Positions 1 through 64,000 of a stretch of 64,000 bases of DNA are shown here, piece after piece. This DNA comes from Mytilus californianus. Lineage: Eukaryota. How positions within the stretch are numbered: position 1 is the stretch's first letter; every line of letters begins with the position of its first letter. The position numbers and the translations under genes are program-made. A model generated the notes under the pieces. It had not been told where the DNA came from, made no database searches, and saw only the letters and a program-made list of their open reading frames with translations. The stretch is from positions 22,692,001-22,756,000 of the forward strand of contig NW_026262593.1 of assembly GCF_021869535.1 (NCBI RefSeq), read 5' to 3'.

Positions 1-24
1 TGGGTGCAAATTATAGATCAGGAA

Positions 25-220
25 CTGTTTGTTCATTCCGGAACACCTGCGTTCAACCTCGGTTTTTGGTAGAGTTTATTTTACTCGTGCTTTAGTTTTC
101 TGAATGCTGTTTTGTAAACAGTTATTTGTCTTTTTGTGGGTTTTCTTTTGGCCTTATTGTTTTCTGATTTTCTTCCACTTATGATTTTCTATTGCACTTT
201 GGTATATTCTCCCCTTTTTA
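25..220 (+). mobile_element. Diverged family B 3' fragment
   Basis: ccggaacacctg...ggtttttggtag...tatgattttctattgcactttggtatattctccccttttt; degenerate match to 9260-9440. Confidence 0.45.
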
Positions 221-1379
221 AGGAATTCCCAAATTTTTAAATCTTTTCAATAACCCGTATATGAAGTCACTGAGAAGAGGAGCAGAAACGAGTCAAATTA
301 TACGAAATATGCTGTCAAAAAAAAGCAAAGCATCAAGCCATGATGTAAGAGCACCTTATTTTAAAAGAATAGGGATGTTTTACAAAGAAGGCATAGTTCC
401 AAAGGTAAATCACGATTCTTTAAAAACATATATTCCCATCTGCGTTGGAGGATTGGAGGTACTTTATTTATGACTGCATAAATCTCCTGAAATTAGAAAA
501 TGTAATCAATATCATCAGAATCTTTTTCTTGCAAATTATATACATCTGCACAGTAATAATTATGTAAAAGGATTGACAAGATAAATAAAGCAACAGCAAA
601 TATATCGGATTTCCAGAGTATAAAAAGATTGAAAGGATTATCTTTCATTGTAAACAGTCAGCTCTTAAATTTTATAAAGACAAGATGAATAAATATGTTA
701 GAATTACATAATTAAATGGGGTCTTGGGGAAAATCAATTCAGATTTGCGGGAGCGTGTTCGAATGTTATATGCTAGTAAAACAAGTAAAATTCATTACAT
801 GAGAACTGATAAATAAAGTATACAGTAAAACATGGCCAATGTCATGGCACTATCTACTGAATTATTAATTCAAATTACATTACATTGTTTTGGTTGCATA
901 TTGTAGAACGGCATGATGCGGATATATGACGCACTAAAGAAAATTTCTATAAGTTGAGCAAATTACCTCAAATAAACGGACACTTCAGAAAATATGCCAT
1001 ATGTACATCTAGTGAACCAATTTCTACAACATTATACAGAAAAAATAAAAGAACGAGTTAAGAGCACAGCAAGAATATCCACAGAAGCCTGATCACAAAT
1101 TAATGCGTAAACTTGCACAAAGTCCAGGGCATCTAAACACACCATGCAGTCTTATCACATTCTTAAATTGTAAATCCAGAAAAGCGCTCCTGACTCATGA
1201 AATTTATAAAGTGTTGTTTTCTTTTTTTCTGAGAGCAATTCACTAAAACAGGAAGACACCTTGTGTAAGTGAACTATAATGTTTTGTATTCACATTTGAA
1301 GCTTTCTTTCGGTATAATATGATTTGTGGGTTTAATATTTCATTGTGAACAATAAAATCGTATAATAAAAAAGCAAAAT

Positions 1380-1770
1380 GAGGATGTTAAATTTGATGTA
1401 TGCTTTTTTGTGCTTCTTTGTTACATTTGTTTGTTTTTAAAGTGATTAAGATGATAACACAATGTTGACTGATGTACCCCTATTTTTGACATTTTTACCT
1501 ATTGTGTCTGTTTGTTTTATTCACGCATCGTTGTCAATATAAAGGAATTTGATGCGACTGTCATACAAGTGAGAGGTTAAGCTAGCTATAAAACCAGGTT
1601 TAATCCACCATTTTCTACATTAGAAAATGCCTGTACCAAGTCAGGAATATGACAGTTGTTATCCATTCGTTTGATGTGTTTGAGCTTTTGATTTTGCCAT
1701 TGATTAGGGACTTTCCTTTTTGAATTTTCCTCGGAGTTCAGTATTTTTGCGATTTTACTTTGAACTCCCA
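1380..1770 (+). repeat. Interspersed repeat, second partial copy at 36775-37030
   Basis: Shared catacaagtg.gaggtt.agctagctataaaaccaggtttaa.cca.cattttct...gaaaatgcctgtaccaagtcag. Confidence 0.7.
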
Positions 1771-1992
1771 AGATCTACTACATGGAAAAGGTTATTCGTC
1801 TCGACACAATTACTCATATTATAATTTTAAAGTTTAATGCGACACATATTCAGGAGCAAAGTCAGTGTTTGTCGTGAACTTTATTGGATGCATCAGTCAT
1901 TACATACAGTCAAACCTTCTATAAAGGTCACCTCTATTAAGCAAAAACCTGTCTTGTCTAATCACCCATTTTCGTGTCCCAATGAGAGGAGG

Positions 1993-2255
1993 TGGGGGGT
2001 CTTTGGCCGAGTGGTCTAAGTAGCCGAACTACTATATCACTTACCTGTCAACACTGAGGTTGTGAGTTCGAATCTTGCACGTGGAAGGTGCGCTTGACTC
2101 CAATTTTAATTGACTAGGATTGTCAATTTTCCTACCGAAGGTCGGTGGTTCTCTAAAGGCAATGCAGCTTCCTCCATCATTAAAACCTGACCGTCACAAT
2201 TAGCACAATAGTGCTGAAGTGGTGTTAAACACCAATTAATCATTCAATCAATCAT
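1993..2255 (+). mobile_element. tRNA-derived SINE (V-domain/RUDI-like)
   Basis: A box TGGCCGAGTGG, B box GAGTTCGAATC, core ggtcggtggttctct...cttcctcc, and tail gttaaacacc(aatc)n. Confidence 0.75.
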
Positions 2256-3099
2256 TTTCAACTGTAGTAATACCTATGTATTTTCTACCTCATACTTAAA
2301 AAAAAATAAGAAGATGTGGTTTAATTGCCAATAAGACAAATAAGGTCAGTTTTATCTTTTTTAAAGGATGTCTTTAAAGTACAGGTTTGCCTGAGATTAA
2401 ATTGTCTGATATCTCCGTTAAATTTGACATATAAAGCTCATAACCATGACGGTTTTACAGATGTTTTCTACAGAAATTCAAAATTGCAACATTTTCATAT
2501 ATGACGCCATTTTCAAAAGATAATGTATTATACACCAGTTATGGCAAATGAAGTGAGGTTCTTGTGTTTATTATAGAGATACAAAATACATAGTTGGTGG
2601 GAATTAGACGTTCATGTATTGTTCATACAAAATGTTTGGGAAAATTAATATCTAACTGTATAAAAAATATAGAAGAAATAAGAAAATTTTCAAAATATTT
2701 ATGTTTAATGGTGTATAGTATGTTATTTGAAATGCAAGTGTTTTGTTGTTTTTGGTTTTTTTCCAAGAAATAATGAGAAATGCAAATTGAAGGTTGCTGT
2801 GCAAACGTTTTAATACATAGAAAAATTATATTGAAAAGTGAAAATCCGAAGCTGATGTTTGGTGTTAGTAAATGCTCTTCAGTTAAAAGCACTACGACAT
2901 CTGATAGATATTAATTAGTACTGCTTGCTTGTGGCCGCTCCACTGGGATGTTCTCTAATATTCCCAATCTGACTTTAATTTGGACTTGACATAAGTACTA
3001 CTGAATTAATTTAAGGAGATTTTGAGATATGTGTTCGACGATGAGAAATCAACTACAAAGTTAAAGAACCATTTACACGCATTTTGTATGTTATAGTAA

Positions 3100-3485
3100 A
3101 ATTAAGGAGATGGGATATAATCGTCAAGGAACAACTATCAAAAAGACCAAGGAACAAAGATAAAATTATCATAAATTACAGGTCACATTGTGGCCTTGAT
3201 CAATGAGCAAAATCCAAATCTTATAGTAATCTTTAAATGGCTCCAGTATGAAAAAATGTGAAAAATTCAAAAGAGAAAACCAATGGCCTGATTAGTACTA
3301 CGGCGATAAAACGAATAAAAAATAAGACAAACAGCAACCAACGACAACCATTGCATTACAGGTTCCTGGCTTCGGACAGGCAAATACAGAAAATTACGGG
3401 GTTAATATGTTTGTTTATGCCGACCTCCGCGTAACAGGGACAGTTGTGTAAAATTACAACAAAAGAACTATCTGTAACTATCAAT
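3100..3485 (-). mobile_element. Family A 3' terminal fragment, inverted, directly upstream of the 3490 RT fragment
   Basis: Diverged match to the taaggagatg..tatgattgcc..aacgacaaccactg..ggacaggc..gggacagt consensus seen at 28465 and 32000. Confidence 0.7.
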
Positions 3486-3489
3486 CAGC

Positions 3490-5265
3490 TTGGGTTCTGA
3501 TATTTTTTCGTTAAATAATCCAGAGTTCTCTAAACATACCACCGAAATTTACCCAAAGGAACTTACTTTAAATAAATCTAACATAAACAGCAGTAGTTGT
3601 CCTTTTTTAGATTTAGACATTTCAGTTTCTAAAGGGAAACTCCATACTAAAATTTACTACAAAGTGACGATTTTTCATTCACAATTGTTAAATTTCCTTT
3701 TTTAGACGGCGATGTCCCTTTGGCTCCATCATACGGTGTTTATATATCCCAACTCGTTCGTTATGCCCGTGTGTGTAGTGATGTCATTGATTTTAACGAA
3801 CGTAATCAGTGCATCACTGGTAAAACTCAGGGATTTCGTTACCATAAATTACTTAAAACATTTACTAAATTCTTTCATAAATACAAAGATTTGATTAGTA
3901 ATTTTGGCTGTACCTGTAGAAAACTGATTAAAAACGGTATTTCACATCCTAAATTTTACGGTAATATTGTACTATAAGCGCGTAAATCACTATGTGATCC
4001 GTGTAAACTCATCGAACCTATAAATAACTTATTAGTAAAGGTTATCTTATTAATGTTGTAATAAGATCTTTGAATATTGTTTACATTGGCACTTACATCG
4101 ATTTTGTCATCAACAAATTAAAACAGATTCAAATTTGTATTCTTTTCGAATGGTTTTTGGGATGTATAAATACACATCCACGTTTATTTTCTATTTAGAG
4201 ATTGCTTTATCTATATATAACATGATACATATTTATTATAAGGTTAAATTTTAACTATCCTACTGCCTGTCGATACTTTTATTTTGGCATTGCACAAGTC
4301 AAGTCTTCTTTGACTGTCCATTGCATTAAAAAACTAAATCCCTGGGATGTGTTTTAATTGATTTTAGTCCTTGATGCATGATTTTTTTTTATTATTAATT
4401 GTTTTTGGCTTTTAACTAGCTTTCAATAACTGCGAGAACTCTCAAATCGTACTTTCGTGTTAATTTGACCTGTTAACACAAATTGTAATGCATTTCTGTT
4501 ATTCAATGTTTACTTATTTTGTGTTATATCTCGTCTCACTATTTTTAATATGTACCACCTTTGATAAGTATTTAGTATGACGATAAATTTTCACTTCTGT
4601 ACTCGTTCTGTGAACAAATATATATTTATTTTGTAAAAATTGTTTCCGTACTCCTAACAACAAAATTATTATATTTCAATTTACCTGTGTACGTTATTTT
4701 ATTTAACGCCATTTTGATCCAGGTTGGAGTTGTCTTTTTGACATTGTTCCTACATCTTTTTTTTTTATTAACATTGTATCTATATTGTGTCATAGATCAA
4801 ACTTATTCGTTCAGTGTATGTTTTAAGTTACTCTTTTTTGTTTATATGTCTTTTTGATCGAGTTAAGCCATTTCAATTGATATTTTATAGTGTGTTTTTT
4901 TAAGTTGTTATGTTACACTACTGTTTCAGGTTAGGGTGAAGGTAGACGCCTGTTAAAACGTAAAAAAAACTACTGCATTTGTATGCACCTGTTCAAAGTC
5001 AGGAGCCTGTTGTTCAGTGGTTGTCGTTTGTTGGTGTGGTTCATAAGTGTTTCTCGCTTTTTATATAGATTAGACCGTTGGTTTTCCTGTTTGAATTGTT
5101 TTACACTAGTCATTTTGGGGCCCTTTATAGCTTGTTGTTCGGTGTTAGCCAAGGCTCCGTGTTGAAGGCCGTACTTTGACCTATAATTGTTTACTTTTTG
5201 TACATTGTGACTTGGATGGAGAGTTGTCTCATTGTCACTCATACCACATCTTCTTATTTATATTT
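3490..5265 (+). mobile_element. 5'-truncated Penelope-like retroelement, family A (Naiad-like): frameshifted RT C-terminus plus long 3' UTR
   Basis: Translates in pieces to DIFSLNNPEF, CPFLDLDISVSKGKLHTKIY, PSYGVYISQLVRYARVC and KFYG. The ORF ends after the RT thumb with no C-terminal GIY-YIG. It is followed by the 3' repeat seen in many copies in this window. Confidence 0.85.
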
Positions 5266-5314
5266 ACACGAAATGATCAACAATAACCAATTTTTCATTG
5301 CAATCGAAATATAT

Positions 5315-5790
5315 AGACGTGTGTTTCCTATCATGATTTCCTTAATAGTGTGTTGCCCCTCACACGGAAGCTATTACAACTGGGGTTCCTAATTGTAAAT
5401 GTGAAGTCATCCCTTGAAAATATTTTTGATCTCCATCATGATTTGGTGGATGTTTATGGAATATCTGCTACAGATTTTCACGGATGTGTTTCCCTTATCG
5501 TAGCCGAAATCCTGTCATCTTTTCCTTGATTTGTAACAATACCGAATAATTTAACTTGCCATGAGTAACACGACGATGTTTTTCAATATAGCAGGAACTT
5601 TTTACCTTGGCCGAACACCTGCAGAATAAATTTCCGGTTTTTTGTGGTGTTTGTTTTGCTCAACATTTGGTTTTCTGTGTAGTGTTTTGTAGTCTTTTCT
5701 TTGTTTTTATTTTTGGTTGCTGTCTGTGTTTTTATTTATCTTTTTATTTCCACCTTTGTACCTTCTCCCTCTCTATTTTTTGTTATTTAG
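5315..5790 (+). mobile_element. Old diverged Penelope-like family B copy
   Basis: Translates approximately to CVSYHDFL..LTRKLL..VKSSL..HHDLVDVYGIS, followed by a degenerate family B 3' UTR. Confidence 0.6.
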
Positions 5791-6403
5791 AGTGTCCTGT
5801 CATCTGAATCACGTCAAGACGAATGGAGATAATTTAAAGTGTCTAATTGTGTTATTAATGATTTGTAATTTGAAAAACGGTGATTGGAATCACACTCATT
5901 AAACGAATATTGATCCAACCTTTGATTACAAGTGTAAGACTGCATTCCATCTTTCTAGTACTTGACTGAAGCGGGTGATTTGACGTTATTTTCATTTTGG
6001 GGTACAAACTATGAAATTATACGAAGTTCCACATATTCCCAAAACGGCCTGAGAAAAATGTTTTTTTTTTGTCTTTGATACGCATTTTTGGATTTACCGT
6101 CATCAAAAACACTCAGAGACAACATTTGGGATATATAGACGGGTTATTTATTACTAAAGAGAGACATGACCTGATTCAAAGCAAAATCCTGACTTATCCT
6201 ATGTACTCTCTCTTTAAACAGTAACAATACAAGTTCTCCGCTCTTCATCACAGTCGACCTACCTATTGGATTTACTGTCAATTTTTATTATCATGAATAT
6301 GCATGACATATTTTCCACTTTACTTAAGCAAACAACAATCACTCCATGAATCTAATTACATAAAAGGACTTTCTAATTACATCGTTTTATGACTGACATA
6401 CGT

Positions 6404-6605
6404 GAGGGTCTGGATGGGGGTTCTTTACTTCTGTATTATTCTATGATTTTTGGGATCTATTTCTCTATGCTTAATATTTTAGCACCCCGTTATTCTCTAT
6501 TCTTCCTTTCTTTAGACTATTTTTCTCTATTCTTTATTTTTTTTAACCTTTATTCTGCAATATTTGTCTATTATTATCTATTTTATAATCCCCATTCAGA
6601 CCCTC
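6404..6605. mobile_element. MITE with GAGGG...CCCTC ends and 6-bp TSD ATACGT
   Basis: TIR GAGGGTCTGGATGGG / GAGGGTCTGAATGGG; ATACGT at 6398-6403 and 6606-6611; internal ttattctctatt repeats. Confidence 0.8.
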
Positions 6606-6744
6606 ATACGTGGTAATTGTATCTTAGGTCAATAAATCTCTCTTGGGATATTGAAAACTTCATTGAATATATAACAATATTTTACTTTTCATCAACGGCC
6701 GTAGTCTTCCAGGTAATATTGGTATTTTTATCGTTTTCAGTGTA

Positions 6745-7345
6745 AAAGGCGATGTGGTGCAATTGCCAATCAGACAACTAACCACAAGTTACTAATGAAG
6801 AAGGATGTAAACAACTGTAGGTCAGTGTACGACCTTCAAAATGAGCAAACCATACCGTATGTATATAAAAAGTTAAATATAAAAGACCCATGCATGACAA
6901 TCTAAAACAATTCAAAAGAGAAAACCAACGGCCAGATTTATTGTAAAAAAAACCCCAAAAAAAACGAACAAACGAATATGACAAACAGCAACCAACAACA
7001 ATCATTGAACTACTAGGTCCTGACATTGGACAGGCACATAAAGAATGTGGTGGGATTAAACATGTTTTTGAGCGCTCAACTCTCATCTAACCTAGATAGT
7101 GATGTAACTGCATAATAACACAGTGTAAAAATCAGTTGGGAATGGCTTAACTCATTAGATCAGTACGAAGCATACAAAGGAAAAAAACTAGCCAAAAGAC
7201 GAAAGATAAAGAACCGATCCAAGAGTACTCGCAGTTACTTAAAGCTAATTCAAAGCCAGTTCCAACTACAAGTGATAAATAAACCATGTTTTCCCAGACT
7301 AAAATATCCTTCAGTTTACATTCAACGTATTTAGTGTATAGAACA
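6745..7345 (-). mobile_element. Family A 3' UTR copy (SECIS region degenerate)
   Basis: Collinear with 32010-32630 (gatgtggtgcaattgccaat...gagtactcgcagttac...ttagtgta). Confidence 0.75.
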
Positions 7346-7824
7346 AAAAAGGCTTATCAAATGGGACAATTAAAACACATCTCTTTCCAAACCAATAAAA
7401 GGAATGAAAATCTGTCTTATACATTTTTAGTTTCATCAGAAATAAAAGCAAATAAAGCATAAAGTCAAACAGAAAATAATCTCACATCAACAAGATTAAC
7501 AAAGATTTGACTTCTAGATAACCTTCTACATTTTCATTTTTTTATTCCGCTATACTCTAGCATTTTTGATACGCACATTTGTCACAATAAATAATATCTT
7601 GTCTATTGATCTGTAATCGGAATGAGAAGCAGTTTATGGGTTGTTAAATCTATTTACAGTTAATCCTGTTTGAATCTTGTGTGATTAACGTTAAGCGGTC
7701 GCAAGAGATTCATAATTCATGATGGCTACAATATATTTTCGAAAAAAAACGAAAGAAATCATAAGAAACTTGCTGTATAAACCTAAAGTACATGGGAGAC
7801 AATCAAATCGTTTGAGATCAGTGT

Positions 7825-8147
7825 TGTTTGTTGGGTCGATGATGGCTGTTAAACGTTCAGTGGCAAACATATTCATGACAAGAACATATTAATGCGTTAT
7901 CATTATAAATGCTGCTTTGTACTAGACCGATACACTGAGTCAGATTGTGCCAATGCACAAGGTAACATACCGCATGAAGACAGTTACCTTACCCGGACAC
8001 ATAATTCTGAAATAACTACGAATCGACCAGTCTCTGCTCGTACTGCTAAATGCTGTGTGCTTAGCGGAGTAGCAGCAAATACCAATTTTCAAGTCTTTTG
8101 TTTGACCCGGTCGAGGTTCGAACCCCTGATATCTCGCACTCGAGGCC
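7825..8147 (-). mobile_element. tRNA-derived SINE of the Meta/MESC-domain type
   Basis: B box GGTTCGAACC; central aaaattggtatttgctgctactccgctaagcacacagc; tail catgaatatgtttgccactgaacgttta. Confidence 0.65.
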
Positions 8148-8589
8148 AGTGTTTTTTTGAGTGAGTTAGATAAGTAGTCTACAAAAGTTGAAATATCTTA
8201 CTTGTATAATTAATCATGTATTTTACAGACAAAAATGGGCGACACGTAAAAACAAACAAAAATGGGCGACACCTAATATTCGGATAAGCTGCGTCAACAG
8301 GTTAATCATTGCCTGCTACACATGAATGACTCGTCAAACGATTCCAACGCCCAATAGTAGATCATGACAATACATATGGTTATAATGGAAGATGGACATG
8401 ATGGACATGTGGGATCGATTTATGAAACAGTTTAAACTTTACAAACGAGTTGAGTTTTTTGTTAAACATTGTAATAATAAGGAGATGTCGTATGATTGCC
8501 AATGAGACAGCTATCCACCTGAGACCAACAGACTGCTTACAAGATAGATTTTCAGCTACTTTGTTTAGCTTCTTAACTGTTTTTTGTGA

Positions 8590-9450
8590 GGGCTTGACTT
8601 CATACAGGAACTTCTTAGGAAGAAAGAAAAGAAGTTAGCAGTATCCTGTAACTTTACTTTCCGCTATATAGATGATGTTCTCTCACTAAATAATTAAAAA
8701 TTTGGTGACTTTGTTGAACGTATCTATCCCATCGAACTTGAGATAAAGGATACAACAGATACAGTTAAGTCTGCCTCATATCTTGACTTACATCTAGAAA
8801 TTGACAATGAGGTTCGGTTGAAAACAAAACTTTACGACAAAAGAGATGATTTCAGCTAGCTTCCCAATTGTGAAATTTCCATTTCTATGTAGCAGCATTC
8901 CAGCAGCGCCTGCATACGGAGTTTATATCTCCCAGTTGATACGATATTCCAGGGCCTGTATTTCCTATCATGATTTCGTTGATAGAGGCTTGATGCTAAC
9001 AAGGAAGCTATTAAACCAAGAGTTCCGAGTGGTGAAGATGAAATCATCCCTTCGTAAATTTTACGAACGCCATCACGTGTTGGTTGGCCGTTATGGCATA
9101 TCTGTATTACAGATGATAGCGGATATGTTCCAATTGTCATAACTACAATCCCGTCCCCTTTTCCCCGAATGTGACCTACCGTATTAGACTTATTACCGGA
9201 TGTGTACTAACATGAGCAACACGACGGGTGCCACATGTGGAACAGGATCTGCGAACTCTTCCGGAGCACCTGAGATCACCCCCAGTTTTTGGTGGGGTTC
9301 GTGTTACTCAGTCTTTAGTTTTCTATATTGTATTTTGTGTACTGTTGTTTGTCTGTTTGTCATTTTCTTTATTGGCCATGGCGTTGTCAGTTTATTTTCG
9401 ACTTATGAGTTTGGATGTCCCTTTGATATCTTTCGCCTCTCTCTTCTGTA
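8590..9450 (+). mobile_element. 5'-truncated Penelope-like retroelement, family B: RT catalytic region plus 3' UTR
   Basis: FRYIDDVLSLNN (YIDD motif), SASYLDLHLEID..LKTKLYDKRDDFS, APAYGVYISQLIRYSRAC..KSSLRKFY. Stops and frameshifts present. Confidence 0.9.
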
Positions 9451-10544
9451 TTTTTACCCATACAATAGGCGCATTGCATTTGTGTCAATTTTTTGAAAAC
9501 GCAATATTTCATTTCACAAGCAAGGTTATATTTCATTTTCTGCAAAAAGTAAAATATACTTATTATTCGGAAATTATAAATAATGATTAAAGTTACAACG
9601 TAACTTGCATCCCAAATACGAGCCATGTTAAATAAATTTTGTAGAACGTCCCCTGAGTATATAAGTGAGTTCCTGTTCATTTCTCATATATAACTGAAAT
9701 CCGCTTAGGTATGACACTAAATAGTGTTCATATTTTCGAGGCGACAAGATAGACATAATTTAATCAGAAACAACTGAGAAAATAATCCGTATTTTTATGA
9801 CAACACATCTGACATACAGATTATCCAGTGTATTAAACAATGGTGACAAGTTTTATCGATGCAAAGAAGAATCACTGTAAAAACTGATGGGTACTTACAT
9901 AGTTTTACGATGCAAATACAAGCTCTAGATATTATGTTTTACCCATATTATTAAACTCTGAGGGAACTCATATTGTTCTTTACCCTACTTCTACCTCTCC
10001 GTAGTGACAAGGAGTAGATGTAGCATGCAATGCTGATGAATGGAGGAGATTTTACAAACAAAATATGAACTGAATAGTCAAAATATACAACTACATTTTG
10101 TAATTATGTATAATTATTATTTAGAAATAATATTGGCGTAAATGAAATATTTCATTTAGGTGCAAACTAAATATGGTATCTGGCGCAAATGAAAGTCCGA
10201 TTAGCGCAAATACAAATTAAGCACCGCTAACGATTTCAATCGCTACCTTGTTCAGAGTAAATGTATACATTTACTAACCAAATTACTTAGTGGTACAATT
10301 AGAAATATAAAAGAAGTAAGTCGTTTTGACATTTCTCCCAGAGACAGTCATATTTGTAAATGTAGTCATATGAATTGTATGGAAAAATCATGCATGAAAT
10401 AATTGCCACTGGACGTTAAGCTACCAACAATCAATCAATAATGGTCGAATAATAAATAAATGGTTTTATTTCTCGCTATCTCAGATAGCTAAATCGAAAA
10501 ATTGTATACATTTTAAATGATGTTGAGAATAATTGCACAATTAT

Positions 10545-10692
10545 GAGGGTGTGGATGGGAGATTACAGAATAGAGAATAATGGGCAAAAAATATAAAGAA
10601 TAGAGAATAATGAGGTGCTAGAATATAAAAAATAGAGAATAATGGCCTAAAAATAAAGAATACAGACATGGAGGAACCCCATCTAGACCCTC
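10545..10692. mobile_element. Same MITE family, 6-bp TSD AATTAT
   Basis: GAGGGTGTGGATGGG...CCCCATCTAGACCCTC; AATTAT at 10539-44 and 10693-98. Confidence 0.8.
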
Positions 10693-12724
10693 AATTATCG
10701 TATGACTGGGTTTGCTACAGCTTTATTGTGTTGCTTTCTATTTATTGTCATTATTGTCACTGTATATATATTGTGTTGTTTTTCTAAAGCATTGTGTTTT
10801 TCTGCAAGAAAGATTCATTTATTCAAATACATGACTTTTATACAAATTGAAGGTTTCTATCACTGCTACAAGTGTTTATTACAAAATGGCAGCTATTGTT
10901 CAATCTTTCCCGTGATACTCATTATTTTATCTAATAATTCAGCGTATATTCATATTTCTGCTACTGAATACGTTTAATTCAATTGTTCTTTATAGATTTA
11001 TCCGATCTATTATTAACCTTTTATCATGTTATTGTATTTTTTTTGACAGTTTTCTGGATTAGTTATATTCTTATCATATTTTTGCTTAGTATATATGGTG
11101 TACTTGCAACCCGGTTTGTACTGAGTGTTATCATTTTAAAACCTTTCTTCAAAATTTGTTTTATACATGTGTCGCGGTGTTTCATTCGAATGAAAAATAA
11201 ATATAAAGAAAATGCACTGAACTTATGAGAAATAATTTGTAAAATATCTTATAAATTTATTTATTTTTGTACAAATTAAAGTGATTATTTCTACAAAACA
11301 TAACAATTTCCTGCATATGCAGTCCAGTAAAATCAAAGTTGTTTGTATCATAAGTTACTGATCCGTTATTTTCTCAACATTTTATGAATCCATGGTAAAA
11401 TATATATCTTTGAAAAATTATCAACATATAACAGCAACAATATAACAGAGACTGGAACTGGATCTTTGCACATACATTACATTAATAATTGACTTAACAT
11501 TTCATCTCCCCCCTCCAACCCAACCCAATAAAAAAAAAAAAAAACAAAAAAAAAAACAACAAATACCGACGTCTGATTGAGTTTTCTGTTACAGATTTAA
11601 AAAAATATATATATATATGATGTAAATTAAATATAGAGACAGAAAATAAGAAAATTAAAAAAATGAGAGTAATAAAATTACAGAATGAAATGTTCGTACC
11701 ACATATCCTTATATTAATTACCAATTGATAATCTTATTAATAACAATGTAAACACATGTACATGTTTCTTGGATTAAATGTTTCAACATCCCTGTATCAC
11801 TATAGCAAAAATGATCGTCTTATGCTAAATATGTCTTTGACCAGGTTCTGAATGGCTGATTGGCCATCATTCAAATAATCTGCGTTTTATTTTCAATATG
11901 CCAAATGTATAGTCTCAATTACACTTATTCTTCTTCTTTGCTTCTGAAAAATAAAATAAATAAACAGTCAGTAATACAATATGAAAGATTTTAACTAACA
12001 ATGGTACAGTTGAAAAAAGTAAAACTATAAAACTTTTTGATATATCGACAAAATTTGTATATTATTCTATTATACAGTGTTTTGCTACATTTTTAAATTG
12101 AATTAACTCTAACAGTATGATAGTAACAAAGAGTTTGCGTGTAACATCGCATTAAAATTACGATATAATCACTGGGTAAACATTGTACTCTCATCCTTTT
12201 GAAAATTTTGCCATTCAGTAAAAAAACTTATTGTATGGATAATTGTTGAACATTATCTCTCGTAGAATATAAATTAAACACGCAGGCTGGTGTAATATAA
12301 TTGTCCACTCGATACTTTATTGTGATTAATGCTATTATTCAACAATAGTCATGAAATAAATATGCATGAAATTTAAAGTAAAAGTATAAATTTCTAAACT
12401 AATTCAAAATTTAGTTCTGATTTCCGAAATAAATCATTTATAAATGATTTTTCGTAGATTTAAATGACATTTGTACAGATATATAAAGAGGTTGCTGTTT
12501 GGCGTGGTGCATTGAAAATGGCTGGTGTTAATAAATGCGCTTTACGGCAATAATAAAAAAAATGACAAATAGTAAAACACCGCTTTAAAAAGAAACCAAA
12601 CCATCAACGGTCACCACATATTTTTAGTACGATGCATTTTTTTCCTTTCGTCTCTCTATTTTATTTTTTTCTTTTTAATTAATTCTTTATTATTCAACTC
12701 TCTTGTGGTGTTTATAAATCAATA

Positions 12725-13010
12725 ATTTTATTTTGGATGTAACACGTCTTCCTTCTGATAGGCTGAAATTTTTTTTGTCTATCAGCTAATAGACATAATT
12801 TTGTCATGTGACCGTGACGTCATCAACGATTTTTTAATATGATTTACTCCTTAAAAATGGAATTTAGAATTAAATTAAAAGGAACGACTGTAATATTTTA
12901 CTGTCTATTCGAAATAACCTCAAAAATGTGGTGCACACTTTTAAATAACCCGCTACGTGTGTTATTCAGTGTGTACCACATTTTTTATGTTATTTCTTCA
13001 TAAACATAAA
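12725..13010. mobile_element. Interspersed repeat ending in a long hairpin, just downstream of the GPCR
   Basis: Arms gaaataacctcaaaaatgtggtgcacac..aataac (12911-12949) and gttatt..gtgtgtaccacattttttatgttatttc (12961-12996). Superfamily uncertain. Confidence 0.55.
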
Positions 13011-13327
13011 TAAATACCGTATTATCAAATTAAAGATTAATTTTATAAAAAAAATATAAAAAAATACCTACCGGAAATGACGTATTAAAGTCCATTTAGT
13101 CTGACGTCTGCGTATACTATTCCCATTTGGATCACGAGGCAATAATGGTATTGGATATCGTAATAGTTTTTTTTTAATTTTAATCGTGATGGTAAATTTC
13201 AACTTAAATAACAATATTTTTTTCAGTCATCACAAATTACACCGGTTAAGTTTTAGTATTGTTTTGCTATAAATGTAAAAAAAATCTAATTAATTGTTTT
13301 AAAGACGGCTATCATGATGTCTTTTTT

Positions 13328-14413
13328 TCAAGAATGGACATCAGTAAATAAAGTTTTCGTAAACGAATGTGTAAAACTCAATTTTTCGATCTTCTTAAAT
13401 TTAGAAGTTCGTCTAAGATACATCTCGAGGAATTTAGATCTGAATTGCTGACTCATGGAACAATACAGTACAAAATTTATAGCATTGTTTACTAAAGCAA
13501 TGAAATCCATAAGATCACCAAGAGGTACGTAGACATTATGGTAAAAATCCTTCATAACAGCACTCATAAATATAAGAACTCCTTGTGGAAATTCTGTAAT
13601 TAAGAATAATATCATAACAACTAGTAGCATTCTTGTTGTTTTGGTTTGACGAGTCTCTCGCTTTTGTCCTAAGCCATTAGTTGATAATCTACGCCGTCTA
13701 CTTTTGCCTTTGATTGCTAAACTATACAGAAGGGATCCACCAAATACAACCATTAGGGCACAGGGAATAAGTTTGGCCACTATAGAATATACAAGAACAT
13801 TTACAAGAACGATTGTATCAGTTTGATTGGACGCAAGTTTTAAATCCTTAAGAACATACATAGTTTTATTGTTCATTGTAACCTCCTCAATTTCATTTGT
13901 AACATAATTCGGAGTAAGGATCAGAGTTGATACTATGTAAACAACGATTATCACAGTTTTGGCTTGCTTCATGCTTCGTTTTCTTGCTATAGGTCCAGTA
14001 GCAGTCGTTCTCATTTGGACGAATCGGAAAACAGCTAGTGCCACACCGAGCCATATAGAAATAGTATGCGTTGTAGCTGCTAAGTTTACAAGTATCTGCA
14101 TGTACGTTGTCCATGCTTTGGTAAACTTTTCTGGAGAAATATCCATAGGATCGAAGACACAATAGAAATGAATAGCAAAAGGTATATACGGTATCATAGT
14201 AAGAATATCAGAAACTGCTAGCCACGTTAACATGACGTTTGTCGGACTTCTCATGTCCGAGCGGGACAAGATCGTTATATTGAAAATATTTGTGCATACT
14301 CCAAACGTACAAATAATCAAGCTTACATATCCATGCACCCCTGTAAACCACGAGGCAAACTGGAACAATGCATTATCCGGATACGAACTCGGAATATCTC
14401 CTGATGAATTCAT
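13328..14413 (-). CDS. Class A (rhodopsin-like) neuropeptide GPCR, myosuppressin receptor/dmsr-1-like group; CDS uninterrupted
   Basis: 361-aa ORF with seven hydrophobic segments. Motifs: MRSPTN..L..LAVSD (ICL1/TM2), HTISIW...LAVFRF (TM3, DRY variant), KLIPC (TM5), TTRMLL..FLITEFPQG (TM6), NNAINFVLYCSMSQQFR (TM7/H8). N-glycosylation sequon at N2. Stop is TGA. Confidence 0.95.
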   Translation of the reverse strand: MNSSGDIPSSYPDNALFQFASWFTGVHGYVSLIICTFGVCTNIFNITILSRSDMRSPTNVMLTWLAVSDILTMIPYIPFAIHFYCVFDPMDISPEKFTKAWTTYMQILVNLAATTHTISIWLGVALAVFRFVQMRTTATGPIARKRSMKQAKTVIIVVYIVSTLILTPNYVTNEIEEVTMNNKTMYVLKDLKLASNQTDTIVLVNVLVYSIVAKLIPCALMVVFGGSLLYSLAIKGKSRRRRLSTNGLGQKRETRQTKTTRMLLVVMILFLITEFPQGVLIFMSAVMKDFYHNVYVPLGDLMDFIALVNNAINFVLYCSMSQQFRSKFLEMYLRRTSKFKKIEKLSFTHSFTKTLFTDVHS

Positions 14414-14426
14414 GACTGGACTTTCC

Positions 14427-14449
14427 TCAATCTACCAGCATCTTCACAT
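14427..14449 (-). promoter_or_regulatory. Two minimal uORFs in the GPCR 5' UTR
   Basis: ATG-TGA at 14444-14449 and ATG CTG GTA GAT TGA at 14427-14441. The second ends 13 nt before the main ATG. Confidence 0.6.
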
Positions 14450-14472
14450 AGTATCGTGGTCGATGAATTATT

Positions 14473-14490
14473 CTGCAAAGGTAAAACAGT
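14473..14490 (-). promoter_or_regulatory. Splice acceptor of the GPCR coding exon
   Basis: Minus strand reads tactgttttacctttgcag|aataattc: a pyrimidine tract plus CAG, 59 nt upstream of the ATG. This implies one or more upstream 5' UTR exons. Confidence 0.7.
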
Positions 14491-15787
14491 ACATTAATTA
14501 TTAATTGCATAATCACTTCAATTACATCTGTACCCACTTGTAAATCATACTATTCTTTATAGATCTCCATTAGAAAACTTATATCAACACTATGCTAAAG
14601 TGGCGCCAAATAAGTCCTATAATTCATCGTCAGTGGTAAACCGCCTTTCATACAAATCATTACATAGGAAATTATCGCTCTTATGACATTAGATAATCAT
14701 GTAAGACACAATAAGTCATTAACAGTTGATAATAATTATCATTAGTTTAGAATAGCAATCTTAACGACTCGGCATTGCGTGTCATAGATTTCAGAAGAAC
14801 TGTCGATCTTCAAGTTCACTATGACACGGCATAGTTCCAAAGGTAGAATATTATTTAGATTGCCAATGAATCATAGAGGTAATTGTTACTGCTATCATTT
14901 CCTCACTATGAGAGACGAATCTTCTTTACTTTAACATGCTTAAATTCCTATAAATCTTCAGTTCAAATAGACAGTTATATTGATCGCTATAAGAAAGTTT
15001 CATTAAGGAACATTTCTACCGTTCTCATTTCCGCTTCAGTTTTTTCAGGTAACGAGAAAAGCAGAATATCCCTGACACAAATATATACTGTTAGCTGTTC
15101 TCGGTTAATTTTATAAAAATATCAGCGCAGATCAATCGTATTTAGTTTCCAATTGGAGAATATAGACAAGTTTCATATTAATTTCATCATTATCAAGTTT
15201 AAAGGTATCCGACCTTTTGATTATGTCATCATTATAATGTAGGAAAGAAATGAAAAATGGCTGCAGGAAAATTTAATCCTTTCAATTGACAATATGATGC
15301 ATCTACTGATCAAAAAGTGACGTAGAACGCTGACTATTATTGAAAGTTCTGACATCATTGATTGAATAGACTCCAATTCACTTATAAGATAGTATAGGTC
15401 ATGTTTTGATATAATTCGTATCTTAAAAGTGCACGTGCATTTAAAAATCGTTATTGCATCTTGACCTTTATGGTATTGATTGGATTTTGAATGCTTGAAG
15501 TAACTATTGATAACCGTTGAATGAAACAAATGCGCCGTTAGGTTGGGTTGTGAATTATTGTTTGCTATACTTATCCATCCTTTATCATGATAACATTTGA
15601 TTAGATTCTGAGTTTTTTGTGTTGCATATTTCTCCTATAACTTGTCAAATACTAGCAATAAATTGACAATTTCCATTTAGACTAGCATTCTGTGATATGA
15701 ATGAATGCAATATTGTTCAAAGTATGGAACAATACACATGTATCTGACTCGGACAAGTTCATTAATTTCTTTTGAACCATTTGACGG

Positions 15788-16040
15788 GTGGTGCATGCTT
15801 TCATTGAGATATTTATTCATGTCAACACACCTTTTATTTCTCCATATGGTAAATGGCTGCTTGCAATCATTGGCAAATATTTCATGCATATTCAGGACGA
15901 CACTCAATTTGACGAGTGGTGCATGCTTTCATTGAGATGTTTACTCATGTCGACACACCTTTTATTTCTCCATATGGTAAATGGCTGCTTGCAATCATTG
16001 GCAAATATTTCATGCACATTCAGGACGACACTCAATTTGG
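15788..16040. repeat. 128-bp tandem duplication containing a SINE tail
   Basis: gtggtgcatgctttcattgagat starts at 15788 and 15916; includes tggcaaatatttcatgca.attcaggacga. Confidence 0.9.
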
Positions 16041-16609
16041 AGCTCTCATCAGTCTGATTGTTTCAATCTCTTAAATTAGATTTTTTTTAAAACTGATGCT
16101 AAAGGTAATAATTGAACTTTGATCCCTAGTTGTTTGCGGAAAAGGGGTTTGTATATGGATAATGGAAAACAAGTAAATTTGACGACACACCCATATCAAC
16201 ATGAACAGCTTCCGCGATTGAAAAAAGACAATCCATTTGTGAGGCAAGAAATTGTCCCAAATGCTAAGAAAATGTGTTAGCATGTCTTTAATCATATCAT
16301 TGACATTTGTATCTAGATACAATCAAAACAACTCTCCAAATTGCTTAAAAAAATGGCGTTATATATCGTTTTTTATTTGTTTCGCTTGCAGGGTGGAAAT
16401 ATAGAAGTTGAGAGTCTTTATCATATACTTTAAACATTTTCCAACAGTTTTTCACATTTCCATTATTCAAAATGTAATTCATTCAGCGCTACACATTGCT
16501 GTTGAAGGTATTATGATATAAAATTTCAAATTTTACATGTTTAGAAAAATAAAGTCATCGAAGTACGTCGCTAACCAAAATAAATTAATTAGTACCTGAA
16601 AAACATTAT

Positions 16610-16745
16610 ATAGCCTAACTTAAGTTTTCTATGCTGTGTTTTGTATACTGTTGTTTGTCTTTTAATCGTTTTCCGTTTTTTTGCCCTGCCATTGTCAAAT
16701 TTTTTTCGACTTATGAGTTTGAATGTCCCTTTGATATCTTTCTCT
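16610..16745 (+). mobile_element. Penelope-like family B terminal fragment
   Basis: ttttcgacttatgagtttgaatgtccctttgatatcttt matches 9395-9435. Confidence 0.6.
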
Positions 16746-19700
16746 TTTCCAACAGAATTTTCGTTTTTGATAAAGATGTTTGTCTTTAATATTTTGTTAA
16801 CAAATTCGTCAAATTCGTCAAATCCTGTCAAAATTATAGTTTTGAGCTATTTTCAGGCGAGTATAAATTGATCAATTAATAAGAAATAAGCTACGATGTT
16901 GTTAGAACCTCGAAGAATTTTTTGGGAAGGTTAAAAAAAATAGATTTCGAAAATGGCCCTTGTGAAAAAAAAATCAGACGAAATTAGTTCTACCACTTAA
17001 TTAACAGAAGCTTCCTTTACGTGAAGTTTGATAAGCATTTTCTATGTGAACTGCATTGCTTAATACGACTTTATGGATAACATGTTATATATTTTGATGA
17101 TGAGTAAATTGTTATTCATAACACTTTCTAATTATTGTCAAGTTTGCAAGAACGGTGCTAATCACACAAAACTTTTCAAAGGTCTTGTGTGTTTCTTGTT
17201 TTTAATGTGACTGCATAATCTTCCACTCATGTCGATCCACGATTAGATGTTCTAATGTGATACGGTTCTGTCAAATATGACTGCCTGTATGATGGCACGA
17301 AGAGACTTTCTTAACTGATTAATTTAAACCCCGAGGTGTTGAGATTGACAAATGAATACTTTATCGCTGCCGTAATAATCACTCTTCTATGAAGAGGTTG
17401 GAAAGTTGACAAATAAATTGTTAAGGTTCATGCTTATTATTGGTATTGAGATTTGTTAAATATCTTTGGGGATCAAGTCATCATATAACAGAACTGCAAT
17501 TCAATATATTCATCAATTACTTTGTTGTGAAAAGTGGAGGAAATCTTTAAGAACTATTTATTAATAACGACCCCAAATGAATTAGTTCGTGGCTATAGCG
17601 AATTAAATGATAACATATGATGATAAACATCTAAGTGTTTTAGGATTGTCAGAATGACGTATTATTTTTTTCCCTTCAATTTCTTGGTTTGCAATAAAAT
17701 TATACGTATACTGAAGACAATGTTTAGTTTGGTCCCAAGAGAGACTTTTAAAGAATCGGGAAAAACCACGTGACTGCACTTTTAATGAAAATGTTAATAA
17801 TGTATATAAAGTATGACCTTACACCTTGATGTTCATTCCATAAATATTACCACAAAAACACATAGAAAAAAACTTGAAATAAAAAAGAAACAAAGTTTGC
17901 CTACGTTTATTACAAATCAAATATTCCTCACATACAAGTCATTCAGCAGGGCGAAATTCAATTCTATAGAAAATGTCATCACTCATATTGATAATGAAAA
18001 ATGACATCTCATTTGGATGCTTAATTCATTAAAAATTTATACTTAATGTTCCTTTACAGCTATTTCCCATTATATATTTATTGTAATCTGCTTAGTTCTA
18101 GCCTATTTTGAATTTTATTTTTATATGACACAACTTTTAATATCCGGATATATTCTCGACCAGTGAACTGTTTTTCCTGTCATTTATCGAATATGTTTAG
18201 AACCGAATTCAACAGTTATTCAATATTCATTCATGTTGAAATATAATATTTAAATTTAGTTTATATAGGCAACAGTAGTTTACAGTAGTTAACCGGTGTT
18301 CAAATCTCATAAAGAAGACAAATTACGGTCACATACAAAAACTGAGGGAATCGCATAAACTTCGAAAGGAGTGTCGACAGGGTAAGAGTCTCCTGCTATG
18401 CATGTATCACCCGTCATGCATCTGTCAAATGGAAGTTTTTAACGACCTTGACTGGATATACATCCCTCGCACGGTCGGTGATTTGGGAATAGGCCACAAT
18501 CTGTTATATATCAGATAAAACAAGAATTTTGGTAAATAAACATCTAAAACTGCGAAAATATGTCCCTAGTGAGTTCAGACACAGACATATCGTATCGAGT
18601 TCGTTACATATATAAACTAATAATTAAAAATATTTTACCTTTAAATAGGTCACCTTCTTATATTTAAAAAAAAACTTTTAATATTCCAAAATATTTATTT
18701 ATAATTGCAGTTGCTTTACTTCTTCTGCGAATTCGTTTTATCATCCACATATTTGCATTCCATAGGAACAGACTTATTAAGATATTGAAATACTTACTTT
18801 GATTTACATATATATAGAACATTATTTTTTAGCGTTCATCGTGATCAACACTCTTCATTATTTACACTAAGCTGAATAAAATTAATTACCAGACTGTCAT
18901 TCATAATACAGTATCTCAAATTTCCGGATGAAAAATCAAAACATCCGCATAATAATCTCATTAAATTGATACATGTAAACGTCATCGGATGACAACATAC
19001 CGTAGAAAGAAAGTATAAGTATGTAACTGTTATGTCATTTTCAAAGTAAAGGAATAGTCAGAATAATATTTAAATATCAATAATAACAAAATTATGATGC
19101 TGTGCTGTTAATGGTGATACTTCTAAAGATATGGATACCAATTAACAACCAATAAAGTATACAGGGATTAAAACACAATAATTATATAGTCGAAGAAAAA
19201 TTTGCTCTTAATTGAAATGTAGGTAAATGTCAATGAAACGGCAACATCATGAAAAAAACAAAACAAAAAAAAAAGCAAAAAAAATAACAACAGCAAAAAG
19301 ACCCAACATCTAGGACAACAGTTAACCTAAAATGATACCGTCGATTTTAATTAGGAATGTGGGTGCTCACATAATGGTATACTTATGCCACTTCCCTTTT
19401 TGGGATACAATACAAAACTCTTTATTGTTTTTAAAGTCTTAAAGTGGGAAGTATAAACAGTAAGTATCTCCCGTGATCTATACGGCACCCGTAATGAGCT
19501 TCATGCATCCAATTAAATCATTATCAATCAATATTGACAACTAAATTTAAGAACCTTCTGACATTACATTTTTTAAATTATGTTGAATAATTACTTTAAT
19601 TGCATGCATTATATGGTTATCTTATTCTTAAATATAAATTTACTATTACATTGTGTAATGGTATAAAACAAACTGAACATTTAAAGTGTACATCAGGACA

Positions 19701-21649
19701 ATAGTTGAATTGAATTTCGAGCTTTTTAAAAGACATTCTCATGTGATTCCAGTTTTGTACATTACATATTGACTTACCTTAAGTTTAATATATCCCCATA
19801 CACCTTTAGAATGTATCCATTCTTAATTAGTAATAATTAATCAAGAACAGTCAGTTGTTATATATCCAATGAGTTTCAAAATCCAACATCTGAAAATCGC
19901 TTCAATCATATTTTACATTCACTGAATCTATACTAACCATGCTAACCATATGCTTTACGGTAACACTCATTAAAAATAAACGACAAAAAAACCCAAGTTG
20001 TTTATATTGATGTTATTGATCTGGTGATGATCCAATCATACACATAGTGACACAGTATAGCCAACCTCTGTTCTAAAATCAAAAGACCAATATTCGTGTG
20101 GCCTTAGCAGAATGCAGATGGTATTGCTTACTTAGCTTGAGTATTTGTTTAATTATTTGCCGATTTTACTTTTCTTGCTGTATTTTATAACTTAGACATG
20201 TTAGAGTGTAAGCAAACTTCGTCTGGTATTATTTATTCATTACTATTCATACCCAATCACTAGTACTAGGATAGCTTAAAAAGTACAATACATGTTACTG
20301 GTTTTTCTTGCCGTATAACACACCGAGGGCTGATAGGATTGATTAAATGACTTTGAGCAATCCTGACACCCTAAAGTGTGTTATACGACAATAAACACCT
20401 TGAAATATGTATTATCTGCATTGAAGACCCATTGGTGGCCTTCGGCTGTTGTCTGCTCTATGGTCGGGTCGTTGTCTCTTTGACACATTCCCCATTTCCA
20501 TTCTCAATTTTATCTGACTTATATACACCGTCAAAAATATTATTTTCTGCAAAGATGTGCAGAATTTGCATCCTTTCTTACCAACCACACTAAAGTGGGA
20601 TGTTCTTTTCTAGTGCGTTCAGGTTTTAATACACCCTACGGCTCATTTTAATGTGAAATAAAACTCACTAATTAATTAGACATAACCTTTAGAAATCATT
20701 AACTAGTTACAAAAAAATATTACTGTAACTGCATGAAGCAAAACACAAATGAATTGTTAAGGTGTATGAAAAATACAAGTCACTTTGTAAGTTATTTATT
20801 ATATCAACATAGTTTATGAAAGGGGATGCTATGTTTTTTCTTTTTTTTTTTCATGAAATTTTTATCGCAGAAAAGCAGATTATTTTTTCAACAATTTTAA
20901 CGAACTGTTCAGAATAATTGTTTTCTCTGTTTTGTCTGGCAATACAATTAAAAAAAAAAAAAAAAAACTGAGAATCAGGATTAAATATTATGCTTCCACC
21001 ACCCAAAGCCATTATAAAGTACGTGGCTGTTATTCTATAAAAAATAAGAATATTTGGTCATTTGATCATTTGATAGATGTAAATAGTTAAGAACTGACAC
21101 GAGAGAGCACGAACTCGTGGTACATGTACATGTAACACGAAAAACAGCGTGAACCAATAAGATTTTCAAAATCCTACACACGAATGTGTTGAATTTGTTT
21201 TAAAAGTGTTGCATTATTAAATTCATCTCACATAATGTCCCTTTATCGCAGCGATAAATAATAATAAAAAAAACATTATTTGTTCGAAAGTTAATATGTG
21301 CGTCAACGATTTTTGGTATTTCGATCTAATAAACGGAGGAAAGGATTGTTTCTGCTTTATCCCTTTCAAAGATGGAAAAATAAAAAAAGTAAAGCCACAA
21401 TTGGCAATAACACACGAAAACTATCAAACGAATTAGATGTTTAAGTAAATTATAGTTTGCATTTTAATCAGAGAAAATAATGACCTTACACATGTCATTA
21501 TTTTATGCCTTGAAGCAAATTTTATTGAAACTTGGTATCGTCTCGGTTGATTCTTCAAAAGAAAGATATATTGTTCTGAAAGAAAATAACTCAATGTTGG
21601 TATAAATTAGGACATAATTCAAAAATACTAATATACGGAACGTTCCATT

Positions 21650-21945
21650 TCATTTACATCTTCGAAATTTAGAGATTCCTTTGACCCCACAATTGACAGA
21701 CGGTATTGCTAAATAACCAATATATATTTGCTTGAATGTATGCTGTACTATGATGTCGTATTTACATCTTCAAAAGTGCGAGATTCTTATGACCCTACAA
21801 GTGACAGATGGTAATGCTTAATTACCTTATATATTTGCCCGACTGAATGCTGTACTATGAAGTCTTTTATATTTACATCTTCAAAATTCTGAGATTCCAA
21901 TGACCCCAAATTCTTAAATACCTATATATTTGCCTGAGTGTTTGC
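21650..21945. repeat. ~110-bp tandem repeat, ~3 diverged units
   Basis: tttacatcttc at 21653, 21761, 21872. Confidence 0.8.
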
Positions 21946-22312
21946 AGTATTAAGATACCTGGCGTATTGGTCTGTGAACGGTTGTTGTCCCATAAATGAC
22001 AATACCTTTCTTCAATTGTTCGATGACTGTAAGGGGATATTGACTAAACAGTTTATTTCACAACTTACAGGCTTATACAGGCTTTGTTTTGTATTGAATA
22101 AATTGGCATTTATGTACATAATCTTGTCAACGGAATTAATATTAAACGATACCAAGTATCGAATTTTTCTGTTGTTATAGACTTACAATATTGAACAGAG
22201 ACCTTTTTTGTTTATTGATAGATTTTACTGAACTTACATGAACACAACACAACACTACTCTTAAACTTTTTTTTTTCTATCAAACTGCATGATTTAGTAT
22301 TATTTTTCTAAA

Positions 22313-22511
22313 TAGGGTCTGGTTGGTTGGTCCTTCATTTTCTGTATTCGTTAATTATTTAGGCCAATTTTCTCTATTTTCTTTTTTTTACTTATTGTTC
22401 TCTTTTCTCTAAATTTTAGCACTCCATTATTCTGGATTTTTTATTTTGTGGCCTATTTTTCTCATTTCATTATAGTTTTCCCTTTGTTCTGTAAACCCCA
22501 TCTACACCCTC
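22313..22511. mobile_element. Same MITE family, diverged
   Basis: agggtctggttgg...aaaccccatctacaccctc; flanks ttctaa/ttctga. Confidence 0.65.
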
Positions 22512-22559
22512 TTCTGAAAGTAAGGGATGAAGTTGAGGGAAATGCACAAACCGATGGCT

Positions 22560-22713
22560 ATAGATTCTACCACTCCATCCCGTTGATTAAAATATTTATC
22601 CACTCGAGGTAGTTTAATTTTCAAACTTTGAAACGAAAGGTTTAAAAATTTAAAAATTCAAATACCGAGGGTGGAAAATATTGCTATTAACAGGATAAAC
22701 TGGTAGAATCTGT
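22560..22713. mobile_element. Palindromic MITE-like element
   Basis: AGATTCTACCA / TGGTAGAATCT outer arms and AATATTTATCCACTCGAGGTA / TACCGAGGGTGGAAAATATT inner arms. Confidence 0.55.
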
Positions 22714-23354
22714 TGCTCTAAATGATGTTAGGGAAAATGATGAGTGCAATGTTCCGAATGGTTTTGGCGGCAAATTATATGAGACAAACTTAATCAACGT
22801 GTGATTTAACAAAAATCAAACTGGTCAGAACAATTTAAATGCAGAATTATAAAAATAAACACTTTATATCTAGAAAGAAATCATCAACATGTAAGGTATA
22901 TCAAAAACCAACTGAAATGATAAATATAGTCTATTATAAACCATCAAAAATATATGACAATCCATGAACAGCACATAGCTCCTTACATTCTTAAAAGTCA
23001 TTCAGACATTCAATGCAATCTCTGACCAAGGAAGTATTTACCTACATACTCTGACTAAGTTGCCATCCATACAAATCATGCGGTCAATTCCTCATCAAAT
23101 TTGGATAGGATGGAGGCTTTTAAAATATACTGTCCCTTTAGACAGTACGTGGTAGCTATGTAACCATCACTGCGGAAACTTGGAGCTATAATTTTACACT
23201 GTTTCCGCATACGGGATGTATCAATCACCGTCTATTCAGACTGCATTCGGTCACAATTAGTAATCACTTGAATATAGACAGCATTTTGTGACTTACTATA
23301 TTAACTTTATTATATTTAGCTTTTGATGGATACTGTATTAACTTTCATATAACA

Positions 23355-23450
23355 TCATTAACGGTACCAATGTTACTACACCAGATGAACATTTCGACAA
23401 TTAATGTCTCTTCATTGAAGCTTGAGGCCAAATATTTTAAAATCATATAA
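23355..23450 (-). mobile_element. Sister hammerhead-bearing repeat fragment
   Basis: Minus strand GCTTCA ATGAAGA GAC-ATTAATT-GTC GAAA TGTTCA TC TGGTGT; core C-to-A mutated. Confidence 0.55.
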
Positions 23451-23679
23451 AAATCATGTGGTCGCTTACAGTATTAGCTTTCGTTTAGCCAAGATACGGT
23501 CTATACATTAAGATAGATATGATTATTAAGTTTGTCAAATGAAAATAATTCTTCACAAATTTGGCTCGTCCGAAGCGTTTTTCTGAATGTTTCTTCATCA
23601 GCTCAGGAAGGCTCAACCCCATTAATTTAAAAGTCAAGGATGTATAAGTATGGACGTAAAAAGAACACCCAAAATATAT

Positions 23680-24190
23680 AGAGACGGCATGCAGTAACTG
23701 ATAATCACTATCTTTTTGGCCATGGTACGGTATCTTGCGATGTCGCCGCCCATTTAGACAAAATGTAGTTACGGACTGCCACCATCTATTTGGACGTGGT
23801 ACGGTAGCTTGATATGAACCATGCATTAACACAGCATGAAGTAACTGACTGCCATCTATTTGGACATGGTACAGTATCTTGCGATGACGCTGTCCATTTA
23901 GATAGCATGCAGTAACTGACTGCCACCATCTATCTGGACGTGGTACGGTACATCGATATGAAGCCATGCATTTAGACAGCATACAGTAACTGGCTGCCAC
24001 TATCTATTTGGACATGGTACGGTATCTTGCGATGACGCAGTAACTGACTGCCACCATTTATTTGGACATGGTACGGTATCTTGCGATGAAGCTGTCTATT
24101 TAGATACCTTGCAGTAACTGACTGCCACCATCTATTGGGACGTGGTACGGTATCTTTCTATAACGCCATCCATTAAAACATCATACAATT
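23680..24190. repeat. 74-bp tandem repeat, ~7 units, two alternating variants
   Basis: GGTAC anchors at 23724, 23798, 23868, 23942, 24016, 24070, 24144. Confidence 0.9.
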
Positions 24191-26354
24191 AACTAAATTA
24201 ATTATTATTTCATCATTTATGTAAATAATATGCAGTCATATAATGATACATCATTACTTTAAGCTTGAAAGCCTTTCTCAAGTCCTTAAACCAATTCGAT
24301 CTCATTTCATAAATGAAAATCGGTGCAGGTGCGTTTATTTTTGAAGTTTTATAACTTATCTGGGAATGGTTTGAATTACATATTTTTTAAAGTATCTATC
24401 ATTTGATATATGAACTGATACGAAAAGCACAGACACCTACATAGCAAGATAAGATATAATATAAATCTGAGGTGCAAAACCACTTTCATTGAAGATTTTC
24501 CCTATTACAATTTCAAAATTTTCAAGTGCAATACAAATTTTTCAATTAAGCTACACAGCAAAATAATTACGATGGCGCTTTTATGATTTCATGGTAATAC
24601 GAGATATGTGTCTGGATGCAAAAAAATAAGCGCAAAACGATACGGATTGGGAGAGAAGCTTTCGTTAATTTTGCTCGTTAAAAAGTCTGATGTAATTCAA
24701 TTCAGTAAATGATATGTTCTCATTATACTCTGTATATCTGGTCTTAATCGAAATGTACATAAAATAGTAATATCATGGTTGCCCTTAACTAGAACGGTAT
24801 TATCATGGTTGTCATTAATTAGAAGTTCTACATTAGATTAATAATGACCCATGAAAGAAAGTTAATTTGAAATAATCCATGATAGTGTTGCTATATTTGG
24901 TTTTTGTAAATTGAGAGTCTGTGAGATAACGATGTCAACGCTATGTCAGGACACAGTTATGTGATATTATCGACTTTGACATATAAAAATAATGAATTGT
25001 CAATTCCGCTGGTGGTACTTTTAATGCCACCTGAAGATATGCAATCAATAATTTAAAATTAGCAGTAATCCTACTGATTAGTTGTTAGCTGTAATTGAAG
25101 GTTGAAGTGAGATAAAATTACAAAACATGTATAGCTTTTTAAAAACATTAACTTTCACATTAGATTGTCTGATCTGATATTGATTCAACATAATAGAAAA
25201 ACTTATAACTTAAAGTTTATGCATTTATAAATCTCTGAAATATGAAATGAGTTTTCAATTTTGACAGATTTAATTTTGCAATGTCGTTCATTTAGTAGGT
25301 GATAACGTCCATCGCTGCTGGTGAGAGGGTGGCATCAACCAAGTTGTCATTGGTGTGATTTATGATTATACAAAATTTGTTAAGTTAAGTTTTGAACTTT
25401 TCTGGTAAATGTAAATCCAAAAAAACGCTTCAGACGCACGAAATATAAACTGTTATTTTAATTTTATACATATTGCTAATAACATTAGTAAAATAAGATT
25501 TTTCTTGCATCCTACCAAAAGATTTGTCGTCTCGTTTATAACGGATTGAAACGCTAATTTCAGAATACAGCTTAGCAGCCCACAAGAGAGACATGTCATT
25601 ACACACAACTGACAGAAATAGAATCGATCGTACCAAAGATTCTAATTCTTGATACAATATAACAGTATCGTAAAGGCTCGTAGGTTAAACTCTTTAAATG
25701 TAAGTATTTAGAGAGGAGCGCAATCCTCATGTGACGGAAGGAGAATCGATGTTTTCTTTTGTCAAAAAATACCACGCATAACACTTTCATTTGGTAGACG
25801 ATTTATTGACGAATTAATATACATGTAGTACCTCCTCTCTCATAAATGATAGAAAATACCACTGAAGTTCAATAGTATTTTTGCTTATATATTTAAGTTG
25901 AAAGTTAGGCTTAAAAATACATAAATTTCTGTCCTTTATATCTTAAAACGGCTTCATTTTCATTTTATGTTTTCAGTGTAGCAGTTATAAGGAAATCTTC
26001 CCTTGCAGAGATGCAGTGTACCACCATCCCCCACTCCCCCTAAAGAATCAAAAGAAATCAACCATCGTCATTTCCGAACAGGCCTAAGATTATGAGAAAT
26101 TGGCAAGGAATCCAAGTAACAAAATTGTGTCAACAACTGTTTTATTCTTATCGCCGACGATTGCTATTATTCGTCATCAAAAATGAGTTCCTAATTATTG
26201 AGAATACCAAAAGCAAAGATATTTGGACGACACGATAATATTCGGTGTGGAGTGTCGAATACTGTATTGATTATTACGAAGATTTTCAAAATTTATTTCT
26301 CTATTAGACCGTATTTTAAAACGAGTCACAGATTTTCAATTTTCTATTTCTATT

Positions 26355-26745
26355 ACGTAGTAAACAGTAGATTACAGTTCGACTTATACTCAGTCTTCCA
26401 TGTAGTAAACAGTAGATTACAGTTCGACTTATACTCAGTCTTCCATGTAGTAAACAGTAGATTACAGTTCGACTTATACTCAGTCTTCCATGTAGTAAAC
26501 AGTAGATTACAGTTCGACTTATACTCAGTCTGCCATGTAGTAAACAGTAGATTACAGTTCGACTTATACTCAGTCTTCCATGTAGTAAACAGTAGATTAC
26601 AGTTCGACTTATACTCAGTCTTCCATGTAGTAAACAGTAGATTACATATCGACTTACTATAGATCTGTCTTTTACGTAGTAAACAATCGATTTCACTTCG
26701 ACTTAATCTGTCTGTTACGTACATGTAGTAAACAATCGATTACTG
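26355..26745. repeat. 45-bp minisatellite, ~7 near-identical plus 2 diverged units
   Basis: Unit GTAGTAAACAGTAGATTACAGTTCGACTTATACTCAGTCTTCCAT. Confidence 0.95.
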
Positions 26746-28384
26746 CAGTGTTTATTTTTAAACCATCATATAAATCAAGTTCTTATATATTTAAATGGAA
26801 CTTCACTTAAGTTTACCAAATGAAAAACTTGAAATTATTCAACTGCAATATAAATTTGTACAAGAATTAGCATTAATTTCAGCAACAATTATATAGAAAT
26901 GAGACAATAAAGAGCCATATTCCACTGAAAATTCAACATAAGTATATTCAAATTATTCCCAACGTTGTCTCGAAACAAAATATCGGTCTACGACACACGG
27001 TGTATTGATGTTTCGAAGCGTTTTATCATCTGATTTATACTGTCTGTGATATAGAGTTTAGCATTATTGTCATATAAATCGACGGAGTTTATGCAAGGAA
27101 ATTGCTTTTGCAATGTCAATTGAAAACAGATTCTTGTCACCCACATCTCAAATTTGTACTGCAAATGAATTTAATTAGAATTTACAATTTAAACAAGAAT
27201 ATTCCCAAGATGAATCAGAGTAGTAACCAGACAATATTAACAAGTAATGCAAGATTTCACATAAAAAAGAAAACAAATTATGCTAGACCGTTTCATTTAT
27301 TCTTGTTTTCAATTTATTGCATTTGCTTTGATCTCGGTATACTTTACAAGTACATTTGCCTTGTGATAAAGAATTAGAGATTTGTTTTTGGTGCCACCGA
27401 GGCATGAAACGTTATTAGATGTTCCAGAAAAATTGATAATAGGAATTTATCCAACATTTCTTATATTGGACCTTCCAAGAATAATGGTAAACTTTCTAAG
27501 TAAACGAAAGAACAATGAACGATTGCAATTTATTTTTTCATTTTAGAATCAAACACCTAAAGGTGAATAGGAACAAAAAATCCTTCTAAACTCGCCTGTC
27601 TCATCTTCAAAGAAAGACCAAAGTACAATAACCCGTCTCAAAACGACTGCATAAAAAGTCAAGAAACACAAAACAACCTTGGATGAATTCAGGTATTTGG
27701 GAAGTGAAAGCAGTTCCTAATCAACTAGAAATACATGCACCAGTCGTGTTGCTTATGACAAATAAAACTCAGGTGATAAGTCGCATTTAGAAAATAAAGG
27801 AACAATAAGTCCTCTATTCTTTCACTGGACAAACCGAACGATATTGAAGTTGTACCATAAAGAAAAATCAAAAACTTATGTGATGGTAAATTACCTTATT
27901 TATTGTAAGCAGTAAAGTGAGTCAAGTATGAGTTCCAGTGTTTGCAGAAAAACAAGAAGATGAAAATTGGGCGACCCAAATTAAATCAATAAACCGAGAA
28001 CCAGACAACACCTTGGCTAAGACAAAAAGAAAAAAAAAGACGATTATAAGTTAAAAATTACCACAAAACTTGACACTTTGAAGTCACATGCATCTATAGA
28101 TGTACATCGACATTTTATGATACCGATGTAAAACGTTTAAATGCATAACGGCCTCAACAGAACAGCATAATATGTCCTATGTAAACAATGTCAGTGGGAA
28201 TTACAATTCTAGTAACTGGAAATATACAACCAAAATGAAACATTAAAATTATGCCAGTTCCGGAACACAGGTTATCTAGCTCAATGTTCTCTCGTGTTCT
28301 AATAGTTTACCAACAACTGTACCAATCCAATGTAGTGGTGATAAAAGAAAAATAAAATTTATGTCCTTTAGCGTAACGCAGGTA

Positions 28385-28460
28385 CAAGTATGGCGTTGTC
28401 AGTTTGTTTCCGATCTATGAGTTTGACTGTCCCTCTAGTATCTTTCGTCCCTCTTTTACA
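28385..28460 (+). mobile_element. Penelope-like family B terminal fragment
   Basis: ggcgttgtcagttt...tatgagtttgactgtccctctagtatctttcgtccctcttt; abuts a family A end tail-to-tail. Confidence 0.6.
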
Positions 28461-28462
28461 GG

Positions 28463-29000
28463 ATAAAAATAAGGAGATGAGGTATGATTGCCAAAAACTA
28501 TCCACCAAAGTTCAAATAAAGTGGATGTAAGCAATTATAGGCAACCGTACGGCCTTCAACAATGAGAAAAACCCATACCGTGTGGTCGACAATAAAAGGC
28601 CCCGACATCAAACATATGAATTTATTCAACTGAGAAAACTAACGGCCTAATTTATAACAACACAATTTACGAAAAAACAAAAATGACAGACATGAACCAA
28701 CGACAACCACTGAACTACAGCCTCCTGAATTGGGACAGGCATATAAAGAATGTGGCGTGGTTAAACATGTTTGTGAGCGCTCAACCCTTCCCTAACCTGG
28801 GACAGTGGTGTAACAGCACAACATAAGAACAAACTATACAAATCAGTTGAAAAAGGCTAAACTCATCAAATCGATACAAAGCAGAAAAACATCAAATATA
28901 AACACGGACCGGACGTGGCAGTGTATTTACCCAGCCCTCATCCCTGACAACAAAAAGGACACTAAGTACAGATCTGAGAGTACTCGCAGTTACTGACAGC
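28463..29000 (-). mobile_element. Family A 3' UTR copy
   Basis: High similarity to 32000-32530. Confidence 0.85.
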
Positions 29001-30551
29001 TTTTTTTTGGCAAAACCAAGTGTAAAACTATCTTTTTATTATTATCAATAATCATATCTTTGTATTTTGTTCCTACGTCATATGAAGACTTATCAAAATG
29101 TAACAATTAACTGCATAACGCACCCATCATGAAGCGTGTAAAGTTACAAGATACACTTCGGAATTATGAAACGAATATATACGCTTAGTCAAGCATACTT
29201 ATACCAGTAACTATCCATCATGCAATTATATACTTGTATTATATAATCAAAATATTTTGGATTCGGATTTGTCTTTTGTTTGATAAAAACTTATGTTAAT
29301 TGTTATGCACTAATTATCATCATATGAAAGTATTCATATTAATTATATATTATGCATGAAATGTAAACAAATATTCTTCACCAATGACAAAAACTACGTT
29401 AGGATTTCTTTACATGTTATATACTTGAGTGAAATCTTACTTAAACGAATCTTTAAGGGACCAACCATTGTGTGCGAGTAAATTTTACAGGCAGGCTTTC
29501 ATTATACACAAATGAAATGACTATAGATTTTCATTTGATGTCACAGGTTTCTGTTTCAATAGATTTCCGATCAATTTCGGTATAAAAATTGCACTTTTCA
29601 ATCTGCATGCTAGTATAATTATATCAGAACTATTTATCTTAAGTTTCATACTCATTAATGATTAACAAAATTTCGAGGAATTGAATGACATAAAAGAACT
29701 AGTTATAATAATGAACACGATCAAATAACCAACAAGTAAATGATTTAGCCTGCCAGATTTTAAAATGCCATCACGTTAATTTTAGTACTGCATATTTTAG
29801 AATTTGTGAGTAGTCATTTCAAACAAGGTTAAACTTAACACTGCTTAATATAATCACGATTAACTCCGGTACATATAGCAACTGTCGACATTGCATGACA
29901 TGTGCAGATAACATTAACCATTTGCGACTAAAATAAATAATCTACTGCAGGCGAGAATGGATAACCGAAAAAAACTTATGTTATTTATGAGTAAATAGAT
30001 AACCCTCGATTGCAACAAACATTATACTGAATATATAGTTTTTACAAAGATGTAATTAATGATTAATGACGATATGCTCGAAAAGGTCAAATTAATATTT
30101 GATTGTGCAGTTCTTGCAGTTTAGTCGTAGTAATCATTATTGGAAAAGGATTATTAACGTTTACTTGATTTATTTTTGTACAAAATCACACTTGGCCTAA
30201 TACTAATTCATCTCCACAAATTAACAATATCAAAACATTGAAAACTTTCTCTGCGACTATACCTTTCAATTAAAATGGAGTTAGTACGTATAGATTTGGC
30301 TACTTCCTACATCTATACTATTAAACGAGAACACCTCATTTTGTGTGTCGCTTCTCTTCCTTCCTTAATAAATTAATCATCATGCCTCTGTGTCCTATAG
30401 GTACATGCATAGTCGTATTTGTCATCCATTCTTATGATTATTCAGTTGGGGTTATTTTGGGAGAAAAACGAAGAAAAAGGCGTCCGGATATTGTTTCCGT
30501 CATCAGACCGACTTTTAAGTCATACCCAAAACTTCCGATTTTAAACTTTAA

Positions 30552-30764
30552 AAGAGGGGATAAAGGGTTATTTTCGTGCAACGTGTTTTGCCACTTTTTA
30601 TTTCACGTGCAGCCGCGAAAAAGGTTCGTTATTCGACGTGTTTCTTGAAATCGATAAAAAGACCAACGTGCAAGAAATTTTTAATTGTTCGCTCATCGTG
30701 AAATGGCAATTTTATTTCGCGTTCTTCCGTGCAGATACCCCCCCCCCCCCTATACTCCCCTCTT
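30552..30764. mobile_element. MITE nested in the Helitron
   Basis: TIRs AAGAGGGGATAAAGGG / AAGAGGGGAGTATAGGG, flanked by TAA (a TTAA reading is also possible). Confidence 0.55.
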
Positions 30765-30783
30765 TAACATAATTTTCATAATT

Positions 30784-31048
30784 ACTCGGGGACAGGACAA
30801 TTATTTTCGCGTTATTCTGCATGTATACTATGATTATAATCCTATAATATATAGAGACTCTCTATATAATATTGCAGTGGAGAAGAAACTTGGAATTGAT
30901 AGTTAATAGCAATTACACTTTATTTATATTATATGTATGTTCATAGTATACAGAAACGCAAAAATCAAGGAATTTAACAGAGAGCAAAAAAAATAACGGA
31001 CTTTGGAAAAAAAGGTGAGGGCTTAAAATAATTGTCCTGTCTCCAAGT
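30784..31048. mobile_element. Second MITE nested in the Helitron
   Basis: TIRs ACTCGGGGACAGGACAATTATTTT / ACTTGGAGACAGGACAATTATTTT (22/24); TSD not resolved. Confidence 0.55.
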
Positions 31049-31996
31049 GCCTATGACTCAGTTTGATACCTTTTCTGAAATTCTCCAGACATAAAATCTT
31101 TTACAAAAATTCATCCTACAACAGTTTACATACAACCAAGCTCTAAATACCCGTGATTTCGCGGGTGTGTTCTAGTATATATTATTAAACGACTGTTCTG
31201 TTATTGATTTATTTTTTTAAGGTGGTGCATACATAGCTGAAGATGCTTACCCTATCGACGCGCTGGGTCTCGCCCATTTCGGAGTTCATGATTCGTACTG
31301 TATTTGATTTTCATCTTATTTTGTATCTTCTTAGTGAATTTATGAGATTTGAACATCGGTTTTCTACTGTTTCACTTTTCTCTTGAACACAATTGTTATA
31401 TTATTCTAAATTATCTTGAAAAATATTTTACCGTATAATAGTTTTCGCCTTATGTTATCAAAGTCACAAACAAAATGTAGTTTTCCCAAACACTTCGACA
31501 CAGATATCGGTCGTTCTTGGTCACAGATAAATTATAAACAGCAGTTTGTTTTATTTTTGTCAGAAACTCTGCATTGACAACCAATGCAACACGAATTAGG
31601 CCCGCACGCTTTCCGATTTAAAACTATTGAGGTTCAGGTAAAATCATGATTTTTTCCCTCAAAAGTGTTATTTGTACACATTCTAAAGTAATTCAAAGTT
31701 TACCACACTCTTGTAGGATAAGTTCTTTTGAAGCAGAACAATCGTAACGCCGAAACCTTCAGAAAAAGACAGTAAAATATATCCGCAACCTGAATATCGA
31801 ATTGCAAGTTGTCTGACAACGTTGAACTGTGGTCTTTGTTTCGATTATATGCGAAGCCGAGGAAGGTTTAAGATTTAAGAGCCGACGGGATGCAAACACC
31901 TCAAATTATTTGAACTCTGAACTAATGAAATGTAACCGTCTGATATTAATAGACATATGAACAAACCGCATAACGTTTATAAAATAAGCAATGCAA

Positions 31997-33229
31997 TATA
32001 AAAATAAAGAGATAAGGTATGATTGCCAATGAGACAACTATCCACCAAAGTTTAAATGAAGTGGATGTAAGCAATTATAGGCAACCGGACGGCCTTCAAT
32101 AATGAGAAAAACCCATACTGTATGGTCGTCTATAAAAGGCCCCGACATGAAAAATGTGAAACAATTCAATTGAGAAAACTAACGGCCTAATTTATAACAA
32201 AACAATTTACGAAAAACAAATATGACAGACATGAACCAACGACAACCACTGAACTTAAGGTTCCTGACTATGGACCGGCACGTACAGAATGTGGCGAGGT
32301 TAAACATGTTTGTGAGCGCTCAACCCTCCCCCTTACCTGGGACAGTGATGTAACAGTACAATATAAGCACAAACTATAAAAATCAGTTGAAAAAGGCTTA
32401 ACTCATCAGATGGATACAAATAGAAATACATCTAACAAAACCACAGAGTGGACGTAGACGGGTACTTATACATCCCCACGTCAAAAAGACACTGAGTAAA
32501 GATCTGAGAGTACTCGCAGTTACTGGCAGCTAGTTCAAAGCCAATAACAACTAATTAAAAAAATAATGTATCTAAGACTAACATATCAATCAGTACACAT
32601 CCAACATCCAATGGATTTAGTGTAAAGACGTCATTAACAGTGATCTTGTGCAATGTTAAGATATAGGTATCAACAGTTTGTAGTACCGTGAAAGTAAATA
32701 TATGTACTATTTAGTATGGTTTTAATTTACTGATAACAAAATCAATATTTATACCAATAAAAACAATATTTAAAGATTTAATTACAGTGTTGAATAGGTA
32801 ATCTTTTAGAATAAATTTATTTAAAGGATTGATAAGTTTACCCGGATCGTTTCTAAATTTCCGGGCTCGGTTTACAACATCTACGTAAAATTTAGGATGT
32901 GCTATACCGTTTGAAATAAGTTTTCTACAGGTACAGCCAAACTTGCAGACCAAATCTTAGTATCTATATCTATGGAAGAATTTAGTAAAGGTTTTAAGTA
33001 ATTTGTGGTAACGAAATTCCTCACTTAATAATTTACTAGTAATACAAAGAATACGCTCATCGAAATTCAAAGCGTCACTACAGACATGAGCATAGTGAAC
33101 GAGTTGGGATATATAAACACCGTAAGACGGTGACAAAGGAACATCACCGTTAAAAAAGGGAAAATTAACAATAGAGAAAGAAAAATCATCCCTTTTGTCG
33201 TAAATGTTTGTGGATAGTTTACTTGTCAT
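31997..33229 (-). mobile_element. 5'-truncated Penelope-like retroelement, family A (Naiad-like): RT C-terminus plus 3' UTR
   Basis: TNIYDKRDDFSFSIVNFPF..PSYGVYISQLVHYAHVC..KFGCTCRKL..HPKFY, with one TAA nonsense codon at ~32957. ORF stop at 32711, then a ~700-bp conserved 3' region. Confidence 0.9.
32576..32641 (-). promoter_or_regulatory. Candidate eukaryotic form-2 SECIS element in the retroelement 3' UTR
   Basis: Minus strand: AUGAC GUCUUUACAC UAAA UCCA-UUGGAUGU-UGGA U GUGUACUGAU UGAU. It has the AUGA...GA quartet, a 10-bp helix II (8 pairs), unpaired AAA and an apical mini-stem. Helix I is ACUG/UAGU. Confidence 0.7.
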
Positions 33230-34179
33230 TTTTTGTTTTCATTAGATGCAATGTGAAAGTAAGAAAATTCATCATAGATACCAGGTTCTTTCTCCTTTAT
33301 TATATGTTTGTTTACTAAAAAAATCATAAAATAAACCAGCGACTCTTTTAGAAAAAAAACCCATACGATTAAAATTGATCGTTAGTGATACAGAAATGTG
33401 TATGAAAACAGCCGCAGACTTATAATTTAGTATGCTAGATGCGCGTTCTCATCAGTGGTGCTCGTTTCAAAACAATTATAACACGACACGAAATAGGCAT
33501 ACTATAACAGGCACTTAAAGCTGTAATAAATGCGGATAGTCTATCTTCAGTAACGCTTTTTGTATGGGACATTATTGCAAGGAAATTAAATCGCAAGAAT
33601 GGTCTTTGAAAGGTGCGACAAAAAGTTATTGACGAAACGAGAACGTATGAGACACGTTAAAGGAAAAATATACAGTTAAAGAATAAATGCGGGAACAAAT
33701 TTGAATATAGAGTCCAGGGATTATTTGGGAAAACACACCACGGAAAAAGGATACAGATAAAACATCTACCACAAGATTTTTAGATTCCGAACAAGTATGA
33801 ACCGCAAAAAAAAAAAGCCGTTAGGACAAATGTCAGCAGCAAAATCTTCTCTTTAAGTGTGTCTGTTAATGTGGCTGATTTTACGCGTTAATTCTATATA
33901 TTCCTTATGCTTGCAATCATATCACATAGAAATAAGCGCTACTAAAGACAGGCAACCCGCAATCAACTCAACTTTAAGTAGCTGTCTTTGAATGTCTTTT
34001 TACGCGTTGTCGTAAAGATATCGGATTACTAAGCCTTTAACCACAAATACTGTATAGCAGACCTCTTTTCATTTGAATATGTCATAAATAAAAAAAAAGT
34101 GCAAATGAAGCTTGCACGATATTGTCTATATTTTATGTTACTTCGGAAATGATTAACATTCTAGTATATTATACTCATC

Positions 34180-34500
34180 AAATATATCAGACTCGTTTCG
34201 TCTATACAAAATCATCCGTCTCGCTCGAATGAAAACAAATGGGAAGGTCAAACTCAATTACAAAGTTGAAAAGCATGGAAACAATAAATTTCTAAGAAGT
34301 TTTGGCAGGTCTGGCAGAGGCCACCTATACATTGTACCAGGGATAAGAAGAATCTTAGTGTGTCAAGTGATTTTTACATGTTAAGAACAGTAAATTTACT
34401 GAAAATTACATCAATTATATTTTATGTCAGCACAAGAGTGCAGATAACTGAGGTGGTAATACCCTCGGGGACGCAACTTCTATCAGTAGGAGCATGCTGC
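34180..34500 (-). mobile_element. Old hammerhead-bearing repeat copy
   Basis: cgtttcgtctatac...aacagtaaattt...tgtcagcacaagagtgc...ataccctcgggga; collinear with 54120-54378 in permuted order. Confidence 0.55.
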
Positions 34501-36394
34501 TATGTTAAAGCAGTGACGAAGTTGAAGCCAATTGAAAACAATAAATTCAAACAAAATGTGTTACAAATGTGGCGAAGGTCATCTATGCTTGGCGTAGGAA
34601 TCCGTATGTTCTGTATGTAATATCAAATATGTTAATACGTAACATTTTAAAGCTACTTTCCCTAAATATAAGTGATGACCAACGTTTAATTCAGAGTCTG
34701 TAAAACAACATTTTTCACTTAAATTATTACTCAATAGTTTTTAATCGTATAGTATGGTCAATATTGTGTCTTTAATTAGGTTTGAATGCCCAATAATTCT
34801 CTTGTTTGGGCTATTTAGACTGTCTGTTCGGAGACACTTATTTACAGACATCTGTGTCGAAGTATTCGAGAAAATTGGCACTTTAGTTTTTTTACCCAAA
34901 GAACATAAGACGAAAAAAAGAAACGTGAAGCATGTGTTTTGGTCGCCATTTTTTTTGTTTTGTAATTTGATTTTTGGCCTGATCTCCAGCTTTCTGAAAG
35001 TATGGCTATACAATATATTAATAATTAAGCAACCCTATCGGAGAGTATATTTGAGACTATTAGATAACAACATCGATGGTATTAAAACTTTATAAATTAA
35101 GTTACTCGGCAGGTGTTTATAGGAATCCCATGCTACATGATCACAATAAAGACCAAGTAATAAATGCATTTATAGTTAACAAGACTTCGGTGAGTTTCGA
35201 ATAATTTGCAAAATTCAGATCCACGTTGTTAAAAAGAGTAGCTCTATATAATTATTCACATGAATTTTATTATCATAATGTAAAATATTACAATGATATG
35301 ATAGAATAATGTTCAATATGGCACGGAAAGGGTAAAAATTACAATTACCTGCCAAATTAATGAGCTTAACTTTGAATTGAACAGTAACAATCAACAGGTG
35401 TTACAAGAGGACGTAATTCAAGGAAGGGAAAGGTTATAATTACACTCAACTTTAGTCACTAATATTTTACTTTAACTATCATGGTCATCATATTCGATTT
35501 TATTTTTGCCGTTTATACATGAACAAGAGGTGATATGGTGTATATGCCATAGAAAAAGCAACCCATCGACAAGGAAAAAACTACCAAGAGGTCAGCGAAC
35601 GATGCATTATTTAAAGCAGTTCGGTGACATCTGGACATGTATTTTTTATCTTGTTGAAGATGACCTGCTGAACTTGATACTGATCGTTTTCCTACACATG
35701 GGACTCTTCACTGATTTATTATGGCTATTCTAATGTTCAGTATTAGAATCAAACAGAGAAAAAGTGTAAAATTCATGTAACTACTGACAGACGCAACTAC
35801 AAAATTAATATCGTTGCATGATATTGCTCAAACCAGACCATATAAATCACTTTACTGGAACTTCCTAACATCATTACAAAAACAAACAATTATGTAATAT
35901 TAGTCTTCGATGCAATTAGTTTAGAACAGCATAGCAGGATATTTATAGAATGGTTGTAGAACTAAAGAGCTTCTAACATGGTTTCGGCTTCCTTGAAATT
36001 TAATATCCTTAGATGTAAAACTCAATTTTAAGATTCTCATTAAGTTTCCGGATATATATAGACTCTTTAATCAGACGGCAAAATAATTTCAAAATTTCAA
36101 AATTCAATTTAAGCAGCAAAACAAAAGACGAAAAGTCTGAAATGAACTACCTTAGAGGACATTGTCTTCACTAGAGAAATAAAAAACTAGTTTGTTGCTC
36201 TCTGCTTGATTCAGACTTTCTAGGCATTGATGGCCTTGGCTTGGAATTAAACATCGATCCTTTAATAGGATTGTCTGTTCTATTTATGTTTAATAATCTA
36301 ACTTTTTGGTATATAATTGAAGTTTGTTTGTCCTTTTTTATGGCATTTTTTATTCATAAATATTGCTGATGATAACATGGCTATATAGTGATCT

Positions 36395-36535
36395 TGTCAT
36401 GTCGGGCACCCCTTTTTTTAGCTTGCTATACGGTATGGGTTTTGCTCATTGTTGAAGGCTGTACAGTGACCTATATTTGTTATAATATCTACGTTATTTG
36501 CTCTCTGATGGAATCATACCACATCTCCTTAATTC
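36395..36535 (+). mobile_element. Family A terminal fragment
   Basis: cggtatgggttttgctcattgttgaaggctgtac...cataccacatctccttaa. Confidence 0.65.
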
Positions 36536-36676
36536 TTACTGGACTGCTGACCGATCGTCAAACTATCCAGTTGTTCACAAGTACCCCTAAACAAGTGAAT
36601 ATATTCAAATTGAACCTGTTGTTAATAGCCTTCAATATGTAATTGCGTAGTCCAAGGACACCTCCTGTAATTTCAA

Positions 36677-36773
36677 TGTTTACAAAGTTTTGGCTGCTGG
36701 ATCCTAATTATTGTCACACCTATAATTCCACTGTTTACAAAGTTTTGGCTGCTGGATCCTAATTATTGTCACA
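36677..36773. repeat. 55-bp-period tandem duplication
   Basis: tgtttacaaagttttggctgctggatcctaattattgtcaca is identical at 36677 and 36732. Confidence 0.9.
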
Positions 36774-37344
36774 TTAACCTATTATGTCTGTTTGGGTTGC
36801 ACACCCAATTTTGTCAATATAACGAAACTGCCATACAAGTGGGAGGTTTAGCTAGCTATAAAACCAGGTTTAACCCATCATTTTCTTCGGAAAATGCCTG
36901 TACCAAGTCAGTTGTTTTTCACTCGTTCCGTTTGTTGATAGCATTTAAATTTATCAGTTTTATGGAAGTTTTTTTTTATTTACCTTGACGTTCGTTATTT
37001 TTGTAATAATTTTTCATTTTATAATCCGATTTGATTTTCGGGTTTTCATTAGCAAAACCTTGAGCAAGTTGAAGAAGTCTCCCATCAACAACTCCTAGAT
37101 AATATAACTTGTTATAAAAATGGGAGAGGATACTAAGCGGACAATAAAAAAAATCATAATTCGAAGAAAGTCAGCCAACACATTTCCAAAAGAAAAGACA
37201 AACAAACAACACAGTTTGAAAGTCATTACACAGGAATCGAAGATTGAACAAAAAACGTTTCTTAAATGATTGATATTTTATGGTATTGTCACAGTATAAT
37301 TTTGAACCTGGATTGTTAATTGGTATCAGTACTTCATCTACAGC

Positions 37345-37545
37345 AATGATCACTGAGGTTGTGAGTGCGAACTACGCTTGAGTTGCGTATCAACTCTGAT
37401 CTTAATTGACAAGGATTTGTCAGATTTCCTGCCGAATGTAATGTACTCTTTTCGGTTATTCAAGCTTCCTCAACCAATTAAAAACTTCCGACATGATAAA
37501 GCGAATGTTTTTGAAAGTGGTGTTAAACACATACAAACAAACATC
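37345..37545 (+). mobile_element. Diverged copy of the same SINE
   Basis: cactgaggttgtgagtgcgaac...gaaagtggtgttaaacac. Confidence 0.6.
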
Positions 37546-37859
37546 TATTTAAGTTTTGATTAGATAAGATTGAATCATAAAACAAAACGCAGAAAATGTC
37601 AAAACTTTTAAAAACATATAATCTCATCATAACATTACAGCTGTACAGTTGTGACCAGAATGTTTGTCATAAATATCCCGAAAGATTCTAGACAGCATCA
37701 AGCAAAATCTGTTACATACAAGAAAATTTGAAAGTTCAAAGTTCAAAGTTACCTTCGTATACAAGAACACAAAACGTAGGTGATAATACAGCATTAGCTG
37801 TAACAGTTAATGGACAATCTGAAGTATTATTCGTTTTACAGCTGAACTTACTTCTCATA

Positions 37860-38115
37860 AACTATTATCGATATCATTACTTGACTCATCACCGAATTTG
37901 TTCTTACGATAAGCAACAGGACGGGAGCCACAATTATTGGAGTAGGATATGGAGACCACACTTGTTGGTGAGGTTCGTGTTGCTCAGTCTTTAGTGTTCT
38001 ATGTAGTTTTTTGTGGACTAGTTTGTCCATTCGTTGTCTTTCGTTTTTGCCATGGCCTTGTCAATTTATCTCGACATGAGTTTTGAATGTCCCCTTAGTA
38101 TCTTCCGTCTTATTT
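37860..38115 (+). mobile_element. Penelope-like family B 3' fragment
   Basis: Contains ggtgaggttcgtgttgctcagtctttag...gccatggccttgtc...tgagttttgaatgtccc, as in 9290-9440. Confidence 0.6.
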
Positions 38116-38769
38116 TAATAATTTTGAATAGTTATCTTATAAATTGATTCTTTCAAAATTAAGCCTATAAATTCAATGTGCTTACGTAACCCGTATCCAA
38201 CAAAGAAGAAAAATAAAAGCTTAACAATATCCAATTATAATGGACAGGCATTAATGAATTTGGCTTAGAAATCAATAGGTACTCATTTTAGTACAAATAC
38301 GACACTAATAACCTGTAACACTTAATCACAGCATTACAGATTAGAAGATAATCTAATATGCTCCCGTAACCAAACAGAAGCAGAGATTTTATGGTAGTGG
38401 TTTATGAATCAATGGTTTATGTAACAACCCGTGGCTGATTAGTTTTTTTAAAGGTTTCTATTCATGAAAATTTATCTTATAGGTGAAATTAACATGACCT
38501 AAATCTTACCCGTTTCAAGGAAAAAAGTTCATCAAATTTATGCTTAATGTTAATTTTAATGGTAATCAAACCTTAAAAACCTGGTGGCTTTCTCAGAATA
38601 CAATGAATTATTTAGAAAACTCGATTCAACATCCTAGTTTAGATAGTGACATGAATACAAATATCAAAAATTCATATGATACCGTATCCGTACACATGAC
38701 ACGTACTTCCATAATGACCGATATTAGGTAGACTAGAGATCCAACAATTTAAAAACCAAAAAAATTAAT

Positions 38770-39200
38770 AATATTAGATAGTATGAAACCAAAAGTGTCT
38801 AAACAAAACAGCCAAAATCGTCTAAGTTCAACTTCGTAATTTATTTGGTCTTTTAACTTTTTTGATTTGAGCGTCACTGATGAGACTTTTGAAGACGTCT
38901 GTCATACAAAATTATCAGCCTGGGGTGCATTCAATATCATAGCTGCTACGTAGGGCTACGTAGATTTCGACTACTGAACGTATAGCTATGCTAGCCGCTA
39001 AATGGACCTTTATACAATGTAGCCTAAAAAATTCACGCTATCTAGAAAAACCAAAATGGCGTCCGATAGGTTATTTATTAATGACGTCATTTGGATAACC
39101 TAGAGCTATTTAGCATATCGTTCAACATAGCCATATATCTATGACATATCGGCTATCTATATTGAACGCAACCCTGGTGTCTTTGTTGAGTTTATTCGCA
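38770..39200 (+). mobile_element. Hammerhead-bearing repeat copy, split by the MITE
   Basis: GCGTCA CTGATGA GAC-TTTTGAA-GAC [GAAAC segment deleted] GTC TGTCAT. Confidence 0.7.
38923..39173. mobile_element. Harbinger-like MITE with CTG (CWG) TSD
   Basis: TIRs GGGTGCATTCAATAT / GGTTGCGTTCAATAT (13/15). CTG is duplicated; the host repeat resumes after the element. Confidence 0.75.
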
Positions 39201-39839
39201 AACGTAGTTTAAACTAAGTCTAAAAGCTAAGATTTAAAAGGACAATCAAACCAAACTGATTAAAATAAGATGTAAGGTGACAAGAAAAAATAAAAGGACA
39301 TTATAATATACTCAGTATACTATACGTTAAAATCGAGAGAAGACTTTCTTGTTCTTATAAAATGTTATAAAAACTAATTTTGATGATTAAAAACTGAGAA
39401 TCCCCATGCTTATAAAATCTCGTGGCATAAGTGAAGAATCATTGTGAAGTTTCATATTCATTTTATATATTTGCACGAAAAACAATCAAGTTATCAAGTT
39501 ATGTCATAGGATGATGTTACCAAGCCTACAATATTAATTATTTTAAAATCATCATTTCGATATGAATCAAAATATTACCAATTATTTGACCCTAGGACAG
39601 AAAGATGAACTGTTCAATCGTATCTGAACGGCTCACACTATACAATTTTCCTCGTTTTAGACAAATTAAACATCTATTTTCGAGTTTTTATATATTGGTC
39701 CAAATCTCAGGGGTAGTATAAAATAAATTATTCAGGAGTATCATGCATTTAAAAATTTCTGCTAATGTGCATATAATGAAAACAGTATTTTTTTATCCAA
39801 TTCACACCATTTTACGAGGCAGCTTTTAATTCATTAAAA

Positions 39840-39874
<35 letters not shown>

Positions 39875-40889
39875 CGAAAGTATATAATTTGTCACATTTT
39901 GATAGAAAGTATTTAAATAATAATTTCAAATAAAAACAGAAGTTAACCTTGTCTAAAACTTGTACATTTTGTCCACATTTACAATGTGGTTATTATGAAA
40001 GAGAGGTTATGCAGACTTTTATTGACTTGTGACGATTTAGAGCTTGACATATCGTATAGACATTGTCGTAGAAACCTTAAAATGTGTGGGTTTTTTTTAT
40101 TTTTAGCACTGCGTTGCTGTCTCATTGACATATCATACCTTACATCTCCTTTTATTAACAAAAATAAGTTTACAAATGCAAGTCAAATGTTTAAATGTTG
40201 TATGTCAAAAGAAAAAAAAAAGAGAGAAATATTATATTTGCACAGCATAAAGCAAATGCTTATACGTTTCCTTTAAAGCTACGTTAAAAAAAGATATAGA
40301 TGTAGTTTACCGTACTAAAACGTTGAAAATGAAAAAAAAAAAAAAAAACTCATGGAAGAATTCCACATAACCATATACATTGTGTAACCCATACTGACGC
40401 ACATAAATTAAAAAAAAAAACAATGTTCAGCAACGTGATTTTTTTTAAAAACACGAAAGTCAAAATCCTGATTCATGTAGTATAGATACCTTTGATATAC
40501 GCAAAATAAGAACAAAAAACCTCTAAAAAATTGTCAGGAAATATGATGACTTGGAACGATGGACCCATTGTGCAGGCGTGTGGTCAGACATGAGTATAAC
40601 ATTACTTCTGTCTTATTATTGTCTCTAGAGTAATACCTTTAAAATTAAATTATAGCAGCGCATGTCAGTATTACGACATATACCAGTAAACTTTTATGTG
40701 AACATCAACAAACGACATAATTAATTTGAAATATCTTAATCCGAGTGTTCTTACTGGACGAAAATGAAATTGTAAATTATATACAATGTTACTGATGAAT
40801 CATGTAAAAAGATTTAAAATGTGCAAATTCATCTATTGTTTTCTATACTAAATGTTGCATCTAAATGATTAAAAATCCTCATAGAGTCG

Positions 40890-41130
40890 ACTTAAGCATA
40901 GAAATATGGCTATCTGGACGTTTCCCTCCGGCGGTAAACCCCATGCTAAAGAAGAGTGTTAGTCATTCTGTGTGGGAGGTATAAATACACAGTCACGTCC
41001 AGTCAGAAAAGGAACTTGGATCAAAAAGCCTCGTATAGGGAGGGTACCATGCTCTCGTCACGTTAAAGAATTCTTACAATTTCTAAGTCAACTTTTGAGG
41101 GGTCCGTACGTGGCTTGTTGAAAGTGAAAA
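40890..41130 (+). mobile_element. SINE-like repeat (Deu/Nin-like central region)
   Basis: Shares gtcc..tcaga..ctcgt..ccatgctct..cacgttaa..gtggc.tgttg with 51290-51420. Confidence 0.45.
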
Positions 41131-41409
41131 TCTCTTCCAGCACCCCATATTTCAGAGGTAGCAGTTTTTATTCAAATCGACCCATTTTGCAGAATCTATC
41201 TATTGTATTGTTAGTTAAATTGTTTCGACCAGAAAAAGCATGAAACATTTGCCACTAGATTTTAAAACAACATTAATCAATCAATTTATTGATAAGAACC
41301 ACTTCCGGTAAACTTTTACACATTGATACATTCCTGTCGTCTGTGTTAAGGAAAGAATTACGTCTGATTGATTAATGACGCTATGATATCAACCATCAAT
41401 AGCTCAATT

Positions 41410-41537
41410 TACGGTGTAGAATTTGGTCTTTGTTGAAGACGGTACGATGACCTATAGTTGTTTACATCTTAGTCCATTAGTCTTTTGACGGATAGTTGTC
41501 TCATTGACAATCATAACACATCTCCTTAATTTATATT
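41410..41537 (+). mobile_element. Family A terminal fragment
   Basis: tgttgaagacggtacgatgacctatag...gttgtctcattgacaatcataacacatctcctta. Confidence 0.65.
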
Positions 41538-41864
41538 ATGAAAAGAACTGGAATTATGATAGAATATTTGAATATGTTAGATGAAATTTAGCACATTCCA
41601 CCTAACAATCCTAATTAGGGTTGTGAGTTTGTAGTAAACAATTTGTCATTTTTCTTGCAGCTGTCAATTTTAGAAATGAGGGAAGAATACGTACAGTATA
41701 AATTCGTACGCTAAAATTAAACCTTTTTCTATGGTCATGTTCCTCAAACGTACCAAATACATCATCTTGATGTTTATTTAGTGTGCGAATGCAACAGTCA
41801 GTTAACACATCAATTATCTAACAAAAAAGATTAGTCCTTTCATGAATGTATATGTATAAAGACA

Positions 41865-42185
41865 GTAAAAGAGGAACGAACGATACCAGAGGGACAGTCA
41901 AACTCACAAATAGAAAACAAACTGACAACGCCATAGCCAAAAATAAAAAGACAAACAGACAAATAATAGTACAGATGACACAACATAGAAAACTAAAGAC
42001 TAAGCAACACGAACCCCACCAAAAACTGGGGGTGATCTCATGTGCTCCGGAAGGGTAAGCAGATCCTGCTCCACATGTGCCACCTGTCGTGTTGCTTATG
42101 TTAATACAAATCCGGTAAATAGTCTAATTCGGTAGGTCACATTCGTGAAAAGGGAAGGGTATTGTAGTTACGACATAAGGAACAT
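41865..42185 (-). mobile_element. Penelope-like family B 3' UTR copy
   Basis: Reverse complement closely matches 9140-9445. Confidence 0.8.
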
Positions 42186-42324
42186 ATAAAAGTGCTTTTT
42201 ATTTTAAATTATTTAATCATATAGAGAAAATCCAAAAGTACATTGTACTTCATGTATATATATATTAATATATTCATATTGAAAAATGTATTTCAAGACA
42301 CCGAGGGGTAATTTTGGTCTAGAT

Positions 42325-42710
42325 ATATGATTTTTTATTAGTTGTTTTTGGCTTTAAACTAGCTGTCAGTAACTGCGAGCACTCTCAGATCTGTACTTCG
42401 TGTCTTTTTGTTGTGGGGATGTATAAGTACCCTGCCACGTCCACTCTGTTTTTGTTAGATGTATTTCTATATGTATCCATCTGATGAGTTAAGACTTTTT
42501 CAACTGATTTTTATAGTTTGTTCTTATGTTGTACTGTTACACCACTGTCCCAGGTTAGGGGAGGGTTAGCGCCTTCAAACTAGTTTAACCTCGCCACATT
42601 CTGTATGTGCCTGTCTCAAGTCAGGAGCCTGTAATTCAGTGGTTGTCGTTTGTTGCTGTGTAGCATATTTGTTTTTCTTTCATTATTTTGCAATCATACC
42701 ATATCTTCTT
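42325..42710 (+). mobile_element. Family A 3' UTR copy
   Basis: Reverse complement of 32230-32560. Confidence 0.8.
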
Positions 42711-43643
42711 ATTTTAATATAAAAGTACATCATTCTACCCGAGAAAATTTACAATGCATGTGCGTATTAAGAAAAGAAATACATTGTTACATGACAACTG
42801 TCCCTGTGGACAGAATTACATCCGTTTTAAGCCGTTAACTAGACTTTAAATGTCACTTCCATGTCTAGGGAAATTAAAAAAGCATTTTGATTTATTTCAT
42901 GAAAACGAAATTGTGTGTTAAATTTGGAATTAAACTATTTCAAGACACTGCGTGGTTACATAAAGTGGTAAAATGCGTTAATATTATGATAGTCCCTGTT
43001 GACAGAACATTTAATCCCAACAATTCTTACGTGTTATTTACATTGCAAGGAGGATACAAAAAAGTACGTAAATACTATATGTTGACTCGTTTCATGGAAG
43101 TGAAATGTCCGTTAACTATAATTAAGTATTGAAGAGACAGCTGTGAATTTGATTAAAGAGTCATTAATATCATCTTGTTTACATCTCGTTTCTGTTTAAC
43201 ATCATTATTATCTAAAAAAATTCTAACTAATATGGTTAAAATTATCTTTTAGAAATATCGAATTCATAAAGATTGGGAATAAAGATTGTAACAAGAAGAC
43301 ACCAACACAATTAATATACTAGATCCCATTATCTTTATGTTTGCGTGAAATGGATGTACAAAGTATAAATAGGCAGCCGGCTTCTTTATTTTAGTCATAA
43401 ATGTTTTCCGCCTGTATATAATTTCCCTTTACGGGCTGTCGATTGCATGCGTTGTCTGTTTAAAGTGCGTTGATAAATTATGTCTCAGTAAACATGGTAA
43501 AATTAGTCATGAGAATGAAAAAAAAAAAATGCTTTTTATAATATGAGATACAATTTGGCACAAAGTTTAATGCATTTAAATTGCAAAGTTTTGTTTGTTG
43601 TCCCATTCTTCTATTTTATGCAAAAATAAATCATACCAATCAT

Positions 43644-43910
43644 TTGATTGATTTATTGATTGATTGATTGGTGTTTAACGCCACTATCAGCAGTATTGTG
43701 CTATTTTGTGGCGGTCAGTTCTTTTTTTTGGTAGAGGCCTGAGTGCCCGGAGAATATCATCGACCTTCGGTAGGAAAACTGATAATCCTATTCAATTTAG
43801 ATTGGAGTCGAGAGCACCTGCCTCGTGCGGGATTCGAATTCACAACCCCAGTGTTGACAGGCTAGTGATAAGTAGTTCGACTGCTTAGACCACTCGGCCA
43901 TCGACCACCC
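43644..43910 (-). mobile_element. tRNA-derived SINE, same family as 1993-2255
   Basis: Reverse complement collinear with 1993-2255, including the A/B boxes and (AATC)n tail. Confidence 0.8.
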
Positions 43911-44669
43911 CCCCCCCCAAAAAAATCATTTGGAGTTCAAAATTTGAAAGGCACTATGTTTTGAATTGCCATATTAACTTAGTAGCAAAATAATTATCAC
44001 ATAGTATAAAAGGATAATTGCAAGAACATTTCTGACTGTTACACAGTATATGGTTGATTAGAAGTTAAAAAGTGTATCGTACAGTCTATATTCTGTCTAT
44101 GGTCACAGTTGTGAGCTTGTAATTTTCTTCCACGAATCATTTAACTCAGTTTGTGATGCTAGACAAAGTGTTGCGGTTTTTAAGCTGTTATTAAAAAAAT
44201 AAGATGTAGAGACAACGTTCCACCAGAGACAATATGATGTAGATGTCAGCAATAAGAAAATCCCATACACATATAAAGCTATAAAAGGCCCCGGATGACT
44301 AATGTAAAACAATTCAAATCAAGTTTAGTGTTTATGGTTAAAAAAGGAATAAATTAAAGACCTTATCATTCTATTTTTCCTATAGTAAATCAGTGGGCAT
44401 CTTCTGAAGTATCTGTTTGCAATACGACATTATTTTTACTATTTAATTGAGAGCAATTATAAGATCGTGACAAAGGCAATAACACATTAAATTGTCTGTT
44501 GAAGTCTAACCGTTCAAAATAGATAAGATGCCAAACAAATTATTTACCAAATTTTTATTACGCTATGAAATTTGCAATTATTCTTAACATCCTACAATGA
44601 AGCAATATTTGCCTTTATTTCTTTCTAATGGCTTTTTTTTTATTAGTCGGTAGACTGCGCATAGAGAGA

Positions 44670-46575
44670 GTTTGACTAGGATTGGCAGTTTACCTGCCGA
44701 TGGTCGGTGGTTCCACGCCTGTCATTCGGTATATCGAGAAAAATGATCGTGAAAGAATACCTAACGGTGGTCAAGCATGCGATCGGATCGTGAATGTAAT
44801 TAATTGTAATTCTACTTCAAAATCTGTGAAAAATCTGCTGTATTTTCAATACGCGGAGCAAATCCGGAAAAAAAATATGTCTGTCAAAATGATTCAACTT
44901 TCTCTATAATAATGTGCAATAAGATAAAGAAAATATGCAGTACTTTATGAGAAAACACAAAAGGCGCAACACAAGTCTATGGGATTCATTAAAAAAACAC
45001 ACATTTTGTACCTATAATGGTCACAATCCAATATATAATGTTATTTTTGAAACTGAATCTTTGGTGTGTCAGATAGTACAGTAAAATAAAAGGTTTTATT
45101 TTCCTTTATACCGTTTATTCTATTTTTGAAAACATTGCATTTTGTTGATTTTTCATCCAAACTGATCGTGAAAGATCGTTCAACGCATTCTATTGATCGT
45201 GAAAGACAACGTGACCACACGGGCGCAGGACGTTTGCTCTGTTTTACCTGTAACACTAAAGGTCATTCCGCTTCAAACACTATGGGCATTTGCGCTTTAG
45301 ACTTTGATGCACCTGTACAAAATTGACAAGAAATTTCGCTTTTTACCTATAACAGTTTACCTGTAATCTTAGAAAATTTACCAAAGTCACGGAATGATAT
45401 ACATACTTTCTTTGAAAGTTCTTCCGAACAAACGACAAAATCAAAAAAATTATTCGGGTAAACCAGACATGTAATAAAAAATATAGTATACGTTTCTAGG
45501 TTTAACGATAGAGAAAACGAAACTTTTATGACTGGAACATTAAAATTTTGACCGAATTCTTCAAATAGCTTTTTAATTAGTGGATTTTAAATTGGAAACT
45601 ACATTCTTTTTGTGTCCATTCTGTCCCATTTCTATACCACACAAACGTCCCACGTCGGACAAGACTTAAGAATCAGAAAACAATATGTTTTTACCAATTG
45701 ATATACATTTGTACTTGCAACTAGTTGAAGCGTGTCATTATTTTAATAAGAACGAACATTACTGCTTTCATTTTTTTCACATTTTTTTTTATTTCAACAC
45801 TTTTCCTTAAAAGTTATTAAAATAACTAAAAACGTGTCTAGATATGTTATCGAAGATTTACAAGATAAGAGGATCTTCAGGAGCGTAAAGTGTGGTAAAG
45901 TAAAAGTAAATATGTATCTATAATGCTTAATGCATCCGCTCTGGAAATATATGCATATGTACGCCTTTTTTTGTAAGGGTTGTTACTTTCAGTTATATAG
46001 TGTGTAGTTGGTGTGTACATTGTATGGCAATATTGGCTAATTTATTGTTTATTTCGTAGCTGCGCTGACATAAACTAAAAAGGTACCAAAATAAGATTAT
46101 TTTACTTGATTGTTTGATCAGTCTGTTCACAATAGCTATACGTCATTGTACCCAACTTAGTGGGGAAATTACCAATCAACATACCTCAATTGTGCATGAT
46201 GCCCAGCTTAAACTGTAATTTAGCCGATTAAGTTCTATTCTCAATCTTAAATTTGTATGAGATACTGATCATAATGTTGAACCATTTTGACAGACAGTTT
46301 TATTTTTTAGTAAATTTTCCGTATAATTCATTAAATTAGATTAGCAGTTGACCTTGCAAATATCTTCTCGATAATATTTCATTCACGATCCTATACCAGA
46401 GCTTTCCCGATCCAATCGCAATACTTGACCACCGTTAGGTATTCTTTCTCGATATACCGAATGACACCCGTGGGTTCTCTCCAGGCACTCCGGTTTCCTC
46501 CACCAATAAAAATTGACCGCCACGAAATAGTCAATAGTACTGAAAAGGGCGTTAAACACCTATCAATCGATTCAG
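44670..46575 (+). mobile_element. SINE copy split by a DNA transposon (left part 44670-44713, right part 46473-46575)
   Basis: ttgactaggattggcagtttacctgccgatggtcggtggttc joins tctccaggcactccggtttcctccaccaataaaaattgaccgccacg...gcgttaaacacc to rebuild the SINE core. Confidence 0.8.
44714..46472. mobile_element. Non-autonomous TIR DNA transposon with CAC...GTG termini and 5-bp TSD (Transib/RAG-like signature)
   Basis: Left end CACGCCTGTCATTCGGTATATCGAGAA...AGAATACCTAACGGTGGTCAAG; right end (reverse complement) CACGGGTGTCATTCGGTATATCGAGAAAGAATACCTAACGGTGGTCAAG. GGTTC is duplicated at 44709-44713 and 46473-46477. No transposase ORF. The superfamily assignment is an inference. Confidence 0.8.
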
Positions 46576-49500
46576 TGATTATCTTATAAAAATGACGTTA
46601 CACGCTATATAAAAACAAACACAGTTTACATAACTATTACAGCCATTCCAGCAGCACGATCTGGAATACTTTTGGAAAAGTTATTTCGAGACCTTCAAGC
46701 TTGCCATTGCTTTTGTTATCGACACTGTTATTTTGCTTAATATTCAGTGGCAAATATTTCACCCATGATCTGTATTTTAATCAGATTTCCCGTCAAATGC
46801 TTTATCATCAAATTAACTACATTCACATAATCACTGAGGAACCTTGATTTGTGCTTATTTTTAACTTTGTGTTCTTTTTATTAACGATCGTGTTTTTTGT
46901 AAATTTGATTTATTGCAATGTGCGATGCAAACGTTTATGCATGCATTTCACTGATATTATGAAAACGTGAAAACATTGAGGAAGATTTTTATGAAGATGA
47001 AAGCATGAACTTTACAAAATCTAATTTGCTTTTTTTATTTTATGCATTATATTTTACACTGTGATAAGGCAATCATTTGTAAGTTTATCTAATTATGTAT
47101 CTTAATTACTAATAGTCAGTACTCCTAATGTCGTAATTCTCATAATGGTTATTAGTGCACGTCTACAGAAACTCATTTAAGAGAATTCAAATTGTAACAT
47201 TTGCCTTATTGCATTAATATAATGGTTTAGATAGAAAATGAAAATTTTAAACTTTAAAAAAGCAAGATTAACAAGGGAAAACATGATAAATATATAAGTC
47301 AAGGTAAACCTAGGACATATGTAGCAAACTGGGGTAAACACTTGTGTTTATATGAAACAATAATTCTTTCGTTTACCCTACAGAATTTACAGCAATGTTT
47401 GATATTTTTCTAATCGATACCCATTTTTACCTACAAAATCAGAAAATCTAAGCACAAATCCATCAAGATTAAGTACATCATAAACACAGAATTAAAGGAA
47501 ATGTTTGAAAATTATATAATTAATTGGAATATGGTGGAAATGAGACGCAACCCAACAACAAAATTAACCAAAAGATATCTGAATCAGAGGCCAACATACA
47601 GTATTTAATAATAGACATGTGTCTATACAATATGGCAAACCTAAAATGGACTCGAGTCTAAAAATAGCTTTCAATATTAAAATGAAACAGAAATTATAAA
47701 AGATCTGCCATCGACACCGAATTTTCAAAATAATAAAAACACTTTCAAAAAGACTGAACACAACAAGTTTACATTATGCACGTAGAGCCACGTTAACATT
47801 TTCCGACTGATTTTTGACATTCAGACTGATTTATCTTGAAAACGAGTTCATGGACCCCTCTTTTTGAAAATTACATTTGGCTTGATTATGTATGAAGATT
47901 ACTTGTGCCAATTTTTTTAAACAAATCACAAATGAAATTGTTTTTAAATTGGATGAATATACAGCAAACAATGCCGTTTTTGACTAAAATCATGAAAATG
48001 TGATGAAAAGAATTATTTCCAAAGAAGTATTATAAAAATTCAAAGCACACTTATTAAGAGAACATATTACAGATGTTTTTACAAAAGTCCGCCTGTGTTT
48101 AATTTTTAAAACAAAAAAGTTAAGTATGTCTTTCCAAAAGATAAAAAAATTTCCAAGAAACCCAAATTTCCAGTATATATCTAAAATTTCGACCCATTTA
48201 TCTCTAAAAGTAGCGCATGAAGGTATATTTTTTATTACATACTTGAATAGACTATGTGAAAAATAAGCTTGTATGCAAACTTTCGTCAAAAATTCTCCGT
48301 TGGATCAAACAGTATCGTATGCCCTTAAGGTCAGGTTAATATGGTCATATCTTTGTGATGCTCCGATTGTATTATATGGATTTAATTTTGAACATTGAGC
48401 TTAGTAAGTGAAATTCCATAAAGACACTTTATTGTGCACCATACATTCCAACGGTTACCAGGAGACTTTTTTTTATTATCTTAACTAATCAAAATGTCAA
48501 TGAAATTAAACAACAAGTCAAAGACAACAAGCAAATTAGAAAAATAGTGAAAACTAAGAATACTTGTATCTTGAAATGTTTATTCTTTCTGATAATACAA
48601 ATACTTCTGTCAATTGTAATCTAAACCAGCGGTAGGTAAACTACACGTTCCATTACACGCAATGGTACCTAGCAACATGGTTTTATTATATGGAAGTAAG
48701 ACAGTAGTAAACAAAAACCTGAAGATAACAATGTGACAATAACAGACAATAAAAGAGAAACAGGCAAAACATGACAACAAAGACAAACTTTGGAAAGACA
48801 ACCAACTGTCATCAAAACACTACACAGAAAGTAATGGACTGAGCAACGCGAACCTCGTGATCAAGGATGACCAATGAAGAGCAGAGTAACACAATGTTAC
48901 TGTGACGCCTTATTAGACCAATCGAAAACAAGCGATTGTACTTAATATTGATTAGTTGTGAAAAAAAAAATGAATAGAAAAGACGAGAAATTTCAATTAT
49001 TGTTTTAAGGAGTAGAACCTAATGAAAAATTTGTAAATAAGTTTTAATCGACTGCAGTTTGCAGTTTTTAAGATATCGGCAATAATTATTTTTGTTCATG
49101 CCTGTTAAACTAAGATAAAATGCATTATTAAAACGCCTGTTGATTAAAGATAATATTTATTTACCAAATTACATAACAAAATTTTCGTTTTTAATTGTTT
49201 ATTTTAATCGAAAGTAGTTAATTAATAAAACATGCGTTGCTCGGTATATATATTCAAACACCTTTTTGTGACAACCATCAATTCACATATCATCTACTCT
49301 ACAGCCAGTTATCATTTAGCCGCCATCTACATTATGAAAATTAATATTTGTTAGTAAGATTGATTAGAGATGGCAATGTTTCCTTCCCCTTGTATAGTAT
49401 AACATAAACTTTGTGACAGCTTAACGCTGTACCACACTTTACTATGGAGCAAAAAAATCAAGTCTTTAGCGAAAGTGAAATTATTAAAACGCGTCAAATC

Positions 49501-51199
49501 ATCCTGTACAAGCGACTTGATTAACACATTTCAAAATGTCACATTTCATTTTTTGACTTACGACAGAGGGATGAAATACATTATCTAAATTAAAAAGATA
49601 TAATTGATGGTAATATGAAAGAAATTGAAATTTTTGAAGTGGAAAGATAAATCCAATACAAACAGAATATTTCATTGCAAAAAAGAGAATGTTTTATGCT
49701 AAAACACACTCATAGATAAATAACGTTAAAAGTCAACGAGGCAGCAAGCACAGTAATAAGAACATGTAAAACGAACAACTCGATAATGGTGTACCGGGTT
49801 TAACGATTTCTTGCATATGAGTTGAAAATTATGCACAGAATATCAGAAAAAAAAACTTTGCAAAGAATTTCCTTACTTAAAATGGATATCGGTTTCTTTA
49901 TCATCTCGTGTTTGCTTAGCTTCATCTGATATTCACGCCATCTTGACTTTATTACTTAACAAAAAAAATGGCTCTTATTATTTGCCTTGTGTGGCTAAGG
50001 TTCTATTGGCTAGAATGATATATAGAATTGGATAGATGTCCCTGACAGGTGAAGATATTAAAGACGGAGTTTAAGGAATTAAATCACAATGTGGATATTC
50101 AAGAACCGATCAAAAGTTATTGCTTCGTGTTGACATAATTTATGATACTGCGAAGCTCTCTGTACCTTTTTAGAAGGGTTGAACTTGTGCACCTTTAGAT
50201 TTGGCCCTGAACTAACAACGAAAGGGATTTTTAAACTCCCTTTTATTATTTTTAATGATACAAATAAAGAGTTGATTCACATCTGACATTTAAATCAAAT
50301 GTGAAAGCTGTTAACAATGTCCAAGCTCTGCAGATAATTCAAAGTATTTTTTGATGCCATCATGATGTCAAAAACCTTTGAACAACAGCTTTGAAGTTAT
50401 TTTGCACTGGTTTTAATGGGAGAAAATTTTAAGTTAGTAATGCTTTTATTCTTTCTGAAAATTGATATACGACTTTTGTTTGTTAAATGTCAACTTTGGA
50501 AGTAACGAACGCGGTTCTTATTTATGCATCACATACATTTTGTTGCCATGCGATGTTAAAAGGTACCGTATCTAGATCAGGACTTAGAATGAGGAGAACC
50601 TATAAAAATTGGTTAAATCCACATCATTTGGACTCTGTTGGATAGTTGTCTCTTTGGCAATCATACCACATCTTTTTAAGTAATATTATTAAGATTTTCC
50701 ATTAAAATCTAATAAACAAAAAAGACGGTAATAATTAGGTTAGTAATTGATGACATAGTTTTTATGGTACCATTAATATTCTTTATTGAAATTTTTAATG
50801 AAGATGTAAGTTTACAAGGAAGCTTTTAAATATTCACAGTGTGAATAATTACATGGATTTAGGTAAATTGTACCAATTTAAGGAAAATAGGTTCAATACC
50901 ACCAGCAAAGAGGTCTATTGATTGAAAGTTCTTACTGCTAATTATTATTTAAACAAGTAAGCCATATGTTTCCTAAAAACTGCTTAAAAAATAATTAAAA
51001 CATATTTATATGTTTATATACATCACTTGTCATATTCCAATATAAACCATACAGTGCACATGCCAGTCACCCACAATAATAATGCTGTGGATCTAAGACA
51101 AAACAAATAACTCATAATAATTTTATTGAACAAATACATTTGTCACGTAAGCCATTGATACACTAATTACATATAATAAATAAGACTCAAAGGTCAACT

Positions 51200-52020
51200 G
51201 GAGGTACTAAAATATGTTCACCTGAACTTTGATTATCCTGCGATAAAACCTTGCTTAAAAGCAGTGTCCGTTCGGGGAGTATAAAAATGTAGCATCGTCC
51301 GTTCTGAATGGGAAAATTAGAATTCAAACTTCGTGCAAGGAAAGTACCACGATCTCTGCACATTAAAAAACACTTAAGTTTGCAACAACTATTCATAGGT
51401 GGCCTGTTGCAAACACAAATTTTGCCCCATGGTAATTATAGTATCGTTTCCCCCGTTAGGTCTAAAGAGGGGCGAAAGATACCAGAGGGATATTCAAACT
51501 CATAAATCGAAAATAAACTGACAACGTCATGGCTAAAAAAGAAACAGACAAACAGACAAACAATAGTACACAAAACACAAAAAAAACTAAGCAACACGAA
51601 CCCCACCAAAACTGGGGGTGATCTCAGGTGCTCCGGAAGGGTAAGCAGATCCTGCTCCACATGTGGCACCCTTCGTGTTGCTCATGTTAGTACAAACCCG
51701 GTTAATAGTCCAATTCGGTAGGTCACATTCGACATGATTCGTGAAAAGGGAACGGGATTGTAGTTACGACATCAGGAACATATCCGCTATCATCTGTGAA
51801 ACGGATATTCCATAACGGTCAACCAACTCGTGATGGCGTCCGGTTAATTTACGAAGGGATGATTTCAACGTCACCATTTGGAACTCTTGGTTTAATAGCT
51901 TCTTTGTGAGCAGCAACCCTCTATCAAGGAAATCATGATAGGAAATACAAGCCCGGGGAGCTAATTTCTCGCCCTTCATCCCTATCGACTAATTTGACAG
52001 AACCTACCTATTGAAATTAT
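51200..52020 (+). mobile_element. SINE-like repeat interrupted by the family B element at 51455-51955
   Basis: Body similar to 40990-41120; acctacctattg tail resumes at ~52000. Confidence 0.45.
51455..51955 (-). mobile_element. Penelope-like family B, 5'-truncated copy nested in a SINE
   Basis: RACISYHDFLDRGLLLTKKLLNQEF..SSLRK..HHELVDRYG, followed by the same 3' UTR as 9145-9450. Confidence 0.85.
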
Positions 52021-52221
52021 TGTTTCTAACATATAGGAAATATTTGTCACAGAATGTTGATTTTAAAAACAATAATCAACCAACCATTAAAATTAATTTT
52101 GGACTAAAAAGAAACCAGTACTGAGGATAACAACAAAGAGAACGACCTTAATTGACTAGTAAACTATTAGTTGATTTTGCTGTTTTGACTTAGATAACTT
52201 TGTTATTGCAGTCACATAAAT

Positions 52222-53234
52222 GAGGGTCTGGATGGCGGATCCTCCATTTCTGTAATCTTTAGGCCATTTTTTATATTCCATATTCTATTTAGTATACGCC
52301 TGTTTATGAGACGTATTATTGTTTACCATTGTCTGTCCCTCTGTCCATCAGTCGTCAACACTTCGGACAATAACTCAAAAACGTTTTCACCATTTTTCAT
52401 GAATATATTTGATGAATTGTTTATATCTATTGATGTAAGCTCTCTTTCGATTTATATAAATTTCACGTTTCCGAGTTATGGGAATTTACTAATAAAAATG
52501 GGTGATTTTCCATTTTACTGACTATTACTCAAAAATGCTTTAAACAATTGTCATAAAACTTGGGTGAATTGTTTATTCATAACATATGACATAAGTTCCC
52601 TTTCCATTTTTAAAAATTTCTGATTTTACGTTTTGGAGTATTGAGACTTTATTCCTAAAAAGGGGGATTTTTCCAGTTTTCTGATAATAACTCAAAAACG
52701 CTTTGAGCAGTTTTCATGGAACTTTGGTAGCTTGTTTAAATCTATTGAAATAAGCTCCCCCTTTTTTTTTAATTTTTATAAATTTCTGATATAACATGGC
52801 AGAGTTTAATGTACGAACTTTATTCGTTGAAAAATCGTCGAAATCTGTCAATTTTTCACACTTTGGACGGTTGTAGAATTTAATTCTTTCCAAAATCGAG
52901 ACCACAAACTTAGTTTAACTTGAGGTAGCCTTGATAGTGCCAAATTATTCATATTTGTGTAAATTGGTAACACAGTATGTGCATTTTTTTTTTGGAGGGG
53001 TCTATTTGAGCGGTGCTCACAGTATTTCTAATTGATCATAGAAATTCATTTAAAGCATAAAGTCGAACTAAAACTGCAACAGGCTTATCATGCGCTCATG
53101 GCGCAACTTTTTATTGCTCATTATTCTACATTCTGTATTTTTCTGTCCTATTTTCTCTATATTTTATATTTTGGGTCCTTTATTCTGCACTTTTGCCCAT
53201 TATTCTCTATTCTGTAAACCCCATCTAGACCCTT
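52222..53234. mobile_element. Same MITE family, interrupted by a HINE
   Basis: GAGGGTCTGGATGG...CCCCATCTAGACCCTT; flanks ATAAAT/ATTAAT (5/6). Confidence 0.7.
52288..53114 (+). mobile_element. Helentron-associated non-autonomous element (HINE/DINE-1/pearl-like)
   Basis: Sub-terminal inverted repeat ATACGCCTGT / ACAGGCTTAT, gtctgtcc microsatellite remnant, three ~155-bp internal repeats (ataactcaaaaacg...), and 3' hairpin TGCGC-TCATG-GCGCA followed by a T-run. Confidence 0.75.
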
Positions 53235-54119
53235 ATTAATATAGGGTATCGTAGAAATCTTGTTGTCTCGTTCTCTGACGTTATTCAACGTTAATTTCCG
53301 TTGATTCGCAGTTTTATCTCCAATTTCGAGTATTACATTTCCATTGACAATGCACAATCGTATTACATGTTACAAAAACAGTGTTTTAACACAGGAAATC
53401 CATTTAATGGTCACTGCTAGATATATCATGAAGATAAAGGTTTGGCTAATTATCCTTTATTTTTCTCAGAGGCGACCAGTTATACAAGAACGTCCGTGAA
53501 CAACCCCACTTTCTAGTACAAAGTGCTGTTTATAAGTATTTGAAACAGGAATTACGTGCATGTACGTCAAACAAAAGCAATCGATGATATTCAAATATCG
53601 CTTAAATCTTCCATAAACAATTTTGAAAGTAAAATTTTGCCAAAATGTTTTACATATTCTGAACAGTTTGTCTCTCTATTTGTTTTCATGCGTTTGTGTT
53701 TGTTTGGCATTTGTATAATTATTATGCACGACCAAAACGTAATGGGTGTAATACAAAAATACACAAAAAAAAAAAAAAAAAAAAAATATGTTTCATACAA
53801 TTTTCAATTGAGTATATACTAGTATGTTACTTACGTAAATTGTTACTTGTGAAAACGGCATTGTAATAATATATAGACTGTCCAAGTGGCAGAAGTATTG
53901 ACAGAAAAATGATAATGCCTGAGACGCAGACGATGACATAACCTATGTTTAAGTTAATACTACTATCCTAAATCTCTTCATAAGTTGAATTATAAGAATC
54001 ATTCGTAGGTTTTGTACCTATTTTTTTACAAAAAGGTATCAAAGAAAACACACTTTAGTGTTTCTATAAACAACGTTACGTTTAAATATATAGATATTAC
54101 TCTTAAATTGCGAGCAGAG

Positions 54120-54378
54120 GGAAGGTGATACCTTCGGGAACAAAACTTCCCTCAGCATTGACATTCACCATATCATCATAGATATCAAGGTTATAATTTG
54201 GTACACCAGACGTGCGTTTCGTCTACATGAGATTCTTCGGTGGCGCTCGGATCAAAACAGTTGGAAGGCCAAATCAAATAAGAGGTTAAAGAGCATTGAA
54301 ATCCAAAAGTTCAGAAAAGTTCTACTAAATACGGCCAAGGCAATCAATGCCTGTGGTAGAAAAATCTTTAAACAGTAA
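54120..54378 (-). mobile_element. Hammerhead-bearing repeat (PLE pseudo-LTR/retrozyme-like); minimal type I hammerhead with mutated core at ~54203-54247
   Basis: Minus strand GCGCCA CCGAAGA ATC-TCATGTA-GAC GAAA CGCACG TC TGGTGT, against canonical CUGANGA..GAAA..UC. Confidence 0.7.
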
Positions 54379-55392
54379 TGCGGCGTTCACACAGTGCCGA
54401 TTATGGCTCCCGTTTGAGATCAGACAGCGCCAAGGCACGAAAAGTGAAAAAGTCGGATTACTATCCTCAATGATCTGGAATGTACTATCATTGTCTGAAC
54501 GCAATCGTATACGTTCGTAACAGATTCCTACGGATCGGGAATGGTCCGGAGAGGTCAGCCAAGCACCCCCAATAGTTAGGTGCGTGCCGTAACATTCGGG
54601 GAAACTCAGCCGATTTTGTCTGGTCGGATTACAATCGTGACTATGTCGTGACAGATTCTGCTGTATCGGATTAAAATCGTAACAATGTTCTGTGTTTTCT
54701 GGACGGTTTCCTGGGGAACGGGCATGATCTGGAGAAATTGGTCATTGCTGTTTTTTTGCCGATTGAGTCCAGATAGCATCCAGCTCTTGCCAAATGTGAA
54801 CCGTCTTTGTTCCGGAATAGTCACGTTATTAATACGAAATTCGGCAATAATACCAACGTCGGAGTCCCGACAATTACAGCACACGGTACGACGGAGTCCC
54901 GACAAAGCCGTTTGCAATGCGGTACAGCAGACAGTGCTAGGATTGCGTTCCGGTATTACCTGATCATCCCGAATATGGCGATTTTTTTATAGGACGGGAC
55001 TATCACTTGAAACGGTTTTCTAACGGATATCTTTCGTCAGCGTCGGTTTACTGTCTGGTCACTGTCTGATCTCTGTCGGATCGCATTCGGCAGAATCGGG
55101 ACGCTGTCGGGACATATTCGGTCGATTTTTACCATGCAAAAGATACAAATCGAATGAATCGGATTGAGAACGGGATAATCGGGACAAATTCGGCTGGAAA
55201 CAGCTGAATTTGGACGCTTCCTGAACAATATCTGATTTTTGTCGTGATTAAACGAATGTTTCTATAAATTTGAATTAAAGTTTTAATTTCCAGCCGCGAT
55301 TCACCGGATCTCGATCAGACTCTTGACAAATTTTAATCGGGAATGGTCCTATTAAGGACGGCAGTAAAAATCGTGAATGTGTGACCCCGGCT
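54379..55392. mobile_element. Non-autonomous PIF/Harbinger-like element (~1 kb, GC-rich)
   Basis: TAA TSD (54376-78, 55393-95). Imperfect TIRs GCGGCGTTCACACAGTGCCGATT / GCCGGGGTCACACATTCACGATT (17/23). Interior rich in TCGG/CCGA. Confidence 0.7.
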
Positions 55393-56814
55393 TAAATGCG
55401 GACTTAAATCATCAAATACATATGGTGTCTCAATGTCTTTGTTTCCAAGGTAATTTTAACGATAAATAAATAAGCTGTTACTTTCAAAATGTTTCTTAAA
55501 GGGCCATGCAATTTATAAATTAACCAATAATTGATCAATTTTTGTTTAGTAAACTTTGCAGAAATCCTTATTTAAAGTACTTCAACGGCGATATTAAATA
55601 ATTTTCATTCTCGTCGATATACTTGAAACAAGGAAAAACTAAGTCTTTAGATATCGTACAGGAACATTTATTTCTTACCTCTATCGGCGATCTCCTCTTG
55701 AAACGCGAGTTTATAACTGGATTTGTTACATTTTAATGCTAATCTTACATTATATTCATGCATTAGGTCCTCATTGACTTTTTTAACAAGCAAAGTATTT
55801 TACGTAGGAAAAGTTGATACAACATGTAATATTTATATTTTATATTTATAAATATTACATATATATATGAAAAAGGTCACACAAACCTCGCCATGTTTAC
55901 TTCCTATACTTCCTGCGCTTTTATTAAATTTGAAAATGACTACATGTAAAAAAAACGCAATAATTATTTATAGCTTGCCAGTATTCGTAATCATTAATAT
56001 ATATACAGTCTGAAATGAATCTAGTTTGAGCTAGATAATGTAAGGTTTTGTAACTGTTAATGACATCTACCGCTAATAACCCGGATCATTGTATATTGGT
56101 GATAACAGAACAATAATTTACTATAGAGTATATAATCTACTTTCTGCTTAATAATCAATCAAAGTATGGTTTATTATTTAGCTGAGGGAATGCAGATTAT
56201 GTGTTCTAATAAATAATGAACCTAAGAATATTTACCGCTCAACGAATGAAAAGAATATACTGCACCAAACAGATGAAGTTTTAAGTAATTCCTAATTCAT
56301 AAAGCTATATGAGCTATGAAATATAAAACGATTCCTAGATTTTTTTTTAAAAAAGCAAGTCACGTTTGGTCGTTCGTGTATAGCTTGATGGACACTTTTC
56401 TAGCCACATAATAAAATACTAATTTTTACTGAGTCTCAATTATTGGACCTCCATTTGTGCAAAAGTGTAACGGGGGTCCAAGTTATTTTGAATACATTAT
56501 GATTAAAAGATATTAAAAAAACTTCTATTCGCCATTTATTTTCAATATATTTAGGAATACTTGTACAGCTGATAAGGTAGTTTAGAAATGATAAGTGCCC
56601 AGTACTGCGGAATCAATTTCTTGGATTAATGAAAAAAATGCATTTTCGTCGATACTTGACTTCGTGATTTGGCCAAAGTGTGCATAAAAACCCGTAGATA
56701 ATATGTGCTTTGTTAAACATTAAAATTATAGAACATAACATCTACCTACAAAATCTACGAAAATTGGTATCCCGAATAGTAATGAATCAACAATATATAT
56801 CAAATTCGTCTCAA

Positions 56815-56951
56815 ATAGCCCAACCATGTTAGACCTACTAATAAGCGTTACAAATTTGTGTTTCTTGCCTCTGCAGGATTCTAACCCTTGCTTCTGTGAC
56901 AGCATCGCCTGCACTGTGTCCAGCGCCCTAGACCACTCGACTAACTAGGCT
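56815..56951 (-). mobile_element. tRNA-derived SINE head
   Basis: A-box-like TAGTCGAGTGG and B-box-like GGTTAGAATCC; does not fold as a tRNA. Confidence 0.55.
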
Positions 56952-57079
56952 ATATAAAATTTAGCTTACGTTAGTCGAATAATACCTTTCCTCGTCGGCA
57001 TTATCAAGGGTAGTAACACATAAGACGTCAAGTTTAATACCTTTTAACAAATTTTTCCAGGTTCCTTTCACTTTAGCAA

Positions 57080-57216
57080 GACATGTCAAACGGGAAAACC
57101 AACGGTCTAATCTATATAAAAAACGAGAAACGAGAAACACTTATGAACCACATCAACAAACGACAACTACTGAACATCAGATTCATGACTTAGAACAGGT
57201 GCAAACAAATGCAGCT
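57080..57216 (-). mobile_element. Family A (subfamily of 4900-5260) fragment
   Basis: ggaaaaccaacggtctaatctatataaaaa...aacaggtgcaaacaaatgcag is the reverse complement of 4972-5100. Confidence 0.7.
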
Positions 57217-59702
57217 TGTCTGCATAATGCAGGACTTTTAAAGTTTTTGGTTCCAAACATCTTTTTTTTTTTAAGTACCAAGGTAATCTAAAGCAATATA
57301 ATGCAACTTCTAATGAAAACAGGCGACACATTCTGCAATATTTATCATTCTCAATATTTTTTTTAAAATAAAAAAAATTACTTTACCTGTTCTGTGAGTA
57401 AAGTCCAGTGTGTACAATTATTCCGTAATTTAATTGCTGTTAATTACTTTTTAGCACTGTTCACTGCTAACGCTTTGTTAATTCTATCAATCACTGTTAC
57501 CGTCGCTGTGTTATATTTCTTCTGTGATAGAACCAAAACGATATGTTAAATAAAATCTATTGATTACGTATAATTTGTTCACCGCCAGACCGGTAAGATT
57601 CAATATTTTAAAATTTCCAATGACAACGAAAACATTAAATCGTCATTCATGTAAGGATAGTCAAACGAATTTAAGTAAATAACAAAACAAAATTCGATTT
57701 GAAAATAAAAGAGTGAAAAATTGCATAAAGTAAACGTCTAAATTAAATAAAAATATCAATTTTCACGCCATTAGTGAAGGAACAGCATTTCTTATACTGT
57801 TAGTCACCGATTATGGAAAGTGCGATATCAATACATTTCTGTGCATTTTATATTACGGTGATGATCTTACTATTTATTACTTCTAAAGCAATAAGATGTA
57901 CCTATTTGTATGCTTAATAATGACCGGTATTTATACTGGCGGTTATTAGCTCTCGGATTTTCTATGAGTTGATAGACAGTAATGTGTCATTGACACTCAA
58001 ATTCGAGTACATGATTATACATGTAGCTGTTCTTTTGAAATATACTTGCAATGCATAAGGAATACAAAAATTAAATAACTAAATCTAGTTGAAAAAAACC
58101 GCATTTGTAACGGGTATTTTCTTGGTCAAACATAGCAAACAATGGTTAAGGGTTCGTTCTTTTAATACATACATAGTATATTGACGCATGCATATGGTAC
58201 ATATAAATAGTATATTGACCCATGTATATGGTACATAGGTCAGTATGCTGTTTTTAGAAAATGGCAGTGCTGTGTATAAATATCTATAAACTACTCAAGG
58301 TATTCCATATCCTGAATATAAGAATATCGAAAATCCGTTTGAAGTTATATGAATATAACTAATAAGATTATCAAACAGGTAACTTCTTAATACTGCATTC
58401 TAATATGTGTCCGGCCAAATATACCAGAAACAAAAACAAAGAAACCCTACAGTAAGGCCTTTGACCCAAGTATTGACCAATCAAAAGCTTAGAACCCCCC
58501 CCCCCCCAAAAAAAAATAAAAAAAAAAAAAGAGTAAAGAGATTAACCAAAGGGAAAAGAAAATCACTAGACGTTTTAGACTGCAGTAGCAAGTACACACA
58601 GTCGATAATATATATGTATAGCGCTCAAGCTATATATAGTCTAATTGACCACCATTAGCTCCAATTGTAGATCTAATGAACCTGTCAGTGATATTTACCT
58701 GCTCATGTACTAAAGGCCAAGCGTACAATATCCAAACAATTTGACAGCGGTGATATCTACCAGAATTTATTTTATTTATCTTGATAATTTCATTTTTAAA
58801 GTTTGATTTTATGTCCGTAATGTTTTCCTTTTATTTTAGCATATATCTTTTTTTGTTGGTTTTTGTTCAATTCCGTTATTTCGTCCAATCAGAGTAAAAA
58901 TTGATGACATCATGCATGCCGTTACCATAGTTAAGCGTCCTTAAAGTCAAATTGAACAAACCTAAACTATTACTGACTGCGTCAGAAAAAAACCAACTAA
59001 TTTTTAACATAGGTTTGAAAATGCTGGTTGATAACTAATTACTATGGATTATTATTTTTTAGGCATGTTTCTCCGAGTCTGATTCCTATTTCGTGACACA
59101 TTAGGTTAACATAATGTAGATATTTAAAGAAGGTATGGAAATGCCACTTTTTTTTTAAAATCGAAAAAGTATGATAACTCAAACTAATAGCATTTTTCAG
59201 ATGTTTAAAAGACATTAGTTAGCCTGTTCGATCAGTATTTATAATAATTGAATTATGTCTCACATACATTTATATACTTTAAGGCGTCAAATCTCTCATA
59301 TTTTTTTGCAAATCTACAAAAACTGTCGAAATATGTTACATTTTGTAATTTTTTGAGACCTTACTATTAACCGATTTAAGTATTATATATATATAATTAA
59401 TTACCCTAAAATATTGTAATACAAGACATCTATAGAAAAATGGTAATGTGGGTAAAATGTCTTCTTAGGCCTTGTTCTTATCTAAGTTTGCCAAAACCTA
59501 TGTTTAAAATGTCAATTATAGATTAGATATTATGTCATCCCTTTTCAAATATAAATAAAATGAATATGAATTTGAAAAGCCTGAAAATTTATAACATTTT
59601 TTGCAAATTCCTGAGCCAGATAATTGAGCTCTTTTCACACCTCAACCATTATTTTTTTTAAACAGCTGACAAATCATGATAACAAAAACGTGTTTAGTAA
59701 TA

Positions 59703-61900
59703 GGCATGTACTATAACGTTGAGTGGAGTGGAGTGGAGTGTTGGAGTGGAGTGGTGGAGTGTTGGAGTGGAGTCATAGAGTGAACACATGGAGTTAGGAA
59801 ATGGAGTGGAGAGGAGTAAAGGATTTTGGTTAAATATTGAACGAATCCATAAATCAATCACACTTCATATCAAATGAAATTGTTAACGAATTCGAATGAA
59901 AATCTCAAATGAAAATCATTTATAATTGTTTTTTTTTTCTTCTTTTTTATTGAAATTGCAAAACACGATGATTTTATCTTATTTCATTTGTCATATTTGA
60001 TTATTCATCAAAGTTGGACAATGTTTTGGGTAGCATTTTATGACAGCTCAGTTAGAGGTGTGATGATATTGTTTAGCTAGTAATAATTTTTACTGTTCGG
60101 AATTGTAGTGTATTTCTAATGGCAGTTTTTTCTGGACTTTGTTTATCTTAATCATTATATAATGTCTCATAACAAACAATTAAAATGCATCAATCAATTC
60201 ACCTTGAAGGGTAAATAATTATCTGATGAAATGAAAAACCCATCATTGTTTCAAATATCAGTGAACGAAAACGTCTGCATTCAATTGTCTCTAGACACTT
60301 TCAATTGAAACAATAACAACACCCATAAGTAATACAAATTAATTCATAAAATATATTTCTTGTAATAATCTACATATAATTATGTATGATATCTGAAACT
60401 TCAATATTGTGTATTTTATTGCTCTTCCAATTCTTATAATTTTATGGAAATAATAAACTTGAACATTGACAAAATGTATTTAATACGGTATACTAAGCAG
60501 GGAAAAGGATTAACAAGGGCCCAGTAGCCTATGCTACTAAAATTTTGGACGAGCTCACAAAACTTTTATTGAAATGCCCATAGTGCTTTTGTTAATTTTC
60601 ACATTGTGGCAGGTTTAGCCCCTAGTTAAAAAAATGTATGTCTTATTCCCTGCAAAGTCTGTCAGAGTCAAACAGAAGCAGAAAAGAGCTTTGGACGCAT
60701 GAAATTTATGTAACGTATTGTTTTCATTTTTTTAATAATATTTGATAACTAGTGACTGAAAATTCATCTAGTCAATAAAGATATTAAAATTATTAATATT
60801 TTTGTTAACAAGGGACCAATATATAATAAAACTTAATTATCAATCAACATTTTCACTTTGATTTTATCATGTTAATTTAATGACTGTACTTTTTAAAATA
60901 TTTTGTTTCTTCCAATTATAAATAGATAACGACAATGTCTCTAACCACCGTCACCTGTCAATAGAACCCATAAAACTGTCATTACTATAATATTACTATA
61001 ACAGTATAGTTCTAATTTTCGGACGTGACCTAAATGTTTAAAAGATTATCCCATGAATCTGATGTGCTACATTTCATGTGAATGACAAGATTCTTAAATA
61101 TTGAAATGTATAAAAAAAATCATTAATTGATCATCATCGAATAAAACTATATAATTTATGTCAAACAGACAAATTTTTTATTCTTGATTTAAAATTAACT
61201 TAAATGAATGATATATTGATCTCCATAGATAAATAGATCTTTTACCAAATAAGCAAATTCATATCTTTTGCAAATGAAACATACAGAAACCAAGTGTCGT
61301 TTTTCTTGCAAAGAACTGTTCTGTTTATGCTGTTGTTTTGTATATACTTGAAGTTTATAACTTAAACTTTGCTTTGCAAGTAAAAATATTTACACCAGAA
61401 TGTTGTTAACTAAGGTAAAATTGCTGAAAGACCCCCTCCTAAGTTATAGATATCTATCATTTAACATTAATCATAATATTTTGGGGTGTAAATTAGATAC
61501 ACCTAATCGGGCTAACGCCCTCGTGGTGCATCTTACACATTTCAGGACATCTTTAAATGTGTGTGCGACCTAGACTACATGTTTGGAGATATAACCTTAA
61601 ATCATACCTATGACACATCCAAGGTGAATTATATTGGTACAATGTACACGAATGCAGTTGGACGTTGTTGAGACCAAACATCCAAATTCATTCTATGATT
61701 TTTAAAGCTATAAAAACATATCTTATAAATTGGTTTAATTTTAAACAATTGACCCAACAACTCAACTACACTCCATTTTCTAACTCCATGTTTTCACTCC
61801 ATGACTCCACTCCACCACTCCAATCCACCACTCCACTCCAGCACTCCAACACTCCACTCCACCACTCCACTCCACTCCACTCAACCTTTTAGTACATGCC
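59703..61900. mobile_element. Non-autonomous Mutator/Foldback-like element, 2198 bp, with GGAGT-microsatellite TIRs
   Basis: Perfect 9-bp TSD TTAGTAATA (59694-59702, 61901-61909). Ends are GGCATGTACTA...TAGTACATGCC. TIRs of ~105-135 bp are built of (GGAGT)n followed by ggagtcat.gagtgaa.acatggagttag.aaatggagtg. Confidence 0.85.
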
Positions 61901-63339
61901 TTAGTAATATATTGTTTTGTGAAATATTTTATGTAGCGTTGTAAGATGAAAATTGATCGATCGAATAGAAATAAGTATCTCCTTATTTTATATTTATGGA
62001 AAAACGTAGAATATCTGAACATGAAGCCTGTTAAGAAGAAATCGAAATAATAGTAATGAAGGCAGGGGATGATTGGTGGCAAAGGTAGTCAACAGTGTCA
62101 AGTCTTCCTACGAGTATATTGATAGCGATCTTTAACTATCTGTTTGTAACTGCAGAAAATCAAAAGTTTCAAATCCCTTAGGGAAAGGTGACCATCGAAA
62201 TTTTATGCTTAAAAAAAAAGATATAATTGGCTACAAAAAGAAGATTATCCGGTAACCTTAAACACACTGAACAGCTCGTAATAAAAAAAAATAAATAAAC
62301 TCAGCATATATACCAGGATTGAATTTTTTTGTACGCCAGACGCGCTGTACATATTGCTACTTATCACAATATCTTTAAAATATATACATTCATGCCATAT
62401 CAATTTCTCTCATACTGTAGAGAGTCACAAATTTTCAACATATAAAGATGTTATATCAGTTAAAGAATTTATTTAAATGTAAAAACTGTCAAACTTGTAA
62501 AAAATATAAATTTATTAGTCGAAAAAAAACTAGGTCAATTACATTTTATATACCGAACCAGTGATAAGATAGGAAACGTTATCGTGATTTTTTATTTTCC
62601 GAAGATTGAATAATTACGAGTGTAAAGTCAATGTTAAAAGGTTGTTCCTAAAAATATTTTTTTTTCAATAATCATTGATAAATCAGATGGTTAAGCGATA
62701 AACCAGACCTCTTTCAATTTTCGTTCATAGGTTTTCTCCCCGTCTGTCTTTGTCAGTTAAATTGTTTTGCAAAACTATTTTAAGAAAAAATATACACGAT
62801 TTAATCAATCGCTGAGTAAAAAAAAAGTTCATATCAATCATTTTTATTTGTTTTGTTAACACAATTGTTGCTGTATATTTTGCACGATATTTTTTTGTAA
62901 GAGATATGTTTTTACAAATATATATGATGACGTTGTTAGGGTAGCGAATTTACTTATGAGTTATGTATAAATGAGGAAACGAACGTACGATCACTTAGGC
63001 ATAAACATTGCATGTCAGTTTCTGTAAAACAATGCAAATAAAATATAATAACCAGAAGATCAAAAAAGCTTAGAGCAAATTGGTAAAAAATGCAATCTTG
63101 ATTTCTTTTATCATACTTTTTCACTCTCAAGTCACTTGCTTAATGACTGAATTTGAAAAAAGAGTTTTTGTGCATTTTCCAGATATTCGAGGTGTGACAA
63201 TTTGGCACAATTCCAAATTTCAGATTATGTTTTAACGCATGGATCATCGCTATAAGAGGAATTGCTTCAAACAGTAAGTAGAAAAAAGAAAGTTGGTAGA
63301 TGAGCGTCAGAGAAGATGTCTGAACCTGCAATTATTTCA

Positions 63340-63588
63340 ATCAAAGTGTCCGAGGGCGTGATATCTAATTTTCTGTAAGTTTTCAATTTACAAATTTTAA
63401 AGTACTCAAAACACTAAGTTTATTCTACCCAAGGACATAGATGGCCTTATCCGTATATGGCACAACTTTTTGAAACTGTGGCTTGCAATAAATTCAACTG
63501 TGTGATTGATTAAAATTTTGGTCTTTCAACTTTTTTTATTTGAGCGCCACTGTTAAGTCTTATGTAGACGGAACAAATTATGAGCCTG
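63340..63588 (+). mobile_element. Hammerhead-bearing repeat copy
   Basis: tttatttgagcgcca CTGTTAA GTC-TTATGTA-GAC GGAAC; upstream sequence collinear with 38790-38870. Confidence 0.65.
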
Positions 63589-63775
63589 GGGCCAGTATCA
63601 TGAAAACCTATCTTAAGCTTCATTCAAGAGAAAACTTACGAACACTTTACGAGAACGTTATACGATTGTGCTAAGAGCGTATCTCGAACCCCCTCGTTGG
63701 TTACTCTTAATAATGTTAAGGCTATCTTAGTATACACTTACGACTGTGAGTTAAGATAACACTCTTATCGACTTT
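63589..63775 (+). mobile_element. Harbinger-like MITE, left end only
   Basis: Begins CTG|GGGCCAGTATCATGAAAA, with internal cttacga/cttaag motifs; no right TIR found. Confidence 0.5.
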
Positions 63776-63894
63776 TCCGAAGGTACCGTCTTTGGTTTTT
63801 GAAGAGAATATTAGAGAATTCGCGGCAAAATCGATGTTAAAAGTCATCTGTGCGTTTAATAAAACGCTCGAAAAACATACTTTAATTCAATACT

Positions 63895-64000
63895 TGCTTT
63901 TATTGTTTGTTCTTATGTTGTACTGTTACACCACTGTCCCAGGTTAGAGGAGGTTGTCGCCTACAAACATGTTTAACCCCGTCACATTCTATATGATCCT
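63895..64000 (+). mobile_element. Family A 3' UTR fragment running off the window end
   Basis: tttgttcttatgttgtactgttacaccactgtcccaggttag matches 42517-42560. Confidence 0.7.

What the first reader, a model, noticed from the sequence alone, without database searches (positions are those of the whole stretch)
44714..46472. CAC-ended, 5-bp-TSD transposon (Transib/RAG-like signature) with asymmetric TIRs, inserted in a SINE
Seen: ~80-bp inverted repeats 1.76 kb apart. The split SINE gives an unambiguous empty site (ggtcggtGGTTCtctcc), so the element is either CACG...CGTG with a 5-bp GGTTC TSD or CCACG...CGTGG with a 3-bp GTT TSD. The left TIR has 13 extra nt (AAATGATCGTGAA) between the terminal block and the conserved AGAATACCTAACGGTGGTCAAG block, giving spacers of 33 vs 20 nt after the first 7 nt. 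Known: CAC termini with GC-rich 5-bp TSDs characterise Transib and RAG-like transposons, and RAG-like transposons have been reported in bivalves (Martin et al. 2020, from memory). Inference: this is a non-autonomous derivative of a Transib/RAG-like family. If the spacer asymmetry is fixed in the family, it would recall 12/23-type end asymmetry.
Basis: partly seen in the sequence, partly recalled or inferred. Interest (0 to 1): 0.72.

Follow-up and report, generated by a model that had tools for sequence, protein, structure and literature searches.

The report
Gene-less mussel transposon, 5-bp duplication
This is one worn, internally deleted copy of a gene-less cut-and-paste transposon present in at least 500 copies in a mussel genome; its CAC ends and 5-base target duplication are real, but the "12/23-like" end asymmetry is a private deletion and no transposase, RAG-like or other, could be tied to it.

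Summary
Window 44714-46472 is a 1,759-bp element with terminal inverted repeats. It sits in a 5'-truncated tRNA-derived SINE, and intact SINE copies give the empty site.

Other copies settle the ends: CACGG...CCGTG with an exact 5-bp duplication (18 of 23 pairs perfect). The base before CAC varies, so the 3-bp/CCACG reading is out.

The family is abundant: 1,062 ends match the terminal 28-mer with up to 2 mismatches. Its consensus is 2.66 kb, has no ORF over 98 aa, and copies are 93-96% like it.

The 13-nt left/right asymmetry is private. 60 of 68 ends carry the block, on both sides. The window's right end lost it, and its left end lost another 22 nt. Both losses lie between repeats of GATCGTGAA, a motif present 11 times near the ends.

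I found no transposase. All longer copies checked, including an 18.7-kb one, are nested insertions or adjacent copies. The RAG1 Pfam model finds nothing significant in the genome, and the ends do not fit the published protostome RAG-like consensus. Targets are AT-rich, unlike classical Transib.

The superfamily stays open: Transib/CMC-type is favoured, hAT5 is a real rival. This scan has already met this kind of element many times in this genome.

The parts
44670..44713 (+). 5' part of a 5'-truncated tRNA-derived SINE copy, the host of the insertion; it ends with TSD copy 1
   Evidence: Alignment with 11 other SINE copies
44709..44713 (.). Target site duplication, copy 1 (GGTTC)
   Evidence: intact SINE copies carry a single GGTTC
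44714..44800 (+). Left terminal inverted repeat. It starts CACGCCT (family consensus CACGGCT) and lacks 22 nt of the consensus TIR (consensus 70-91, one motif unit)
44742..44754 (+). The 13-nt block AATGATCGTGAAA, the 'extra' nt of the finding. It holds the outermost GATCGTGAA motif and is normal for the family at both ends
   Evidence: 60 of 68 distinct ends carry it
44745..44753 (+). GATCGTGAA motif copy, a putative transposase-binding site. Further + strand copies lie at 44786-44794, 45164-45172 and 45195-45203
   Evidence: 11 exact copies in the consensus against 0.5 expected; family D1
44801..46375 (.). Non-coding interior with two internal deletions relative to the 2.66-kb family consensus. 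Consensus 945-1284 is lost near window 45625, and consensus 1904-2436 is lost near window 46250-46262
   Evidence: no ORF of note
46382..46390 (-). GATCGTGAA motif copy in the right TIR; a degenerate copy GATCGGGAA lies at 46404-46412
46376..46472 (-). Right terminal inverted repeat (CACGGGT... read inward). It lacks the 13-nt block, so it has lost its outermost motif copy
46473..46477 (.). Target site duplication, copy 2 (GGTTC)
46473..46575 (+). 3' part of the split SINE, running to its AATC-type tail
   Evidence: very high contig depth at 46475-46561 in all four runs

Best explanation
The element is a decayed copy of a high-copy, gene-less (non-autonomous) cut-and-paste DNA transposon family of a Mytilus-like mussel. 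A full family member is about 2.66 kb. Its ends read CACGGCTGTCATTCGG on the left and CACGGGTGTCATTCGG on the right. Its imperfect TIRs are about 110 bp long, and each holds three copies of GATCGTGAA, with two or three further copies about 470-520 bp inside each end. A transposase supplied in trans would bind these motifs, cut exactly at the CAC ends, and insert the element with a 5-bp staggered cut. It prefers AT-rich 5-mers, roughly c|WWWWW|g. Shown here: the family, its ends, the exact 5-bp TSD, the motif arrays, the lack of any gene, and the private nature of the asymmetry. Inferred: the enzyme. I take a Transib-type or, more broadly, a CMC/Transib-clade DDE transposase as the single most likely mover (about 45%). 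The window copy entered an old SINE. It then lost two interior blocks, 22 nt of the left TIR and 13 nt of the right TIR, the TIR losses by slippage between motif repeats. It is probably no longer mobile.
For: Family size: the terminal 28-mer with up to 2 mismatches hits 528 forward and 534 reverse places, with 0 for the control. There are 231 perfect ends and 2,360 first-look candidates for the whole element. TSD: 18 of 23 end pairs have a perfect 5-bp duplication, none in any other register, and the remaining 5 differ by 1-2 bases. The base before CAC is T 49%, A 35%, C 9%, G 6%. The empty site is confirmed in intact SINE copies. No gene: the 2,663-bp consensus of 17 copies has no ORF over 98 aa, and copies are 93-96% identical to it. 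Motif: 11 exact GATCGTGAA in the consensus against 0.5 by chance, arranged symmetrically. CAC...GTG ends with a 5-bp TSD are the Transib hallmarks (PMC1131882). The CMC/Transib clade shares CA..TG ends and 2-5 bp TSDs (PMC12730594).
Against: No transposase was found. Every pair of perfect ends up to 30 kb apart on the contigs listed was 284 bp to 5.2 kb, or two adjacent copies (L072), or an 18.7-kb copy filled with a nested LINE and other repeats. The twin of that 18.7-kb copy is a segmental duplicate with identical flanks. Targets are AT-rich (TSD 19% GC against 33% in the flanks), whereas classical Transib and RAG prefer GC-rich sites (PMC1131882). The heptamer CACGGCT/CACGGGT matches CACAATG only at CAC plus one or two positions. 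A survey of mollusc genomes found a single Transib ORF (PMC10294476). Short subterminal repeats and AT-rich targets are more typical of hAT.
Confidence: 0.45

Rival explanations
1. It is a non-autonomous hAT5-type element. hAT5 is a documented animal hAT lineage that makes 5-bp instead of 8-bp TSDs. Its transposase would bind the short subterminal repeats and insert into AT-rich DNA.
For: hAT5 with 5-bp TSDs is documented (Kapitonov & Jurka 2007, cited in PMC12730594). hAT is the second richest DDE superfamily in bivalves (PMC10294476). The genome holds at least 912 candidate hAT dimerisation-domain places. AT-rich targets and arrays of a short subterminal motif are classic hAT traits. PMC1131882 itself uses AT-rich targets to tell hAT from Transib. 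Positions 2 (A) and 5 (G) of CACGG fit the hAT end pattern YARNG; that pattern is from my own knowledge.
Against: The third base is C, not the R of YARNG. The TIRs, at about 110 bp, are long for hAT. None of the 150 best hAT hits lies within 30 kb of any listed family end, but this is a weak negative because only a fraction of ends and hAT copies are listed.
Confidence: 0.3
2. It is moved by some other or still undescribed transposase lineage. In that case CAC plus 5 bp is a look-alike of the Transib signature.
For: The genome holds P-like transposase genes with long open frames: PF21787 gives 51 places with open frames up to 893 aa. Another note (s1-287965) reports CAC...GTG ends on a Sola2 element, so CAC ends are not specific here.
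Against: No P-like hit lies near a listed family end. Two P-like loci that I read (L073, L074) hold no family sequence. Known P elements make 7-8 bp TSDs (my own knowledge).
Confidence: 0.2
3. It is a non-autonomous RAG-like (RAGL) transposon, mobilised by a RAG1L/RAG2L pair as in oysters, with 12/23-type asymmetric ends.
For: CAC ends and a 5-bp TSD. RAGL transposons exist in some bivalves (PMC7204232).
Against: The ends do not fit the protostome RAGL consensus CACTWMCAAACKTYKBB: positions 4-10 read GGCTGTC and there is no AAA at 8-10. PF12940 finds nothing significant in the 1.65-Gb genome; the best match has E 2.7. The spacer asymmetry is private to this copy.
Confidence: 0.03

Closest known systems
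Non-autonomous Transib elements (e.g. the Transib-N families of insects; Kapitonov & Jurka 2005, PMC1131882)
   Same: 5'-CAC...GTG-3' ends, a strictly 5-bp TSD, gene-less multi-copy derivatives, and a preferred target with flanking c...g (compare cCASTGg in Transib-N1_AG).
   Different: The target 5-mer is AT-rich instead of GC-rich. The heptamer is CACGGCT/CACGGGT rather than CACAATG, and no convincing nonamer sits at 12 or 23 bp. The TIRs are about 110 bp long and built around a repeated 9-mer. No Transib transposase was found in the genome.
CACTA/EnSpm and the wider CMC/Transib ('CMCT') clade (Yuan & Wessler 2011; Kojima 2025, PMC12730594)
   Same: CA(C)...TG ends and arrays of a short subterminal repeat that is presumably bound by the transposase. 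The TSD falls within the clade's 2-5 bp range.
   Different: CACTA, Mirage and Chapaev make 2-4 bp TSDs, while this family makes exactly 5. The ends read CACGG, not CACTA.
hAT5 group of hAT transposons (Kapitonov & Jurka 2007, Repbase Reports, as cited in PMC12730594)
   Same: A 5-bp TSD, AT-rich targets and short subterminal repeats. hAT is abundant in bivalves.
   Different: The end CACGG departs from YARNG at position 3. The TIRs are long. No hAT gene was found between family ends.
Protostome RAG-like (RAGL) transposons (Martin et al. 2020, PMC7204232)
   Same: CAC ends, a 5-bp TSD and occurrence in bivalves.
   Different: The TIR consensus is not matched. There is no RAG1 Pfam signal in this genome and no fixed end asymmetry.

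Membership tests
Non-autonomous class II (TIR) DNA transposon | Terminal inverted repeats, a TSD of fixed length, many dispersed copies, and no transposase gene | tested here: met
Transib superfamily | 5-bp target site duplication | tested here: met
   18 of 23 pairs are perfect at 5 bp and none in another register. The empty site is seen in intact SINE copies.
Transib superfamily | 5'-CAC...GTG-3' termini | tested here: met
   The consensus ends are CACGGCT and CACGGGT, and the preceding base varies.
Transib superfamily | RSS-like 38-bp end: heptamer CACAATG, a 23-bp (or 12-bp) spacer, and an A-rich nonamer | tested here: inconclusive
   Only CAC plus one or two heptamer positions match. An A-rich run AGAAAAATG sits after a 16-bp spacer, not 12 or 23 (sequence against PMC1131882).
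Transib superfamily | [quoted passage not shown] | tested here: not met
   TSD GC is 19% against 33% in the next 20 nt, over 65 ends.
Transib superfamily | Autonomous copies encode a roughly 700-aa Transib/RAG1-core-like DDE transposase | tested here: inconclusive
   No coding copy was found among the pairs of perfect ends. No Transib profile was available, and PF12940 is silent.
RAG-like (RAGL) transposons | TIR consensus CACTWMCAAACKTYKBB with AAA at positions 8-10 | tested here: not met
   The ends read CACGGCTGTCATTCGGT.
RAG-like (RAGL) transposons | A convergent RAG1L-RAG2L gene pair | tested here: not met
   PF12940 over the whole genome gives a best E of 2.7. Caveat: the control genomes were silent too.
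RSS-type 12/23 end asymmetry | Spacer lengths that differ between left and right ends and are fixed in the family | tested here: not met
   The offset of the AATACC block is 41-43 nt in 60 of 68 ends on both sides. The short form occurs twice, on opposite end types.
CACTA/EnSpm, Mirage, Chapaev (CMC) | 2-4 bp TSD | tested here: not met
   The TSD is exactly 5 bp.
hAT (classical) | 8-bp TSD and YARNG ends | tested here: not met
   The TSD is 5 bp and the ends read CACGG.
hAT5 | 5-bp TSD together with a hAT transposase (BED finger, RNase H fold, hAT dimerisation domain) | tested here: inconclusive
   The TSD criterion is met. No hAT domain was found near the listed ends, but coverage was partial.
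P superfamily | 7-8 bp TSD and a THAP/P-type transposase | tested here: not met
   The TSD is 5 bp. No PF21787 hit lies near the listed ends, and the P-like loci L073/L074 lack family sequence.

The most novel reading that the evidence does not exclude
This family, and the many sibling CAC-ended, 5-bp-TSD, gene-less families that the scan keeps meeting in this mussel genome, may all be driven by one undescribed transposase lineage of the RAG1/Transib/CMC fold. That lineage would prefer AT-rich c|WWWWW|g targets and would reside in large or intron-rich elements that ORF-based surveys of molluscs have missed.
Probability: 0.15. Interest if true: 0.55.

Novelty: new member of a known kind. Interest (0 to 1): 0.25.

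Why it matters
As it stands, this is routine repeat annotation: one more non-autonomous DNA transposon family in a repeat-rich bivalve genome. Two results have some value.

First, the tempting link to V(D)J 12/23 asymmetry is removed by direct counting.

Second, the family is a clean example of a mismatch. Ends and TSD say "Transib", while target composition and subterminal repeats say "hAT". No transposase is visible, and published surveys report almost no Transib genes in molluscs. Finding the enzyme for these abundant families would show whether a RAG1-relative has been active on a large scale in a protostome, or whether CAC ends plus a 5-bp TSD is an unreliable diagnostic.

Tried and rejected
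1. The 3-bp TSD with CCACG ends is rejected. The base before CAC varies and 5 bp is the only register that duplicates.

2. A family-fixed spacer asymmetry is rejected. The only fixed left/right differences are single bases, for example position 6, which is C on the left in 20 of 23 copies and G on the right in 18 of 23.

3. Search for the parent:
- The 2.1-3.2 kb copies and their consensus have no ORF.
- Longer TSD-flanked copies L049 (4,992 bp) and L050 (5,229 bp) hold other repeats and a minisatellite.
- L072 (6.8 kb) is two adjacent copies.
- The 18.7-kb copy L070+L071 (TSD TTAAA) holds a nested LINE (RVT_1, zf-RVT) and no transposase. Its twin, 22.8 Mb away, has identical flanks, so it is a segmental duplicate.
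- One unpaired end (L069) has no partner within 10 kb.

4. A conserved peptide fragment inside two long copies turned out to be a ubiquitous unrelated repeat, also present in flanks and elsewhere in the window.

5. PF12940 (RAG1) over the genome gave nothing significant.

6. P-like (PF21787) and hAT (PF05699) hits were cross-checked by coordinates against about 200 listed ends. None lay within 30 kb.

7. An exact scan of metagenome contigs for the terminal 25-mer gave 0 matches.

8. Rfam on the region gave nothing meaningful. ARAGORN found no tRNA in the SINE copies.

I did not try to read those letters by any other tool.

10. The skip-the-element joints in the contig lay-out come from other SINE copies and are not evidence of an empty allele.

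Full report
**Observation**

Three blocks of inverted repeat lie 1.6-1.7 kb apart:
- 44713-44741 / 46445-46473, 29 nt, 93% complementary
- 44746-44778 / 46421-46453, 33 nt, 94%
- 44782-44800 / 46376-46394, 19 nt, 89%

The terminal 21-mer occurs exactly twice in the window, against 0 expected by chance. GGTTC flanks both ends. The left arm carries 13 nt (44742-44754, AATGATCGTGAAA) that the right arm lacks.

The host repeat is a tRNA-derived SINE with A and B boxes and an (AATC)n tail, and it is 5'-truncated in the window. Ten other copies read ...GGTCGGTGGTTC|TCTCCGGG... without interruption and with a single GGTTC. The empty site is therefore real.

**The family**

A search of the window's own 1.65-Gb genome with the whole element gave 2,360 first-look candidates. 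The 40 that were scored matched at 83-91% identity.

The terminal 28-mer CACGGNTGTCATTCGGTATATCGAGAAA, with up to 2 mismatches, occurs 528 times forward and 534 times in reverse. The reversed control pattern occurs 0 times. Of these ends, 231 are perfect. There are thus at least about 500 copies.

Seventeen full copies align to a 2,663-bp consensus with 33% GC and no ORF over 98 aa. Individual copies are 93-96% identical to it. Relative to the consensus, the window copy is 93.7% identical and lacks positions 945-1284 and 1904-2436.

**Ends and target duplication**

Across 23 end pairs (L033 left out as a duplicate of L032), the five bases before CAC equal the five bases after GTG in 18. The other five pairs differ by one or two bases, and no other register gives any match. 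The base before CAC is T 49%, A 35%, C 9%, G 6%.

The element therefore ends CACGG...CCGTG and makes a 5-bp duplication. The alternative of CCACG ends with a 3-bp duplication is excluded.

The duplicated 5-mer is AT-rich: 19% GC, against 33% in the neighbouring 20 nt. C is enriched at position -6 (42%), which suggests a target of roughly c|WWWWW|g.

**The asymmetry**

In 60 of 68 distinct ends, left and right alike, the AATACCTAACGGTGG block starts 41-43 nt from the tip. That is the long form, with the 13 nt present. Only two ends have the short form (29 nt): the right end of the window copy and the left end of an unrelated copy (L012/L037).

The 13 nt lie between two near-repeats, ATCGAGAAAG and ATCGTGAAAG. 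The loss is most simply replication slippage, and it has happened independently at either end. The window's left TIR has also lost 22 nt (consensus 70-91) between two GGATCGTGAA repeats.

So the asymmetry is private to this copy and bears no relation to a 12/23 rule. The only family-wide left/right differences are single bases. At position 6, for example, C is on the left in 20 of 23 copies and G is on the right in 18 of 23.

**Anatomy that bears on mechanism**

The 9-mer GATCGTGAA occurs 11 times exactly in the consensus, against 0.5 expected:
- at positions 32, 74 and 96 of each TIR
- two more times at 473 and 504 on the left
- three more times at the mirror position on the right, all pointing inward

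This is the layout of transposase-binding sites in elements that are moved in trans. The 13-nt loss removes the outermost site of the window's right end.

**Search for the enzyme**

I listed the perfect ends: the first 100 of 127 C-type ends and 100 of 104 G/A/T-type ends. I then paired all facing ends up to 30 kb apart. The sizes ran from 284 bp to 5.2 kb, with three larger cases:
- L049 (4,992 bp, TSD ATTTG) and L050 (5,229 bp, TSD AGAAT) are family ends around other repeats and a minisatellite.
- L072 (6.8 kb) is two adjacent copies.
- C99:49623126-49641794 (18,669 bp, perfect TSD TTAAA) has family ends but holds a nested LINE (RVT_1 and zf-RVT) and other repeats. It has no transposase.

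A second 18.7-kb pair, 22.8 Mb away on the same contig, has identical flanks and is a segmental duplicate.

The Pfam RAG1 model finds nothing significant in the genome; the best match has E 2.7. The controls did not ring either, so this argues only against RAG1-like genes and says little about Transib proper.

Neither the 51 P-like places (PF21787) nor the 150 best hAT places (PF05699) lie within 30 kb of any listed family end. Two P-like loci that I read contain no family sequence. The terminal 25-mer is absent from the metagenome contigs.

An exhaustive walk from every unpaired end was therefore not possible.

**Age and distribution**

Assembled contigs of public runs bridge the left junction (44300-44743) without a difference in two samples of organism A from two studies. 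One of these may be the source sample. In a sample labelled organism B, a contig bridges 44300-44756 with 5 differences. In organism C, the matching contig leaves the window sequence at 44669, before the SINE.

Together with 6% divergence from the consensus, this makes the insertion old and shared between two species labels, not recent. Joints that skip the element come from other SINE copies and do not show an empty allele.

**Comparison with known families**

CAC...GTG ends with a strict 5-bp duplication are the hallmarks of Transib (PMC1131882). The wider CMC/Transib clade shares CA..TG ends and 2-5 bp duplications (PMC12730594).

Three points count against a simple Transib call:
- Classical Transib and RAG insert into GC-rich sites. 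PMC1131882 uses AT-rich targets as a mark of hAT.
- The 38-bp heptamer-spacer-nonamer pattern is not recognisable.
- A survey of mollusc genomes found one Transib ORF in all (PMC10294476).

The claim that 5 bp is unique to Transib is outdated. hAT5 elements, an animal hAT lineage, also make 5-bp duplications (cited in PMC12730594), and hAT is abundant in bivalves. The end CACGG departs from the usual hAT YARNG at position 3; that pattern is from my own knowledge.

The protostome RAG-like consensus CACTWMCAAACKTYKBB (PMC7204232) is not matched.

**Earlier notes of this scan**

These AI notes are mostly unchecked. They report many CAC-ended, 5-bp-TSD, gene-less families in this same genome whose enzyme was not found. 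One family was traced to a P-like enzyme. There are also RAG1-fold transposase genes in 17-25 kb elements. I used them as leads only, and none could be tied to this family.

**Verdict**

This is a real, ordinary, non-autonomous DNA transposon copy. The 5-bp TSD and CAC ends are confirmed. The 12/23-like asymmetry is refuted.

The superfamily is unresolved. My estimates are:
- Transib/CMC-type: about 45%
- hAT5: about 30%
- another or a new lineage: about 20%
- RAG-like: about 3%

It is a new member of a known kind and of low interest, unless the missing enzyme turns out to be a RAG1 relative.

Noticed in passing
window 3666-3944, 8876-9136, 32903-33205, 51782-51952; also L036:51-299, L028:578-872, L010:3451-3729: A decayed coding fragment (...YISQLxRYxRxCxxxxxFxxRxxxLxxKLLxQGF...) recurs at four places in the window and in the flanks of many unrelated loci. 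It is a very abundant repeat with no Pfam match and of unknown origin.
   Followed up: partly
L021:2493-3641 (-), G000:C121 near 113826400: A family copy ends 13 bp from the end of an intact 383-aa open frame that matches galactosyltransferase (PF01762, E 2e-45). The insertion lies just past the stop of a host-gene exon.
   Followed up: partly
G000:C90:8120372, 8122245, 8124118, 8125991 (all + strand): Four perfect family ends lie in the same orientation at an exact 1,873-bp spacing. This looks like a tandem array built from a truncated copy.
   Followed up: no
G000:C110:41562003, 41567710, 41573418: Three perfect right-type ends lie 5,707-5,708 bp apart in the same orientation. This suggests a tandem duplication of a 5.7-kb unit that contains a family copy.
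   Followed up: no
G000:C99:49623126-49641794 and C99:72418006-72436772: The same 18.7-kb insertion, with identical 40-bp flanks on both sides, is present twice 22.8 Mb apart on one contig. It is a large segmental duplication or an assembly duplication.
   Followed up: partly
L073 (G000:C35:14206400-14216399) and L074 (G000:C110:39505943-39515942): Two loci with a P-element-like transposase domain are 98-98.6% identical over almost all of their 10 kb. Each carries three open frames of 390-490 aa. This is a young repeat longer than 10 kb, and at least five near-identical transposase hits exist genome-wide.
   Followed up: partly
G000:C99:25620842-25621125: A pair of perfect family ends faces each other only 284 bp apart, a miniature (MITE-sized) derivative of the family.
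   Followed up: no
window 44300-44669 against run X10 (organism C): The contig of organism C follows the window with 14 differences up to 44669. It then continues with unlike sequence, so the SINE, and with it the transposon, may be absent at this locus in that species.
   Followed up: no
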